Origin: Gemmatimonadales bacterium | GTDB lineage: Bacteria > Gemmatimonadota > Gemmatimonadetes > Gemmatimonadales > GWC2-71-9 | Reading direction: 5' to 3' | NCBI GenBank assembly: GCA_041613315.1 | Contig: JBFJHJ010000003.1 | Location: 50,026-114,025, forward strand | Length of the DNA: 64,000 bases | Shown: positions 1 to 64,000 of the stretch, in pieces | Layout of the letters: the number at the start of each line of letters is the position of its first letter | Position numbering within the stretch: position 1 is the first letter of the stretch | Notes under the pieces: model-generated | The model's input: only the letters and a program-made list of their open reading frames with translations | The model's database searches: none | Told to the model about the DNA's origin: nothing | Made by a program: the position numbers and the translations under genes

Positions 1-1392
1 GCGGTCTTGCCGGGCATGCAGGCCGCTTTCGTCGACATTGGGGCCGAAAAGAGCGCCTTCCTACACGCCTCGGACCTGATCGAACCCGAGGACGACGACC
101 TCGAGGCCGACAACGGCAAGGGCGGCCGCGCCAACCGCCGCCTTCCCATCATCCAAGAACACCTCAAGCGGGGCCAGACGCTCCTCGTGCAGGTGACGAA
201 GGAGTCCATCAGCACGAAAGGCCCCCGCGTCACGGCCCAGATCTCGATCGCGGGCCGCTTCCTGGTCTACATGCCCTTCGCCTCCAAGATCGGTGTGAGT
301 CGCAAGATCGACGCGCGTGAGGAGCGCGCGCGCTTGCGGGAGATGGTGGGGAAGCTCATGCCCAAGGATGCGGGCGGGCTCATCATCCGGACGGTCGCGG
401 AGGACCTCACCGAAGCCCATGTCAAGCGGGAGCTCAAGGCGCTGCTGGCGCTGTGGAAGAAGATCAACCGCAAGGCCCACTTCGTTCGCCTTAAGGCCCC
501 GGCCCTCGTCCAGCGCGAAGCCTCGCTCACGAGTGGCACGATCCGCGACCTCTTCAGCGACAAGGTCGACCGGCTCATCGTCGACGAGAAGCGGTTCTTC
601 AACGAGATCCGCCGCTACGTCAAGGAGGTCGACCCGGAGCTGCTCGAGCGCGTGCAGTTCTACCGCGAGGCGACGCCCCTGTTCGACAAGTTCGACATCG
701 AGCCGGAGATCCGAACGCTGTTTGACCGGCGGGTCGAACTTCCGACGGGCGGCTACCTCATCATCGAGCCCACCGAGGCCCTCGTCTCGATTGACGTCAA
801 CACGGGGCGCTACACCGGAAAGAAGGATCCCGAGAAGACGATTCTCCGGACCAACCTCGAAGCGGCGCGGGAGATCGCCCGACAGCTCCGGCTCCGGGAC
901 GTCGGTGGGATCATCGTGATCGATTTCATCGACATGGAGTCGCAAGGCAACCGCGACCGGGTGTTGCAGGAACTCAGGACCCACTTGAGCCATGACCGGG
1001 CCCGCACCCGCGCCTTCCAGGTCTCGGAGTTGGGCATCGTCGAGATGACCCGGCAGCGAGTCCGCCCCTCGCTGCTGGATTCAATGGCGACCGCCTGCCC
1101 GTCGTGCGGCGGAAGCGCCCGGGTCCTCCGGCCCGAGGTGGTGGCGCGCCGGCTGGAGCGCGCGCTGCGACGGGCGGCGCATGAGCGGAAAGAGCGGCGG
1201 ATCACGGTTCGGCTCCATCCTGAAGTGGGGCTCTACCTGATGGAGAAAGAGCCTAAGTTCCTCCAGGACATCGCGCGCGAGACGGGGCTGCAATTGGAGC
1301 TACGAGACGACCCGATCACGCGGGTCGACGAGTTCCGGCTGGTTGCGCAACCGGCGGGCCGGGACGTGACGGAACACTACGCAGTGGCGTGA
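1..1392 (+). CDS. rng: Rne/Rng family ribonuclease (RNase E/G), 5' part outside the window
   Basis: S1-domain PGMQAAFVDIG, catalytic IDVNTG and IVIDFIDM motifs, Zn-link CPSCGG; frame is open at the window start. Confidence 0.9.
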   Translation, partial: AVLPGMQAAFVDIGAEKSAFLHASDLIEPEDDDLEADNGKGGRANRRLPIIQEHLKRGQTLLVQVTKESISTKGPRVTAQISIAGRFLVYMPFASKIGVSRKIDAREERARLREMVGKLMPKDAGGLIIRTVAEDLTEAHVKRELKALLALWKKINRKAHFVRLKAPALVQREASLTSGTIRDLFSDKVDRLIVDEKRFFNEIRRYVKEVDPELLERVQFYREATPLFDKFDIEPEIRTLFDRRVELPTGGYLIIEPTEALVSIDVNTGRYTGKKDPEKTILRTNLEAAREIARQLRLRDVGGIIVIDFIDMESQGNRDRVLQELRTHLSHDRARTRAFQVSELGIVEMTRQRVRPSLLDSMATACPSCGGSARVLRPEVVARRLERALRRAAHERKERRITVRLHPEVGLYLMEKEPKFLQDIARETGLQLELRDDPITRVDEFRLVAQPAGRDVTEHYAVA

Positions 1393-1454
1393 TGACCCGC
1401 GGCGCGACGTCCGGTGTCAGGTACCCGGACGCCGCGACCCGGCCCGATGGACCC

Positions 1455-1483
1455 TTGACCCAACTCCGCGCGCTGAGTACAGT
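1455..1483 (+). promoter_or_regulatory. sigma70-type promoter of rplU-rpmA
   Basis: TTGACC(1455-1460)-17 bp-TACAGT(1478-1483); ATG at 1493. Confidence 0.6.
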
Positions 1484-1492
1484 TACCGGCCT

Positions 1493-1810
1493 ATGAGCTA
1501 CGCTATTTTCCGCGCCCAGGGGCGGCAGTTCCGCGCCGAGAAGGGCATGACACTCCAGGTGCCCCATCTCGACGCCGAGCCAGGGACGAAGGTCTCGTTC
1601 GACGACGTGCTGTTGTCCAGCGACGGGAAGAAGGTGCACTCCGGCCAGCCGATCGTGAAAGGCGCCAAGGTGACGGCGGAAGTGCTCCGACACGGCAAAG
1701 ACGAGAAGGTGGTGGTCTTCAAGTTCAAGCGGCGGAAGAACTACCGTCGGCGCACCGGCCACCGCCAGCAGTTCACCGAGATCAAGATCACCGATCTGAA
1801 GCTGGGATAG
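1493..1810 (+). CDS. rplU: 50S ribosomal protein L21
   Basis: [30 protein letters not shown]; adjacent to rpmA. Confidence 0.97.
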
Positions 1811-1815
1811 GCAGA

Positions 1816-2073
1816 ATGGCGCACAAGAAGGGTGTCGGCTCCAGCCGCAACGGGCGGGATTCCAATCCGAAGTTCCTCGGCGTCAAGCGGTTCGGCGGTG
1901 AGGCCGTGCGCGCGGGCAATATCCTGGTCCGCCAACGCGGCACCCGGTTCCACCCGGGCCGCAACGTGCGCCGAGCGAGCGACGACACGCTCTTCGCGCT
2001 CGCAGACGGTGTCGTCAAGTTCGAGCATCACGACAAGCGGCGCCTTCGGGTGAGTGTATATCCGGCGGCGTGA
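1816..2073 (+). CDS. rpmA: 50S ribosomal protein L27
   Basis: [16 protein letters not shown] signature. Confidence 0.98.
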
Positions 2074-2158
2074 GGGCGGCGAGGTCGCGGGCGGAAGCGA
2101 CAACGGCGGGCGCATCGGCGGCCGCCGTTCGCGTTTCCCCCCTTGTGTGTCGGGGCGG

Positions 2159-2635
2159 TCACGCTTCGGGGCCGGCCGCCAGGGCCCCGCGGCGCCGCAC
2201 CTCCCGTAGCGCGCGGAGCTCACGCTTCGCCAGCTGGGCGCGCCGGCCGAAGAAAGCGAACGGGATCAGGGATGTGACGCCGACCCCCGCGCTCAACACC
2301 ACCTTGCTCAGGGCTGCCGGCTCGGGTCCCAGCACCATCCAGAGCACCACGATCTCCGCCGCGATCACCACGGCGCCGAACGCGTCGCGCAAGTGCGCCA
2401 TGTCCTTCCGATATACGTTGAGGCGGCGTTCGGCCTCCGTCTCCACCGCCCCGGCGGCAAGCAGTTCGCCCTCACCGGAGTAGATCGCGCCGCAACGCCC
2501 GCAGATGCGTAGCTGGCCGGTGAAGAGGCTCTTGAACCCCTCCCACCAGTAGCGCGTCCACCGCAGCCGCTTGACCGGATGGCGCAGGACCTCCAGCGCA
2601 TGCCCACAGCGCTCACACTGTTCCACGCCGACCAT
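2159..2635 (-). CDS. hypothetical membrane protein with N-terminal zinc ribbon
   Basis: CERCG and CGRCG pairs followed by two hydrophobic helices; last gene of the minus-strand run. Confidence 0.65.
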   Translation of the reverse strand: MVGVEQCERCGHALEVLRHPVKRLRWTRYWWEGFKSLFTGQLRICGRCGAIYSGEGELLAAGAVETEAERRLNVYRKDMAHLRDAFGAVVIAAEIVVLWMVLGPEPAALSKVVLSAGVGVTSLIPFAFFGRRAQLAKRELRALREVRRRGALAAGPEA

Positions 2636-2675
2636 CGCTGTGCCCTACGCGTGAAGGCGATCCGAAGTTACGGGC

Positions 2676-3521
2676 TCAGCAGATCTGTGCCCGGAAGAGC
2701 TCGAACAATCGGCGCGTCACCGGGCCCGGGCAACCGGCGCCGACGGGTGCCCCGTCGAGCGTGACGATCGGCATGACCTCGACCGTGGTCCCGGCCAGGA
2801 AGAGCTCATCGGCCCCGCGTAGCTCGTGGAGCAGAATGGGTTGCTCGAGCGCGGGAATCCCGTTGGCGCGGCAGAGGTCGAGCACCACGCCTCGCGTGAT
2901 GCTGGGCAAGATGTAATTCGACTTGGGGGCCGTCCGGACCGTTCCGTCGAACACGCCGAAGAAGCTGGTGGCCGTGCCTTCGAGCGCCACGCCGTCGCGC
3001 ACGAGGATCGCCTCGGTGGCTCCAGCGTCGACCGCCTGCTGGTGTGCCAGAACATTCGGGAGCAGCGCCACCGACTTGATGTCGCATCGTGTCCAGCGCA
3101 GGTCCGGCGCCGTGATGACGGCGACGCCCTGCGCCGCGTCGCCACGCGGCCGAAGCGGCAGGGGGGTGGCGTACACCGTCGGGGGCACCGGGGGGTCGGG
3201 GAAGGCGTGACGCCGCGGGGCGGCACCACGGGTGACTTGAAGGTAGACCATTGCGTCGCCTGCGAGCGCGTTCCGGCGCAGGAGCTCCGGGCACACGTCG
3301 CTCAGCGCCGCCGTCGTGACGCCGTCGATCCGAAGCGCCCGCAGCCCGTCCGCGAGGCGGGCCAGATGCGCCTCCAGGCCGAACAGGCGTCCCCCGTAGC
3401 TGCGCACGACCTCGTACGCGCCGTCGGCGAACAGGAAGCCGCGGTCGTCCGGCGAGATCCGAACGTCGGCCTTGGGGAGGAAGATCCCGTTGAAGTACAC
3501 GGTGTCGGCGTGGGCGGTCAC
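2676..3521 (-). CDS. dat: D-amino acid aminotransferase / class IV aminotransferase
   Basis: DRGFLFADGAYEV, YLQVTRG, RW..CDIKS (PLP Lys), ILPSITR; GTG start overlaps the upstream stop (GTGA). Confidence 0.88.
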   Translation of the reverse strand: MTAHADTVYFNGIFLPKADVRISPDDRGFLFADGAYEVVRSYGGRLFGLEAHLARLADGLRALRIDGVTTAALSDVCPELLRRNALAGDAMVYLQVTRGAAPRRHAFPDPPVPPTVYATPLPLRPRGDAAQGVAVITAPDLRWTRCDIKSVALLPNVLAHQQAVDAGATEAILVRDGVALEGTATSFFGVFDGTVRTAPKSNYILPSITRGVVLDLCRANGIPALEQPILLHELRGADELFLAGTTVEVMPIVTLDGAPVGAGCPGPVTRRLFELFRAQIC

Positions 3522-4132
3522 ATCCAGTTCCGTCGGCCCTGCGTGAAGGGGGTGCGGTGCGGATCGTGCGTCCGAACGAACTCCCGGTACCGGTCGCGCA
3601 GTCGAATATAACGCGCCTGATCGGTCCGGAGCGGGCGATGGGGCAGGGCGATCAGGTGCCGCTCCACCTTCCAGACGTTGCGCGGCGAGAAGCGCCAGTC
3701 GTAGGGGTCCAGCTCCCGGAGATCCGCCAGGGCAAACGCGACGATCCGCCCCGTGCGGTCGACGTACGGGTCGTAATAGCTCCGCGCCAGCGCTTCCACC
3801 GAGCGAAACACGGGCCGCCGCCCCCACAACCCCTCATCCCGCGACCCCCCGACCGCTCCCCACCCCCCGCGGCGCCGAAACGCGAACACCACGTGATCAA
3901 GGAGATCGCGGGACTCGAGATCGAGGAGGAGCGGCGGGTAACCGTGGAATTCGAGGATCGTGGCGGCAGCCAGTGCCGCCTCGAGGCAATGGGCGCTCCG
4001 GTGCCGGACGACGCCCCGAAACGAGCGCAGCGTCGGGCGCGGGCGCTCCCAGTTGTAGCGCAGCGAGCGAATCCACCGCTGGACGGCTTCGGGCGTCCCG
4101 TTGGCGCGGATGACGCGACGCTCCCTCGCCAT
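3518..4132 (-). CDS. transglutaminase-like (papain-fold) hypothetical protein
   Basis: AHCLEAALAAA (candidate Cys), DHVVFAF (candidate His); coupled to dat. Confidence 0.6.
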   Translation of the reverse strand: MARERRVIRANGTPEAVQRWIRSLRYNWERPRPTLRSFRGVVRHRSAHCLEAALAAATILEFHGYPPLLLDLESRDLLDHVVFAFRRRGGWGAVGGSRDEGLWGRRPVFRSVEALARSYYDPYVDRTGRIVAFALADLRELDPYDWRFSPRNVWKVERHLIALPHRPLRTDQARYIRLRDRYREFVRTHDPHRTPFTQGRRNWM

Positions 4133-4172
4133 GAGCGCCGGTCGGGCGCGGCGCCCGCGGGGCCGCGCCGGC

Positions 4173-4553
4173 TCAACGCGAGCCGGCAACCACTCCCCAC
4201 ACGAACGCCGCCCACCCTCCGAGGAAGCACAGACCGCCGATCGGCGTCACGGCGCCGAGCCAGCGGGCGCCCGTGAGCGCCAACAGGTAGAGGCTTCCCG
4301 AGAAGACGAGGGTCCCCGCCGCGAAGAGCCAGCCCGCCCACAGGAGCGCGGGCGCACCCCACCGGGCGGTGGCGAACGCCACGGCCAACAACCCCAGCGC
4401 GTGGTACATCTGATATCGCACGCCGGTTTCGAAGACCACGAGCAGGTCGGGGTCGAGCCGCGCCCGAAGCGCGTGCGCACCGAACGCGCCGGCCCCTACC
4501 GCCACGAAGGCCGAGGCGGCCCCGAGCACGGCGAAGAGGCGATCCGGACTCAC
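4173..4553 (-). CDS. DUF423 (YgdD/TMEM256) membrane protein
   Basis: GAFGAHAL, FETGVRYQMYHAL, FSGSLY, GAVTPIGG; GTG start at 4553. Confidence 0.9.
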   Translation of the reverse strand: MSPDRLFAVLGAASAFVAVGAGAFGAHALRARLDPDLLVVFETGVRYQMYHALGLLAVAFATARWGAPALLWAGWLFAAGTLVFSGSLYLLALTGARWLGAVTPIGGLCFLGGWAAFVWGVVAGSR

Positions 4554-4777
4554 GCGACGTCGTCGCCCAGCACGCCGGCGTCCCGCAGCACCTCCCGAGC
4601 CCTGCTCACCTGGTCGGGATGCACCAGCAGATCGGCCCCCGGAGGGATGGGGCCGAGGAGCATCCCCTCGGACGATCGGATCACAAATGGAATGCCGTGG
4701 TTCGTCAGGTGCTGCGCCGCGAGCTCCGCATCGAGGTGCCGGCGAAAATTGGCGATGACCACCGGTTGTCCCGCCAT
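4550..4777 (-). CDS. DUF2007-like small putative signal-transducing protein
   Basis: AELAAQHL..HGIP ... LLVHPDQVSRAREVL pattern; 4 bp overlap with next gene. Confidence 0.7.
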   Translation of the reverse strand: MAGQPVVIANFRRHLDAELAAQHLTNHGIPFVIRSSEGMLLGPIPPGADLLVHPDQVSRAREVLRDAGVLGDDVA

Positions 4778-4795
4778 CAGATCTCCGCGGCCGTG

Positions 4796-6280
4796 TCAGC
4801 CAGCCCAGATCCACACCACGATCGTAATAATAGCCACCGCGGCGACGTTGAGTCCGATCCCGGCCCGCGCCATCTGGCCCGGGGTAATGGCGCCGCTGCC
4901 GAACACGATGGCGTTGGGCGGCGTGGCCACCGGGAGCATGAATGCCATCGAGGCGGCGAGGGCGGCGGCCGCCATGAGCGGCAGCGGTGCCAGGCCCAGG
5001 CCTTGGGCCACCCCCACCACTAGCGGCATCCCGAGCGCCGTCGTGGCCGCGTTGCTGGTGAGCTCGGTGAGGGCCACGAACAGCGCGGTCGTCGCCAGCA
5101 CCACCACGATGAACGGCGTGCCCTGCAGAGCCGCGAGCCGCTCGCCAAGCCACGCCGTGAGCCCACTCGACTCGAACACCGCCGCGAGGGACAGACCGCC
5201 GCCGAACAGGAGCAGGATGCCCCAGGGGACCTTGCGTGCCGACTCCCAGTCGAGGGCCACGCGGTGCCGGGCACCGGAGAGGGGAACCACGAACAACACC
5301 AGTGCGGCGGCGATCGCGATGGCCGGGTCGGAGATACCGGGTAAGAGATCACTGAGGCCCGGGACGCGCAGGCTGCCGATCTCCCTGGGCGCGCGGAAGA
5401 TCCACGCGAACGCCGTCAGGCCGAAGACCGCCAGCACGAATCGCTCGGCGCCCGCCAGCCGTCCCAGGCGTCCCTCCTCCCGCGCGATCACCGTGGCGAG
5501 CCCGGGAACCGCGCCTCGGACGCGATACAACCGCACGAGCCACAGCCAGCAGATGGCGAGCATCGGGAAGCTCACCGAGGCGCCGATGCCGATCCATCCG
5601 GCGAAGCTGACCTCGACGCCGGCGAGTTCGCGCGCCGCCGCTGCGAAGATGGCGTTGGGCGGCGTGCCGATGAGGGTCGTGACGCCGCCGATGGACGCGC
5701 CGTAGGCGATACCGAGCATCAGCGCGGTGGAAAAGCCCGTGCCCGCGGCGCGTGGCTCACCAGGAGCGCCGGACGCGCGATCCGGTCCCTCGGACGGCCC
5801 GCCCGATCGCCCGACCGCCTGTCCGCCCATCACGGCTGCGGCGATGGGCAACATCATGATCGCCGTGGCCGTGTTCGAGATCCACATGCTGGCGAACGCG
5901 GTGGCGAGCATGAACGCCAAGACGACCCTGGGCGCGTCCGTCCCGACGGCGCGGACGGCCGCCAGCGCGAATCGCTTGTGCAGATTCCACCGCTCGAGCG
6001 TGGCCGCGAGGAAGAACCCTCCGAGAAACAGGAAGATGATGGGGTCGGCGTACGGCGCGGCGACCTGATCGATGTTGGCGACCCCGACGAGCGGCAGCAG
6101 CACGATGGGGAGGAGCGCCGTCGCTTCGAGCGGCACGACGGCAGAGAGCCACCAGACCGCCATCCAGCCCGCGACGCCCGCGACGCGCCACGCCGGCTCG
6201 ACCATCGTGCCGGGCGGCGGCAGCAGGAGCGTGGCCGCCAGGATGGCGGGTCCGGCCGCGAGGGCCACGCGGCGCGTCAT
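4796..6280 (-). CDS. SLC13/DASS family sodium-coupled anion (dicarboxylate) transporter
   Basis: SMWISNTAT, TLIGTPPN, TELTSNAAT, FMLPVATPPNAI motifs; many TM helices. Confidence 0.93.
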   Translation of the reverse strand: MTRRVALAAGPAILAATLLLPPPGTMVEPAWRVAGVAGWMAVWWLSAVVPLEATALLPIVLLPLVGVANIDQVAAPYADPIIFLFLGGFFLAATLERWNLHKRFALAAVRAVGTDAPRVVLAFMLATAFASMWISNTATAIMMLPIAAAVMGGQAVGRSGGPSEGPDRASGAPGEPRAAGTGFSTALMLGIAYGASIGGVTTLIGTPPNAIFAAAARELAGVEVSFAGWIGIGASVSFPMLAICWLWLVRLYRVRGAVPGLATVIAREEGRLGRLAGAERFVLAVFGLTAFAWIFRAPREIGSLRVPGLSDLLPGISDPAIAIAAALVLFVVPLSGARHRVALDWESARKVPWGILLLFGGGLSLAAVFESSGLTAWLGERLAALQGTPFIVVVLATTALFVALTELTSNAATTALGMPLVVGVAQGLGLAPLPLMAAAALAASMAFMLPVATPPNAIVFGSGAITPGQMARAGIGLNVAAVAIITIVVWIWAG

Positions 6281-7143
6281 CGTTGCGGAATGAGCTCGAG
6301 GGGCGTGTGCCGGGTGATGCGCGCTTTCAACTCGTCGGGCAGGGGCAACGCAAGGAACTGATCGAGGTTGCCTCGGAGGTCCCGCACCCCCGGGCTGGGC
6401 CAATCCGTGCCCCACACGACGCGCTCACCGATCTCCTCCAGACGCGGGAAGTACTCCAAGAGCTTGGCGGGAGGGATCCCCGAGAGCTCGAGGTAGACGT
6501 TGCGATGGCGCCGCAGCACGAAGAACGCCTCGTCCATCCATAACGGCCGGCCGCCGTGCGCCATGATGATCGTGAGCGCAGGGAAGTCGATCGCGACGTC
6601 GTCCAGCTCCATCGGCCGGCCGTACTTGCAGCGCGCCCCGGGGAAGATGCTCGTGCCGGTATGGATCGTGACCGGCATCCCCCGCTCCTCGCAGCGGCGA
6701 TAGATCCGGCCCAGCGCGTCGAGCCCCATCGTGTACGCATTCGCGGGATAGAGCTGGTGCGGCGGGTGGATCTTCAGGATACGCGTCCCCATCGCGAGCA
6801 GCTCCTCCACCTCGGCTTCGGGGTCCGTGGTGAAGCGGGGATGCACGCCGCCGTAGGGAATGAGCCGTTCAGGCGCCGCGCTCGCATACTCCGCGGCGAA
6901 CCGGTTCGTCTCCATGGTGAAGCCCATGAGGTCCGGGCTGGGGTAATTCACCAGCCCGACGCGCCAGATTCCGGCGGCGTCCAGCGTGTCGAGGAGCGCC
7001 CGGGGGTCGTCCATGATCGCCATGAGCCGCTGCCAATGGTCCTCGTGGTCGCGACGCATCACGGCCGCCACGGCCGGCTTGAGCTGCCGCCAGGGCTGAA
7101 TATGGACGTGGAGATCCGTGACGCCCGGCATCGGGGGCGTCAT
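6277..7143 (-). CDS. amidohydrolase family protein (Amidohydro_2)
   Basis: DLHVH, KIHP, IHTG, AHGG, GTDWP metal-binding motifs. Confidence 0.9.
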   Translation of the reverse strand: MTPPMPGVTDLHVHIQPWRQLKPAVAAVMRRDHEDHWQRLMAIMDDPRALLDTLDAAGIWRVGLVNYPSPDLMGFTMETNRFAAEYASAAPERLIPYGGVHPRFTTDPEAEVEELLAMGTRILKIHPPHQLYPANAYTMGLDALGRIYRRCEERGMPVTIHTGTSIFPGARCKYGRPMELDDVAIDFPALTIIMAHGGRPLWMDEAFFVLRRHRNVYLELSGIPPAKLLEYFPRLEEIGERVVWGTDWPSPGVRDLRGNLDQFLALPLPDELKARITRHTPLELIPQR

Positions 7144-7162
7144 GGGTATGCGGCGAAACGGC

Positions 7163-7945
7163 TCATCGGCCCTGGAAGTCGGCGGCGCGTTTCTCGAGGA
7201 AGGCCCGCACCCCTTCGACCTTGTCCTCCGACGAGAACGCGATCCCGAAGAGCGTCTGCTCGAGGCGCACGCCTTCGTCGAGCGGCATGCGGACGCTTGC
7301 TCGCACGGCCTCTTTGATGAGCTGGAGGGCCACCGGGCTCTTCTGCGCAATCGTGCCGGCCAGCGCGCGGGCCCGCTCCATCAGCTGCTCAGGGGGTAGG
7401 ACCTCGTCCACCAGCCCCACGCGGAGCGCTTCCGCGGCGGAGATCATCTCGCCGCTGTACAGCAGCTTGAACGCGTTTCCCAGCCCGACGAGACGGGGCA
7501 GCCGCTGCGTCCCGCCACCACCGGGCAGGATCCCGAGGTTGATCTCCGGCTGGCCGAGCTTGGCTTTCTCGGACGCGATGCGGATGTCGCACGCCATGGC
7601 TAGCTCGCAGCCGCCGCCCAAGCAGAAGCCGTTGATCGCCGCGATGATCGGCTTTGGGAATTGGTCGGCCGCGTCGAACAGGCCGAACGTCTTCATGACG
7701 CGGAACTGCTCCATAGGACTGCGGCCCTCGAACTCCGCGATGTCCGCACCAGCGATGAACGCCTTCTCGCCCGCCCCCGTGACGATCACCACGCGGACCT
7801 CGGCGTTCTGTTTGAGCTCGTTCAAGGCGCCCACGAACTGGCAGCGCACCGGCCCATTCAAGGCGTTCAGCTTCGCGGGGCGATTGATCGTGACGGTTGC
7901 GACGCGCCCCGCAATATCGGTCAGGACGACTTGGTCTTCGGCCAT
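7163..7945 (-). CDS. enoyl-CoA hydratase (crotonase, PaaF-like)
   Basis: AFIAGADI, GGGCELA, QPEINLGILPGGGGTQRL (both catalytic Glu present). Confidence 0.92.
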   Translation of the reverse strand: MAEDQVVLTDIAGRVATVTINRPAKLNALNGPVRCQFVGALNELKQNAEVRVVIVTGAGEKAFIAGADIAEFEGRSPMEQFRVMKTFGLFDAADQFPKPIIAAINGFCLGGGCELAMACDIRIASEKAKLGQPEINLGILPGGGGTQRLPRLVGLGNAFKLLYSGEMISAAEALRVGLVDEVLPPEQLMERARALAGTIAQKSPVALQLIKEAVRASVRMPLDEGVRLEQTLFGIAFSSEDKVEGVRAFLEKRAADFQGR

Positions 7946-8805
7946 TGATAGAATCCCTTCCCGGTTTTTTGCCCGAGCTCGCCTGCCGACACCTTGCGGC
8001 GCAGGATGCCCGGCGGCGCGTAGTGAGGCTCTCCCAACTCGCGATACAAGTATTCCGCGATCGCCAGGCGGACGTCCAGCCCGACGAGGTCGCTCACGCG
8101 GAGGGGGCCCATCGGATGCCCGTATCCCAGCTCCAGGGCTGTGTCGATGTCGTCCGGCGACGCCACGCCCTGCTCGACCATGCGCATCGCCTCGAGGCCC
8201 AACACGACGCCCAGCCGAGACGAAGCGAAGCCGGGCGTGTCCTGGACGGTGATGGGGTGCTTCCCCATCGCGACCGCGGCGTCGCGTGCGCGCCGCACCA
8301 CCGCCGAGTCGGTGCCTTCGGGCACCACGAGCTCGACGAGCTTCATGATGTGCACGGGATTGAAGAAGTGCATCCCCAGGACGCGCGCGGGGTGGCGGGT
8401 CGCACCGGCGATCCTGGTGACCGAGAGCGACGAGGTGTTAGTGGCCAGGATCGTGTCGGCTCCCACGAGGCGGTCCAGCCGAGCGAAGAGGTCGCGCTTG
8501 ACCGCCTCGTCCTCAACCACGGCCTCGATGACCAGGTCGGCGTCGCGCACGGCGGCCTCGAGCGTGTCGGCGAGACGGATGCGCCGCAGCGCCTGGTCGG
8601 CCGCCTCCTGCGTGAGCTTCCCGCGCTCGACGCCGCCGTGGAGGTTAGCCTGAATCCGCTCCAGCGCCGGCGCCAGCGCCTCGGGGCGGGCGTCGGTGAG
8701 AGCCGTCTCGTTGCCGGCCAGCGCCGCGATCTGAGCGATGCCGTGCCCCATGGTGCCGGCTCCCACCACGCCGACTCGGGGGCCGCTCCGCTCGGCGACC
8801 GTCAT
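7921..8805 (-). CDS. 3-hydroxyacyl-CoA dehydrogenase (PaaH/Hbd-like)
   Basis: GAGTMGHGIA, IEAVVE, NTSSL, GMHFFNP, GQKTGKGFY. Confidence 0.93.
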   Translation of the reverse strand: MTVAERSGPRVGVVGAGTMGHGIAQIAALAGNETALTDARPEALAPALERIQANLHGGVERGKLTQEAADQALRRIRLADTLEAAVRDADLVIEAVVEDEAVKRDLFARLDRLVGADTILATNTSSLSVTRIAGATRHPARVLGMHFFNPVHIMKLVELVVPEGTDSAVVRRARDAAVAMGKHPITVQDTPGFASSRLGVVLGLEAMRMVEQGVASPDDIDTALELGYGHPMGPLRVSDLVGLDVRLAIAEYLYRELGEPHYAPPGILRRKVSAGELGQKTGKGFYQWPKTKSS

Positions 8806-9473
8806 CGCAGCGCCTTGCGGACCACGTCCGGACGGTTGGTGCAGATGCCGTCCGCCCCGAGGGCGCTGAGCTCGCGCATCCGGTCGGGGTCGTCCACGGT
8901 CCACGCGTACACCTTGAGGTCGTGCGCGTGCGCGCCCTCCACCAGGGCGCGATCGACGAACCGATCCTCCTGCCACAGCTCCGCCGCGCCGACGTCCGCG
9001 AGGGGCGCGAACGGCCGCACGGGGTACGAGCACGACAACACCCCGCACCGGAGTGTCGGCCGTGCGGCCTTGACGCGCGCGACGATGCGATGGTCGAAGG
9101 CATGGACATGGACCCGGGACGGGGCGGGGGCGCCGTCGATGATCTCGAACAGCCGGGAATCGAACGCGGGTGGGAGGCCCTTCACCTCGACGAACACCAG
9201 GAGGTCCCGCCCGACGGCATCGAGCGCCTCCCGCAGCGTGGGCACGGGCTCACCATTTGCCAATCGCCGGGACCGCACGGTGTCGTACGAGGCCGCGGCG
9301 ATGTCGAGGTCGCCCACCCGCGGATCGTGATGGACCATGGGAACGCCATCGGCGGTCGTGTGGATGTCCAACTCGACGCCGTCCGCGTGCATGGCGCGCG
9401 CCGCCCGGAAAGCGGCCAGCGTGTTTTCGAGCTCGTACGCCGACGCCCCCCGGTGCGCGATGACGAGGGTCAA
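8802..9473 (-). CDS. glycerophosphodiester phosphodiesterase (GDPD)
   Basis: IAHRGAS..ENT, GVELDI, HD, AWTVDD, GICTNRPD; TTG start overlaps the boxB stop. Confidence 0.9.
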   Translation of the reverse strand: MTLVIAHRGASAYELENTLAAFRAARAMHADGVELDIHTTADGVPMVHHDPRVGDLDIAAASYDTVRSRRLANGEPVPTLREALDAVGRDLLVFVEVKGLPPAFDSRLFEIIDGAPAPSRVHVHAFDHRIVARVKAARPTLRCGVLSCSYPVRPFAPLADVGAAELWQEDRFVDRALVEGAHAHDLKVYAWTVDDPDRMRELSALGADGICTNRPDVVRKALR

Positions 9474-10582
9474 TTACTCGTCGGCTCGCGGAGCTCGATC
9501 CAGTCCGGCTCCTTCGTCACGTCGTGCAGCAACGCGAAGTCAGCCGCGGTCGGCGTCACCGACTTCACGTACTCCGCGTACCGCTCGGCGCTCAGCTCGT
9601 TGCCGTCCACGTCATAATGCTGGTGCGCCCACTGGCCGATCCGCCGATTGAACTTGAGGTCTGGCAGCCGCAGCCAGCGCTCGCGCTCGGGAATGTACTT
9701 GTTCAGGCGGTCGACCAGACGCTGGCATTCCTGGCGGTACATCTCGCGCGCGAGTTCGTTGAGCCGGCCTTTGTCGGCGTCGTGGGGGTTCTCCCGTTCG
9801 TCGAAACGGCCCTTGAGTCCCCACACGTACGCCCAGTGGGCCGACGACGACCCGTCCGTCCCGAACAGGTCGAACGCCGTCGGCACCCACTTGTTGAAGA
9901 ACCGCTGCATCACCTCCGGCGGCACGCGTCCCGCCTTGATGATGCGGAGCAGCCCATTGTTGCCCGTGCCCAGGTGATAGCTCTCCTCCTTGAGCATCGG
10001 TCCCATGGACCGCGCGAGCGGAGCGAACGCCGAGGTCGAGAGCATCTTCAGTTGGAACTTGCCGTCCCGGTCAATGAACTGGGTGTAGGTGAAGAAGTCG
10101 AGCCAGTTGTCGACGATCTCGTTGAAGCTGCCCAGCAACCGTTCGCCCTCCTCGGCCCGCCGCTCCAAGAGCTTCTGCGCCTCCCGACGGCCCTCATCCC
10201 CGAAATGCTCGCACAGGAGGAAGGACATCTGCCACCCGTGGCGCATCTCCTCACACATGACGCGCATGATCGACTGCATGTCGTACGCGCTGGGCGGGCT
10301 CTGCAGGAGATTCCGTTGCTGCTCAACCGAGGCGAACTCCGTATCGCCCTGGTAGATGATCAGGTTCTGGAGGGCGTCCCGGATGCGTTGGTCGGGGATA
10401 TGCATGATCGTCGGCCACTTACGCTGACCCTTGTAGTGACCGAACTCGATCGTCTCCGCCTCCGGCTCGCCGAACTTGACGTCGAACCCAAACTGGCGGA
10501 CCTCGGACCGATCCAGGCCGATCGAGTCCTGCCAGTGGTGGAAATAGTCGATCCAGTCGTCCCAGTTGGCGATCTTCCGCAT
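9470..10582 (-). CDS. boxB: BoxB-like aryl-CoA epoxidase (ferritin-like diiron, PaaA/PaaC/BoxB family), 370 aa
   Basis: QGDTEFASVEQQR, EEMRH, IDRDGKFQL, EESYH match remembered BoxB diiron-ligand motifs. Confidence 0.82.
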   Translation of the reverse strand: MRKIANWDDWIDYFHHWQDSIGLDRSEVRQFGFDVKFGEPEAETIEFGHYKGQRKWPTIMHIPDQRIRDALQNLIIYQGDTEFASVEQQRNLLQSPPSAYDMQSIMRVMCEEMRHGWQMSFLLCEHFGDEGRREAQKLLERRAEEGERLLGSFNEIVDNWLDFFTYTQFIDRDGKFQLKMLSTSAFAPLARSMGPMLKEESYHLGTGNNGLLRIIKAGRVPPEVMQRFFNKWVPTAFDLFGTDGSSSAHWAYVWGLKGRFDERENPHDADKGRLNELAREMYRQECQRLVDRLNKYIPERERWLRLPDLKFNRRIGQWAHQHYDVDGNELSAERYAEYVKSVTPTAADFALLHDVTKEPDWIELREPTSN

Positions 10583-10594
10583 CTCGACCCCCGT

Positions 10595-11389
10595 TTACCG
10601 TCCGCTGAAGGATGGTGCACGCTTTTCCAGGAACGCGGCGAGACCCTCCTGCGCGTCCGCACTGGCGAAGCACAGAAGCTGGTGCTCCAGCTCGACATCC
10701 AGCATCTGTGCCAGATTCCGCGCGTCACTCACGTAGATGGCGCGTTTCGCCGCCGCAAGTGCCAGCGGCGGCTTGGCCGCGAGCGCACCGGCGAGTTTCG
10801 CCGTTTCTTCCGCGAGTCGCTCGTGCGGCACGACGCGGTTGAAGAGGCCCAGCCGCAGGGCCTCGGCGGCGTCGATCATCTCCCCGCTGAAGACGAGCTC
10901 CAGCGCTTTGGCCGGCCCCACGAGCCGGGGCAGGAAGTACATCCCCCCCCAGTCCGGATGCAGCCCGATCCGGTTGAAGGTCTGGCCGATGGACGCCCGG
11001 TCGGACGCGATGCGGAGATCGCACGCCAACGCGAGGTTGGCCCCGCCGCCGGCCGCGGGCCCGTTGACGGCGGCGATCACGGGCTTTGGCGTGTCGCGGA
11101 TCGCCGTGACCACGGTGCGGCCCACCTCCACCAGGGCGCGGAACCCCTCGACGTCACCCGCCGCGAGCAATTCCTTCATGTAACCGATGTCGGCGCCGGC
11201 GCAGAACGCGCGCCCCGCACCGGTGATCACCAGCACGCGCACCCGCCCGTCCCCCGCCATGACGCGGACGGCGTCGGCGATCGCTTCCCGCATCGTGCCC
11301 GCAAACGCGTTGAGCTTCTCGGGCCGGTTGAGCGTGACGGTGCCGACACCCGCCTCGACCGCGAGCTGCACGTAGGCCGGCGGGGTCAC
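10595..11389 (-). CDS. enoyl-CoA hydratase/isomerase (PaaG-like)
   Basis: AFCAGADI, AAGGGANLALACD, GLHPDWGG (single Asp as in PaaG-type isomerases); GTG start at 11389. Confidence 0.88.
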   Translation of the reverse strand: MTPPAYVQLAVEAGVGTVTLNRPEKLNAFAGTMREAIADAVRVMAGDGRVRVLVITGAGRAFCAGADIGYMKELLAAGDVEGFRALVEVGRTVVTAIRDTPKPVIAAVNGPAAGGGANLALACDLRIASDRASIGQTFNRIGLHPDWGGMYFLPRLVGPAKALELVFSGEMIDAAEALRLGLFNRVVPHERLAEETAKLAGALAAKPPLALAAAKRAIYVSDARNLAQMLDVELEHQLLCFASADAQEGLAAFLEKRAPSFSGR

Positions 11390-12582
11390 GTGCGCTCCAC
11401 CAGCATGGCGATGCCTTGCCCGACGCCGATGCACATCGTGACGAGCCCGTAGCGTCCGCCGGTGCGCCGCAGCGCGTGGACCATCGTGGTCAGGAGCTTG
11501 GCGCCGGTGCACCCTAACGGGTGCCCCAGCGCGATGCCGCCGCCGTAGACGTTGACCCGCTCCGGGTCGAGGTCGAGCTCGCGCGTGCACGCGATCGCTT
11601 GCGCCGCGAATGCCTCGTTCAACTCGACCAGGTCCAGGTCGTTGACACTGAGCCCCGCGCGGTCCAGGACCTTTCGGGTCGCGGGGATGGGGCCGAGCCC
11701 CATGCAGGACGGGTCCACCCCGGCGACGGCCGTTGCCACGACGCGCGCCAGCGGCTGCAGGCCGCCCATGCCGCGTGGCGTGGCGCCCACCACGAGTAGC
11801 GCCGCGGCGCCGTCGTTGAGGCCGCTCGAGTTGCCGGCCGTGACGGAACCCGTCGCCACGAAGGCGGGCTTGAGCTTGCTGAGCTTGAGCGGCGTGACGT
11901 CCGGACGCGGGTGCTCGTCCACGCACACCTGGACCTCGCGGCCGTCCGGCAGACGCACGGAGACCGGGGCGATCTCGTTCTGGAAGATCTCCTGGTCCAT
12001 GGCGACCTTCGCGCGCTGCTGGCTCGTGTAGGCGAAGGCGTCCTGGTCCTCGCGGGTGATCCCGTAGCGCTTCGCGACGATCTCCGCGGTCGCTCCCAGC
12101 GAGACGGTCCACTCCTTGCGCATTCTCGGGTTCACGAACCGCCACCCTACGGTGGTGTCCGCCACGTCGGGGGGCCGCCGATCCCACGGGGCGCCCCGCT
12201 TCAGCATCACGTACGGCGCGCGGGTCATGCTCTCCACGCCGCCCGCCACGAACGCGTCACCCTCGGTGGCCTTGATGGCCTGCGCGGCGCTGGCGACGGC
12301 CTGGAGACCGGAGCCGCACAGGCGATTCACGGTCTGCCCCGGCACCTCGATCGGAAAGCCCGCGAGGAGGGCGGCCATCCGCGCGATGTTCCTGTTGTCC
12401 TCGCCGGCCTGATTCGCGCACCCGAGGATTACGTCGTCGAGCCCGGCCGGATCGAACCCCACCCGTTCGACCACCGCCCGCACCGCCGCGGCCGCCAGGT
12501 CGTCGGGTCGCACCTCGGCGAGGGCGCCACCGTGGCGGCCCACCGGCGTGCGCACCGCCGAGCAGATGAACGCGTCCCTCAC
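11386..12582 (-). CDS. acetyl-CoA C-acyltransferase / 3-oxoadipyl-CoA thiolase (PaaJ/PcaF-like)
   Basis: NQAGEDNRN, NRLCGSG, NEAFA, GHPLG, MCIGVGQG. Confidence 0.93.
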   Translation of the reverse strand: MRDAFICSAVRTPVGRHGGALAEVRPDDLAAAAVRAVVERVGFDPAGLDDVILGCANQAGEDNRNIARMAALLAGFPIEVPGQTVNRLCGSGLQAVASAAQAIKATEGDAFVAGGVESMTRAPYVMLKRGAPWDRRPPDVADTTVGWRFVNPRMRKEWTVSLGATAEIVAKRYGITREDQDAFAYTSQQRAKVAMDQEIFQNEIAPVSVRLPDGREVQVCVDEHPRPDVTPLKLSKLKPAFVATGSVTAGNSSGLNDGAAALLVVGATPRGMGGLQPLARVVATAVAGVDPSCMGLGPIPATRKVLDRAGLSVNDLDLVELNEAFAAQAIACTRELDLDPERVNVYGGGIALGHPLGCTGAKLLTTMVHALRRTGGRYGLVTMCIGVGQGIAMLVERT

Positions 12583-12598
12583 GGCCCGCCCGCGTCCG

Positions 12599-14032
12599 TC
12601 ATCGGAGCCCCATCCAGACGGTCTTGGTCTCCGTGTAGCCATCCAACGCTTCGCGCCCCAGGTCGCGACCGAAGCCGCTCGCCTTGTAGCCGCCGAACGG
12701 TGCCGCGGGGTCGTACAGGTTGTAGGTGTTGACCCACACGGTGCCGGCCCGAATCGCCCGCGCCACGGTGAACGCCTTGCGGATGTCTTGGGTCCAGATG
12801 CCCGCGGCGAGGCCGTACATGGTCTGGTTGGCGAGGTGGATGCCTTCGTTCAGGTCCTCGAAGCTGATCACGGAGAGGACCGGGCCGAAGATCTCCTCGT
12901 CGACAATCGACATACCGGGTCGCGCGCCGTCGAACACGGTCGCCTCGATGAAAAACCCCTTGCCGTTGAGCTTCACCGCGTTGCCACCGGCGACCAGCGT
13001 CGCCTCCTTCTTGCCTGCGGCGATGTACGACAGCACGGTCTCCTGCTGGCGCTTCGACACGATGGCGCCCAACCGGGTGTTCCGGTCGAAGGGATCCCCC
13101 GGCGTGAGCTTCTTGGCTCGTGCCGCGAGCTCCTCCACCACCTGGTCGTGCACGGCGTGCTCTACCAGCAGCCGCGAGCCCGCCGCGCACACCTCGCCCT
13201 TCCCGTAGAAGATCCCGTTCTGCGCGCCGCGCACGGCGGCCTTGAGGTCGGCGTCGGCGAAGATGATGTTGGGACTCTTGCCCCCCAGCTCGAGCGTCAC
13301 GCGCTTGAGCGAGTCGGCGGCCTGCCGCATGATCTCCTTGCCCACCGCCGTCGAGCCGGTGAAGGCGATCTTCTGGACCCCCGGGTGCGTGACCAGGGCG
13401 GCCCCCGCCGTCGTACCCCCGCCCGTGACGACGTTGAACGCGCCCGCCGGGAACCCGGCCTCCTGCATGATCTCCGCCATCGCCAGAGCCGTGAGCGGCG
13501 TTTCGGAGGCGGGCTTGAGCACGACGGGGCAGCCCACGGCGAGGGCCGGGGCGAACTTCCAGCTCGCGAGATTCAGCGGGAAGTTCCACGGGACGATCGC
13601 CGCGACGACGCCGACCGGCTCGCGCAGCGTGTAGACGAAGTCGGGCCCGTCCACCGGGAGCACGTGGCCGGGGAGCTTGTCGGCCCAGCCGCCGTAGTAC
13701 TTGAGCGTCTCGACCGTCATCGCGACGTCGATCTTCGACTCGAACAACGGCTTCCCGTTCTGACGCGTCTCGAGCGCCGCCACGTCGTCGGCGCGCTGGG
13801 CCAGTAGCTCCGCCGCCCGGAGCAACATCGCCCCGCGTCGACGGCCCGCGAGCGAGCGCCACGCGTCGCTCTCGAAGCAGGTCGTGGCCGCCTGAACCGC
13901 GGCGTCCACGTCGGCGTCGCCGCCGGCGGGCACCGTGGCGATCACCTCTTCGGTGGCGGGGTTCACGACGTCCAGCGTCTTGCCCGAGGCGGCTCCTCGC
14001 CACTCGTTGGCGATGAACAGCTCGGTCTTCAC
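12599..14032 (-). CDS. aldehyde dehydrogenase (possible BoxD-type semialdehyde dehydrogenase)
   Basis: PWNFP, FTGST, ELGGKSP, GEVC (catalytic Cys), EEIFGPV. Confidence 0.93.
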   Translation of the reverse strand: MKTELFIANEWRGAASGKTLDVVNPATEEVIATVPAGGDADVDAAVQAATTCFESDAWRSLAGRRRGAMLLRAAELLAQRADDVAALETRQNGKPLFESKIDVAMTVETLKYYGGWADKLPGHVLPVDGPDFVYTLREPVGVVAAIVPWNFPLNLASWKFAPALAVGCPVVLKPASETPLTALAMAEIMQEAGFPAGAFNVVTGGGTTAGAALVTHPGVQKIAFTGSTAVGKEIMRQAADSLKRVTLELGGKSPNIIFADADLKAAVRGAQNGIFYGKGEVCAAGSRLLVEHAVHDQVVEELAARAKKLTPGDPFDRNTRLGAIVSKRQQETVLSYIAAGKKEATLVAGGNAVKLNGKGFFIEATVFDGARPGMSIVDEEIFGPVLSVISFEDLNEGIHLANQTMYGLAAGIWTQDIRKAFTVARAIRAGTVWVNTYNLYDPAAPFGGYKASGFGRDLGREALDGYTETKTVWMGLR

Positions 14033-14872
14033 TTACAGGCCCTTGAACGCAGCCATGCGCTTCTCGACGTACGCCGCCAATCCCTCCTTGGCGTCGTCGC
14101 TCTGGAACAGCTGCTGCTGTAGCTCCCGCTCGATCGCGAGGCCGCTCTCGAACGGCACCTCGAGGCCGGAGCAGACCGCCCGCTTGATCGCGCCCACCGC
14201 CTTGGCGGCCTTGTTGGGCGGCGTGAACTGCTTGGCGTACAGCAGGACTTGATCCCAGAACGCGTCCTTCGGGAAGACCTCGGTCACGAGGCCGATCTCC
14301 TGCGCCTTCTCGAAGGAGAAGGTCTCGCCCTTGATCATCATCTCCATCCCCCGCGACTTGCCCACGAGCCGCGCGAGCCGCTGGGTGCCGCCGGTGCCCG
14401 GCAGCACGCCCAGGTTCACCTCCGGCAGCCCGATCTTGCCGGCGTCCTGACAGGCAAGGCGCAGGTCGCATGCCATGGCGATCTCGAGCCCGCCCCCCAC
14501 CGTGTGCCCGTTCAACGCCGCGATCGTGAGCTTGGGCGTGTGCTCGAGCCGGTTCAGCGTCTCGTTGGCGTGGAGGCAGAAGAAGTACTTGAACCGCGGC
14601 GTCACCTCGTTCAGCATCTTGATGTTGGCACCGGCTGAGAAGAACTTGTGACCCTTGCCGCGCAGCACGATCACATGGGCCGCATCGTTCATCCGCGCGT
14701 CCAGGATCGCCTCGTCCAGCTGGCGCATCATCTCATAGGTGTATGTATTGGCCGGCGGATCGTTCAGCTCCAGGATCGCCAGCCCGTCTTCGACGCGGTA
14801 CTCGACGAGCGTTCCCGCCGTCGCGGCGGCCGCCTTCCCCGGCTTGGCCGTCGTCTTTGCGGTCGTTGCCAT
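14033..14872 (-). CDS. crotonase-family protein resembling the N-terminal catalytic half of BoxC
   Basis: FSAGANIKML, FKYFFCLHANETLNRLE, LPEVNLGVLPGTGG. Confidence 0.85.
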   Translation of the reverse strand: MATTAKTTAKPGKAAAATAGTLVEYRVEDGLAILELNDPPANTYTYEMMRQLDEAILDARMNDAAHVIVLRGKGHKFFSAGANIKMLNEVTPRFKYFFCLHANETLNRLEHTPKLTIAALNGHTVGGGLEIAMACDLRLACQDAGKIGLPEVNLGVLPGTGGTQRLARLVGKSRGMEMMIKGETFSFEKAQEIGLVTEVFPKDAFWDQVLLYAKQFTPPNKAAKAVGAIKRAVCSGLEVPFESGLAIERELQQQLFQSDDAKEGLAAYVEKRMAAFKGL

Positions 14873-14878
14873 GATGGG

Positions 14879-15484
14879 TCAACCTCCCTGGGTCACCGAT
14901 GAAGAAGTGGGAGCCACGCCGTGCAGGTACAGCTCGGTGAATTGCTCGGCGAGGGCGTCGGGCGTGATCGGGCCCGCCCGGTCGTACCAGTTGTAAATCC
15001 AGTTCATCATGCCGAACAGCGCGTACGCGGCCACCCGCGGGTCGGGGCGCACACCGCCATCCGCGCGGAGCGCGTCGAGGAGCCGGAGCAGGAGGGAGAC
15101 GTAGGAGCGCTTGAGATGCGTGATCTCGGCGCGCCGCGCGGGCGTCAAGCTCTCCGCCTCGTGGGACAGCACCTTCATCTCGTCCATGTGCTCGGCAAAA
15201 AAGGACACATGGTGCCGGATGAAGCGCTCCAGCCGGTCCACCCCATCACTGCCGCCCTCGACCGCCCGACTGGCGCCCTCCAGCACCCGGGCGAAGCAAC
15301 GCTGCTGAATCGAGAACAGCAGCTCGTCCTTGCCCTCGACGTAGTGGTACATCCCGGCGAGGCTCATGCCCGTCGCCCGCGCGAGGTCACGCATGGTGGT
15401 GGAATGGTAGCCCTTGGCGGCAAACACACGGGCCGCCGTGGCGAGCAGACGCTCGAGCCGCTGGTCGTAGGGTCGCGTTGCCAT
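14879..15484 (-). CDS. TetR/AcrR family regulator (PaaR/KstR2-like)
   Basis: FAAKGYHSTTMRDLA..GMYHY HTH; C-terminal FGMMNWIYNWY. Confidence 0.92.
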   Translation of the reverse strand: MATRPYDQRLERLLATAARVFAAKGYHSTTMRDLARATGMSLAGMYHYVEGKDELLFSIQQRCFARVLEGASRAVEGGSDGVDRLERFIRHHVSFFAEHMDEMKVLSHEAESLTPARRAEITHLKRSYVSLLLRLLDALRADGGVRPDPRVAAYALFGMMNWIYNWYDRAGPITPDALAEQFTELYLHGVAPTSSSVTQGG

Positions 15485-15485
15485 T

Positions 15486-15499
15486 CGAACGTTCGTTCG
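15486..15499. promoter_or_regulatory. PaaR-type operator palindrome
   Basis: CGAACGTTCGTTCG fits CNAACGNNCGTTNG; lies between the -10 box and the tetR ATG. Confidence 0.7.
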
Positions 15500-15500
15500 G

Positions 15501-15529
15501 AGTTTATTCGCCCGGCGAACCCGGGTCAA
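15501..15529 (-). promoter_or_regulatory. sigma70-type promoter of the tetR/box operon
   Basis: minus strand TTGACC-17 bp-TAAACT. Confidence 0.7.
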
Positions 15530-15578
15530 CTGGCGGCCGGCCGCTTAACTTTTCGGCGATGCTCTCGTCTTTCGTACG

Positions 15579-16142
15579 GTGACCGTCCCTGACGCCCAGC
15601 CGGGCCCGAGCGACGCCGCGCTCATCGCAGCCTGGCGCGAGGGTGACGAGAGCGCCGCCCAGGAGTTGGTGCGGCGCCATGCCAGGGCGCTCGCCGGCTT
15701 CCTGGCCGCGGCGGGCGCACGGGAGGATCTGGACGATCTCGTGCAGGAGACGTTGTTCCGGGCGTTTCGGCGGATCGACCGGTTCCGCGGATCGGCGAGC
15801 TTTCGGACCTGGCTGCTCACGATCGGCTCGAACGCGCTCAAGGATCTGGGACGGAAGCGCCGCCGCCGCCTCGTGCTCCCGCTGGTGGACCGGGACCTCC
15901 CGGATCCGGCGAGCGATCCGCACGGCGAGCTGGTCGAGCGGGACCTCTTGGCGCGGCTGGCGGATGTCGTGCAGCAGTTGCCGCGCCTCCAGCGGGACGT
16001 GTTCCTACTCCGCGTCCGAGAGGGGCTGAGCTATGAGGAGATCGCGGGCGCCTTGGGCACCACGCCGGGCGCGGCCCGGGTGCACTACCACCACGCCGCG
16101 AAGCGGCTGAAGGGAGCAATCACCCACGGCGAGGGTGGATGA
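15579..16142 (+). CDS. ECF RNA polymerase sigma factor
   Basis: DLVQETLFRAF, F.TWL..I region 2; LSYEEIA..LG region 4. Confidence 0.92.
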   Translation: MTVPDAQPGPSDAALIAAWREGDESAAQELVRRHARALAGFLAAAGAREDLDDLVQETLFRAFRRIDRFRGSASFRTWLLTIGSNALKDLGRKRRRRLVLPLVDRDLPDPASDPHGELVERDLLARLADVVQQLPRLQRDVFLLRVREGLSYEEIAGALGTTPGAARVHYHHAAKRLKGAITHGEGG

Positions 16143-16166
16143 TGTGGATCGTACGATCGGCGAACG

Positions 16167-16583
16167 GTGATAGACGACATGATTGACAACGGACAGCTCG
16201 AGCACCTCGCCCGCCGCTTGGGTGATGAGGAAGCGCGGCGGATCGATCCCGAGGCCACCGCCCGCGCCGTGCTCCGGCGGCTGCGCGAGGCACCGCGCCC
16301 CGGCCGCTGGTGGCGGCGCCCGGCGGTGCTCCGGGTGGCGGCCGCGGCCGTGATTCTGCTGGCGGGTGCCGTCGGCCTCGAGCGGGTGCTGTCCCGCGGG
16401 GCAGGCCCAGACCCGAGTTACCCGATCCTGGTGGAGCTCGCCGACCTTGGCGCCGACGATCTTGCCGAGGTCCTCGACTCGCTCGTCTTCGAGGCACCGG
16501 TCTCCGAGCTCGTGTCCGGCGGGTTGGGCGCGCTGAGCGAGGCGCAGCTCCGCGAGATCCTCGCGGTGATGGACGGCGATTGA
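16167..16583 (+). CDS. single-pass membrane protein, putative anti-sigma factor
   Basis: directly after the ECF gene; one TM helix (VAAAAVILLAGAVGL) and acidic C-terminus. Confidence 0.6.
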   Translation: MIDDMIDNGQLEHLARRLGDEEARRIDPEATARAVLRRLREAPRPGRWWRRPAVLRVAAAAVILLAGAVGLERVLSRGAGPDPSYPILVELADLGADDLAEVLDSLVFEAPVSELVSGGLGALSEAQLREILAVMDGD

Positions 16584-16627
16584 TGCGGGGTAGGGACGGA
16601 GTTGAGGCTCGATCCTTCGGAGGTGCG

Positions 16628-17119
16628 ATGCGGAGACTGATCATGCTGGTCGCGGCGCTGGCGCTGGCGGGAGCGCCCCTCGAGGGCCAGGACCCTCAAG
16701 CGCGCCAGGAGCAGCTCCAGCAGCAGATCGTCATGCGGTTCATGGAGAACCTGCGGGTACAGACCGCGATGACGGACCAGCAGTTCCAGCGATTTCAGGA
16801 CGTCACGCGGCGCTCGTTCGAGGCGCGGGGCGTGCTCGAGCGCCGGGAGCGCGAGCTGTGGCGTGGCCTGGAGGGGCAGATGCGCCCGGGCGTCGCCGCC
16901 AACGCCGACAGTGTCGCTCGGCTGCTCGACGGGCTGACACAGCTCGCGGGGGAGCGGGCGGCCCAGCTTCGCCAAGACCAGCAGGTGTATGCGGAGTTCC
17001 TGACACCGGTACAGCGAGCACAGGTGACGATGGGGTTCCGCCGACTCCAGAATCTGGTCGAGCAGCGGATGCGCCAGCGCGACATGCCGCCCGCCCGGCG
17101 GCGTCCGCCGGAGTTGTGA
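16628..17119 (+). CDS. secreted helical protein, Spy/CpxP-like
   Basis: signal peptide MRRLIMLVAALAL; MTDQQ and LTPVQ (LTxxQ-like) motifs; GGAGG RBS. Confidence 0.7.
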   Translation: MRRLIMLVAALALAGAPLEGQDPQARQEQLQQQIVMRFMENLRVQTAMTDQQFQRFQDVTRRSFEARGVLERRERELWRGLEGQMRPGVAANADSVARLLDGLTQLAGERAAQLRQDQQVYAEFLTPVQRAQVTMGFRRLQNLVEQRMRQRDMPPARRRPPEL

Positions 17120-17198
17120 GCCTCGCGTCCCTCCCGGCGTCTTTCGGTTCGACCCGTCCGTCCATCCGTTCGGCTGACCCGCTATATTCCCCGCGGTC

Positions 17199-17281
17199 GC
17201 CCGAGTGGTGGAATGGCAGACACGCGGGACTCAAAATCCCGTGCCGGCAACGGCGTGCGAGTTCGACTCTCGCCTCGGGCA
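17199..17281 (+). tRNA. tRNA-Leu (anticodon CAA)
   Basis: GCCCGAG/CTCGGGC acceptor stem, GGGA-CTCAAAA-TCCC anticodon arm, long variable arm, GTTCGA T-loop; CCA not encoded. Confidence 0.95.
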
Positions 17282-17542
17282 CTATCCGACCTCATCTCGG
17301 CGTCCCTCTGACCGTGCCTCCCCGCATGTGCATGAAGCCAGCCGCGCGCGACGGCTTTGCATGCGCCGCTGCGGCTTGACACCGCCGGGCGCGACGATCC
17401 TCTTCTAGTGCATCCGCCGCACTACCGACCAGTGCCGGTGGCCCGTCGCCTGCACGTCGCCTGGTGCGGCGATCCCGCCGCCGGGCCGACGTCGAGATCC
17501 AGTAGCAGTGCGAGCGCCCACGCATTACCCAGGGGGGTACCC

Positions 17543-18070
17543 ATGTCCAAAGCACCACGCACCGTTGCGCTCGTTGCGGCGGTCGGCCTCGCGACCCTCG
17601 GCTGCGAGCGTTCGCCCGACGTCGCCGGACCGCTGTTCGGCGTCGCGGGAGCGAATCGCGTCGTCCAGTCGGTGACCGGCAGCGGTCACTTCACGTCGGG
17701 CGGCGAGTTCCGAACCTTCGCGTTCAACGCCGTCCGGCGGGCCGACGGGACGGTCACCGGCGAGTACCAGGGCCACAACCGAGCCGCCGACGTCCACTGG
17801 CACGGCAACGTCACGTGCTTCACGGTCATCGGGAACCAGGCCTGGATCGGCGGCACGACTGAGACGTCGAGCGATCCGAATCTCATCGTTCCGGGGACGC
17901 AATCCGGATTCCGGGTCGCCGACAACGGCGAGGGAAGCAACACGCCGCCGGATCAGATCAGCCTCCAATTCATCAACGCCGGTGCGGGGTTTGCGAACGC
18001 CTATTGCGGCGCCGCGCCCCCAGCGCCGGCCCTGAATGACGTACAAGCGGGGAACATCCAGGTTCGGTAA
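17543..18070 (+). CDS. hypothetical lipoprotein
   Basis: signal peptide ending in LGC lipobox; beta-rich body with two further Cys. Confidence 0.75.
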   Translation: MSKAPRTVALVAAVGLATLGCERSPDVAGPLFGVAGANRVVQSVTGSGHFTSGGEFRTFAFNAVRRADGTVTGEYQGHNRAADVHWHGNVTCFTVIGNQAWIGGTTETSSDPNLIVPGTQSGFRVADNGEGSNTPPDQISLQFINAGAGFANAYCGAAPPAPALNDVQAGNIQVR

Positions 18071-18094
18071 CCGAACGCGACTCCCCAAAACGGA

Positions 18095-18130
18095 CTGCGC
18101 CCGGCGCACTACCGCCGGGCGCAGCTTCTT
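18095..18130 (+). terminator. intrinsic terminator-like hairpin
   Basis: CTGCGCCCGGCG/CGCCGGGCGCAG 12 bp stem followed by CTTCTT, between convergent genes. Confidence 0.6.
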
Positions 18131-18182
18131 CTCGCGACGTCCGTTGCCGGGGGAGGTGTGGCGCGCCCCGCGATCCCGCCGA

Positions 18183-19307
18183 TCAGAACCGGCTGGTCAC
18201 CTCCAGCACGCGCCCGGCGAACGCCACGGCCGCGAGACCGATCGCCCCCCGGAGACGGCCGGGGCCCACGCCGTTGCACGTCGTAGAGTCGGCCCGGTCC
18301 CGTCGCATGATCCGCTGCGCAAATTCGGCGAGTAGGGTGGGCTCACGCACGACGGCCACGATCTCGGGCTGTAAGCGGTAGCCCACGATGTCGAAGTTGG
18401 CCGACCCCAGCACGAGCGCCGCGTCGTCCACGAGCATTGCCTTGAGGTGCGTCATCCGCCCCTGATACAGTGAAACCTCGAGGTCGGCACGCCGGCACGC
18501 CTCCAGGATCGCCCACCGCATGACCGTCCGGTTGTGAATCTCCGACGTCACCACGGTCACGTCCACGCCCCGCCGTCGCGCCGCGTGCAGCAACTCGAAG
18601 AAGGGATATGTGATGTACGGGCATTGCAGATAGATGCGGCGTCGGGCCTGACCGATCAGATCCGCCACGACATCGAGGATCATCGAGTCGCCGCGTCCGG
18701 GCGTGATGAAGACGTCCACACCATCGAACCGACCGACGGCCCGCCCGTCCTCGCCCCGCCAGGTCGCGCGGAAGTCGTCCTGCAACAACCGTGCGACGCC
18801 GGGCTCCTCGACACGCAGCATCAGGTCGTGCCACGCGAAATTGTGCTCGCTGAAGTTGATACCGCCGAGGTACGCGACGCGGTCGTCAATGGTGACGAGT
18901 TTCTTGTGGTTGCGCACCGGCAGCCGGTGCAGCAGGCCGCGGATCGGCCAGACGAACGTGACCCCGACACCGCCCGCCCGGAGCCGTCGCACCATGCGTC
19001 GGGTCCGCCACGCTTCGCGCCGAAGTCCCAGATCGAGTTGGCCCGCGGGGGAGTACAGCAGGCGGTCGTTCAACATGTACTTGGTGAACGAATCCACCAC
19101 GATCCGACGGTCCCGCGCGCGGGACGCAAGCAGCGCGCCCGCCAGCGCCTCGCCGGCCGCGTCGCCTTCGAACGACAGTGTCTGCACGAAGACGCTATCC
19201 CGCGCGGTGCGGATGTCGTCCGCCAGCGCGGGCCAGAACTCGTCGCCGTCGATGCAAAGCGACATCCCCACGGGGGCTGGCGGCACGCTGCTGAGAGGTT
19301 GGGCCAT
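18183..19307 (-). CDS. phospholipase D family / cardiolipin synthase ClsB-like
   Basis: two HKD motifs: NHKKLVTID and THLKAMLVD; GGIN, GSAN; start uncertain. Confidence 0.9.
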   Translation of the reverse strand: MAQPLSSVPPAPVGMSLCIDGDEFWPALADDIRTARDSVFVQTLSFEGDAAGEALAGALLASRARDRRIVVDSFTKYMLNDRLLYSPAGQLDLGLRREAWRTRRMVRRLRAGGVGVTFVWPIRGLLHRLPVRNHKKLVTIDDRVAYLGGINFSEHNFAWHDLMLRVEEPGVARLLQDDFRATWRGEDGRAVGRFDGVDVFITPGRGDSMILDVVADLIGQARRRIYLQCPYITYPFFELLHAARRRGVDVTVVTSEIHNRTVMRWAILEACRRADLEVSLYQGRMTHLKAMLVDDAALVLGSANFDIVGYRLQPEIVAVVREPTLLAEFAQRIMRRDRADSTTCNGVGPGRLRGAIGLAAVAFAGRVLEVTSRF

Positions 19308-19515
19308 CCGACATGATGCCTCGACGGCCCCCGACGCGGTAGTGCGTGCGCGACCTCGCCCGCGCCGCCGCGCTCGACCCGCGGGCCCGGCGGCGCGCCA
19401 AATGCGGGCTATCGGCGCCGAATCTTCATCAACATCGAGGAGCCCGCTGATGGGCGGCAGGCGGACGTCGGGACCGAGGGCTGGTGGGCGAAGGCGGGTT
19501 GGGACCTGGGCGGCG

Positions 19516-19707
19516 CTACCGGGTCATGCCGATGCCCAGCTCGGCCGCCACCCGCTCTGTGACCCGCTCGATCACGTCGGGCGTATCGTAAAACCCACAG
19601 GCCAGCCGCTCGAGGATCACGAGCATTCGTTCGTGCGGGAGCACGGCGATCCTTCCGGCGACAAGCACTCGGCTGCCCGGCGCCCGGCCCTCCAGATTAG
19701 CGGGCAT
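19516..19707 (-). CDS. small protein, FlgM-like anti-sigma28 candidate
   Basis: ERMLVILERLACGFYDTPDVIERVTERV resembles the FlgM C-terminal helices; GGGGG RBS; sigma28-like promoter upstream. Confidence 0.5.
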   Translation of the reverse strand: MPANLEGRAPGSRVLVAGRIAVLPHERMLVILERLACGFYDTPDVIERVTERVAAELGIGMTR

Positions 19708-19769
19708 GTCGTCTCATCCCCCGACTGCGACTGTCTCCCGTGGTAGGGACGGCCCCGTCCTTACAGAGA

Positions 19770-19796
19770 GTGTCGGTCGCCGTTCCCGGAACTTCA
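19770..19796 (-). promoter_or_regulatory. sigma28-like promoter
   Basis: minus strand TGAAGTTC-N11-ACCGACAC versus consensus TAAAGTTT-N11-GCCGATAA. Confidence 0.45.
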
Positions 19797-19963
19797 GTCG
19801 GATCGCCCCGACCAGCCCGGTCCGGCTGCTGCCCGAAGCCCTGCGGCGCAGTCCCCGACTCGGCGCAGGCCGCCTCCGACCCCGGCACCGGCCACCGCCG
19901 CTTGAGTGACACCCGCCGGAACGATCGTTAGCTTTGCGCACACCCGCGACCCACGGCGAGACG

Positions 19964-21328
19964 ATGGCGACCATTCTGTGCGTCGACGACGAACCGGCGA
20001 TCGGGGCCCTCCTCGAAGACGCCCTCGACCGCATGGGGCACCAGGCGGTTCTCGCCACGAGCGTCGCTGAAGCGATCAAGGTCATCGATCGGCAGGCGCC
20101 CGATCTCATCCTCAGCGACTACAACATGCCGGTCGCCACCGGTGTGGATCTGCTGAAGCGGCTGAAGGAACAGGAATACGACATCCCCGTCATCATGATG
20201 ACGGGGTATGCCAGCGTGGACAACGCCGTCACCTCGATGCGCTTCGGCGCCGTCGATTATCTCACGAAGCCCGTACGCGCCGAGACACTTCGCATCGCGG
20301 TCACGCGGGCGTTGGAAGTCGTCCGCCTCCGGCACGAGAACGAGTCGTTCCGCCGGGAGATCAGCTCGCTCCGGGGCGAACGGGCGATCATCGGAGAGAG
20401 TGCCCCACTTCGACGAGTCATGGACGTGATCCGAACCGTCGCCCCGACGCGGGCCACGGTCTTGCTCGAAGGCGAGTCCGGCACGGGCAAGGAACTCTTC
20501 GCTCGGGCCATTCACGAGCAGGGTCCGCGAGCGAACGGACCGTTCATCACGATCAACTGTGCGGCGATGCCCGAGGGTCTCGTCGAGAGCGCGCTCTTCG
20601 GCCACGAGAAGGGCGCGTTTACCGGCGCGACCAACCGGGCGGAAGGAGCCTTCGAACGCGCCAACGGGGGCACGCTCCTCTTGGACGAGATCGCGGAGAT
20701 GCGGCTCGATCTCCAGGCGAAGCTGCTGCGCGTGATCCAGGAACAGGAGTTTGAGCGCGTCGGCGGGAGTCAGACCATTCGGGTCGACGTGCGGCTCATC
20801 GCCACCACCAACCGCAACCTGGAGCAGCTGGTGCGGAGCGGCCGGTTTCGTGAAGATCTGTTCTACCGCCTGAGCGTGGTGCCGATCCGGACCCCGACGC
20901 TGCGCGAACGCCCCGAGGACATTCCGCTGCTGGTCCAGCATTGCGTGCAGCGCGCCGCCGCCCAGTTCGGCACGCCGCGGGCGGAGATCACTCCTGAAGC
21001 GATGGAGCTGCTGCAGCAACATCCCTGGCCGGGCAATGTCCGGGAGCTGGCCAACGCCGTGGAGCGCGCCGTTATCCTGTCCCACGGGAGGCCCCTCACC
21101 CCGAAAGACTTCGGGCCCCGTCCCCCGCCGGGCGGCGCCGATGGCGGAGCACGGCCACCCCCCACGCTCCCGTCGAAGCCCGAGCTTCCCCTCAACTTGA
21201 AGGCACTCGAGCAGCTCGCGATCGCCCGCGCCCTGGAGGCCGCCGGTGGCCACCGCACGAAGGCCGCCCAACTCCTGGGGATCAGCGAGCGAACGCTGCG
21301 GAACAAGCTGAGCCGCACCCCCAGCTGA
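19964..21328 (+). CDS. sigma54-dependent response regulator (REC-AAA-Fis HTH, NtrC family)
   Basis: REC (VDDE, DYNMP), GESGTGKE, GAFTGA, LDEI, WPGNVREL, AAQLLGISERTL. Confidence 0.95.
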   Translation: MATILCVDDEPAIGALLEDALDRMGHQAVLATSVAEAIKVIDRQAPDLILSDYNMPVATGVDLLKRLKEQEYDIPVIMMTGYASVDNAVTSMRFGAVDYLTKPVRAETLRIAVTRALEVVRLRHENESFRREISSLRGERAIIGESAPLRRVMDVIRTVAPTRATVLLEGESGTGKELFARAIHEQGPRANGPFITINCAAMPEGLVESALFGHEKGAFTGATNRAEGAFERANGGTLLLDEIAEMRLDLQAKLLRVIQEQEFERVGGSQTIRVDVRLIATTNRNLEQLVRSGRFREDLFYRLSVVPIRTPTLRERPEDIPLLVQHCVQRAAAQFGTPRAEITPEAMELLQQHPWPGNVRELANAVERAVILSHGRPLTPKDFGPRPPPGGADGGARPPPTLPSKPELPLNLKALEQLAIARALEAAGGHRTKAAQLLGISERTLRNKLSRTPS

Positions 21329-21334
21329 GCACCT

Positions 21335-21377
21335 CGACCGGCAACCTTCGCCGGTCGGGGCGGAAGTTCTTGCCGGA
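21335..21377. promoter_or_regulatory. tandem inverted-repeat enhancer-like sites
   Basis: ACCGGCAA-CCT-TCGCCGGT and GGCGGAAG-TTC-TTGCCGGA, centres 22 bp apart. Confidence 0.5.
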
Positions 21378-21495
21378 GGGGAGCGCTCCGAACGTAATCC
21401 TCCTCACACTCGCGGCGCCTCCCAGATCACCTTCAGGCTTCGTAACACCAACTGCTACAAGCCGTTAACTCGTGTCGCCGAGCCGCCCGACGGGA

Positions 21496-21510
21496 CGGTA
21501 CGCGACTTGC
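21496..21510 (+). promoter_or_regulatory. sigma54 (-24/-12) promoter of flhG-fliA
   Basis: CGGTAC-GCGAC-TTGC; GG(21497-21498) to GC(21509-21510) with exact 10 bp spacing. Confidence 0.7.
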
Positions 21511-21555
21511 GTTAACGGAGCGCGCTTGCTCTCGAACCCCGTGAGGAGGCCGTGC

Positions 21556-22431
21556 ATGCTGCCTACCCCGCCGCACCGCTCGCCAGAGCCACCGGCCATC
21601 GCGCCAGTGGGCCCCGGCTCGGAGCCCCCCCACGGGCAGGAGCCGCCGCGACCCACGGCGATCGTCATGGGCAGCGGCAAGGGCGGCGTGGGGAAGTCCG
21701 TGCTGTGTGTCATCCTGGCGGCGGCGTTGGCGCAGCGGGGCCGCCGCGTGCTGTTGCTGGACGGGGCGCAGAACCTGGGGAACCTCCATGTCCTGCTGGG
21801 CCGTCCAGCCGCGAGCCATCTCGATGGGCTGCTGAGCGGCGCCGTGCGAGCGGCGGAGCTCGTGACGCCCGTGGCGGACAACCTCTGGCTCGTGCCGTGC
21901 GATTCGGGGACCGAGGCCGTGTACGCGCTGTCGGCGGTGGATCGTGCCAGGCTCCATGTCCGGCTCAGCGCCCTGTACGACGATTTCGATGTGGTCGTGG
22001 TCGATGCCGGTCCGGGAATCGATGGCGTCGTACGGGCGTCGGCGATGCGCGCCACGCGGTTGATCGTGGTCACCCTGGCCGAATCGACCGCCCTCACGGC
22101 CGCCTGCGCGCTGATCAAGATCGTCAATCTCCAAGTCCCCAGCGTACCGATCGGCGTGATCGCGAACCGCACACTCAACCCGTCCGAGGGCGAGTCGGCG
22201 TTTCACTGGCTGCGGATGGCGACCCGCGACTTCCAGCCGCGAGAGCTGACCTACCTCGGGTCCGTGCCCGAGGACGCCGCGATGCGCGAGGCGGTCCGCC
22301 GACCCGACTGGTTTCTCGGTGCCGGCTCGCTCCGGTCCGCTGACGCGGTGCGGAGGATGGTGGATGAACAGCTCGATCCACTCGTGGCCGGGCGATGCAC
22401 GCCCCTGGCGGTGGAGGAGACGCAACCATGA
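21556..22431 (+). CDS. MinD/ParA family ATPase, FlhG/FleN-like
   Basis: deviant Walker A GSGKGGVGKS, LGNLHVLLG, VVDAGPGI; coupled to fliA (ATGA); start uncertain. Confidence 0.85.
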   Translation: MLPTPPHRSPEPPAIAPVGPGSEPPHGQEPPRPTAIVMGSGKGGVGKSVLCVILAAALAQRGRRVLLLDGAQNLGNLHVLLGRPAASHLDGLLSGAVRAAELVTPVADNLWLVPCDSGTEAVYALSAVDRARLHVRLSALYDDFDVVVVDAGPGIDGVVRASAMRATRLIVVTLAESTALTAACALIKIVNLQVPSVPIGVIANRTLNPSEGESAFHWLRMATRDFQPRELTYLGSVPEDAAMREAVRRPDWFLGAGSLRSADAVRRMVDEQLDPLVAGRCTPLAVEETQP

Positions 22432-23192
22432 CTGAGCACCACGACGCGCTGTGGCGCCGCTACCGCTACGAAGGCGACCTCGCGGCCCGTGCTGAGCTGC
22501 TGGAGCGCTACATGGGCCTGGTGCTCCACACCGCCCGGCGGATGCATGCCAAGGTCGGCGATGCGGTGGAGTTCGACGATCTGGTGAGCGCGGGCACTCT
22601 GGGGCTGATCCAGGCGGTGGACGGGTTCGACGTCACGCGCGGGCTCGCGTTCAGTACCTATGCGATGCAGCGCATCCGGGGCGCTATGCTCGACCATCTG
22701 CGCGCCCGCGACTGGCTCCCGCGGAAGACCCGGGCCCGCGTTCGGCACGTGCAGCAAACGACCGACGCGCTGCGGCAGCAGCTCGGACGCCGCCCGCACC
22801 CGAAGGAGGTGGCACGCGCCCTGCACGTGGATCTCGACGCGTACTGGCGCGAGTGGGCGCACCTGGAGAGCAGCCCGATCGTCTCCCTCGACGGCGCCAC
22901 GCACGGGTCCGCTCCGACTGGCGCGCGCCTCGAGGAGACGATCCCGGATCCCGCCGCCCTTGATCCGGATGCCTCGCTCGTGAGCGCTGAAGGGATGCAG
23001 CGGCTCCGGCACGCGATTGCCGCGCTCCCGCCCCGCGAGCGGACGGTGTTGACGCTGTACTACTACGAGGACCTGACGCTGCGCCAGATCGGGGAGGTCC
23101 TCCACGTCACGGAGTCGCGCATCTGTCAGATCCGTGCGCGGGCCCTCCGACGTTTGCGCGAGCGGACGGAGCTGGTGGAGGCCGTCGCGTGA
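22428..23192 (+). CDS. fliA: FliA/WhiG family RNA polymerase sigma factor (sigma28)
   Basis: DDLVSAG..GL, FSTYA..RIRGAMLDHLR..DW.PR, LYYYEDLTLRQIGEVLHVTESRICQI. Confidence 0.92.
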   Translation: MTEHHDALWRRYRYEGDLAARAELLERYMGLVLHTARRMHAKVGDAVEFDDLVSAGTLGLIQAVDGFDVTRGLAFSTYAMQRIRGAMLDHLRARDWLPRKTRARVRHVQQTTDALRQQLGRRPHPKEVARALHVDLDAYWREWAHLESSPIVSLDGATHGSAPTGARLEETIPDPAALDPDASLVSAEGMQRLRHAIAALPPRERTVLTLYYYEDLTLRQIGEVLHVTESRICQIRARALRRLRERTELVEAVA

Positions 23193-23221
23193 GCCGGCGA
23201 GTGTGGACTGGGCGTCGCGCG

Positions 23222-23965
23222 CTACGCGGCGTTTCGCCGAGGCGCCCACGCCGGGAGCTGCATGACGGCGCGGGTTCCAGGTCCGTCGGACCGGCCCTCG
23301 ATCACGACCGTCCCGCCGACGCGGCCGACCAGATAGCGGCACACGGTGAGCCCGACGCCCGCGTGCGTCGCCCGCGATCGGGTTGTGAAGAACGGCTCGA
23401 AGACGCGCTCGCGTTCGTGATCGGGAACGCCGTGACCGTTGTCCTCGACGCTGACTTGAACCCCATCCGACATCGCGCGGGCGCTCACGCGGATCTCGGC
23501 CGGCGAGCCGTCCCGTACGGCCTCTTTGGCGTTCGTGAGCAGGGCCAGGAGCGCTTGCCGGAACCGCGCGTGGTGGCCGCGCACGGCTGGCAGGTTGTCG
23601 GCCAGCGTGGCCTCGGCGTGGGCTTCGGGCAGGCGCTTCTGGAACCGCTGCCACTCCAGCGCCTCAGCCACGACATCCGCCATCACCACCGGCCCGACCT
23701 CGCCCTCGGAACTGGTCGTGATCGCCCGCAGCACCGCGACGGCGCGGTTCATCGCATCGTCCACCCACCGCTGGGCGGAGGAGCTACCGCCGCCGGCCGT
23801 GGTCAGTTGCATCGCCTGGTGGATGTTGGCGAACTCGTGTGCGAGACCGGCGAGCATGCCGCGGGACGCGGCGGCCCCGTCCACGAACACCAGCAACTCG
23901 TGGAAATCTCGGCTCTCGAGGAGGCCGTGCAGGAGGCCCGAACGCTCGGGCTGGGGGCTCGTCAC
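23222..23965 (-). CDS. short histidine kinase (HisKA-HATPase only)
   Basis: AHEFAN H-box, LLTNAKEA, DNGHG, FEPFFTT, GVGL; no sensor domain. Confidence 0.8.
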   Translation of the reverse strand: MTSPQPERSGLLHGLLESRDFHELLVFVDGAAASRGMLAGLAHEFANIHQAMQLTTAGGGSSSAQRWVDDAMNRAVAVLRAITTSSEGEVGPVVMADVVAEALEWQRFQKRLPEAHAEATLADNLPAVRGHHARFRQALLALLTNAKEAVRDGSPAEIRVSARAMSDGVQVSVEDNGHGVPDHERERVFEPFFTTRSRATHAGVGLTVCRYLVGRVGGTVVIEGRSDGPGTRAVMQLPAWAPRRNAA

Positions 23966-24069
23966 GCCAATCTCCGCTGGGGCCCGCGCCGGACCCGCCC
24001 TACGCTAGTCCGGGCTTTGGAGAAACGCAATCGCGCCGGCGTCGCGCTCCGTCGGCTCCCGGTGTCGTG

Positions 24070-25677
24070 ATGCCGAACGACGCTGCCACCCTCGCCCGCC
24101 TGAGGGCTGAGCTCGAGGCGCTGCGGCGCTCCGAGCAGTTCCATCGGTCATTCGTTGACGCGGGGCCGCACGGGTTCTACTCCATGGACGCGGAGGGACG
24201 CTTCCTCACGGTCACGGAATCCGTCGTCTCGCTCTTGGGGTACGCCTCGGCCGCGGAATTGGCGGCCGTCGATCCCGCGGAGGTGTTTGAGAACGCCGAT
24301 CGGTACCGCGCCTTCGTCGGTTCCTGTCAGGAGCATGGCCGCGCCGTCGCCGAGCACCTCACCTGCCGGCGCAAGGACGGCCGCCGTGTGACGGTGCGCT
24401 TGAGTGGCCGTCGCGACGGCGGGGCGCCGGGCGCCCCCGGGGAGATTCAGGTGCTGATCGAAGACCTGAACGAGGCCGGTACACTCGGGCCGCGTCTGCA
24501 GCAGGCGGAGCGCATGGAGCTGCTCGGACAGTGGACCGGCGGCATCGCCCACGACTTCAACAATCTCCTCACCGTCATTCTCGCGCATGCGGAAGTGCTG
24601 GCCGCAGCGATGCCGGCAGACCGCCCCGACCTGCGGGCCGACCTCGAGGAGTTGCGGGGTGCCGGGCGGCGCGGCGCCGCCATCCTGGGACGCCTGTTGG
24701 GCTTCGCGCGCCGGCGCCCCTTGTCGCTCCGGCCCGTGAACTTGGCGGACATCGTGGACATGCGCGCCCCGGCCATCGGCCGCCTGCTGCCGGACACCGT
24801 GACGCTCGAGATCGTCCACGAACCCGACCTGCCGCCGATCCAGGTGGACACTCGCATCGTTGAGCAGATCCTGCTCAATCTGGCGGCCAACGCGCGCGAC
24901 GCCATGCCGGACGGCGGGTGCCTGCGCATCGAGACACGACGCACGCTCCTCGATGCGGCGTATCGCCGGACACACGGGTGGGGCGACCCCGGCGAATACG
25001 TGGCCGTCGTCGTGCGCGACACGGGCACCGGCATGGACGAGGTCACGAAGGCGAGGATCTTCGAGCCGTTCTTCACCACGAAGGCGGCGGGGATGGAGTC
25101 GGGCCTCGGGATGGCGATGGTGTACGGCCTGATGAAGCAGCACCGCGGGTTCGTGGAGGTCGAGAGCGCCGTGGGGCGGGGAACCGCGGTCACGGTGTTC
25201 TTCCCCGTGACGGTCCCCGAGCCCGCGTCGGACGTCCCACCCGGCATCGCCGACCAGCAGCAGTCTTCGTCGCAACACGGGCATGAGACGCTGCTGCTCG
25301 TGGATGACGAGGGGCCGATTCGGCGCGCGGCAAAGCGACTGTTCGAGAGCCACGGCTATACGATCTACGACGCCCAGGACGGCGAGGAGGCGCTCCAGAC
25401 GATCCGGGCGCACGCGCGGGCGATCGCGCTCGTGCTCGCCGATGTCATGATGCCCAAGATGAGCGGCCCTGATCTGTACCGCGCCTTGCGGCAAGAAGGG
25501 TACGAGATCCCCTTCCTGCTGATGAGCGGCTATTTGGGCCGCGAGGTTCGGGAGCGCTCCGACGCCCTCGAGAGCGTCCCGTTCGTGCAGAAACCGTGGA
25601 TTCCGGCGGACCTGCTGGCGCACGTCCGCCGCATCCTCGACCGTGACCCCGCGCCGGCGGCGGGCCGTGCGCCGTAA
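24070..25677 (+). CDS. hybrid PAS histidine kinase with C-terminal receiver (CckA-like)
   Basis: PAS, GGIAHDFNNLL, NARDAMP, DTGTGM, FEPFFTTK, REC (VDDE, DVMMP). Confidence 0.92.
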   Translation: MPNDAATLARLRAELEALRRSEQFHRSFVDAGPHGFYSMDAEGRFLTVTESVVSLLGYASAAELAAVDPAEVFENADRYRAFVGSCQEHGRAVAEHLTCRRKDGRRVTVRLSGRRDGGAPGAPGEIQVLIEDLNEAGTLGPRLQQAERMELLGQWTGGIAHDFNNLLTVILAHAEVLAAAMPADRPDLRADLEELRGAGRRGAAILGRLLGFARRRPLSLRPVNLADIVDMRAPAIGRLLPDTVTLEIVHEPDLPPIQVDTRIVEQILLNLAANARDAMPDGGCLRIETRRTLLDAAYRRTHGWGDPGEYVAVVVRDTGTGMDEVTKARIFEPFFTTKAAGMESGLGMAMVYGLMKQHRGFVEVESAVGRGTAVTVFFPVTVPEPASDVPPGIADQQQSSSQHGHETLLLVDDEGPIRRAAKRLFESHGYTIYDAQDGEEALQTIRAHARAIALVLADVMMPKMSGPDLYRALRQEGYEIPFLLMSGYLGREVRERSDALESVPFVQKPWIPADLLAHVRRILDRDPAPAAGRAP

Positions 25678-25731
25678 CCGCGCGGCCGCCGGTCAGGCCG
25701 CCACAGCTGTCACTCTCATCGGGATACGAGT

Positions 25732-26352
25732 ATGACCACGCGCGACATCTTGTTCATCGACGACGACCGGGCCGTCCTGTCGTCTCTCGGCAACTATTTC
25801 GAGCGGCTGGGCTACGACGTGTTCCGTGCGCCGTCCGGCGCCGACGGGATCGCCACGTGGGAGCGCGAGCAGCCCGCGGTGACCGTCTTGGACCTCCACA
25901 TGCCGGGCATGGACGGCCTGCAGGTGCTCGAGCGTCTGCGGGAGCGTGGCGCGACCGTCATCATGCTGACCGGCCATGGCGAGATCGAGTCCGCCGTGCG
26001 TGCCATGAAGCTGGGCGCCGAGAACTTCCTCGAGAAGCCCATCGACATGGAACACCTGACGCAGGCGGTGGAGAAAGCGGCCGAGAAGAACTCGCTCCGC
26101 CGCGAGGTGGTCAAGCTCCGGGCGCGCATGCGCCCGAGTCTCAGGCGCCAGCTCCTGCGCGTGGCCGTGTTCCTCGCGTTCGTGGGAACGGGCGTGGGGG
26201 TCGGCGTCTCGATCGGGGGGAGTCCCGACGCGAGCCGCCCGCGCTCACCGATCCCCGTCCCGCTCGATACGCTTCGTGGCGGGACGCCCGGCGATGTCGA
26301 CTCGAACCGGCGACCGAGTGCGGGCGGAGACTTCCTACGTCCAGGTGGGTAA
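25732..26352 (+). CDS. response regulator with C-terminal transmembrane segment
   Basis: REC (IDDD, DLHMP, LTGHG, EKP), coiled linker, TM VAVFLAFVGTGVGVGVSIG. Confidence 0.8.
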   Translation: MTTRDILFIDDDRAVLSSLGNYFERLGYDVFRAPSGADGIATWEREQPAVTVLDLHMPGMDGLQVLERLRERGATVIMLTGHGEIESAVRAMKLGAENFLEKPIDMEHLTQAVEKAAEKNSLRREVVKLRARMRPSLRRQLLRVAVFLAFVGTGVGVGVSIGGSPDASRPRSPIPVPLDTLRGGTPGDVDSNRRPSAGGDFLRPGG

Positions 26353-26370
26353 CCGCTTTCGGTCACGCCG

Positions 26371-26670
26371 CTAGTGCTGCCCCCACTTCCCGAGCCGCTG
26401 CAGCTGTCGCTCGAGCTCCCGGCGAGTGCGTTCCCGGGCCCGTTTGACCAGGAACACCCCCATGCCGACCATCCAGACCACGACCAGCCCGGCAAACGTG
26501 ACCAGCGGCGCGCGCACGAAGGCCCACAACACGCCGCCGAGTAGGACGAGGAACGCGAGGGCGACGGCGGCCCCGATCCCCAGGGTGGTGAGACGATCTC
26601 GCAGGGAGGGCTTGGGCCGGCTGTAGTGAGCGAACAGCGGGCGGCGCGGCGGCCGGCTGGGCGTAGTCAT
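26371..26670 (-). CDS. hypothetical membrane protein
   Basis: two hydrophobic helices; follows the hybrid kinase on the same strand. Confidence 0.65.
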   Translation of the reverse strand: MTTPSRPPRRPLFAHYSRPKPSLRDRLTTLGIGAAVALAFLVLLGGVLWAFVRAPLVTFAGLVVVWMVGMGVFLVKRARERTRRELERQLQRLGKWGQH

Positions 26671-26686
26671 TGGCGTGCCCTTGGCG

Positions 26687-28711
26687 TTAGGCCTCCGCGT
26701 CGCCGTCGAGCACCGACCGCACCCGCAGCATGAGGTCGCTCAGCGTCCACGGCTTGGCGAGAAACGGAAGACGGGGATCGAGGACCGCCCGCTCCCGCAC
26801 GTCCCGCGCATGGTAACCGCTGCAGAACAGGACCTTCACCGCCGACCCGGCCTCGCGGCGCAGCGCCTCGTCGAGCAAGCGCCCGCCCATGCGCGGCATG
26901 ACGAGGTCCGTCAGGACCAGGTCGATCTCGTCCGCCCGATCGCGGTAGATCTGCAGACCCTCCTCGCCGTCGGCGGCGAGCAGCACAGTGTAGCCGTAGC
27001 GCTCCAAGAGCCGCTGCGTCGCGATGCGGATCGGCTCCTCGTCCTCCACGACGAGGATGGTCTCGGTCCCACGGGGCAGCTCTGGCTCCTCAGCGGCGCC
27101 CGCAGCGCCCGCGGTTGCCTCCTCGTGCACCACCGGGAAGTAGAGCTGCACCGTCGTCCCCTCGCCCGGCGCCGAGTGGACATCGAGGTACCCGGAGTGC
27201 TGCTTCACCAGGCCGTAGATCATGGCCATGCCGAGGCCCGTACCGACGCCGGGGGGCTTGGTGGTGAAGAAGGGCTCGAACAGGCGCTCGAGCGTGTCCT
27301 CGTCCATGCCCGTGCCCGTGTCGCTGGCCGCGAGACACACGTAGTCGCCCGGCTGGATCCAATCGTGGGCCGTCGGACGCTCGATGTCCCATCGGCACCG
27401 AGTGATCCGGAGCGAGAATACCCCACCGTCCTGCATCGCGTCCCGCGCGTTCGTAGCGAGGTTGAGGAGGATCTGTTCCACCGCGTTCTGGTCCGCCCGA
27501 ACCGTTCCCCCGGGGGGCTCGGCAAACACGTGGATGGCTATGTGTTCCGGCAGCAGTCGGCGAAGGGTGCCCGCGAGCTCGGTGCAGAGCTGTCCCAAAT
27601 CGACGGGCTGGAGCGTGAGATCCTGCCGGCGGCTGAAGGCGAGGAGTTTCTTGACGAGCGTGGCACCCCGCTGGACCGCCGCCTTCAGGTCGTCGACCTC
27701 CGACAGGACCTCCGGGGCGTCCTTCGGGACATCCCGGCCGATGAGCTCGGCGTTGCCCTGGATCACCGTCAGGAGGTTGTTGAAATCGTGCGCGATGCCG
27801 CCCGTGAGCTGCCCAACGGCTTCCATCTTCTGGGCCTGCCGCAGCTCGGCCTCTAACTGCCGCCGCTCGGTCACATCACGGTAGTGCCACATGTGCCCCA
27901 CGAATGCGCCGTCAGTCGCGGTAATCGGGACGTAGTCGCGCTCCAAGATCCGTCCGTCCGCGAACACCACCTCCTCCGCGACGATCGTGTGGTGGCCGGC
28001 AACGATCTCCGCGATCCGCGCGGGAAAGCGGTCCGGCTCGGCGAGGAGCCGCTTCGCCGCCTCGGCCGCCTGCGCGCAGTCAGTCCCCACGAGCGCCTCG
28101 GGATGCTCCGCGATCCCGAAGATCCGGCAGAATGCGGAGTTCACCGCGAACATCGTCCGCTCGGACGTCTCCACGAGGACCCCCGCTTGCATGTTCTCCA
28201 CCAAAGCGCGGAACAAGGCCAGCGAGGCCTCGCGCTCCCGCTCGGCCCGCTTGCGCGCCGTGATGTCCCGGTAGATGCCGTACACGGCGACCTGGCCGCC
28301 GTCCACCCGGATGGGCGTGCCAAGAATCGAGACATCGACGAGCGTGCCGTCCTTTCGGCGCCGCACCGTCTCGACCGCGACCTGGGTCCCGCCGGCCACG
28401 CGCGACGTGAGCGTGACCGCTTCGTCGTGATACCCCTCCGGCGCCAAGAGATCGTCGATGGACCGCCCCACCACCTCGTCCACCGCGTACCCGAACAGCT
28501 CGGTGAAGCACCGATTGGCCCGGAGGATGTGACTGTCGCGATCGAGTACCACGACCGCTTCGGGTGCCGCCTCAAACAGCTCGTCGAGGTATGCCCGCTC
28601 GATCCGGAGCGCCTCCGCCGCGATGGCCGATGGCTCCGTCTGCTCCAGCCACCGCCGGAGATCCGCGAGCTCAGCGATCAGCTGTTTCTTGGACTTGGAT
28701 GTGTCCTTCAT
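26687..28711 (-). CDS. hybrid histidine kinase with two PAS domains and receiver
   Basis: two PAS (RRKDG, RDIT/RDVT), GGIAHDFNNLL, NARDAM, FEPFFTTK, REC (VEDE, DLVMP). Confidence 0.93.
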   Translation of the reverse strand: MKDTSKSKKQLIAELADLRRWLEQTEPSAIAAEALRIERAYLDELFEAAPEAVVVLDRDSHILRANRCFTELFGYAVDEVVGRSIDDLLAPEGYHDEAVTLTSRVAGGTQVAVETVRRRKDGTLVDVSILGTPIRVDGGQVAVYGIYRDITARKRAEREREASLALFRALVENMQAGVLVETSERTMFAVNSAFCRIFGIAEHPEALVGTDCAQAAEAAKRLLAEPDRFPARIAEIVAGHHTIVAEEVVFADGRILERDYVPITATDGAFVGHMWHYRDVTERRQLEAELRQAQKMEAVGQLTGGIAHDFNNLLTVIQGNAELIGRDVPKDAPEVLSEVDDLKAAVQRGATLVKKLLAFSRRQDLTLQPVDLGQLCTELAGTLRRLLPEHIAIHVFAEPPGGTVRADQNAVEQILLNLATNARDAMQDGGVFSLRITRCRWDIERPTAHDWIQPGDYVCLAASDTGTGMDEDTLERLFEPFFTTKPPGVGTGLGMAMIYGLVKQHSGYLDVHSAPGEGTTVQLYFPVVHEEATAGAAGAAEEPELPRGTETILVVEDEEPIRIATQRLLERYGYTVLLAADGEEGLQIYRDRADEIDLVLTDLVMPRMGGRLLDEALRREAGSAVKVLFCSGYHARDVRERAVLDPRLPFLAKPWTLSDLMLRVRSVLDGDAEA

Positions 28712-28763
28712 CCACCGGCTGCCGAAGGCACGCCTGCGTCTGCGCCCGCGAGCGCCGGCCGTG

Positions 28764-29033
28764 TCATGACCGACACCGGACCGGGCTGGGCAAGACGTTC
28801 TGGCACGCGATGCTCTCGTCCATGCCCGTCGCCATCACGGCGCACGCGGCCCGCTGCGCGGCGCGCCGCGCCTCTCCTTCGTTGGCCCCGGAGCCGGTGC
28901 GGCATACCTCCTGGCCGCGAAACGCGACGCAGAGCTCGCACTCCGCGCGCACCGTTTGCAGGCTGCCGTACACGAGGTAGCCCACGAACACCGCGATCGC
29001 CAGCAGGAGCAACAGTACCCGTCCCTTGCGCAT
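28764..29033 (-). CDS. small membrane-anchored protein with six cysteines
   Basis: N-terminal hydrophobic helix then CELC and four further Cys. Confidence 0.65.
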   Translation of the reverse strand: MRKGRVLLLLLAIAVFVGYLVYGSLQTVRAECELCVAFRGQEVCRTGSGANEGEARRAAQRAACAVMATGMDESIACQNVLPSPVRCRS

Positions 29034-29180
29034 GTCCACTCCGGTGCGGGTTCAGTGAAAGTCCTAGAATGTACTAGAATACGGGCCAACGCCCCGGGCA
29101 GAAGGGGTCGCGCGGACGAAGGGCCGCGGCGGGGAGTCGGGGGCTCCCGGCGGCCCAACGGCCCGACGGAGGAGCTCGAG

Positions 29181-30383
29181 ATGCGACCGACCGCGTCCAC
29201 CGCGATTGCGGGCTTGCTGGCACTCACTGGCCTCGGCCTCGTCTGGCCGGCGCCGCCGCCCCAGGCAACCGGCGGCGACCGCCCCGGGCAACACGCGGCG
29301 CCCTACTATCCCGGCGCTGGCGACGCCTGGGAGCGCCGGCGGCCCGACGACGTTGGCATGGACGCCGCGGCCCTCGCCAGGGCTGTGCGTTTCGCCCAGG
29401 ATCACGAAACGGACCAGCCTCGGGACCTTCGAGCGTACTTGCAGCGGCGGTTCCGCGACGATCCGGACGGCGCCCTGATCGGCCCTATGAAAGCGCGGGG
29501 CGACCCGAACGGCCTGGTGCTCCGGCACGGGTACATCGTGGCCGAGTGGGGCGACACGCGGCGCGTCGACATGACGTTCAGCGTGACCAAGAGCTACCTC
29601 GCGACCACGGCGGGGCTCGCCCTCGATCGCGGCCGCATCCGGAGCGTCCACGCCCCGGTCCGGGAGTCCGTCCGAGACGGCGCGTTCGATTCTTCCCACA
29701 ACGCGAGCATCACGTGGCACCACTTGCTGCGCCAGACCAGCGAGTGGGAGGGAGAGCTGTGGGGCAAGCCGGACGTTGCCGATCGAAGGCGAGGGCGGAC
29801 GCGCGCCCTGCAGGAGCCGGGGACTTTCTGGGAGTACAACGACGTCCGCGTGAATCAGACGGCGCTGGCGCTGTTGCGCGTGTGGGGGCGGCCGCTCCCG
29901 GACGTCCTCCGCACCGAGATCATGGACCCCATCGGCGCCTCCGATACGTGGCGCTGGCATGGCTACCGCAATTCGTACGTCACGGTCAACGGGCGCCGCG
30001 TGCAGTCGGTGAGCGGCGGTGGGCACTGGGGCGGCGGTATGTGGATCAGCTCTCGTGACCACGCGCGCTTCGGGCTCCTCTACCTCCGCCGGGGGCGGTG
30101 GCGCGACCGGCAGCTCCTGTCCGACCGGTGGATCACCATGGCCGCGACGCCGGGCGACGTGAACCCGGCGTACGGCTATATGTGGTGGCTCAACCCGCAG
30201 CGACAGGCCTGGCCCAGCGTACCCGCCGAAAGCTACGCGGCGCTGGGCTCGGGCTCGTCGAATGTGATCTGGGTGGATCCCGTGCACGACGTCGTGGTGG
30301 TTGTGCGCTGGTTTGACGGCACGAAGTTGGACGAGCTCCTCGGCATGGTAGTCCACGCCGTGAGGGACGCCGGGGCGCCGTGA
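29181..30383 (+). CDS. serine hydrolase, beta-lactamase/AmpC-like family
   Basis: signal peptide, FSVTKS (SxxK), WEYND, ARFGLLYL..G.W, YGYMWW; GGAGG RBS. Confidence 0.88.
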   Translation: MRPTASTAIAGLLALTGLGLVWPAPPPQATGGDRPGQHAAPYYPGAGDAWERRRPDDVGMDAAALARAVRFAQDHETDQPRDLRAYLQRRFRDDPDGALIGPMKARGDPNGLVLRHGYIVAEWGDTRRVDMTFSVTKSYLATTAGLALDRGRIRSVHAPVRESVRDGAFDSSHNASITWHHLLRQTSEWEGELWGKPDVADRRRGRTRALQEPGTFWEYNDVRVNQTALALLRVWGRPLPDVLRTEIMDPIGASDTWRWHGYRNSYVTVNGRRVQSVSGGGHWGGGMWISSRDHARFGLLYLRRGRWRDRQLLSDRWITMAATPGDVNPAYGYMWWLNPQRQAWPSVPAESYAALGSGSSNVIWVDPVHDVVVVVRWFDGTKLDELLGMVVHAVRDAGAP

Positions 30384-30467
30384 GGATCCCGGCGGGGCCG
30401 AAGGTCGCCCCGCTTGCCTGGCGTCTCGGGGAAACTCCAGACGCGCCGCTCCGTACGTTCCTTCGAG

Positions 30468-31190
30468 ATGCCCCCGTCGCGCTCCGCCGAGCTCGAGGCA
30501 CTGTTCGCGCGCCTCGAACGCATCGACGTCGCCGCCGCTCCCCGGCCGGCGCTCGCTCGCACCCGCAGCGGATGGGTCATCCCGCGGTTGGCGGCAACCG
30601 CAGTCGCGGTACTTGCGCTCCCCTTCGTCGTGCTCGTGCGCACGGCGACGCTGCTGTACGTCAGCGCGGGCTTCCCCACGTGGCTCGCCCTGGGCGCCGC
30701 CGGGGTGGCGACGCTGAGCGTGCTCACAGTCTACGCAGCGGCGATTTCGAAACGCCTCACCGGGCGTCGGCGCGTGGCCATGGTCGCGCGCTGGGTGGCC
30801 TTCCCGCTCGTCGTCGCCTACTGCGGTTACGGGCTGCTCTACGTCGCCGACGTCAACACGAAGACGCCCGAGATCCAGGCGTACTACCGGGCCCTGCACC
30901 CCGTGCTGCGAGTGGCGGTGAGCACCTTCATCCTCGCCGACGATGGTCTCGTCATCACCGACGTCGCTCGGACCCCCGGCGACTACGCGACGATGGGCCT
31001 TCCGCTCCATGCGGCGTCGCGGCATTTCCGGCAGGACGACGGCTGGGTCCATGCCCTCGATCTCCGCACGATCGGTCGCGCCGAATGGAAGAACCGGCTG
31101 ACCGCAGTGTACTTCCGCGCGATGGGCTTTCGCACGCTGCGGCACGAAGGAACCGCAGATCACCTCCACGTGTCGCTCGCGGTTCGTTAG
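30468..31190 (+). CDS. membrane protein with putative M15/LAS metallopeptidase-like domain
   Basis: about three TM helices then SRH...ALD...HLHVS; start uncertain. Confidence 0.6.
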   Translation: MPPSRSAELEALFARLERIDVAAAPRPALARTRSGWVIPRLAATAVAVLALPFVVLVRTATLLYVSAGFPTWLALGAAGVATLSVLTVYAAAISKRLTGRRRVAMVARWVAFPLVVAYCGYGLLYVADVNTKTPEIQAYYRALHPVLRVAVSTFILADDGLVITDVARTPGDYATMGLPLHAASRHFRQDDGWVHALDLRTIGRAEWKNRLTAVYFRAMGFRTLRHEGTADHLHVSLAVR

Positions 31191-32281
31191 AGCCACCCGG
31201 CTCCCCCCTGCGGCAGCGGGCGCACGCCGTCGGACGTCACGACCCCCAGCACCTCACCACCGTCCTGCTTGTACCCGAGCAGGACGTGCCGCCGCAGGTT
31301 GCGGCCCGGACGCCCCTGATTGGCGATCCCAACCGTGGGCATGCGGATCCACCAGTCCCGCACGATCCATGCGCCGGAAGGTAGTCGGGCGAACCCGACC
31401 CGTCCGCCCACGTGCTCCGAGGGGATGTCGAAGGGCAGGGAGGTATAGCCGAACTCCAACTCTCGGAGTTCGGCCGTCGTGCGATCGAGCCACAGCGCGC
31501 CGCTGACGTCCGGCACGTTCCGCCCGCGAACCGGGTCGAACGCCAGGCCGATCCGTCCGTCGCGGTCCCCGGCGCCTTCGATCGCGCGGAAGCAATGGGT
31601 GGCGAGGAACGGTTCGGAGAAGATCACCTCGGCGTCCGGCGCGTGATACCACCAGGCCCCGTCCTGGCGGTAGACGTAGCCGCGGCTGGCCAGCTGCTGG
31701 GCGTCGATGCTGCGGAAGGGCGCGAGGCTGTAGGCGTCCGTGACGACGCTGTCTTCGCGCAGGCGCCGCCGCCGCCGGTCGAGGTCGCGCTCGTAGCGCT
31801 TGATCCGGAACTTGAGGCTGCGCCGCTGCTCGTTCCACCGGACCGCCATGAGGCCCTTGCGCGCTTCTTCCCACAGCGCCGCCATCGCGGCGCCCTCGTC
31901 CGGCTGCCCGCCGCAGACGCGGTCGCCCGTCACGACCACGGCGGCGAGCACCACCGGTGGCGCTGGGTTGTCCAAGGCGTACTCCAGGGTCTCGCCGAGT
32001 TGGATTTGGATGAGCGGCGACGTCCACGACCGCAGCCCGATCACCTCCGTGCGGAGCCGGTACCACCCGGCGCGTGGGGCGACCAGCACGTAGGCGCCAA
32101 CGTCGTCGGTCAATGTGCGGCCGCGCTCAATGCCGGCCGTATCCAACAGGACGACAAAGCCGCCGGCGAGGGGCCGGCCCGAGAGGGCCTCCACCAGCGT
32201 GCCGTGAATCGTCTGCGCGGTGGCTGGCGGGGCCGCGACCGCAGCCGCCACCAACGCCGCGGCCATCCACCGCCCGTGCAT
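31187..32281 (-). CDS. secreted carboxypeptidase-regulatory-like domain protein
   Basis: signal peptide, TIHGTLVE..SGRPL, TDDVG.Y, G.Y.L; promoter TTGACC-17-TAGCGT at 32335-32307. Confidence 0.8.
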   Translation of the reverse strand: MHGRWMAAALVAAAVAAPPATAQTIHGTLVEALSGRPLAGGFVVLLDTAGIERGRTLTDDVGAYVLVAPRAGWYRLRTEVIGLRSWTSPLIQIQLGETLEYALDNPAPPVVLAAVVVTGDRVCGGQPDEGAAMAALWEEARKGLMAVRWNEQRRSLKFRIKRYERDLDRRRRRLREDSVVTDAYSLAPFRSIDAQQLASRGYVYRQDGAWWYHAPDAEVIFSEPFLATHCFRAIEGAGDRDGRIGLAFDPVRGRNVPDVSGALWLDRTTAELRELEFGYTSLPFDIPSEHVGGRVGFARLPSGAWIVRDWWIRMPTVGIANQGRPGRNLRRHVLLGYKQDGGEVLGVVTSDGVRPLPQGGAGWL

Positions 32282-32474
32282 GGTACCTCCGCTCCCCCTG
32301 AAGTCCACGCTATGCCGGCGCCGCCGGGGGGTCAACCGCCTTGTGGATGCTCCCTCGGCGGCCGGTTGTGCCGTGTCGCGTGCTCTAATAACTTTCTCGG
32401 GCCAACCCAGCGCCATTGCAGTAATCGCATGGCCGACCAGTCGACGCTTTCGTCTGCGAGCCAGCATGCCGACG

Positions 32475-33017
32475 ATGCACCCGGCGACGCACGGTCGTGC
32501 TCCCTCGGACCCGACCACGCACGTGGCGCATGCCTCCCCGGCCGGCGCCGCCCGACCGCTCGATGCGGATAGCTCGTATACCATCCAGGTCTGGGATGCC
32601 GAGTGTTACGCGGTGTTCGGTGAGGGGCGGGATCCGGTACCCTGCCCAGCGTGTGGCCGCACCGGCTTCTACGGCCCGCGCATCGCCGAACCCGCCGAAC
32701 GCTACCGGGCATGCCGGTTCTGCGGGTTCACGCAACACGTGGGCGGTCGCCCCGAGCGCTACCAGCCAACCGTCCACGGCTGCGACGGATGGCCGGAGTG
32801 TGCGCGCGCACCCTACATCTGGTGGGTCCCCCCGAACCGGACGGCGTACACCTGCAGCCACTGCGCCAAGCGCGTCGCCGTTGCCGACCACGTGGTGGCG
32901 GCGCCTGCCGCCGACTCCCGGCACCCATGGTGGAAAGTGCCGCAGCACCGCACGCGCGCGTACTACCGCCGCTTCTGGGAGAACTGGCCCGTCAGCAAGG
33001 GCCGCATCTACCTGTAG
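32475..33017 (+). CDS. Cys-rich putative zinc-binding protein (start uncertain)
   Basis: CPACG, CRFCG, HGC....EC, CSHC. Confidence 0.65.
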   Translation: MHPATHGRAPSDPTTHVAHASPAGAARPLDADSSYTIQVWDAECYAVFGEGRDPVPCPACGRTGFYGPRIAEPAERYRACRFCGFTQHVGGRPERYQPTVHGCDGWPECARAPYIWWVPPNRTAYTCSHCAKRVAVADHVVAAPAADSRHPWWKVPQHRTRAYYRRFWENWPVSKGRIYL

Positions 33018-33043
33018 CGCACCCGCCGCGCGCGCGGTCCAAC

Positions 33044-33072
33044 TTGCCGTGCCTCAGGCCCGCCGCTAACCT
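33044..33072 (+). promoter_or_regulatory. sigma70-type promoter upstream of icd
   Basis: TTGCCG-17 bp-TAACCT. Confidence 0.5.
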
Positions 33073-33252
33073 TAGGGCCGCCGACGCCTTCGCGGCGCCG
33101 GCGTTGCGTTCGCCTGACCTCAACCGACAGCTTGAGCGGCCCCCGAGCGGCGCCGCCGCGGGGTGGGCCACGAGACGTCCGTCGTCCCGAAGCCGCCGCC
33201 CCGGGGCGGGCAGCGTACCGCCACGGAGCGAGTGGGCGCCGACGGAGAACAC

Positions 33253-34479
33253 ATGGCTGGCACTCGAATCGATTGGCGGGACGGCCGCTACCACGTGCCG
33301 AACCACCCGCGCATCCCCTTCATCGAGGGCGACGGCATCGGGCCGGACATCTGGCACGCGGCCCGACGGGTCTTCGACGCGGCGGTCCGGCAGGTATCTG
33401 GCGGCTCGCGCGCCGTTGAGTGGGTGGAGATTCTAGCCGGCGAGAAGGCCCACCGTGAGACCGGCGAGTGGCTGCCGGAACCCACGCTCCGGGCCATTAC
33501 CGACCACCGGATCGCCATCAAGGGCCCGCTCACGACTCCCGTGGGCGGGGGCATCCGCTCTCTGAACGTCGCGCTCCGCCAACTGCTCGACCTCTACGCA
33601 TGTGTGCGGCCCGTCCGTTACTACCGGGGCGTCCCGTCGCCGATGAAGCAGCCGGAGAAGCTCGACGTCGTGATCTTCCGGGAAAACATCGAAGACGTCT
33701 ACGCCGGCGTGGAATACCAGGCGGGGAGCCGCGAGGCGAACCGGCTCCGCAGCTTCCTCACCAGCGAGCTCGGCGCCACGATTCGCGAGGGCTCCGCCCT
33801 GGGCATCAAGCCGATGAGCGCCTTCAACAGCAAGCGCCTGGTCGCGAAGGCCATCGGCTACGCCCTCGCACGGGGCCGTACCTCGGTGACGCTCGTGCAC
33901 AAGGGCAACATCATGAAGTTCACCGAGGGCGCGTTCCGCGACTGGGGGTACGAGGTCGCGAAAGAGGAGTTCGGCGACCGGACGATCCCGGAGGCCGAGT
34001 TAGGGTCACGCGCCGCCGCGGGCGGCAAGCGCCTGATCGTCAAGGACCGCATTGCGGACGCCATGTTCCAACAGGTGCTGCTGCGGCCGGATGAGTATGC
34101 GGTGATCGCGACCCCCAACCTCAACGGCGATTACCTGTCCGACGCATGCGCGGCGCAGGTGGGGGGACTCGGGATGGCGCCGGGGGCCAACATGGGCGAC
34201 GGGTATGCGGTGTTCGAGGCGACGCACGGGACGGCTCCCAAGTACGCCGGCCAGGACAAGGTCAACCCGGGGAGTCTCGTGCTCTCGGGGGCGCTGCTGT
34301 TCGAGGAACTGGGGTGGGACGACGTGGCCGCTGCCATCCGACGGGGCGTGGAAGCGGCCATCATGGCGGGCACGGTCACCTACGACCTGGCACGCCAGCT
34401 CGAGGGCGCCACGCAGGTGCCGACGTCGGGGTTCGCTGAAGCGATCATCCACCACCTCCCCGGATCAAAGGCCGCGTGA
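33253..34479 (+). CDS. icd: NADP-dependent isocitrate dehydrogenase
   Basis: [50 protein letters not shown]. Confidence 0.96.
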
Positions 34480-35966
34480 ACTCGTCCGTCAAAGTCGTCC
34501 CGCTCGATCGTGTGGCGGTGCCGCTGCTCGCCGTGGCGCTGGGTGAGGTGTCCAATCACAAGGTCCCGGGCTCCTTGCTCGCGCTGGACGCCGCCGCCGA
34601 CGGTGAGCTCGGCCGGATGCTCGCGAGCGGTGACTTCACCGGCGCGAGGGACCAGGTCGCCGTGGCCTACCCGCGTCGGGGACCCAAGCGGTTGGTGCTG
34701 GTGGGATTGGGCAAGCCCGAGGAGATCACCCGCGGCGCCGTGCGTCGGGCGGCTGCCGTGGCGGCCCGTCGGGCGCTGGCCGTGGACGTGGACGCGATGG
34801 CGTTCCACCTCGCCCACGAGACACACGGCGGCGTCCCGCCGACCACCGTGGGGCAGGTCGTGGTCGAGGGGGCTGCTCAAGGCGGGTGGTCGTTCAGCGA
34901 CCTCAAGGCCACGAACCGCAAGAAGCGACTCGGCAGTCTGGATATCATCGCCACGCGCGAGGATCGCAGCGAGATCGAGCGCGGGCGCAAGATCGGTGGC
35001 GCGATCGCCGACGGCCATGCCCTGGCCCGGAACCTCCAGGCGCTTCCCGGCAACGTGTGCACGCCGTCCTACCTCGCTGAGATCGCCCGCCGGCTCGGCA
35101 CGGCCTACAAGCTCAAGGTCACCGCGCTGGGCCGAGCGCAGTTGGAGAAAGCGGAGATGAACGGCCTCCTCGCCGTCGCGCAGGGCTCGCTCCAGGAGCC
35201 CCGCTTCATCACCCTCGAATACCGGGGGGGCGGCCGCGCGGCACCCGTGTGCTTCGTGGGGAAGGGGGTGACGTTCGATTCGGGCGGGATCTCCATCAAG
35301 CCGGCCGAGAAGATGGAAGACATGAAGTACGACATGTCCGGAGCCGCCGCGGTCCTCGGCCTGTTCGAAGCATTGGGACACCTCACCCCGAAGCTGAACG
35401 TCGTCGGCGTCATCCCCGCCACGGAGAACCTCCCGTCGGGTACGGCGATCAAGCCCGGCGACGTGATCCGCGCGCACCTCGGCAAGAGCATCGAGATCGT
35501 GAACACCGACGCCGAGGGCCGCCTGATCCTGAGCGATGCGCTCTCCTACGTGCGGCGGTTCAAACCGGCCTGCGTGATTGACGCGGCGACGCTCACCGGT
35601 GCCGTCGTCGTCGGCCTGGGCCACCACGCCACCGGTCTCATGGGGAACGACGATCCGCTGCTGGACGAGGTGCGGCGGGCCGGGGAGCGCGCCGGAGAAC
35701 GCTGCTGGCCGCTCCCGCTGTGGGACGAGTATCGCGAGCAACTCAGATCGGACATCGCGGACGTCAAGAACACCGGCGGCCGTCCCGCGGGTACGATCAC
35801 GGCGGCGTGGTTCCTCCGGGAGTTCGTCGACGGCTACCCATGGGCGCACCTCGATATCGCGGGCACGGCGTACACCGACAGCGATCGACCCGACCTGGCC
35901 AAGGGGCCGACCGGGGTGGGCGTCCGACTCTTCACCGAGTTCGTGCTGGGACGCGCCGGCGGGTGA
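34476..35966 (+). CDS. pepA: leucyl aminopeptidase (M17)
   Basis: [31 protein letters not shown]. Confidence 0.95.
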
Positions 35967-37720
35967 CGCGCCCCCGGCGGGCGACCGCTCTCGCCGCCGC
36001 CTGCGCTCTCGGCTTCCTCTGCACTACGGTTACCGGCCTCGCCCAGGACACGACCCGCGTCCAGGCCGATACCAGCCGACCCGCCCGCACCACGCCACCG
36101 CCGGAGCCGGCGGCCACGCCGGCCGGTCCGCTCGCGCCGGGGTCCCGCATGACCTTCACCCGGGACTCGCTGGTGTGGTCGGGCGCGCAGACGCTGGCGG
36201 ATCTGCTGGGCAGGATTCCCGGCGTCCACGTCGCCCGTGCCGGTTTCCTCGGTCTTCCGGAGTATCTCCAGTACGGCGGCCGTGGCGGGTCGGCGCTCGA
36301 GGTGTTCTGGGACGGCGTACCGCTCGAGCCCCTCGGCACCGATTCCCTGTTCACCGACCCGGGGCGGATTCCCCTGAGCTACCTCGACCGCGTGGACGTC
36401 GAGGTGCTCCCGGCGGCGCTCCGCGTGCACCTCGTCTCCGAACGCCACAGTGGGCTCGAGCCCCGCACCATGGTGCGGATCATGTCGGGGGCCTTCCGCA
36501 CCGGTGCCTACGTGGGGCTGTTCCAGCAGCGCTGGCCGAGCGGCATCGGGTTGAGCTTGGCGGGCGATTTCTTCGGGACGGACGGGTCGGCCGGACCCGG
36601 CCGGAGCGACCAGCGGTTTGACCTCTGGGCGAAGCTTGGCTGGCACCCGACGCCTCGCGTCGGCATGACCTACCAGCTCCGGCGACAGGACCATACCCGC
36701 ACCGTCGTGAACAGTCCCACCGGCGCGCTGGCCGTGCCGCGGAGCGATGGGACACGGACGGACGTCTTGTTCGCCATCGGGGCCGGCACGGCACCGCGAG
36801 GGCGGGGCGTGCGCGTGGACTTCGGGCTCGCGGCGAGCTCGTGGTCGTCCGACTCGGGGCTCGGGGTACCGGACCAGCAGTACCGCCAGGCGCATCTCGG
36901 CATGCGCGTCGCACAATCGACCTGGAGCGCCGAGGTCCGCGGCCGCGTCGCCGATGCCCGCACGCCGTATCAGCTGCAGGGGCGGGCGGGGTGGGTGCTG
37001 CTCCCCGGCGTCATCGTGAGCGGCGACGTGGACTGGCGGCGCCACGACGGCGGCCGGACCTCCGTCACCTTGCATGGCGCCGCCGGCCTCTACCGGGGCC
37101 CCCTGTCGATCGTGGCGGAGGCCGCGCGGCGTGACGCCGTGCAGACGGCGGCGCTTCGCGACGACGCGCCGATCCTGACGACCGACCAGGCCGTGCGGGT
37201 CGGGCTCGAAACCGGCCCCCTCGGCGGGCGGGTCGCCCTCGTTCGGCGTGACGCTTTCGCTCCGCTCGCGTACCCCGATCTGCGCCTGATCCCGACGCTC
37301 GCGCCCTCGCCGGCAGCGACGTTCGTGGTGGCGTCGGCCTACATCCGTCCCAGTTCCGCGCTCACGCTCTCGGCGTGGTACGCCGACCCCGTCGAGGGAA
37401 CGGCCGCGGGCCTGGAACCGCCGCGCCACGCCCGGGGGGAGATCACGCTGCGCTCCAAGTTCTGGCGCACGTTTCGCAGCGGGGCGTTCGACCTGAAGCT
37501 CACGGCGGCCATGGAATCGTGGAGCGCGGGGGCCGCCGGCGGGGCGGTCCCGCTCCCGGGGGCGACCTTCTACGAGATGTCCGTCCAGTTCCAGATCGTG
37601 GGGTTCGTCGGGTTCTGGGATCTCCGCAACGTGCGGCTGACCGACGCGGGCTACGTGCCGGGGCTGCCCTATCCCGGCAATGCCCAGACGTTCGGCGTGC
37701 GGTGGGAGTTCTCCAATTGA
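35963..37720 (+). CDS. TonB-dependent receptor-like outer membrane protein (plug plus beta-barrel)
   Basis: signal peptide, LADLL..IPG, DGVP, LDRVDVE plug motifs; C-terminal FGVRWEF. Confidence 0.75.
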   Translation: MTRPRRATALAAACALGFLCTTVTGLAQDTTRVQADTSRPARTTPPPEPAATPAGPLAPGSRMTFTRDSLVWSGAQTLADLLGRIPGVHVARAGFLGLPEYLQYGGRGGSALEVFWDGVPLEPLGTDSLFTDPGRIPLSYLDRVDVEVLPAALRVHLVSERHSGLEPRTMVRIMSGAFRTGAYVGLFQQRWPSGIGLSLAGDFFGTDGSAGPGRSDQRFDLWAKLGWHPTPRVGMTYQLRRQDHTRTVVNSPTGALAVPRSDGTRTDVLFAIGAGTAPRGRGVRVDFGLAASSWSSDSGLGVPDQQYRQAHLGMRVAQSTWSAEVRGRVADARTPYQLQGRAGWVLLPGVIVSGDVDWRRHDGGRTSVTLHGAAGLYRGPLSIVAEAARRDAVQTAALRDDAPILTTDQAVRVGLETGPLGGRVALVRRDAFAPLAYPDLRLIPTLAPSPAATFVVASAYIRPSSALTLSAWYADPVEGTAAGLEPPRHARGEITLRSKFWRTFRSGAFDLKLTAAMESWSAGAAGGAVPLPGATFYEMSVQFQIVGFVGFWDLRNVRLTDAGYVPGLPYPGNAQTFGVRWEFSN

Positions 37721-37805
37721 CGTACCACAGGCGGCTCGGTTTTGACCGGCGTCCGGGCCCTCACTAGGTTTGGCACCCGAGGACGGATCCGGAGCGAGTG
37801 ACGAC

Positions 37806-38681
37806 GTGCCGAAGTCCATGACCGGCTACGGGGCGGCGGACGGGACGGTGAGCGGGGGACAGCTCGCCGTGGAGATCCGCACGGTGAATCACCGGCATCT
37901 CAACGTCCACTTCAAGCTCCCGGGAGAGCTCCAACCGCTGGAACCCGACCTCCGCGCACAACTCAAGGCCCGGCTGGAGCGGGGCCACGTCTCGCTGAGC
38001 ACGCGCTGGCTCGTGCGGACGCCGGCGGTAGCCACCGTCCGCGTCGATCTCGACCGCGCCCGCGCTGTCGTCGAGGCGCTACGCGAGTTGCGAGCCGCCC
38101 TGGAGCTGCCGGGCGAGCTGGACCTCGGCTTCGTGGCGCGTCAACCCGATGTGTTCACGAGCGGTCTCGAGGAGGCCGTGGACGTCGATCGCAGCGAGGT
38201 CGCGGCGCTCGTGGACCGCGCGCTCGACGGCGTGATCGAGATGCGGGTGCGGGAAGGGGCGGCCCTCAGCACAGAGCTGGAGAGCCGGCTCGCGGCGATC
38301 GACCAGCGGCTTCGCCTCGTGGAGGACCGGGCGCCGGCGCGCCTCGTGGCGGAGCGCGAGCGACTCCGCGCCGCGGTGGGCGCGCTCCTGGACGGCGCGC
38401 CCGTCGACGCGGCCCGCCTCGACCACGAGATCGCGCTGCTCGCCGACAAGCTCGACGTCACGGAGGAGATCGTCCGGCTTCGGACCCACCTGGCGGCAGC
38501 GCGGGAGGCCCTGGCGAGTGACGGCACGGTCGGCCGGCAACTCGCGTTCCTCGGTCAGGAGATGCTGCGCGAGATCAACACGATCGGCGCCAAGGCCAAC
38601 GATGCGACGATTGCCCAGCACGTGATCGCCATGAAGGGGGACCTGGAGAAGTACCGCGAGCAGGTGGAAAACGTGGAGTGA
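37806..38681 (+). CDS. yicC: YicC/YloC family endoribonuclease
   Basis: SMTGYG, VNHRHL, DVTEEIVRL, REINTIGAK, REQVENVE; promoter TTGACC-17-TAGGTT at 37742-37770. Confidence 0.93.
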   Translation: MPKSMTGYGAADGTVSGGQLAVEIRTVNHRHLNVHFKLPGELQPLEPDLRAQLKARLERGHVSLSTRWLVRTPAVATVRVDLDRARAVVEALRELRAALELPGELDLGFVARQPDVFTSGLEEAVDVDRSEVAALVDRALDGVIEMRVREGAALSTELESRLAAIDQRLRLVEDRAPARLVAERERLRAAVGALLDGAPVDAARLDHEIALLADKLDVTEEIVRLRTHLAAAREALASDGTVGRQLAFLGQEMLREINTIGAKANDATIAQHVIAMKGDLEKYREQVENVE

Positions 38682-39322
38682 CACCCTTCCTGCTCATCCT
38701 CTCCTCGCCGTCGGGCGGGGGAAAGACGACGATCGCCCGGACGCTCCTGGCGGCCCGCGACGACCTGGGGTACAGCGTCTCGGCCACCACGCGGTCGCCG
38801 CGTCCCGGTGAGCGGGACGGCGTGGACTATCACTACCTGACGGTCGAGGCGTTCGCGCGGCGAGAGGCGGCCGGGGAGTTCCTCGAGTCGGCCGAGTACA
38901 GCGGACACCGTTACGCGACGCTGCGCGCCGAGGTCGAGCGGGTGCTGGGGGAGAACCGGCACGTAGTGCTGGACATCGAGGTGCAGGGCGCCCGGCAGAT
39001 CCGTGCGCGCCGCGAAGACGTCGTGAGTATCTTTATCCTGCCGCCGTCCGCCGAGGCGCTGCTGGAGCGACTCGGGGGGCGCCGGTCGGACCGACCGGAG
39101 GCCGTCCGGCGGCGCCTCCGCCAGGCCGTGCAGGAGGTCGGGCAGGCGCTGACGTACGACTACGTCGTGATCAATGACGACCGGGCGCAAGCGGTCTCAG
39201 AGGTCGCTACGATCATCGATGCGGAAGCCCGCCGGACGCGCCGGCTTCCGGATCTGAAGGACACGATCGCACAGTTGACCGCGGAGTTGGCCCGTCTCGC
39301 CGACGGGCTGTCCGCCCCATAG
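38678..39322 (+). CDS. gmk: guanylate kinase
   Basis: SPSGGGKTT, SATTR.PRPGE.DGVDY, IEVQGA. Confidence 0.96.
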   Translation: MTPFLLILSSPSGGGKTTIARTLLAARDDLGYSVSATTRSPRPGERDGVDYHYLTVEAFARREAAGEFLESAEYSGHRYATLRAEVERVLGENRHVVLDIEVQGARQIRARREDVVSIFILPPSAEALLERLGGRRSDRPEAVRRRLRQAVQEVGQALTYDYVVINDDRAQAVSEVATIIDAEARRTRRLPDLKDTIAQLTAELARLADGLSAP

Positions 39323-39331
39323 GAGCACACG

Positions 39332-39541
39332 ATGCGGATTATCACCCCCACCGAAGTGGCGAACCGCGCGGGCAACAAGTACTTGGGCGTGCTGGTCGCC
39401 GCGAAGTTCGCCCGCTTTCTGAACGACTTCCCGCGCGACCGCTCGCTCGAGGAGAAAAAGCTGACGACGCGTTCCCTCGAAAACCTCACCTCGGGTGAGC
39501 TGACCTACCGCCTCGTGCGGCGACGCCGCCAGGAAACGTGA
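39332..39541 (+). CDS. rpoZ: RNA polymerase omega subunit
   Basis: NKY..V..AAK.AR pattern; gmk-rpoZ-coaBC synteny. Confidence 0.85.
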   Translation: MRIITPTEVANRAGNKYLGVLVAAKFARFLNDFPRDRSLEEKKLTTRSLENLTSGELTYRLVRRRRQET

Positions 39542-40731
39542 CGCTCGCCGGCCGGCGCGTCGTCCTGGGCGTGTCGGGCGGGATTGCGAGCTACAAGGCC
39601 TGCACGATCGCCCGGCGGCTCACTGAAGCGGGCGCGGCGGTGGAGGTGGTGCTCACGGCGGCCGCGGGGGAGTTCGTCCGGCCCGTGACGTTCGAAGCAC
39701 TCACCGGGCGCCCGGTCCTGACTTCCTTCTGGGAGCGGGGTCGGGCGCTCGCGCATGTGCACCTGGCCCGTGAGGCGGAGTTGACCATCGTAGCCCCGGC
39801 CACCGCGAACCTCCTGGCCCGGACCGCCCAGGGGCTCGCGGACGATCTGCTGACGGCCATCCTGTTGGCGACGCGGGGGCCCGTGCTCGCGGCGCCGGCG
39901 ATGAACGACGACATGTACGCCCATCCAGCCACGCAAGCCAACATCGCCACGCTCACCGGCCGAGGGTGGACCATGGTGGGGCCGGCGGTGGGGGCGCTCG
40001 CCGAGGGTCCCAGTGACCGGCCGGGACGGATGGTCGAGCCCGACGAGATCATCGCGCATGCGGAGCGCCTGCTCCGCGCACCCTCGAGCGCCCTCCGCGG
40101 CAAGCGCGTGCTGGTCACGGCGGGTCCGACGCGGGAGCATCTCGATGCAGTGCGGGTGATCACGAATCCGTCCAGCGGGCGGATGGGGTACGCCCTGGCC
40201 ACCGCCGCGTTCGCGCGGGGTGCCGACGTGGTGCTCGTCTCGGGACCGACGACGTTGCCGGCGCCCCTGGGCGTCGAGCTCGTTCGGATCGCGTCCACCG
40301 AGGAGCTCCGTGACGCGGTCGCGAGCCGCGTGGGCGAGGCGGATGTGTTGATCATGGCCGCCGCGCCCGCCGACTTCCGTCCCGCACAGCGACGGCGTGG
40401 GAAGGCGGCGCGAACCGATGGCGGGGTTGCGCTCGACCTCGAGCCGACGCCCGACGTTCTGGAAAGCACCGCGCCCGCCCGGCGCAACGGAATCGTCACG
40501 GTCGGGTTCGCCCTCGAGACGGACGAGGGCCTGGAGCGGGCGCGGGCGAAGCTCGACCGCAAGCGCCTCGATCTCATCGTGCTGAACCGGGCAAACGAGA
40601 TCGGCAGCGGCTTCGAGACGGAGACCAACCGCGTGACGCTGATTTCGGCCGACGGAACCCGCGAGCTCGACCTGCTCCCCAAGCGGGAGGTCGCGGAACG
40701 GGTGCTCGACGCCGTCGAGGGGCGTCTGTGA
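39538..40731 (+). CDS. coaBC: phosphopantothenoylcysteine decarboxylase/ligase
   Basis: GGIASYK, APATAN, APAMN, TAGPTRE.LD.VR.ITN.SSGRMG, VGFALET. Confidence 0.96.
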   Translation: MTLAGRRVVLGVSGGIASYKACTIARRLTEAGAAVEVVLTAAAGEFVRPVTFEALTGRPVLTSFWERGRALAHVHLAREAELTIVAPATANLLARTAQGLADDLLTAILLATRGPVLAAPAMNDDMYAHPATQANIATLTGRGWTMVGPAVGALAEGPSDRPGRMVEPDEIIAHAERLLRAPSSALRGKRVLVTAGPTREHLDAVRVITNPSSGRMGYALATAAFARGADVVLVSGPTTLPAPLGVELVRIASTEELRDAVASRVGEADVLIMAAAPADFRPAQRRRGKAARTDGGVALDLEPTPDVLESTAPARRNGIVTVGFALETDEGLERARAKLDRKRLDLIVLNRANEIGSGFETETNRVTLISADGTRELDLLPKREVAERVLDAVEGRL

Positions 40732-41609
40732 CCGAGGCCCGCCGCTTGCTCGCGCGTTACCTCGAGCAGCGCGACGCCATGGCGGAGGGGCGGGTGGTCG
40801 TACCGGCCGCCGCACCCCGCGCCTCGACCTCGGAGGCCGGGCGGATAGGCGGTCAGCGGCAGGATCGCGCGAACGTCGCCCACGCCGCTCAAGCATCCGG
40901 GCCGCCCGGCCGCCCGGCCGCGCGTCCAGCGGACCGCGCGAGCGGGGACGCGGAGAGCGGCGCCCGCACCAAATGGAAACGGGGTGCCCCGCCGATTCCT
41001 GAACGCGGGCTCGTGATCGAGGCACCCGAGCGGGATCTCTTCAAGACGGACCCACTCGGGCGCGCGTCCCTCGAGGACGTCGCGGCGATCGTGCGCGCGT
41101 GCACGAAATGCCGCCTGTGTGAGGACCGGGCCCACGCCGTCCCCGGCGAAGGGCCGAGCGACGCGCGGCTCGTGGTCGTCGGCGAAGGCCCGGGCGCCGT
41201 CGAGGACGAGACGGGCCGGCCATTCGTTGGGCGCGCGGGCGAGCTCCTCACCGAGATCTTGGCCGCGATCAACCTTCCGCGGGAAGCCGTGTTCATCTGC
41301 AACATCGTGAAGTGCCGGCCGCCGAACAATCGCAAGCCCGCACACGACGAGATCGAGGCGTGCGTGACCTACCTGTACCGACAGCTTGATATCCTCCGGC
41401 CCAAGGTGATACTAGCAATGGGTGGGACGGCGGCCGAAACGCTGCTCGACACCAAGCAGTCACTCGGTGCGCTGCGGAATCGCGTGCACACGTTCCGCGG
41501 CACCCCGCTCGTCGTGACCTACCACCCGGCCGCGCTGCTCCGCAACCCCAACTGGAAGAAGCCCACGTGGGATGACGTCCGTATCGCACGCCAGCTCCTC
41601 GATCAGTAG
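40728..41609 (+). CDS. uracil-DNA glycosylase family 4 (Fe-S)
   Basis: CTKCRLC, GEGPG..ED..GRPFVG, KCRPP.NR, TYHPAALLRN. Confidence 0.93.
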   Translation: MTEARRLLARYLEQRDAMAEGRVVVPAAAPRASTSEAGRIGGQRQDRANVAHAAQASGPPGRPAARPADRASGDAESGARTKWKRGAPPIPERGLVIEAPERDLFKTDPLGRASLEDVAAIVRACTKCRLCEDRAHAVPGEGPSDARLVVVGEGPGAVEDETGRPFVGRAGELLTEILAAINLPREAVFICNIVKCRPPNNRKPAHDEIEACVTYLYRQLDILRPKVILAMGGTAAETLLDTKQSLGALRNRVHTFRGTPLVVTYHPAALLRNPNWKKPTWDDVRIARQLLDQ

Positions 41610-42984
41610 CGGCGATCCGCTCGCCGGGCGCTCGACGCCGTGGAGTGAGGACGCCGAGCAGGCCGTGCTCGGGGCCATGCTGCTCGACGCCGACGCCGCG
41701 CTGAAGGCGGTGGAGTTGTTGGACGACGTCGCGTTCTATCGCGATGCCCATCGGCGCATCTTCCGCGCCATGGTGCAACTCGTGGAGCGGCACGACGTTG
41801 TGGATCCCGTCATGCTGCGGGACGAGCTGGCGCGGACCGGCGATCTCGAAGCGGCGGGGGGCACCGACGCCATCGCCGAGCTGCTGGACGTCGTGCCGAC
41901 CGCCGCGAACATCGAGTACCACGGTCGGATCGTCAAAGAGAAAGCGCTGCGGCGGCGCCTCATCGATGTGGGCACCGGGATCGTGCAGACGGCCTACGAG
42001 AGCCCGCAGGAGATCGGGTCGCTACTCGACGAGGCGGAGCAACGGATCTTCGAAGTCTCCTTCCAGCGCGGTACCGAAGAGGTCGTCCGCATCAAAGAAC
42101 TCATGTGGAAGACGATGGAGCGCATTGAAGCGCGCCATCGCGGCGACGAATCGGTACGCGGGGTGCAGTCGGGGTTCACAGATTTGGACGCGAAGACCGA
42201 TGGCTTCCAGCGCAGCGACCTGATCATCGTGGCGGCGCGACCCTCGATGGGGAAGACCTCGTTCTGCCTCAATGTGGCGGCGAATGCCGCGCTGGAACAT
42301 CAGGTCCCGACGGCCGTCTTCTCCTTGGAAATGTCGCGCGAGCAGCTCGTGGAACGCTTGCTCGCCGCAGAGGCGTTCGTGGATCTCTCACGCCTGCGCA
42401 GCGGACGCTTGCGAGACGACGACTATCCCAAGATCTCACGCGCGGCGGGGCTGCTGGGGACGGCGCCGATCTGGATTGACGACACCCCCGCCCTCACGCT
42501 GCTCGAGCTCCGATCCAAAGCAAGACGACTCAAGGCGGAGCACCACATCGGCATCTACGTCGTGGACTACCTCCAGCTGCTACGCGGGCCCGCGCGGACC
42601 GAGAATCGGCAGGAAGAGATCAGCTTCATCTCGCGCTCGTTGAAGGCCCTGGCGCGGGAGCTCGAGACACCCGTCGTCGCGCTCTCGCAGCTCTCCCGCG
42701 CTCCCGAGCAACGCGGCGGCGACCGGCGCCCGGTGCTCTCCGACCTGCGCGACTCGGGAGCCATCGAGCAAGACGCGGACCTCGTGATGTTCATCTACCG
42801 CGCGGAGATGTATCCGTCGCTGCTGGAACGGGGCGGCGACCACGTCCAGGAGGGCACAGCGGAGCTGATGCTGGCCAAGCACCGCAACGGTCCTACCGGA
42901 ACGATCAAGCTGGCGTTCCACAAGCAGTACACCCGGTTCGACAACTACACGGATCGCGAGCCTGAGGGGGCGGGTGGCCCGTAA
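41572..42984 (+). CDS. dnaB: replicative DNA helicase
   Basis: AEQAVLG, AARPSMGKT, DYLQL, SQLSR, DLRDSGAIEQDAD, KHRNGPTG. Confidence 0.97.
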   Translation: MTSVSHASSSISSGDPLAGRSTPWSEDAEQAVLGAMLLDADAALKAVELLDDVAFYRDAHRRIFRAMVQLVERHDVVDPVMLRDELARTGDLEAAGGTDAIAELLDVVPTAANIEYHGRIVKEKALRRRLIDVGTGIVQTAYESPQEIGSLLDEAEQRIFEVSFQRGTEEVVRIKELMWKTMERIEARHRGDESVRGVQSGFTDLDAKTDGFQRSDLIIVAARPSMGKTSFCLNVAANAALEHQVPTAVFSLEMSREQLVERLLAAEAFVDLSRLRSGRLRDDDYPKISRAAGLLGTAPIWIDDTPALTLLELRSKARRLKAEHHIGIYVVDYLQLLRGPARTENRQEEISFISRSLKALARELETPVVALSQLSRAPEQRGGDRRPVLSDLRDSGAIEQDADLVMFIYRAEMYPSLLERGGDHVQEGTAELMLAKHRNGPTGTIKLAFHKQYTRFDNYTDREPEGAGGP

Positions 42985-44329
42985 ACCCCGCTCCGTGTAC
43001 CGCTGTGCCGATTGCGGGGCCGAGCACCCGAAGTGGGCCGGCCGCTGCGACGCGTGTGGGGCGTGGAACACGCTGGTGGAAGAACCGCTGGGCCGGACAG
43101 GCGGTCCGGTGGGGCGAGCCGGCGAGCCGACCGATCGACCGCCCGTTCGCCTTTCCGACATACCGGGGACGGGCTTGGCGCGGTGGACCACCGGCCTGGA
43201 CGAGTTCGATTTCGTCACGGGCGGTGGACTCGTCCCGGGGTCGGTGACGCTGGTGGGCGGCGAGCCCGGCATCGGCAAGTCCACGCTGCTCCTTCAATGC
43301 GCCGCCCGCCTGCAGGCGAGCGGCGTCCCCGCGCTCTACGTGTCCGGCGAAGAGTCGGTCGAACAGCTGCGGCTCCGAGCGGACCGCCTGCCCGAGGATG
43401 CGGGGAAACTGCACGTGCTCGCTGAGGTGCGCCTCGAGGCGGTCACGGCGGCGGCGACCGCGGTAGGGGCTCGCGTCGTCGTCGTGGACTCCATCCAGAC
43501 GACCTACACCGAGACGCTGGAAGGCGCGCCCGGGAACGTCGGTCAGGTGCGGGAGTGCGCCGCACGGCTGCTGCGCCTCGCCAAGGAAACCGGTGCCGCG
43601 GTCGTGCTCGTGGGCCATGTGACGCGGGGCGGCGTCATTGCCGGCCCCAAGACGCTCGAACATGTCGTGGACACGGTCCTGTACTTCGAGGGCGAAGCGA
43701 GCGGCGACTTCCGCATCCTGCGGGCCGTGAAGAATCGCTTCGGGTCCGTGGCTGAGGTGGGTGTGTTTGCCATGACGCCGAACGGCCTGGTCCCGGTCCC
43801 CAACCCGTCCGCGGCGTTCCTGGCCGGCCGCAGCGCCGAGAGTCCGGGCTCGGCGGTGACCGCTCTCATGGAGGGGACCCGGCCGGTGCTCGTCGAGATC
43901 CAGGCGCTGGCCGCCAAGAGTGGGTACGGCACGCCCCAGCGCGTCGCGACCGGACTGGATCACCGGCGGCTCGCGGTACTGCTCGCGGTCCTCGAGCGCC
44001 GCGCGGGCACGCCGTTTACTGACCTCGACGTCTTCGTCAACGTCACCGGCGGCGTGCGCCTCTCCGAGCCGGCGTCGGACCTCGCGGTCGTGGCTGCCCT
44101 GTGTTCCAGCGTTCGCGACCGTCCGGTCCCAAGCGATGCGCTCTTCCTCGGCGAGATCGGCTTGGGAGGGGAGGTGCGACCCGTCGGGAGCGTCGATCGT
44201 CGGCTCACCGAAGCCGATCGCCTCGGCTTTCGCACCGCGTATCTCTCCGCGAGGAGCCGGGTCAGTGCCTCCGTGACCACCGTTCCCATCTCGCATGTCG
44301 CGGAGCTCGCCCGTCGGATCGCCGCCTGA
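42974..44329 (+). CDS. radA: DNA repair protein RadA/Sms
   Basis: C..CG...W.GRC..C zinc finger, GEPGIGKST, KNRFG. Confidence 0.97.
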   Translation: MARKPRSVYRCADCGAEHPKWAGRCDACGAWNTLVEEPLGRTGGPVGRAGEPTDRPPVRLSDIPGTGLARWTTGLDEFDFVTGGGLVPGSVTLVGGEPGIGKSTLLLQCAARLQASGVPALYVSGEESVEQLRLRADRLPEDAGKLHVLAEVRLEAVTAAATAVGARVVVVDSIQTTYTETLEGAPGNVGQVRECAARLLRLAKETGAAVVLVGHVTRGGVIAGPKTLEHVVDTVLYFEGEASGDFRILRAVKNRFGSVAEVGVFAMTPNGLVPVPNPSAAFLAGRSAESPGSAVTALMEGTRPVLVEIQALAAKSGYGTPQRVATGLDHRRLAVLLAVLERRAGTPFTDLDVFVNVTGGVRLSEPASDLAVVAALCSSVRDRPVPSDALFLGEIGLGGEVRPVGSVDRRLTEADRLGFRTAYLSARSRVSASVTTVPISHVAELARRIAA

Positions 44330-45002
44330 CGTCGGCGTCCTGCTCCCGGCGGCGGGGCTTGGAGAGCGCGCGGGGGGCGGGACGCGCAAGCAGTTCCGTC
44401 CCGTCGCCGGCGTACCGTTGCTCCTGCGGAGCCTCCAACTCTTTGCCGGCCATCCGCGGGTGGCGGCCATCGTCGTGGCGCTCCCGCCCGCGGATGCCGA
44501 GCGACCTCCTCCCTGGTTGGCCGACGTCGCTGGCCCGCGCCTCCGCGTGGTGGCCGGCGGTGCAACGCGCGCCGCCTCGGTCGGTGCCGCGCTGGCCGCT
44601 CTGGACCCCGCTTGCCACATCGTGCTCGTGCACGACGCCGCACGCCCCTTCGTCGCCCGAGAAACGGTGGATGCCGTGATCGCGGCCGCGGCGCGGGGCG
44701 TTGGAGCGGTCGCGGCCGTACCCGTCTCGGACACGCTCAAACGCGCGCGCGGCGATGCTCGAGTGGTGGAAACCGTCGACCGCGCGGGCCTGTGGCGAGC
44801 CCAGACGCCCCAGGGCTTTCCGCGCCGAGTGTTGGAGGAGGCATACCGTCGGGCCGGAGCCAGTGCGCTCGAGGCCACCGACGACGCATTCCTGGTGGAA
44901 GCAGCCGGCCACCCCGTGGAGCTCGTCCTCGATACGAGCGACAATATCAAGATCACGACACCGGAGGACTTTGTGCTCGCCGAGGCCCTCGCGAACCGAT
45001 GA
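44295..45002 (+). CDS. ispD: 2-C-methyl-D-erythritol 4-phosphate cytidylyltransferase
   Basis: PAAG.G.R, KQF, VHDAARPF, AQTPQGF, NIKITT. Confidence 0.94.
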   Translation: MSRSSPVGSPPDVGVLLPAAGLGERAGGGTRKQFRPVAGVPLLLRSLQLFAGHPRVAAIVVALPPADAERPPPWLADVAGPRLRVVAGGATRAASVGAALAALDPACHIVLVHDAARPFVARETVDAVIAAAARGVGAVAAVPVSDTLKRARGDARVVETVDRAGLWRAQTPQGFPRRVLEEAYRRAGASALEATDDAFLVEAAGHPVELVLDTSDNIKITTPEDFVLAEALANR

Positions 45003-45652
45003 CCGTCCTGCCGTTCCGGGACAGCGGGGACGTCGAACGCGCCATCCCGATCGTGCGGGCGCACCTCGCGCGCGAAGGGGTGCTCGCGTATCCGACGGAG
45101 ACCGTCTACGGGTTGGGATGCCGGCCCCGCGCGTCCGATGTCGCGGTGCTCGCCCGTCTCAAGGGGCGGCGCACCGACAAGCCGTTTCTTCTGCTCGTCT
45201 CGGGGCGCGACATGGCCGAGGCCCACGGCCTCGTCTTGACCCCCGCCGCCAAGACGCTGGCCGACCATTTTTGGCCGGGACCGCTGACGCTGGTCCTCGC
45301 CGGCGGCGAAGGACGGCTTCCCGACGCACTGCGGGGTCCGGAGGGCGGGATCGCTGTCCGCTGGACCTCGCATGCCGGCATCGCCCGTCTCGTCGCGGCG
45401 CTCGGAGCGCCCATCACCTCCACGTCGGCGAACCGGCCGGGCGGTCCGACCGCGCCGGGGGTGGGCGCGATCCTCGAGACTTTCGGGGAGGCCGTGCGGG
45501 CGGGAACCCTCGTGATCCTGGACGGCGGTGTGCTCGGCAACGTGCCCCCGTCGACGGTCGTGGACTGCACGGGAGCGCTCCCACGACTCGTGCGCGAGGG
45601 GGCGATCCCGAGGAATGAGCTACGCGCGTCCGCCGGGAGTTTCGCCCCGTGA
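44999..45652 (+). CDS. tsaC: L-threonylcarbamoyladenylate synthase (YrdC/Sua5 family)
   Basis: YPTETVYGL, KGR, FWPGPLT, STSAN, PSTVVD. Confidence 0.93.
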   Translation: MTVLPFRDSGDVERAIPIVRAHLAREGVLAYPTETVYGLGCRPRASDVAVLARLKGRRTDKPFLLLVSGRDMAEAHGLVLTPAAKTLADHFWPGPLTLVLAGGEGRLPDALRGPEGGIAVRWTSHAGIARLVAALGAPITSTSANRPGGPTAPGVGAILETFGEAVRAGTLVILDGGVLGNVPPSTVVDCTGALPRLVREGAIPRNELRASAGSFAP

Positions 45653-46128
45653 CGCGTGTGCTCCTCGTGTGTACGGGCAACATCTGCCGGAGCCCGCTGG
45701 CGGAGGCAGTGATGCGGCGGGAGTTGAAGGACCGGGGGATCAGCGACGTCGCGGTGACGTCGGCAGGCACCGGGGCCTGGGATGGAGCGCCGGCGTCCGA
45801 GGGCGCCTATCTCGTCGCCCTGGAGCACGGGCTCGACCTCTCGAGCCACCGGGCGCGCCTCCTCACGCGCGACACGGTCCGCGACGCCGATGTGATCCTC
45901 ACCATGGCGCGGCACCATCGCGCCCGCGTCGACGAGCTCGGTGGACTGGGCTACACGTATGTGCTCGGGGAGTACGCCGGCCGCCCGAGTCGGGATGCCG
46001 AAGTGGCGGATCCTTTCGGGAGTGATCTGGAAGTCTACCGCGCGACCTTTGCGGAGCTCGACGACCTCGTGCGCAAGGTCATCGACCGGCTCCTGGCGGA
46101 TGTCGGCGATGCAGATCGGGACCAGTAG
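45649..46128 (+). CDS. low molecular weight protein phosphatase (PTP/YwlE family)
   Basis: CTGNICRS P-loop, SAGT, DPFG. Confidence 0.92.
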   Translation: MTRVLLVCTGNICRSPLAEAVMRRELKDRGISDVAVTSAGTGAWDGAPASEGAYLVALEHGLDLSSHRARLLTRDTVRDADVILTMARHHRARVDELGGLGYTYVLGEYAGRPSRDAEVADPFGSDLEVYRATFAELDDLVRKVIDRLLADVGDADRDQ

Positions 46129-46924
46129 CCGCGTTCTCGCCGTCGTCGGCGATCCGGTCGCGCACTCCGTCTCCCCCGCGATGCACAACGCCGCCATCGC
46201 GGCCCGCGGTCTCGACGCCGCCTACGTCGCCATCCGTGCCGACCGGGCGGCCGTCCCACATCTGATCCGCGGCTTCGAAGCGGTGGGGATCGCCGGCAAC
46301 GTCACGGTGCCCCACAAAGTCACCGTTGCCGCCCTGCTCATCCGGCTGACCGCTATTGCCAAGGAGCTGGGGGCCGTCAACACCTTCTGGCCGGACGGCG
46401 GCCGACTGGTGGGGGACAACACCGACGTCGCCGGCGTCCTCGACGCCCTGGATGCGCTGCACGCCGATGGCCCCTGGCTCCTCGCCGGAACGGGCGGCGC
46501 GGCCCGGGCCGTCGCGGCCGCCGCGCGCGACCGGGGCACGCCCCTCCTCGTCCGCTCGCGGGACCCGGAGCGGGCCCGCGATTTCGTGCGCTGGGCACGT
46601 GATCTCGGCGTCGCGGAGGTCCGGACCGACGACCGAAGCCGCGTCGGCACGGCGATCAACGCCACGCCGCTGGGTCTGCACGCCGCGGATGATCTGCCGA
46701 TCCCCGGCGACCGACTCGACGGCTGCCGCGTGGTCCTGGACCTGGTCTATGCCCCGGGAGGGACCCGGTGGGTGCGTCGCGCGTTGGAGCGGGGGATAGC
46801 GGCGGCCGATGGCCGCGCCGTCGTGGTGGCGCAGGGGACGCACGCGTTCGAGCGGTTCTTTCCGGGTGTTCGAGCGCCACGCGACGTCATGGCCGCGGCG
46901 GTCGAACGCGCGCTGGCCCCGTGA
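46109..46924 (+). CDS. aroE: shikimate dehydrogenase
   Basis: HSVSPAMHN, NVTVPHK, GAVNT, DNTD, GTGGAARA, NATPLG, DLVY. Confidence 0.93.
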   Translation: MQIGTSSRVLAVVGDPVAHSVSPAMHNAAIAARGLDAAYVAIRADRAAVPHLIRGFEAVGIAGNVTVPHKVTVAALLIRLTAIAKELGAVNTFWPDGGRLVGDNTDVAGVLDALDALHADGPWLLAGTGGAARAVAAAARDRGTPLLVRSRDPERARDFVRWARDLGVAEVRTDDRSRVGTAINATPLGLHAADDLPIPGDRLDGCRVVLDLVYAPGGTRWVRRALERGIAAADGRAVVVAQGTHAFERFFPGVRAPRDVMAAAVERALAP

Positions 46925-47670
46925 TCGCCTCCCTCCGCGCCCTCGAGCGCTTTCTCTTGCCGAACGCCTGTGTCGCGTGCGGCCGGGCGATCTCGCCGGC
47001 CACACGCGACGCGCTGGTCTGCAGCGTCTGCCGCGCGCGGCTCAGACCCCTCGGGCCGGGGTGCACGCGCTGCCGCCAGCCGCTCCCGCCGGTGGGCCCG
47101 TGCCGCTTGTGTGCCGACTGGCCGGCGGCCCTCACCTGGGTGCGGAGCTCCGTGTGGCTGGGCGACGAAGCCCGAGAGATGATTCACCACGCGAAGTACG
47201 AGGGGTACCACGCGCTGGGCGGCGCTATGGCTGAGGTCATCGCGCGCACCGTGCCGCGTCCGGCGCACGGATGTCTGGTCCCGGTCCCGCTCGCCCGTGC
47301 GCGGCTGCGACGCCGCGGCTACAACCAGGCGGCGGCGATCGCCGAGGCCCTCGGCGCGCGCTGGCGACTCCCCCTCGTCGACGGCCTCATCGCGCGGACG
47401 CGCGAGACGCGCTCGCAAACGGCGCTCACTCCGGAGGCCCGAACGGCGAACATGCGTGGGGCGTTCGTCGCAACTCCGGCGGGCCGCGACGCGGCGGTAA
47501 CGGCGGCGAGCCGGCACGGAGTCCCGGTTATATTGGTGGACGACGTACTCACCACTGGAGCGACGCTCGCCGCCGCCGCCGCCGCGCTCGCGGCCGGAGG
47601 CCAGCGCGAGATCGCCGCGGTGACCTTCGCGCGGGCGGTCCCCTACGCCCGCGCGGGCGCCGATGAGTGA
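46921..47670 (+). CDS. ComF family protein (double zinc ribbon plus PRTase)
   Basis: four Cxx[18 protein letters not shown]. Confidence 0.92.
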
Positions 47671-47702
47671 GTCGACTTCTCACGCTCGACATGAGGGTAC
47701 GC

Positions 47703-48713
47703 ATGGCGGTCAAGGTCGCGATCAACGGATTTGGACGCATCGGCCGGAACGTGGTTCGGGCGGCGCTGAAGAGTGGGGCGAAACTGGAGTTCGTCGCGGT
47801 GAACGACCTCACCGACGCCGCGACCCTGGCCCACCTGCTCAAGTACGACTCCGTCCACGGACGCTTCGCGGGCACCGTGGAGGCGGACGGGAACAGCATC
47901 TGCGTCAACGGGAAGACGATGCGCGTGCTCTCGGAAAAGGACCCGGCCAAACTCCCCTGGAAGGAGCTGCACGCCGACCTGGTGCTCGAGTCCACGGGCA
48001 TCTTCACGGCGCGCGACAAGGCGGCGGCCCACCTGGCGGCCGGCGCCAAGAAGGTCGTGATCTCGGCGCCGGCCAAGAACGAAGACCTGACCGTCGTGAT
48101 CGGCGTCAACCACACCGCCTACGACCACGCGAAGCACCACATCATCTCCAACGCGTCCTGTACGACGAACTGCCTGGTGCCGGTGGTCAAGGTGATCCGC
48201 GACGCCTTCGGATTCGAGCGCGGCTTCATGACCACGATTCACAGCTACACGAACGATCAGCGGATTCTCGACCTGCCCCACAAGGACCTGCGGCGCGCCC
48301 GGGCCGCCGCCCTCAACATCATCCCGACGACGACGGGTGCCGCTCGTGCCACGGCGCTGGTCATTCCGGAGGTGCAGGGGCGCATTGACGGCGTGGCCCT
48401 GCGGGTGCCCACGGCCGACGTCTCCGTCGTGGACCTGACCTGCCTCGTCAGCAAGTCGGTGACCACCGACCAGGTCAACGACGCGTTCCGCGCAGCCGCG
48501 GCGGGACCGCTCGAGGGTATCCTGGCCGTGAGCGACGAGCCTCTCGTCTCGGGCGACTATATCGGGGATCTCCATTCGAGCACTGTTGACGCGATGAGCA
48601 CGAACGTGATCGACGGCACCCTGGTCCACGTGTCATCGTGGTACGACAACGAGATGGGCTACTCCGCCCGCTGCGTCGATCTCCTGCGCTACATCGGCGA
48701 GCGTCTGGGGTGA
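47703..48713 (+). CDS. gap: glyceraldehyde-3-phosphate dehydrogenase type I
   Basis: [22 protein letters not shown]. Confidence 0.98.
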
Positions 48714-49921
48714 CCGCCGCCGCCGGACTCGCAAAGCGTACCCTTGCCTCCTTGGACGGACAGCCGCTCGAAGGCCTGCGGGCTTTCGTGCGCGTGGACT
48801 TCAACGTTCCGATCGCCAACGGGCGGGTTACCGATGCCACGCGGATCCACGCAGGCCTGCCGACACTCCAGTGGCTCCGGTCTCACGGGTGCCGAGTGAT
48901 CATTGCCTCGCATCTGGGCCGCCCCCAGGGCCGACCCGACCCGGCCTACTCGCTCCGCCCCGTCATCCCCATCCTCGAGCACGCGCTCGGCATCCCGGTC
49001 GAGTTGCTCGTGGATCCGCTCGCGGAGGACGCGCCCCGCCGCACCAAGTTGTTGAGGCGCGGCGACGTCCTGCTGCTGGAGAATACGCGGTTCCTCCCCG
49101 GCGAAGAGCGGAATGATGCGCCATTGGCCGAGCGGCTGGCACTGCTTGGCGACTTCTACGTCAACGACGCCTTCGGCGCGGCCCACCGGGCGCACGCCTC
49201 GACCGAAGCGGTGGCGCATCTCCTCAAACCCGCCGTAGCCGGGTTCCTGATGGAGCGCGAGCTCCGGTACCTGCAAGGAGCCCTGACGGACCCGGCGCGA
49301 CCGTTCCTCGCGATCATGGGCGGCGCCAAGATCTCGGGTAAGATCGACGTGATCGAAGCGCTGCTGCCCAAAGTGGACGCCATCCTGATCGGCGGTGCGA
49401 TGGCCTGCACGTTCTTCGTCGCCATGGGCTTCGAGGTCGGCACGTCACTGGTCGAGCGCGACCGCGTCGAGGTGGCGCGCCACCTGTTGGACACCGCGGG
49501 AGCCACGCTGGTCCTCCCGGAGACCGTGACTATTGCCCCGGCGCTCGCCACCGATGTCGAGACGCGCAGCGTCCGGCGTGAGGCGATCCCGCCCGGCTGG
49601 GCGGTCTACGACATCGATCAACGCGCGGCGCGGCAGTTCGCGGACCGGATTGCCACGGCCCGCACGGTCCTCTGGAACGGCCCCATGGGGGTCTTCGAGA
49701 CCCCGCCCTTCGACGCGGGTACCCGCGCCATTGCCCGCGCCCTCGCCGACGCGACGGCCAAGGGGGTCACGACGATCGTCGGCGGCGGCGACTCGGCCGC
49801 GGCCATCGCCGCCGCGGGACTCGAGGAGCACGTATCCCACGTCTCCACCGGGGGAGGCGCCTCCCTCGAGCTGCTGGAAGGGAAGGCGCTGCCCGGTGTC
49901 GAAGCCCTCGACGACGCATGA
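48710..49921 (+). CDS. pgk: phosphoglycerate kinase
   Basis: [39 protein letters not shown]. Confidence 0.97.
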
Positions 49922-50667
49922 CCACCCGCATCTTCGCGGCGAACTGGAAGATGCATCTGGGGCCCGAGGGCGCCCGGCAATTCATGGCGACGTTCCTTCA
50001 GCATTACCGGTCCCTCCCCGGCCGTGAAGTCTGGTTCTTTCCGTCGGCGGTGGCGCTCGAAACGCTCGCCAACCTGGTCCGCGACCGGCCCGAGATTCGC
50101 GTCGGCGCCCAGCACGTCCATTGGGAACCCAGTGGCGCGTACACCGGCGAAACGAGCATCCCCATGATCCGGGAAGCCGGCGCCGCCGCCGCGCTCGTCG
50201 GCCACTCCGAACGTCGCCACGTGTTCGGCGAGACCGATGAGGACACCGCGCGCCAAGTGCGGGCCGTGCTCGAGCACGGGCTCATCCCCATGCTCTGCGT
50301 GGGGGAGACGATCGAACAGCGGGAGCACGGAGCCACGCTCGAAGTCGTGGTGCGCCAGCTAGGCGCGCTCGCCGGTCTCGACCCGGCGCAGCTCGCGCGC
50401 GTGACGATCGCCTATGAGCCGGTATGGGCCATCGGCACGGGCCGGACCGCGACGTCACGGGACGCGGCTGAGGTTCATGGTCACATCCGTCGCTGGCTCG
50501 GGCAACAGGGGGCGCCCGCAGAAACCATCCCCGTGCTCTACGGTGGGAGCGTCAAGCCCACCAACCTCAGGGAGCTCGTCACGACGCGGGACATCGACGG
50601 TGTGCTGGTCGGGGGCGCATCGCTCGATCCGGTACAGTGGGCGGCGATGACCGCGACGGCCGATTGA
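49918..50667 (+). CDS. tpiA: triosephosphate isomerase
   Basis: ANWKM, GHSERR, AYEPVWAIGTG, YGGSV, VGGASL. Confidence 0.97.
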   Translation: MTTRIFAANWKMHLGPEGARQFMATFLQHYRSLPGREVWFFPSAVALETLANLVRDRPEIRVGAQHVHWEPSGAYTGETSIPMIREAGAAAALVGHSERRHVFGETDEDTARQVRAVLEHGLIPMLCVGETIEQREHGATLEVVVRQLGALAGLDPAQLARVTIAYEPVWAIGTGRTATSRDAAEVHGHIRRWLGQQGAPAETIPVLYGGSVKPTNLRELVTTRDIDGVLVGGASLDPVQWAAMTATAD

Positions 50668-50713
50668 CCGGCAGGCCACGGACCGCTATCTTCCGCCGCG
50701 ACTGGGGATTACG

Positions 50714-51067
50714 ATGCTCTACACGATTCTGCTCGCTATCCTGATCATCATCTGCGCGGTCCTCGTGGTCGCCGTGCTCCTTCAAGCCGGCACCGGCGGG
50801 GGCTTGGCCGCTATGGGTGGGGGGGCGTCGACCGAGACGTTCTTCGGCGGCCGGCAGGCAACGACCATTCTCACCAAAGCCAGTTGGTGGCTGGGCGGGA
50901 TCTTCCTGGGCATCGCCCTGATTCTCTCCGCCATGAGTTCGAACCAATCGCAGCCGCGCTCCGTGCTCGAAACCGAGCCGGTGGTGCCCACGCCGGTAGC
51001 GCCCGCCGCACCGCTCCCGCTCGACTTGGAGCAACCACCACAGCAACCCCAGCCGGGCCGGAACTGA
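50714..51067 (+). CDS. secG: preprotein translocase subunit SecG
   Basis: VLLQ..GGGL..GG, FGGR, LTK; follows tpiA; promoter TTGACC-17-TATCTT at 50664-50692. Confidence 0.92.
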   Translation: MLYTILLAILIIICAVLVVAVLLQAGTGGGLAAMGGGASTETFFGGRQATTILTKASWWLGGIFLGIALILSAMSSNQSQPRSVLETEPVVPTPVAPAAPLPLDLEQPPQQPQPGRN

Positions 51068-51068
51068 C

Positions 51069-52187
51069 GTGACAGCGGCGGCGCCCGCCTACGTGCTCCT
51101 CGAAGACGGCGCGTGGTTCTCGGGAACAACGCGCCGTTCGTTTTTCCCGACCGCCGGCGAGGTAGTCTTCACGACCAACCTGACCGGCTACCAAGAGGTC
51201 TTCACGGATCCGTCGTACCTGGGCCAGATCGTGGTGATGACGGCACCGATGATCGGCAACTATGGGATCAACGACGAAGACCTCGAATCGGGCGGGCCCC
51301 AGGTGACCGCCGTCGTCGTGCGCGAGCTGGCCCGGGAGTACTCGAATTGGAGGGCGTCGGGCGGGCTCGATGACTGGCTGGGCGCCCGCAACATCCCTGC
51401 CGTCGAAGGGGTGGACACCCGTCGCCTCGCCCGCCACATCCGCTCGGCGGGCGCCATGCGGGGGATTGTGGCGCCGGGCGAGCGCCCCTCGGACGCGGTC
51501 CGTGCGCGCCTCGCTTCCAGCCCTCGCATGGAAGGGCTGGATCTGGCCTCTCGCGCGACGACCGACCGGACCTGGACGTCGGGCGATCACGCCGCGTCCT
51601 GCCACGTCGTGGCCGTGGATTTCGGGATGAAGCGGAACATCCTCCGGCTCCTCACGGCGCTGGGATGCCGAGTCACGGTGGTGCCAGCCGACACCCCAGC
51701 GGCCCGGATCCGCGAGTTGGCCCCCGACGGGCTGTTTCTGTCCAACGGCCCCGGGGATCCCGCGGCTGTGGGGTATGCGCTTCCCGCCATCCGAGAGCTG
51801 GTGGAGGCCAGCTTGCCCACGTTCGGGATCTGTCTCGGGGCCCAGCTCCTGGCGCTGGCCCTGGGCGGGGCGACCGCGAAGCTCCCCTACGGCCACCGTG
51901 GCGGCAACCACCCGGTGCGGGATCTCGAGACGGGGCGGATTCTCATCACGAGCCAGAATCACGGATTTGCCGTCGTGGGAAAGGGTAAGGCCGTCCCAGG
52001 TGCCAAATCACTTGAGGTCACGCACCGTAACCTCAACGATGACACCGTAGAAGGTGTACGGCACATCGAGCTTCCGGCATTCGCGGTGCAGTACCATCCG
52101 GAGGCCTCGCCGGGTCCCCATGACGCGAGAGGGCACTTCGGCCAATTCGTCCAAGCTCTTGACAGTCAACAGGTAACGGGATATTAA
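51069..52187 (+). CDS. carA: carbamoyl-phosphate synthase small subunit
   Basis: GEVVF, GYQE..TDPSY.GQ, LSNGPGDP, GICLG, QYHPEASPGPHD. Confidence 0.96.
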   Translation: MTAAAPAYVLLEDGAWFSGTTRRSFFPTAGEVVFTTNLTGYQEVFTDPSYLGQIVVMTAPMIGNYGINDEDLESGGPQVTAVVVRELAREYSNWRASGGLDDWLGARNIPAVEGVDTRRLARHIRSAGAMRGIVAPGERPSDAVRARLASSPRMEGLDLASRATTDRTWTSGDHAASCHVVAVDFGMKRNILRLLTALGCRVTVVPADTPAARIRELAPDGLFLSNGPGDPAAVGYALPAIRELVEASLPTFGICLGAQLLALALGGATAKLPYGHRGGNHPVRDLETGRILITSQNHGFAVVGKGKAVPGAKSLEVTHRNLNDDTVEGVRHIELPAFAVQYHPEASPGPHDARGHFGQFVQALDSQQVTGY

Positions 52188-52255
52188 TGACCCCCCTGAC
52201 GCGCGCGGATAGCGGCTAGCGTTCCCGCCCTCCTGGGCTCAGTAAGAGAGGACCA

Positions 52256-52591
52256 ATGACCAAGGCGGATCTTGTCGAGAAAGTCACGGCCTCGATCGCC
52301 CGGACGGCGGGCCCGATGATCTCGAAGAAGGACTGCGGTCGGGTCGTGGACGCCTTCCTCGAAGCGGTGAAGGATGCGCTCGCGAGCCAGAGCAACATCG
52401 AGATTCGCGGGTTCGGCACGTTCAAGATCCGCATGCGCAAGACCCGGATGGCCCGCAACCCTCGAACGGGCGATCCGGTCGAGGTGGCGGCGAGGCCGGT
52501 CCCGGTGTTCAAGCCCTCGAAGGAGTTACGGGGCATGGTGGCCGCGGCGGGTGGGACGGAGACCGAGGAACGGGTGGCCCACGGATCGTAG
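52256..52591 (+). CDS. hup: HU/IHF family DNA-binding protein
   Basis: MTKADLV, IRGFGTF, ARNPRTG, FKPSKEL; promoter-like TTGACA-17-TATTAA at 52159-52187. Confidence 0.92.
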   Translation: MTKADLVEKVTASIARTAGPMISKKDCGRVVDAFLEAVKDALASQSNIEIRGFGTFKIRMRKTRMARNPRTGDPVEVAARPVPVFKPSKELRGMVAAAGGTETEERVAHGS

Positions 52592-52615
52592 GGAACGCCT
52601 GGACGGGTTGGAGAC

Positions 52616-52650
52616 ACGGGGCGGCTGCCGGCGAGCAGCCGCCCCGTTTG
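52616..52650 (+). terminator. intrinsic terminator after hup
   Basis: ACGGGGCGGCTGC/GCAGCCGCCCCGT 13 bp stem followed by a short T run. Confidence 0.7.
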
Positions 52651-52778
52651 CATGGGGCGTGACACGGCCGGACCACCGTGGAGCGTCTTGGGTGTGGGCG
52701 CGCGGAGCGGCCCGCTCTCGCGGCACTGGCACAGGGACTGGTCGCGACTCCCGGGGGGGTGGTATAGTTTTCCGGCAT

Positions 52779-53066
52779 ATGAAGTTGAGTCGCGAGCGGG
52801 CGACCGCGCCCGCCCGGACGATCTCGGTCACGTGTTTGCTCTTCGGGCGCTACGCCGAGATTGCCGGCATCGAGTGCACGGAGCTCACGTTGGACGCCCC
52901 GGCGACCGCCGCGGACGCGCTCGCGGCGCTCCGCGCCCGGGTGGCTAACGCGACGCGGCTCCCGGCCCACCCGCTGTTGGCGGTGAATCGGGAGCATGCG
53001 CCGCCGGCAGCGCCACTCGGTGACGGTGACGAGGTGGCGATCTTGCCGCCCTTGGCGGGCGGATGA
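52779..53066 (+). CDS. moaD: molybdopterin synthase sulfur carrier subunit
   Basis: LLFG, AVN, DGDEVAILPPLAGG with C-terminal GG. Confidence 0.9.
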   Translation: MKLSRERATAPARTISVTCLLFGRYAEIAGIECTELTLDAPATAADALAALRARVANATRLPAHPLLAVNREHAPPAAPLGDGDEVAILPPLAGG

Positions 53067-53518
53067 GCGTGGACTATCTCACCTTCGATCCGATTGACCC
53101 TGCCGGTCTGGTGGCCGAGGTCGCCGATGCCGGCTGCGGCGGCGCGGTGCTGTTTCTTGGCTCCGTGCGGCGCAGCACCGAGGACGGTGCCGTCGAGGCG
53201 ATCGCCTATTCGGCCTACGAGGCGATGGCGGTCGCTGAGTTCGACCGGATCCTTGCCGCGGCGGCGGCCCAGTGGCCCTCCGCCCGGTTCGCGGCCCGGC
53301 ATCGCCTGGGCGTGGTACCGACGGGCGAGCCCAGCATTGCCGTCGCGGCGGCGGCGCCGCACCGGGACGAGGCCTTCGCGGCGTGTCGGTTTGTGATCGA
53401 CGAGGCGAAGCGGCGCCTGCCGGTGTGGAAGAAGGAGCGGTTCGCGGACGGCACGACCCGCTGGCGCGAGGATCCCCGGACGGCGGCAGCCGCCGCCGAG
53501 CCGCCGCCGGACGGCTGA
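53063..53518 (+). CDS. moaE: molybdopterin synthase catalytic subunit
   Basis: GGAVLFLG.VR, AY..MA, HRLG, APHR..AF, PVWKKE. Confidence 0.93.
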   Translation: MSVDYLTFDPIDPAGLVAEVADAGCGGAVLFLGSVRRSTEDGAVEAIAYSAYEAMAVAEFDRILAAAAAQWPSARFAARHRLGVVPTGEPSIAVAAAAPHRDEAFAACRFVIDEAKRRLPVWKKERFADGTTRWREDPRTAAAAAEPPPDG

Positions 53519-54030
53519 TGGGACTGTCCATCGCGCTGATCGAGCCGCAGATCCCCCCCAACACCGGCAACATCGCGCGACTCTGTGCGGCCACCGATAC
53601 CGCTCTCCATCTGATCGGCCCGCTCGGGTTTTCCGTGGAGGACGACGAGCTCCGGCGGGCAGGGCTGGATTATTGGAGCGCGGTGGATCTGTGGATGCAC
53701 CCCGACTGGCGCGCGTTCCGCTCCGCCGTCTCGCGGGACCGGTGCCTGTATTTCTCCGCTCACGGCCACCGCTCGTATCTCGAGGCGCCCTATACCCCCA
53801 ACGCGGTCCTGGTTTTCGGCAACGAGACCGACGGCATGCCGGAGCGCATCCGCGAGAAACACGCGGAGCAGATCTACCGGATACCGATGCGCGGCGCCGT
53901 ACGGAGTCTCAACCTGGCGACCGCCGCCGGGATCGTGCTGTACGAAGCACTACGCCGCGTGGAGGCCGATCTCGCCGATCCCGTCCTCGGGCGGGCGCAT
54001 GCTGACCCCAGTCCTCATGGAGCATCATGA
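53518..54030 (+). CDS. trmL: tRNA (cytidine(34)-2'-O)-methyltransferase
   Basis: [35 protein letters not shown]. Confidence 0.94.
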
Positions 54031-54953
54031 ACAAGATCACGATTGTCGGCGCAGGGAACGTGGGCGCCACGGCGGCCCAGCGCCTTGCGGAAAAAGAGCT
54101 CGCCCGAACGGTGGTGCTGGTGGACATCGTCGAGGGCGTGCCCCAGGGCAAGGGACTCGACCAGTGGGAGTCAGCGCCGATCGAGGGCTTCGACTCGCGC
54201 GTCGTCGGGGCGAACGACTACGGGCCGGCCGCGGGAAGTGAGTTGGTGATCGTCACCGCGGGCATCGCCCGCAAACCAGGCATGAGCCGCGACGACCTCG
54301 TGAAGACCAACGCCGGCATCGTCAAGTCGGTGAGCCAGGAGGTCCGGCAGACGTGCCCGGACGCCATCGTGATCGTCGTGTCCAATCCGCTCGATGTGAT
54401 GTGCTGGGTCGCCAAGGAGACGACGGGATTCCCGCGCGAGCGCGTGATCGGGATGGCGGGCGTGCTCGACACCGCCCGCTATCGGAGCTTCCTGGCCGAG
54501 GCACTGGATGTGTCGGTGGAGGACATCCAGGCAATGGTCCTGGGCGGTCATGGGGACACGATGGTGCCGCTCGTGTCCTACACCACGGTGAGCGGCGTTC
54601 CGGTCACGCAGCTCATCGCGCGCGCGCAACTGGAGGCGATTGTCCAGCGCACGCGCAACGGGGGGGCGGAGATCGTGCAGCACCTGAAGACCGGATCGGC
54701 CTACTACGCCCCTTCCGCCGCCGCGGTCCAGATGGCCGAGGCGATCGTGAAACACAAGCGGCGCATCTTGCCGTGCGCCGCATGGCTCGAGGGCGAGTAC
54801 GGCTTCGAGGGCCTGTACCTGGGCGTGCCATGCAAGCTGGGGGCCCGCGGCCTCGAAGCGATCATCGAGGTCGAGCTGACTCGAGAAGAGCGGGCGGCGT
54901 TGGAGCGGTCCGCGGAGGCGGTGCGCGCCACCATGAAAGCCGTGCAGCTCTGA
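54027..54953 (+). CDS. mdh: malate dehydrogenase (LDH-like)
   Basis: [37 protein letters not shown]. Confidence 0.96.
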
Positions 54954-55017
54954 CCTGGCGCGGCCGGGGGCGAGGCGTAGCTTTCGGGCCAACCCAAGCT
55001 GTCGATCAGGAGGCTCC

Positions 55018-55575
55018 ATGGTCGCTCTGTCCGCCCTCTGGCTGCCGATTCTCCTCTCGGCACTGCTCGTCTGGATCGCCAGCGCCCTCGTTTGGATGGT
55101 CCTGCCGCATCACAAGGCGGACTTCACGGCGCTGCCCAACGAAGACGCCGTCCGGGGCGCCCTGAGGCAGAACGTCACTCCGGGCCAGTACACGGTCCCC
55201 TACGCCCAGAGCTCGGCGGCCATGAAGGACCCCGACTTCATTCGCAAGTGCGAGGAAGGGCCCGTTGGCTTTCTCACGATCGTGCGCCGCGGCAAGCCGG
55301 CGATGGGAAAGCCGATGGCATTCTCGTTCGCATACAATGTCGGCATCGGGATATTGGTCGCGTATCTCGCCGGCCGCACGCTGTCCGCCGGCACCGACTA
55401 CCTCCACGTCTTCCGCGTGGTCGGGACGGCGGCCTGGCTCGGGTACGCGGGGGCGCTCTTCCCGGGGGCGATCTGGTTCGGCCAGCCGTGGAGCACGACC
55501 TGGAAGACCGTGGCCGACGGGCTCCTCTACGCCCTGCTCACTGCGGGGACCTTCGGGTGGCTCTGGCCGCGCTGA
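55018..55575 (+). CDS. conserved hypothetical membrane protein
   Basis: about four TM helices; PHHKAD, GQY..P, GWLWP end. Confidence 0.75.
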   Translation: MVALSALWLPILLSALLVWIASALVWMVLPHHKADFTALPNEDAVRGALRQNVTPGQYTVPYAQSSAAMKDPDFIRKCEEGPVGFLTIVRRGKPAMGKPMAFSFAYNVGIGILVAYLAGRTLSAGTDYLHVFRVVGTAAWLGYAGALFPGAIWFGQPWSTTWKTVADGLLYALLTAGTFGWLWPR

Positions 55576-55578
55576 CGC

Positions 55579-55989
55579 TCAGCGGCCCTCGTACGTGACG
55601 TAGTTGCGGGGGGTCTCCCACAGGACGAGGCGCGTGAGCGTGCCGGGAAGATGCCCGTCCAAGAGGCGCCAGATCACGACGACGAGGTTCTCCGTCGTGG
55701 GGTTGTGCTCCGCGAACTCGGGCACCTCGAGGTTGAGGTTCCGGTGGTCGAGCCGCTGGACCACGCGTTCCTCGGCGATGCGTTTCACGGTGCCCAGGTC
55801 GGCGACGTACCCGCTCACCGGGTCGATCTCCCCGGTGACCGTGATGTCCAACTCGTAGTTATGGCCGTGAAAGTGGGGATTGTTGCACGCCCCGTAGAGC
55901 CGACGGTTCTCGGCGTCCGACAGATCGGGGTTGTGGAGGCGGTGTGCGGAGTTGAAATGGACGCGGCGGGTGACGGCGACGGTCGGCAT
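55579..55989 (-). CDS. 6-pyruvoyl-tetrahydropterin synthase / QueD family
   Basis: FNSAHRL, CNNPHFHGHNY, LDHRNLN, PTTEN, WETPRN. Confidence 0.92.
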   Translation of the reverse strand: MPTVAVTRRVHFNSAHRLHNPDLSDAENRRLYGACNNPHFHGHNYELDITVTGEIDPVSGYVADLGTVKRIAEERVVQRLDHRNLNLEVPEFAEHNPTTENLVVVIWRLLDGHLPGTLTRLVLWETPRNYVTYEGR

Positions 55990-56112
55990 GCGGGGTAGTT
56001 ACCTGCCGGTCCTACGACGCGTCAAGCGGCGTGTGCCGAGAGCGGCCGGAGCATGGCGGCCGGCCCGGTACGCGCCGACGGGCGGTCGTCGCGCCTGCGC
56101 GACGGCGCGCCG

Positions 56113-57291
56113 TCAGTAGGGGCCGCCTCCGGTCTCCATCTTCCAGAACCCGATGCCCCCCGGTTGATGCTGGACCTCCACCGAGCCCACGCGCGCCAGC
56201 GCCCCGAGGTCGATCACGTCCACCGTCCCCCGGGTTGCTCCGATGGCTTCGTTCGAGATGAACGCGTAGCGGGAGTCCGGCGTCACGACCACCCCGTGCG
56301 TGATCGGCTGGCTCGTCGCCACTCTGGTCTCCGCGCCCGTTGAACGGTCGATGATCGCGACCGCTTGTTCGCCCTTGAGCGTAACGACGAGGTAACGGCC
56401 GTCGGGCGAGGTGTCGGCGTTGTACGGCCCCCGGCCCGTCCGGAAGCGTCGAACGATCGCCAGCGACCGCGCGTCGATCTCGAGCACCTCGCCGTTCCCG
56501 TTGCACGGCACGTAGACGAATCGGTCATCGGGACTGAGCGCCGCCCACGTCGGTTTGCAGAGGTGCTCGCCGTGGGCCATCACGTCGGCCGCATTCGGCG
56601 CCAGGAGCTGCTCCTGCCCGGGTGTCAGCGAGAGCCGCCGCGTGACGGCGAGCCGCTCGGTCGAGATCTCGACCAGTTCATCGCTCATCATGCACACCGA
56701 GTAGTGTCGCGTCCCGGCGCGGTTCACGCGGCCGCCGTGCGGCATGATGCACGTGGTGATGCGTGTGAGCTCGCTCAAGCGGGGGGTGAAGAACACGGAG
56801 ACCGAGCTCGGCATGTGGTTGCCATGGAGGTTGAAGTTGACCGCCAGCAGCATGCCGCCGTCCGGCATCAGCGCCATGCTCGCCGGGAAGAGACCCGCCG
56901 TCGCGGTGTCCACCAGCTCGTCATGACCCGTCGTGAACTTCCACACGCGCCCAAACGGCGTCCCATGCGCGAGGGACACGTACCAGTAGCGGCCGTCCGG
57001 CGACACCGTGAGCCCGTGCGGGCCGTCGAGGTCCGCGGGCATGATGCCCACGGGAATCGTCTTTTCCTCGACGAGCCCCTCGGGACCGAACCGGACGCGC
57101 GAGACGAGGTCCGACGACTCGTTGGCGACGTACACCCAGTACGTCGCGCCAGGGGGTGTGGCGTTGCGCCGCGTCTGCGCGCCCGCGGGCGCGGCCAGCC
57201 CGCCGACCAGTACCCCGGCCACCAGGAGCGACGCGAACGCGTCACGCGCCCGCACCGGCGGCAGGGCGGGGCAGGTACGAGGGGCGCTCAC
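56113..57291 (-). CDS. YncE/YVTN-type beta-propeller protein, secreted
   Basis: signal peptide, YVANE, repeated PHG / SPDG.Y.YV units; 4 bp overlap with upstream gene. Confidence 0.85.
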   Translation of the reverse strand: MSAPRTCPALPPVRARDAFASLLVAGVLVGGLAAPAGAQTRRNATPPGATYWVYVANESSDLVSRVRFGPEGLVEEKTIPVGIMPADLDGPHGLTVSPDGRYWYVSLAHGTPFGRVWKFTTGHDELVDTATAGLFPASMALMPDGGMLLAVNFNLHGNHMPSSVSVFFTPRLSELTRITTCIMPHGGRVNRAGTRHYSVCMMSDELVEISTERLAVTRRLSLTPGQEQLLAPNAADVMAHGEHLCKPTWAALSPDDRFVYVPCNGNGEVLEIDARSLAIVRRFRTGRGPYNADTSPDGRYLVVTLKGEQAVAIIDRSTGAETRVATSQPITHGVVVTPDSRYAFISNEAIGATRGTVDVIDLGALARVGSVEVQHQPGGIGFWKMETGGGPY

Positions 57292-59318
57292 GGGGACAGC
57301 CGCTCCGGCCGCTCGTGATGGAGCACCCAGAGCCCCGAGTTCATGTCGCTCATGAAGACGTTCCCCTTGAACAGCTGTGGCCCCCACGCCATGGGCGCAT
57401 TGGGACGCAGCGCCTGCTCCGTCGCCGCCGTGTAGTACCAACCGATCTGCCGTCCCTGGCGGTAGAGATCGCCACGGAGCTCACCGGAAACGTCCACGAT
57501 GCGGAGTCCGCCCTGATAATAGGCGATGTAGAGAACCCCATTCTCGACCCAGATATTGTGTGCGCCGGCTTCCGGCACGTCGAACTTGGCGACCTCCCTG
57601 GGATGCTCGATGTCGCCCACGTCGATCACGTGGATGTAGCCACGAGGACCGTTGACGCACGCCTCGCAGCCGAAGATCTCGTCGCCCACGAAGACGTAGT
57701 TCCCCTCGCGGTAGGCCGTGTGCGTGTTCCCGATGGGGTACGAGATGCGGGACACGAACGCCGGATGCACGGCGGTGCCGCCGTGTGTGCCGGCGCCGAT
57801 ATCGAGGATCACCAGTCCGTCATCCCAGTACGACAGGTACGCATACCGCCCATCGGCCCACACGTCGTGGAGCGACTTGTCCGTATCGCCGGGTCGTACC
57901 TCCCATCGTCCCGCGTGACGCGGCCGCCGCGGGTCGCTCAGATCCAGGATGTGCATGGCGCTGGTGCCGTCGTTCACGGCGTACACCACGTTGCCGTTGA
58001 TCCACGTGTTGTGGATGCCGGCCGTCAAGCTGTCGGTCAGCTCGGACAAGATCTTCGGGTGGGCCGGATCGGCGAGGTCGAGCACCACGATGCCGTTCCG
58101 GCGATTGCTGGCGCCTTCCCGCGTGATGATCGCCCAGCTCGCATCGCCGTTCACTTTGACGTCGTTCACCACCCGGCCGTCCACCACCACCGAGTCGGTG
58201 AGTCGGATGTTGGCCGGATCGGTTACGTCCCACGCATACATGCGGTTTCCACCACCCTCCGCGTGGGTCCCCGTGTACGCATAATCACGCCCGTCCTTGC
58301 CGGTAAACACCCACAGATCGCTCGTCGAGACCGAGTCGGGCCCGCGGCGGCCGATCAGGCGAACTGGCGTCGACGTGGGCCGCGCTGACACGGTCACCAG
58401 GGCTTCCGCGGCCAGGCCGCCCGCCGTCACCACGACCTTGTATCGCCCAGGATTCTCCGCCACGAACGCGCCGTCGGGAAACACCTGCGCACCGGCCGAG
58501 TCGAGGGGGGCGACCGCATAGGAGAGTGCGATGTCGGGGACAGCACGGCCGCGCGCGTCCAAGGCCTTGATCTCGAAATGCACCACGTCGCCCGTTCGCG
58601 CGGTCATGGACTTGGGGCTCACGTCCAGTTGACGCACGGGGTTCGCCCGCACGCGGAGCACGTAGGGCGTCGAGACGCCACCCTCGGTGGCGGCGGCGAG
58701 CCGCGCCGTGCCCACGCGTCCCAAGCTCACGACCCCACCGGGCGTCACCGTGGCCACCTGCGGATCGTCGCTCCGCCACGTGACGGCCGCGGTCGCGTGC
58801 GGCGTGTTCCGCGTGGTCATGGGCCGGGCCACCAGCGCGTAGGACGTGCCCACGTACGGCTGGTACGTGGGCTCGTCGATCGCGATCTTCGCCACCGGCC
58901 ACTCGCGCACGACCACCGCCGCCGAATCCGCCAGGCGCCACTCGAAGCCCGCCGAGTCACTCGGCACCTGCACGAAGATGCCGAACGCCGACTGCCCAGG
59001 CTGCACGCCCCACAGCAGATACGAATCGGCGATCGAGTCCTTGATCGACTGCAGATTGAACAGCCCCGATTGGCGCCCCAGACCGAAGCGGGCCCCGCGC
59101 ACGCGGTTCCCACGCTCGTCCAGCAGGGCGACCGTGAGGAGAATCGTATCGCCACGCTCGAGCGACACCGGAGTCGGACTGACGCGGGCGCCAGTGACCC
59201 GGCGGCCGGCTGCGAGCTCCTCGGCCGACCCTGGCGGGATCTGCGCGTGGAGGGGCGGCAAGATGCCGCCCAGCGCGGCGGCCGCAGCTAAGAGCGCAAC
59301 GAACGATCGTGTCGGCAT
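57288..59318 (-). CDS. secreted Ig-like (Big_2) plus LVIVD-repeat protein
   Basis: signal peptide, VTWRSDDP.VATV, repeats VLDLADP, ILDLSDP, LVILD, HVIDV, LRIVD. Confidence 0.85.
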   Translation of the reverse strand: MPTRSFVALLAAAAALGGILPPLHAQIPPGSAEELAAGRRVTGARVSPTPVSLERGDTILLTVALLDERGNRVRGARFGLGRQSGLFNLQSIKDSIADSYLLWGVQPGQSAFGIFVQVPSDSAGFEWRLADSAAVVVREWPVAKIAIDEPTYQPYVGTSYALVARPMTTRNTPHATAAVTWRSDDPQVATVTPGGVVSLGRVGTARLAAATEGGVSTPYVLRVRANPVRQLDVSPKSMTARTGDVVHFEIKALDARGRAVPDIALSYAVAPLDSAGAQVFPDGAFVAENPGRYKVVVTAGGLAAEALVTVSARPTSTPVRLIGRRGPDSVSTSDLWVFTGKDGRDYAYTGTHAEGGGNRMYAWDVTDPANIRLTDSVVVDGRVVNDVKVNGDASWAIITREGASNRRNGIVVLDLADPAHPKILSELTDSLTAGIHNTWINGNVVYAVNDGTSAMHILDLSDPRRPRHAGRWEVRPGDTDKSLHDVWADGRYAYLSYWDDGLVILDIGAGTHGGTAVHPAFVSRISYPIGNTHTAYREGNYVFVGDEIFGCEACVNGPRGYIHVIDVGDIEHPREVAKFDVPEAGAHNIWVENGVLYIAYYQGGLRIVDVSGELRGDLYRQGRQIGWYYTAATEQALRPNAPMAWGPQLFKGNVFMSDMNSGLWVLHHERPERLSP

Positions 59319-59510
59319 GGCAGGTCCTCTCACGGGACGGAGTGGCGAGCGATGAGCGGTTTAAGCTAACGGAACGGCGGCCGGTGGTGCAGGCCCCGGC
59401 GGCTGTCGGATCACCCGACGAGTGCGATACCCCGCGAGTTTCAAAACGATTCGCCCCCAGGCCCGAACGTTGACGGCTGCCTATGCCTTTACTACGTTGG
59501 CACTTACGTC

Positions 59511-60512
59511 ATGCACCTTCGACCGCCTCGGACCGCCGCACTCGCCGCCGCCCTGGTGGCCTTCGCGCCGCCGCTCGCGGCACAGGGGAGTGGCTTGGAT
59601 TTCACCTATGGGCGCTGGTGGCACGGCGACCCTGCGGTCGCGTACGGCGTGTCGCTCTACCGCCCGCTGCTGGGAATGCTCGACGTCGGATTCGGCCTCT
59701 CCTACCTCAACGACTCCCGCTCGCTCATCGACCGGTCGCAAACGGGGGTCGAGGTCTCGCTCGCGGCGGGACGGCGCCGCGCGGGACTCTACGGCGTGGC
59801 TTCCGCCGGTCTCGGCGTGACCCATGCGGACAGGGATCTCAGCGCGCTCTGGAGCGCGGGGGCCGGTTACGCGCTCCGTCCCGTGTCCTTCCTCACGGTG
59901 GGACTCGAAGCGCGCTACCGGGCGGAAGATCGATCCCTGCGTGGCTTCTGGCGACTCGAGTCCGACGACCGCGCGGGCGTCGTGCTCCAGGCCCGCGTCG
60001 CCGTCGGCTTCGGTTCACGGGGTGGGGGCGCGGTGCCAGCCACCGCGCGCGAGCCGCTGAACGCGCCGCCGCGACCGGCGATCGAGGACGCCGCGCTGCG
60101 CACCGGCGCCTCCGACGACGTCGCCGCGCTCGCCGCCGGCATCGTACAGACCGCGGTGGACGTCATGGGGACCCCCTACCGGTGGGGCGGAACGGGGGAG
60201 GACGGCTACGACTGCTCCGGGCTGATCCAGTACGCGTACCAGGAGCACGGGATCCTGCTCCCCCGCGTGAGCCGCGACCAGGCACGAATCGGCACGCGTG
60301 TCGAGCGCGACCTCGCGCAGCTGCGGCCGGGGGACATCCTCACGTTTTCCGCAGGCGGCGGCGGCGTGTCGCACGTCGGCCTGTACGTGGGTGACGGCAC
60401 GTTCATCCACAGCGCCTCGACGGGCGTCAAGCTCTCGAGCCTGACGACGACCGACCCGGAGAGCCGCTGGTGGCAGGCGCGGTGGGTGGGCGCGCGGCGG
60501 GTCCTGAATTGA
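59511..60512 (+). CDS. NlpC/P60 (C40) peptidase with N-terminal beta-rich domain
   Basis: GTPYRWGG, DCSGL, HVGLY, FIHS, GARRV; promoter TTGACG-17-TACGTT at 59470-59498. Confidence 0.9.
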   Translation: MHLRPPRTAALAAALVAFAPPLAAQGSGLDFTYGRWWHGDPAVAYGVSLYRPLLGMLDVGFGLSYLNDSRSLIDRSQTGVEVSLAAGRRRAGLYGVASAGLGVTHADRDLSALWSAGAGYALRPVSFLTVGLEARYRAEDRSLRGFWRLESDDRAGVVLQARVAVGFGSRGGGAVPATAREPLNAPPRPAIEDAALRTGASDDVAALAAGIVQTAVDVMGTPYRWGGTGEDGYDCSGLIQYAYQEHGILLPRVSRDQARIGTRVERDLAQLRPGDILTFSAGGGGVSHVGLYVGDGTFIHSASTGVKLSSLTTTDPESRWWQARWVGARRVLN

Positions 60513-60656
60513 GGCGGTGCCAAGGGGCACCCTGCGGCCCTGGGCCTGAGGGATCTGGAGTTTGGCAATGTCCCCTCGCCCTCCCGTCTGGGGCCACGTG
60601 ACGGGATCGTCGGGCGTAGCCACGGCCGTCGGCTAACGGACGACGGGTCACGCCCG

Positions 60657-61205
60657 ATGCCGTGGATCCGATGGATCGACGAGGACGATGCCGAGGGCCG
60701 CCTGAAGGCGCTGTACGCCCGATACGGCGGGCCGCGCGGCGTCGACCACATCCTCAAGATCCACGCGCTCAACCCCGAGTCCCTCGACCGTCACTACCGC
60801 TACTACGCACACCTCATGCGGGGGCCCTCCGGACTGTCCCAGGCGGAGCGCGAGCTCCTCGCCGTCGTCGTCTCCACCGTCAACGACTGCTTCTACTGAA
60901 TCCGCCATCACGGAGCGGGTCTCCGTCGGGCGCTGCGCGACGACGCCAAGTGGCGGGCCATCGTTGCGGACTACCACGCCGCGCCGCTCTCACCGCGGGA
61001 GCGGGCGCTCGTGGCATACGCCGAGAAGCTCACCCGCACACCGCAGGCGATGGCGCGCGCGGACATCACCGCACTTCGCAGCGCCGGCCTCGACGACGGC
61101 GAGATTCTCGACGCGTGCCAGATCATCGGCTACTACAACTTCGTGAACCGGTTGGCGGACGGGTTGGGTGTCGAGCTGGAGGACTCCTGGGACGAGCCGG
61201 GATGA
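60657..61205 (+). CDS. AhpD/CMD family peroxidase-related enzyme, probable selenoprotein (UGA at 60897-60899)
   Basis: ORFs 60657-60899 and 61011-61205 share a frame; reading through gives NDCFY-U-IRHHG...YAEKLT...YYNFVNRLADGLG, 182 aa. Confidence 0.85.
60910..60926 (+). promoter_or_regulatory. bacterial SECIS-like hairpin
   Basis: ACGGAG-CGGGT-CTCCGT; loop starts 17 nt after the UGA. Confidence 0.55.
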
Positions 61206-61490
61206 GGGGTGCGCCGTGAGGACCGCCATGGCCCGGTCGCGGCGTCTCGCGCTGGCCCTCGTCCGAGAATCGCGACCGCGATCGATCTCGAGAGCTCGGC
61301 GGAGCGGTGGTGCGCGTCGTGGGAGCAGCGATGGGCTGCGCGCGACCTCCTCTTGACGTCCGGATTTCGCGCACCAGTGTTGCGGGGAACGCTTTCGTGG
61401 ACCCTGAGGGATTGTAAGCCCTCCACGAGAGTGGCCTTCTCATCCTATTCCGACGCGCGTTCTCTTGCGCCGGGCCGCCGGCCAGGTGAC

Positions 61491-61961
61491 ATGAGTCCCC
61501 GAACGATCTCGCACGGACTTCTAATATTGGCTGGCCTCTCGCTGGTCGCTCAACTCGATGCCCAGACGCGCTACGCACGCCATCTCGGCCTCGAGCAGGG
61601 GCTGATCCCCGCGTTCGTCGCGAGCCTGGCGCAGGATCCCGACGGCCCCCTGTGGATCGGCAGCGCCGGTGGCCTCTACCGGTACGACGGTGTCGAGATG
61701 CGACGGTGGGCGCCCGAGATCCTCCGGAGCTGGGTGAGCGTGCTCGCGGTCGCGCCGGACGGCGGACTCATCGCGCTCGATGAGGATCAAGGCGGCGTGT
61801 TCGCCGTCGTGCCGGACGGTGTTCGTCCGGTGACGGGACCGGCGAACGAACGAGCCCACTCGTGTGCTGGCGTGCCCTCGGCACCGCACCCCGCTCACCG
61901 GCCAGGCGGCGCAAACGCGGTCTCGTCCACGTCCGTGCTGATCACCGCTCGGGGGAAATAG
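61491..61961 (+). pseudogene. truncated two-component regulator propeller (ligand-binding sensor) gene
   Basis: signal peptide, EQGL, LAQDPDG.LWIGS.GGLYRYDG; loses coherence after about 120 aa and runs into the convergent gene. Confidence 0.55.
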
Positions 61962-62662
61962 ATCCGGGCGTCGCCACTCAGGAAGGGTCGGTCGAGCGAG
62001 ACGAGGATCGGCCCGCGCCGCTCCCACTGCGTCCAGCGCGTTCGCGTGTTGGTCGTGGTGTCCGCCCGGTTGCGGAAGTGCTCCCACCATCCGATCAGAT
62101 GTGTCTCGGGATCGAGGTAGAGCTCGTAGCGGTTGTTGGGCGTGAGGCCCACGTTCTCGAAGGTGAGCTCGATCTGGTCCCACGGCTGGCCCGCCGCATC
62201 GGTGGCCGTGCCGCGCCAGAGCAGGTTGACGCCGGGATCGCGGCACTTGAACGGCATGATGAACCAGTAGCTGTCGTTGATGTAGATGGCGTACGCGCGC
62301 TCCAGCAGCGTCCGCGCGGAGTCGCCTTCCATGCGTTGGCCGTCGACCCACACTCGGCCCTCGCGCGTGGTGGTCGTGAACAGCGCCACCATCTGCTGTC
62401 CCTCGCCGAGCGGCGCCTCCAGCTTGTAACGGCCGGTCCACCGGTCCCACACGTGGCGACGCTCCACCGTGCGCCCGCCCCGCTCGATCGCCCACACGAA
62501 GTCGAAGAACCGGGCCGACTCCCACGCGGCCCGCCCCCCCATCGCCGCCACCATGAGCGACTCGGCGCGCAGCGCCAGCGGGTCGGCGTCGGTCTGGGCA
62601 GGGAGCGGTGACGGCGGCGCCACGAGGAGGGCCGCAGCGCAGGAGAGCAAGGAGAAGCGCAT
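61895..62662 (-). CDS. secreted hypothetical protein (LolA-like fold possible)
   Basis: signal peptide, AMGG.AAW, INDSYW..MPFK, GLTP..RY.LY.DP. Confidence 0.75.
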   Translation of the reverse strand: MRFSLLSCAAALLVAPPSPLPAQTDADPLALRAESLMVAAMGGRAAWESARFFDFVWAIERGGRTVERRHVWDRWTGRYKLEAPLGEGQQMVALFTTTTREGRVWVDGQRMEGDSARTLLERAYAIYINDSYWFIMPFKCRDPGVNLLWRGTATDAAGQPWDQIELTFENVGLTPNNRYELYLDPETHLIGWWEHFRNRADTTTNTRTRWTQWERRGPILVSLDRPFLSGDARIYFPRAVISTDVDETAFAPPGR

Positions 62663-62750
62663 GACTGGAGCCTCGTTGGGACAAGAGCGGACACCCGCGA
62701 CGGGCCGAATATCGGCCGAGACACAGGTGTCCGCCAGCCCTGGGGTGGCC

Positions 62751-62778
62751 TTGACATTGGCCGGACGCGGTCTATGTT
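62751..62778 (+). promoter_or_regulatory. sigma70-type promoter of groESL
   Basis: TTGACA-16 bp-TATGTT just upstream of CIRCE. Confidence 0.6.
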
Positions 62779-62787
62779 TCGCACACG

Positions 62788-62814
62788 TTAGCACTCTGAT
62801 TGGATGAGTGCTAA
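62788..62814. promoter_or_regulatory. CIRCE element (HrcA operator)
   Basis: perfect TTAGCACTC-N9-GAGTGCTAA. Confidence 0.97.
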
Positions 62815-62866
62815 TTACCTCTAACCAACACATTTTTAAGAACTTATGCTCATGGAGGCATAGGTT

Positions 62867-63181
62867 ATGGCGACTGCCACGAAGACCAAGGCGAAAGTCG
62901 GGATCCAGCCGCTGAGCGACCGTGTGGTGATTCGTCCCCTCGAGGAGGGGGAGGCGATGCGGGGCGGGCTGTTCATCCCGGACACGGCCAAGGAGAAGCC
63001 GCAGCAGGGTGAGATCGTCGCGGTGGGGCCCGGCCGGTTCGAAAAGAACGAGCGCGTCCCGATGGAGCTCAAGGTGGGCCAGAAGGTGCTGTACGGGAAG
63101 TACACCGGGACCGAGGTGACGTACGAGGACATCGAGTACCTGATCATCAAAGAGGGCGACGTGCTCGCCGTCCTCGATTGA
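62867..63181 (+). CDS. groES: co-chaperonin GroES
   Basis: PLSDRVV, GGLFIPDTAKEKPQ.G, AVGPG, KYTGTEV. Confidence 0.97.
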   Translation: MATATKTKAKVGIQPLSDRVVIRPLEEGEAMRGGLFIPDTAKEKPQQGEIVAVGPGRFEKNERVPMELKVGQKVLYGKYTGTEVTYEDIEYLIIKEGDVLAVLD

Positions 63182-63188
63182 CCGTTGA

Positions 63189-64000
<812 letters not shown>

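Follow-up and report, generated by a model that had tools for sequence, protein, structure and literature searches.

The question raised by this locus is whether an in-frame TGA within an AhpD-like gene is a stop codon or a codon for selenocysteine (Sec). The window, i.e. the whole stretch of 64,000 nucleotides that was analysed, carries this gene on the forward strand. In the standard-code ORF list it is split into two pieces, 60657-60899 (80 aa) and 61011-61205 (64 aa). Once codon 81 is read through, the frame beginning with the ATG at 60657 stays open to the TGA at 61203-61205. The codons at 60888-60911 (TGC TTC TAC TGA ATC CGC CAT CAC) read C-F-Y-[TGA]-I-R-H-H and belong to the wider motif N-x-C-F-Y-[TGA]-x-x-H-H. 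The features of the gene are the following.

60657..61205, forward strand: AhpD-like (TIGR01926 / Pfam CMD) gene of 182 residues with one internal UGA (open frame, profile matches, and a model with pLDDT 97.1 and TM 0.89 to 6K40).
60897..60899, forward strand: TGA within the frame (codon 81), predicted to encode the selenocysteine that takes the second position of CxxU (TGA in 29/33 alignable loci, Cys in 95/120 listed homologues).
60888..60911, forward strand: active-site motif with C78 (60888-60890), Y80 (60894-60896), U81 and H85 (60909-60911) (alignment of 109 proteins; PA0269 spacing).
60852..60854, forward strand: E66, located 12 residues ahead of the first Cys and equivalent to the glutamate of the proton relay (invariant in the 109 aligned proteins and in 33/33 alignable loci).

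Searching with the TIGR01926 profile supports a single gene. The two pieces taken separately score 60 and 49.6 bits, both below the cut-off of 81.8, whereas the read-through protein reaches 160.3 bits and covers positions 1-175 of the 178 in the model. The Pfam CMD match (residues 43-123 of the read-through protein) spans the TGA break. The initial annotation had joined the two ORFs to one frame of 182 aa with an internal UGA, which agrees with the reading of the frame and the full-length match, and its assignment to the AhpD/CMD family is confirmed by the two profiles together with the fold described below. Its word 'peroxidase' is, as far as the sequence matches go, a family label. The start at 60657 is backed by nine of eleven close relatives, which have an MPWI or MAWI start 80-82 codons before their own TGA. 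Scanning 59300-61600 gave no sigma-70 promoter site and one terminator-like site, which lies on the minus strand upstream of the gene and is within chance expectation. No RNA run is among the public sequencing runs listed for this DNA, so these runs have no bearing on expression.

Codon 81 is without a listed difference in the public contigs of four sequencing runs. Three of these runs, however, may themselves have supplied this DNA, and in the fourth the coverage extends just 20 bases beyond the codon on one side, so that a sequencing error is argued against mainly by the conservation in relatives. The public contigs and the window disagree at two places, 61303 and 61485; the differences are a substitution, seen in 3 runs, and an inserted base, seen in 4, so that minor assembly errors are possible 3' of the AhpD-like gene.

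A match to the AhpD-like protein was found in 35 of 61 genomes, namely this genome and 60 relatives. For the comparison of codon 81 we took 35 loci, of which 30 came from the 61-genome search, two are paralogues from the own genome, one is from a further genome and two are from metagenome contigs (in the labels used here G000 is this genome, C stands for contig and L for locus). Thirty-three of them could be aligned over codon 81, leaving out L038, where the match stops short of this codon, and L051, which gave no BLAST match; read directly, L051 has TGA at the same CxxU site. The column shows TGA in 29 of the 33 alignable loci and TGC or TGT in the other four. The TGA loci comprise the gene itself, one own paralogue, 24 related genomes, one further genome and the two metagenome contigs, and their identity to this protein goes from 68% down to about 26%. 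The four Cys loci are distant (27-34% identity). In the 27 TGA loci from other genomes or contigs the frame continues for 94-149 open codons past the TGA. Pattern scans of large collections contributed one locus from genomes and two from metagenomes, using patterns that reach only close relatives. Among the best 120 of 480 homologues the residue at this site is Cys in 95 (94 CxxC, one DxxC), Trp in 16, Arg in three, Ser in three and Gly in one, and two are unaligned. The UGA thus sits exactly at the second Cys, as had been noticed from the letters alone, and the tblastn-type check named at that time came out as expected, with relatives either keeping TGA or having Cys.

The genome (2.63 Mb, 70% G+C, 83% complete) encodes the machinery needed for Sec. 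Profile searches placed selA on contig C12 (521.9 bits, curated cut-off 267.9), selB on C4 (328.7 bits, cut-off 242.25) and selD on C2 (370.7 bits, cut-off 125), and the tRNA-Sec gene (selC) lies on C24 (score 77.2, cut-off 47) with the anticodon UCA. The selD gene has an in-frame TGA of its own, in a UxxK motif. The implied presence of selABCD elsewhere in the genome was therefore correct for all four genes, each above its curated cut-off.

Studying the co-occurrence of TGA forms and sel genes is a test with little power, because selA is above cut-off in 54 of the 61 genomes, and the counts treat kin as separate though they are not independent. Among the 24 relatives that bear the TGA, selA exceeds its cut-off in 22. 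The other two are G030, a fragmented genome of 550 contigs in which selB and selD are present, and G054 (85% complete), which has selD and tRNA-Sec and, at the end of a contig, a piece resembling selB. Three near-complete genomes (G049, G057, G059) have no selA, selD, tRNA-Sec or above-cut-off selB, and these harbour only Cys forms or no match. G021 and G040, which also have no selA, have no TGA-bearing match; the search that found none of the other sel genes covers G049, G057 and G059.

A feature absent from the initial annotation is a hairpin directly behind the UGA.

60910..60926, forward strand: predicted bacterial SECIS hairpin, 6-bp stem of 60910-60915 with 60921-60926, 5-nt loop with G at loop position 2, the loop beginning 16 nt after the UGA.

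The bacterial SECIS model given in the legend of Fig. 2 in PMC13188914 allows a loop of 3-9 nt and a stem of 4-16 bp, with a G among the first two loop nucleotides and a spacing of 16-37 nt from the UGA, and the hairpin agrees with this geometry (6 bp, 5 nt, G at position 2, 16 nt). Under a rule written after the folds were seen, which asks for a stem of 6 bp or more and a G among the first two loop nucleotides, 16-37 nt past the codon, such a hairpin follows the TGA in 29 of 29 loci, the Cys codon in none of only four and distant control loci, and 14% of the other codons of these loci (644 of 4620). By subgroup the loop lies 16-17, 20 or 24 nt from the UGA, so that it falls in different codons. 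In the 11 close genes, which were picked by the HHG motif, synonymous positions appear frozen: codons 87, 89 and 90 have identical nucleotides in 10/10, 11/11 and 11/11, compared with 0 of 38 comparable 4- or 6-fold codons elsewhere that reach 90%. The folding energy after the UGA was not better than that of shuffles in five windows (z 0.2-0.9), and the hairpin is part of the minimum-energy fold in one of these five; in the 48-nt window, too, another fold is preferred. Two-sided compensatory changes were looked for in the 11 close genes and none was found, five of the six pairs being invariant and one changing from A-U to G-U in four genes. A swap of G-C to C-G in the stem is seen only in two distant genes, L034 and L036.

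Including 60657..61205, the genome has three UGA-bearing AhpD-like paralogues. In the paralogue at G000:C28:39994-40569 (forward strand, L050) the CxxU site likewise has TGA, and a hairpin follows 24 nt downstream; the one at G000:C16:21849-22391 (reverse strand, L051/L070) also has TGA there, with a hairpin 20 nt downstream. In a relative (L059, G050:C109:7817-8969) two AhpD-like genes share a strand, a Cys form (CxYC) and, directly 3' of it, a TGA form.

Upstream of the AhpD-like gene, on the same strand and 144 nt away, an NlpC/P60 gene is found (59511-60512, forward strand), and groES-groEL begin 1.66 kb downstream. The order NlpC/P60, AhpD-like, groES-groEL is kept in four of the seven loci from other genomes or contigs that were viewed with wider flanks, namely L052, L055, L056 and L057, where the gap to groES is roughly 0.15-2.3 kb; it is absent from view in L054 (2 kb flanks only), L058 and L059. 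One syntenic locus of another genome is 60% identical. Because the four loci are close kin, the conserved neighbourhood may be plain inherited gene order. The NlpC/P60 protein has a signal-peptide-like start followed by a long N-terminal region without a Pfam match. Between the AhpD-like gene and groES a 156-codon ORF (61491-61961, forward strand) with a signal-peptide-like start looks truncated and overlaps the end of an ORF on the opposite strand (61895-62833). Neither of the two has a Pfam or NCBIfam match or was found in the four syntenic relatives; the former presumably resembles the N-terminal propeller repeats of hybrid sensor kinases.

To consider what the protein might do we used an AlphaFold model, built from 109 sequences with Cys in place of Sec, which has helices at residues 62-75 and 79-93. 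The best match in the PDB is 6K40, an AhpD-like protein of D. radiodurans (TM 0.89, 40% identity), followed in this order by 3C1L, 2OYO, 2PFX, 2PRR, PA0269, S. pneumoniae AhpD, Bmp8 and Sestrin2. Alignment and model both contain the set of a helix-turn-helix relay, E66, C78, Y80, U81 and H85; in the 109 aligned proteins Y80 and H85 are invariant and C78 is conserved in at least 90%. The second Cys is the attacking residue in M. tuberculosis AhpD. Sestrin2 is described as using the first Cys position and not the second (PMC4674687), so that here either U81 or C78 may attack the peroxide. According to PMC3141380, the relay consists of Glu36/Cys48/Tyr50/Cys51/His55 in P. aeruginosa PA0269 and of Glu118/Cys130/His132/Cys133/His137 in M. 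tuberculosis AhpD, and PA0269 reduces H2O2, although weakly. PMC8945050 describes a D. radiodurans ahpD-like mutant as H2O2-sensitive and its complementation as dependent on the CxxC.

Taken together, the AhpD-like gene is intact, with UGA at codon 81 very likely read as Sec; the recoding proposed in the initial annotation is supported by the sel genes, the conserved UGA and the SECIS-type hairpin. That the UGA is Sec and the protein in addition has a redox role in peroxide defence we regard as likely. Following the known bacterial pathway, SelD would make selenophosphate, SelA would convert Ser-tRNA-Sec to Sec-tRNA-Sec, and SelB would bind the G-containing loop 16 nt downstream and deliver Sec at the UGA. 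By homology, U81 and C78 would then alternate between a reduced form and a selenenyl-sulfide, aided by the E66/H85/Y80 relay, and the reduced pair might act on hydroperoxides directly or feed electrons to a peroxiredoxin. The electron donor could be a lipoyl protein, as for M. tuberculosis AhpD.

Sec could also be inserted into a protein that is mainly a disulfide reductase or adaptor, or that performs other CxxC chemistry such as reductive dehalogenation, and does not remove peroxide. An adaptor would resemble M. tuberculosis AhpD, which hands electrons from lipoyl proteins to AhpC according to PMC12028322 and PMC8945050, and five AhpC/TSA-family matches are present in the genome, one of which carries an in-frame TGA and is separated by about 2.4 kb from an AhpD-like paralogue. 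However, no peroxiredoxin gene adjoins the AhpD-like gene, and the adaptor role overlaps with that of an oxidoreductase in peroxide defence. As to dehalogenation, the fold matches the debrominase Bmp8 (TM 0.75-0.78), but Bmp8 is only 15-16% identical compared with 40% for the D. radiodurans protein; a literature search on Bmp8 together with AhpD, with most subscription papers outside its coverage, found nothing. We consider these functions unlikely as the main one. A further idea is that an expanded AhpD-like group in this bacterial family normally occurs in the Sec form, with three UGA paralogues in this genome and a SECIS register of its own in each subgroup, and that this copy, rather than simply scavenging peroxide, is a selenol-based reductase for protein repair with a link to the stress response of the chaperonin; this we hold to be improbable.

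If the UGA were read as Trp, Cys or Gly, by a changed code or by read-through independent of Sec, the homologues with Trp (16), Arg (3), Ser (3) and Gly (1) at the site among the best 120 of 480 would find an explanation. A changed genetic code was rejected, because TGA is otherwise the commonest stop: of the 1136 stop-to-stop frames with 500 codons or more, a set that includes non-genes, 689 end in TGA, and the AhpD-like gene itself is terminated by it as well. Moreover, the tRNA-Sec is the only tRNA with a UCA anticodon found in the genome. The Trp and Gly homologues were placed in a quick tree only (136 rows, site masked, arbitrary root, leaving out TGA loci below 37% identity and rows unaligned at the site). 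There they sit among the TGA genes and none falls inside a Cys-only branch of 74 rows; some Cys rows lie among the TGA and Trp rows, from which no direction of change is drawn. All 16 Trp proteins come from contigs shorter than 2 kb. Because of this and of the grouping with TGA genes, the 16 Trp homologues and the one with Gly (rows that include P0002, P0005-P0008, P0010, P0013 and P0016) are probably TGA codons translated under code 4 or 25, and a reading of the UGA as another amino acid is very improbable. That the TGA is a true stop, by nonsense mutation, sequencing error or a naturally split gene, is hardly credible: the GTG at 61011 could start a separate 64-aa ORF and the assembly departs from public contigs at the two downstream positions named above, but termination here would interrupt the helix of the CxxC and leave out H85, sequence conservation persists in both halves of the gene, the codon is without a listed difference in the four runs, and the same TGA with an open frame beyond it recurs in the 27 loci of other genomes and contigs; a pseudogene was rejected as well.

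With Sec as the preferred reading of codon 81, the gene is by its sequence a member of the AhpD-like selenoprotein family (TIGR01926 / COG2128, CxxU), which has been catalogued since 2005. In that year a Sargasso Sea study listed 27 sequences of an 'AhpD-like protein' with CxxU (PMC1088965), the GOS survey counted 299 sequences of 'AhpD-like 1' (PMC2398784), and BSepDB takes the family as its browsing example (PMC13326102). Table 1 of a 2026 review has TIGR01926 with CxxU and one Sec under 'Predicted with high confidence' (PMC13188914), so that this family, although old and abundant in marine metagenomes, is in that table still only a predicted one. Our search for experimental selenium labelling of AhpD-like selenoproteins, with most subscription papers outside its coverage, found none. 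Titles on Gemmatimonad selenoproteins did not include the AhpD-like family; supplements may list members from Gemmatimonadota. The gene shares with the family the TIGR01926 match above cut-off, CxxU with one Sec, a SECIS-type hairpin just after the UGA, widespread Cys homologues and a marine source. It differs in the host lineage (likely Gemmatimonadota), in NlpC/P60 upstream and groES-groEL downstream, and in having three UGA paralogues in one genome, none of which is a difference of kind.

The D. radiodurans protein 6K40, which we infer from the PDB title and PMC8945050 to be DR1765, and its relatives 2OYO, 3C1L, 2PFX and 2PRR have the full-length all-helical fold, the motif N-x-C-x-Y-C-x-x-x-H and the upstream Glu in common with the protein studied here, but carry Cys at both CxxC positions. 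M. tuberculosis AhpD (TIGR00777) and PA0269 share the spacing of the five relay residues. AhpD proper was rejected as the family of this gene (19.4 bits, cut-off 191.95): the motif is here in the middle of the chain and not near the C-terminus, and no ahpC adjoins the gene. Also rejected were NF041238 (AhpD_rel_CFYUT; 63.1 bits, cut-off 175, about 357 residues compared with 182 aa), NF053654 (YciW-related; 22.6 bits, cut-off 310) and NF041047 (GSU3128; 13 bits, cut-off 110). These three have a CxxU in an AhpD-type helix as well, and the local C-F-Y-U is that in the name of NF041238.

For annotation this means a correction, as standard callers break the gene into two fragments, neither of which reaches the family cut-off, and Trp seems to be entered at the site in some databases. 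Furthermore, this member is small and well-folding, with Cys forms among its close relatives, which makes it a convenient test case for the presence and the benefit of Sec, which is equally true of many other members.

Other genes with an in-frame UGA are also found in this genome. An AhpC/TSA-family gene at G000:C16:24805-25176 (reverse strand) has its TGA in TxxU and lies about 2.4 kb from the AhpD-like paralogue on C16, on the same strand; neighbouring Prx-like and AhpD-like selenoproteins have been noted in the GOS survey (PMC2398784). A genome-wide UGA screen gave 79 candidates among 53,243 TGAs, many of them false, and it is incomplete because selD and the peroxiredoxin on C16 were missed. 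Of 11 candidates that were scanned, two are adjacent in-frame genes (L31/prfA, and a copper ATPase with its neighbour), four are without support and five fit selenoprotein-type families. Likely selenoproteins of the genome are a thioredoxin-like/NHL-repeat protein with UxxC (C3:44058, L062), a SelW/Rdx protein with CxxU (C18:35918, L063), the formate dehydrogenase alpha subunit (C10:60823, L065), a MerB-family protein (C2:2217, L069) and SelD (C2:62887, L009).
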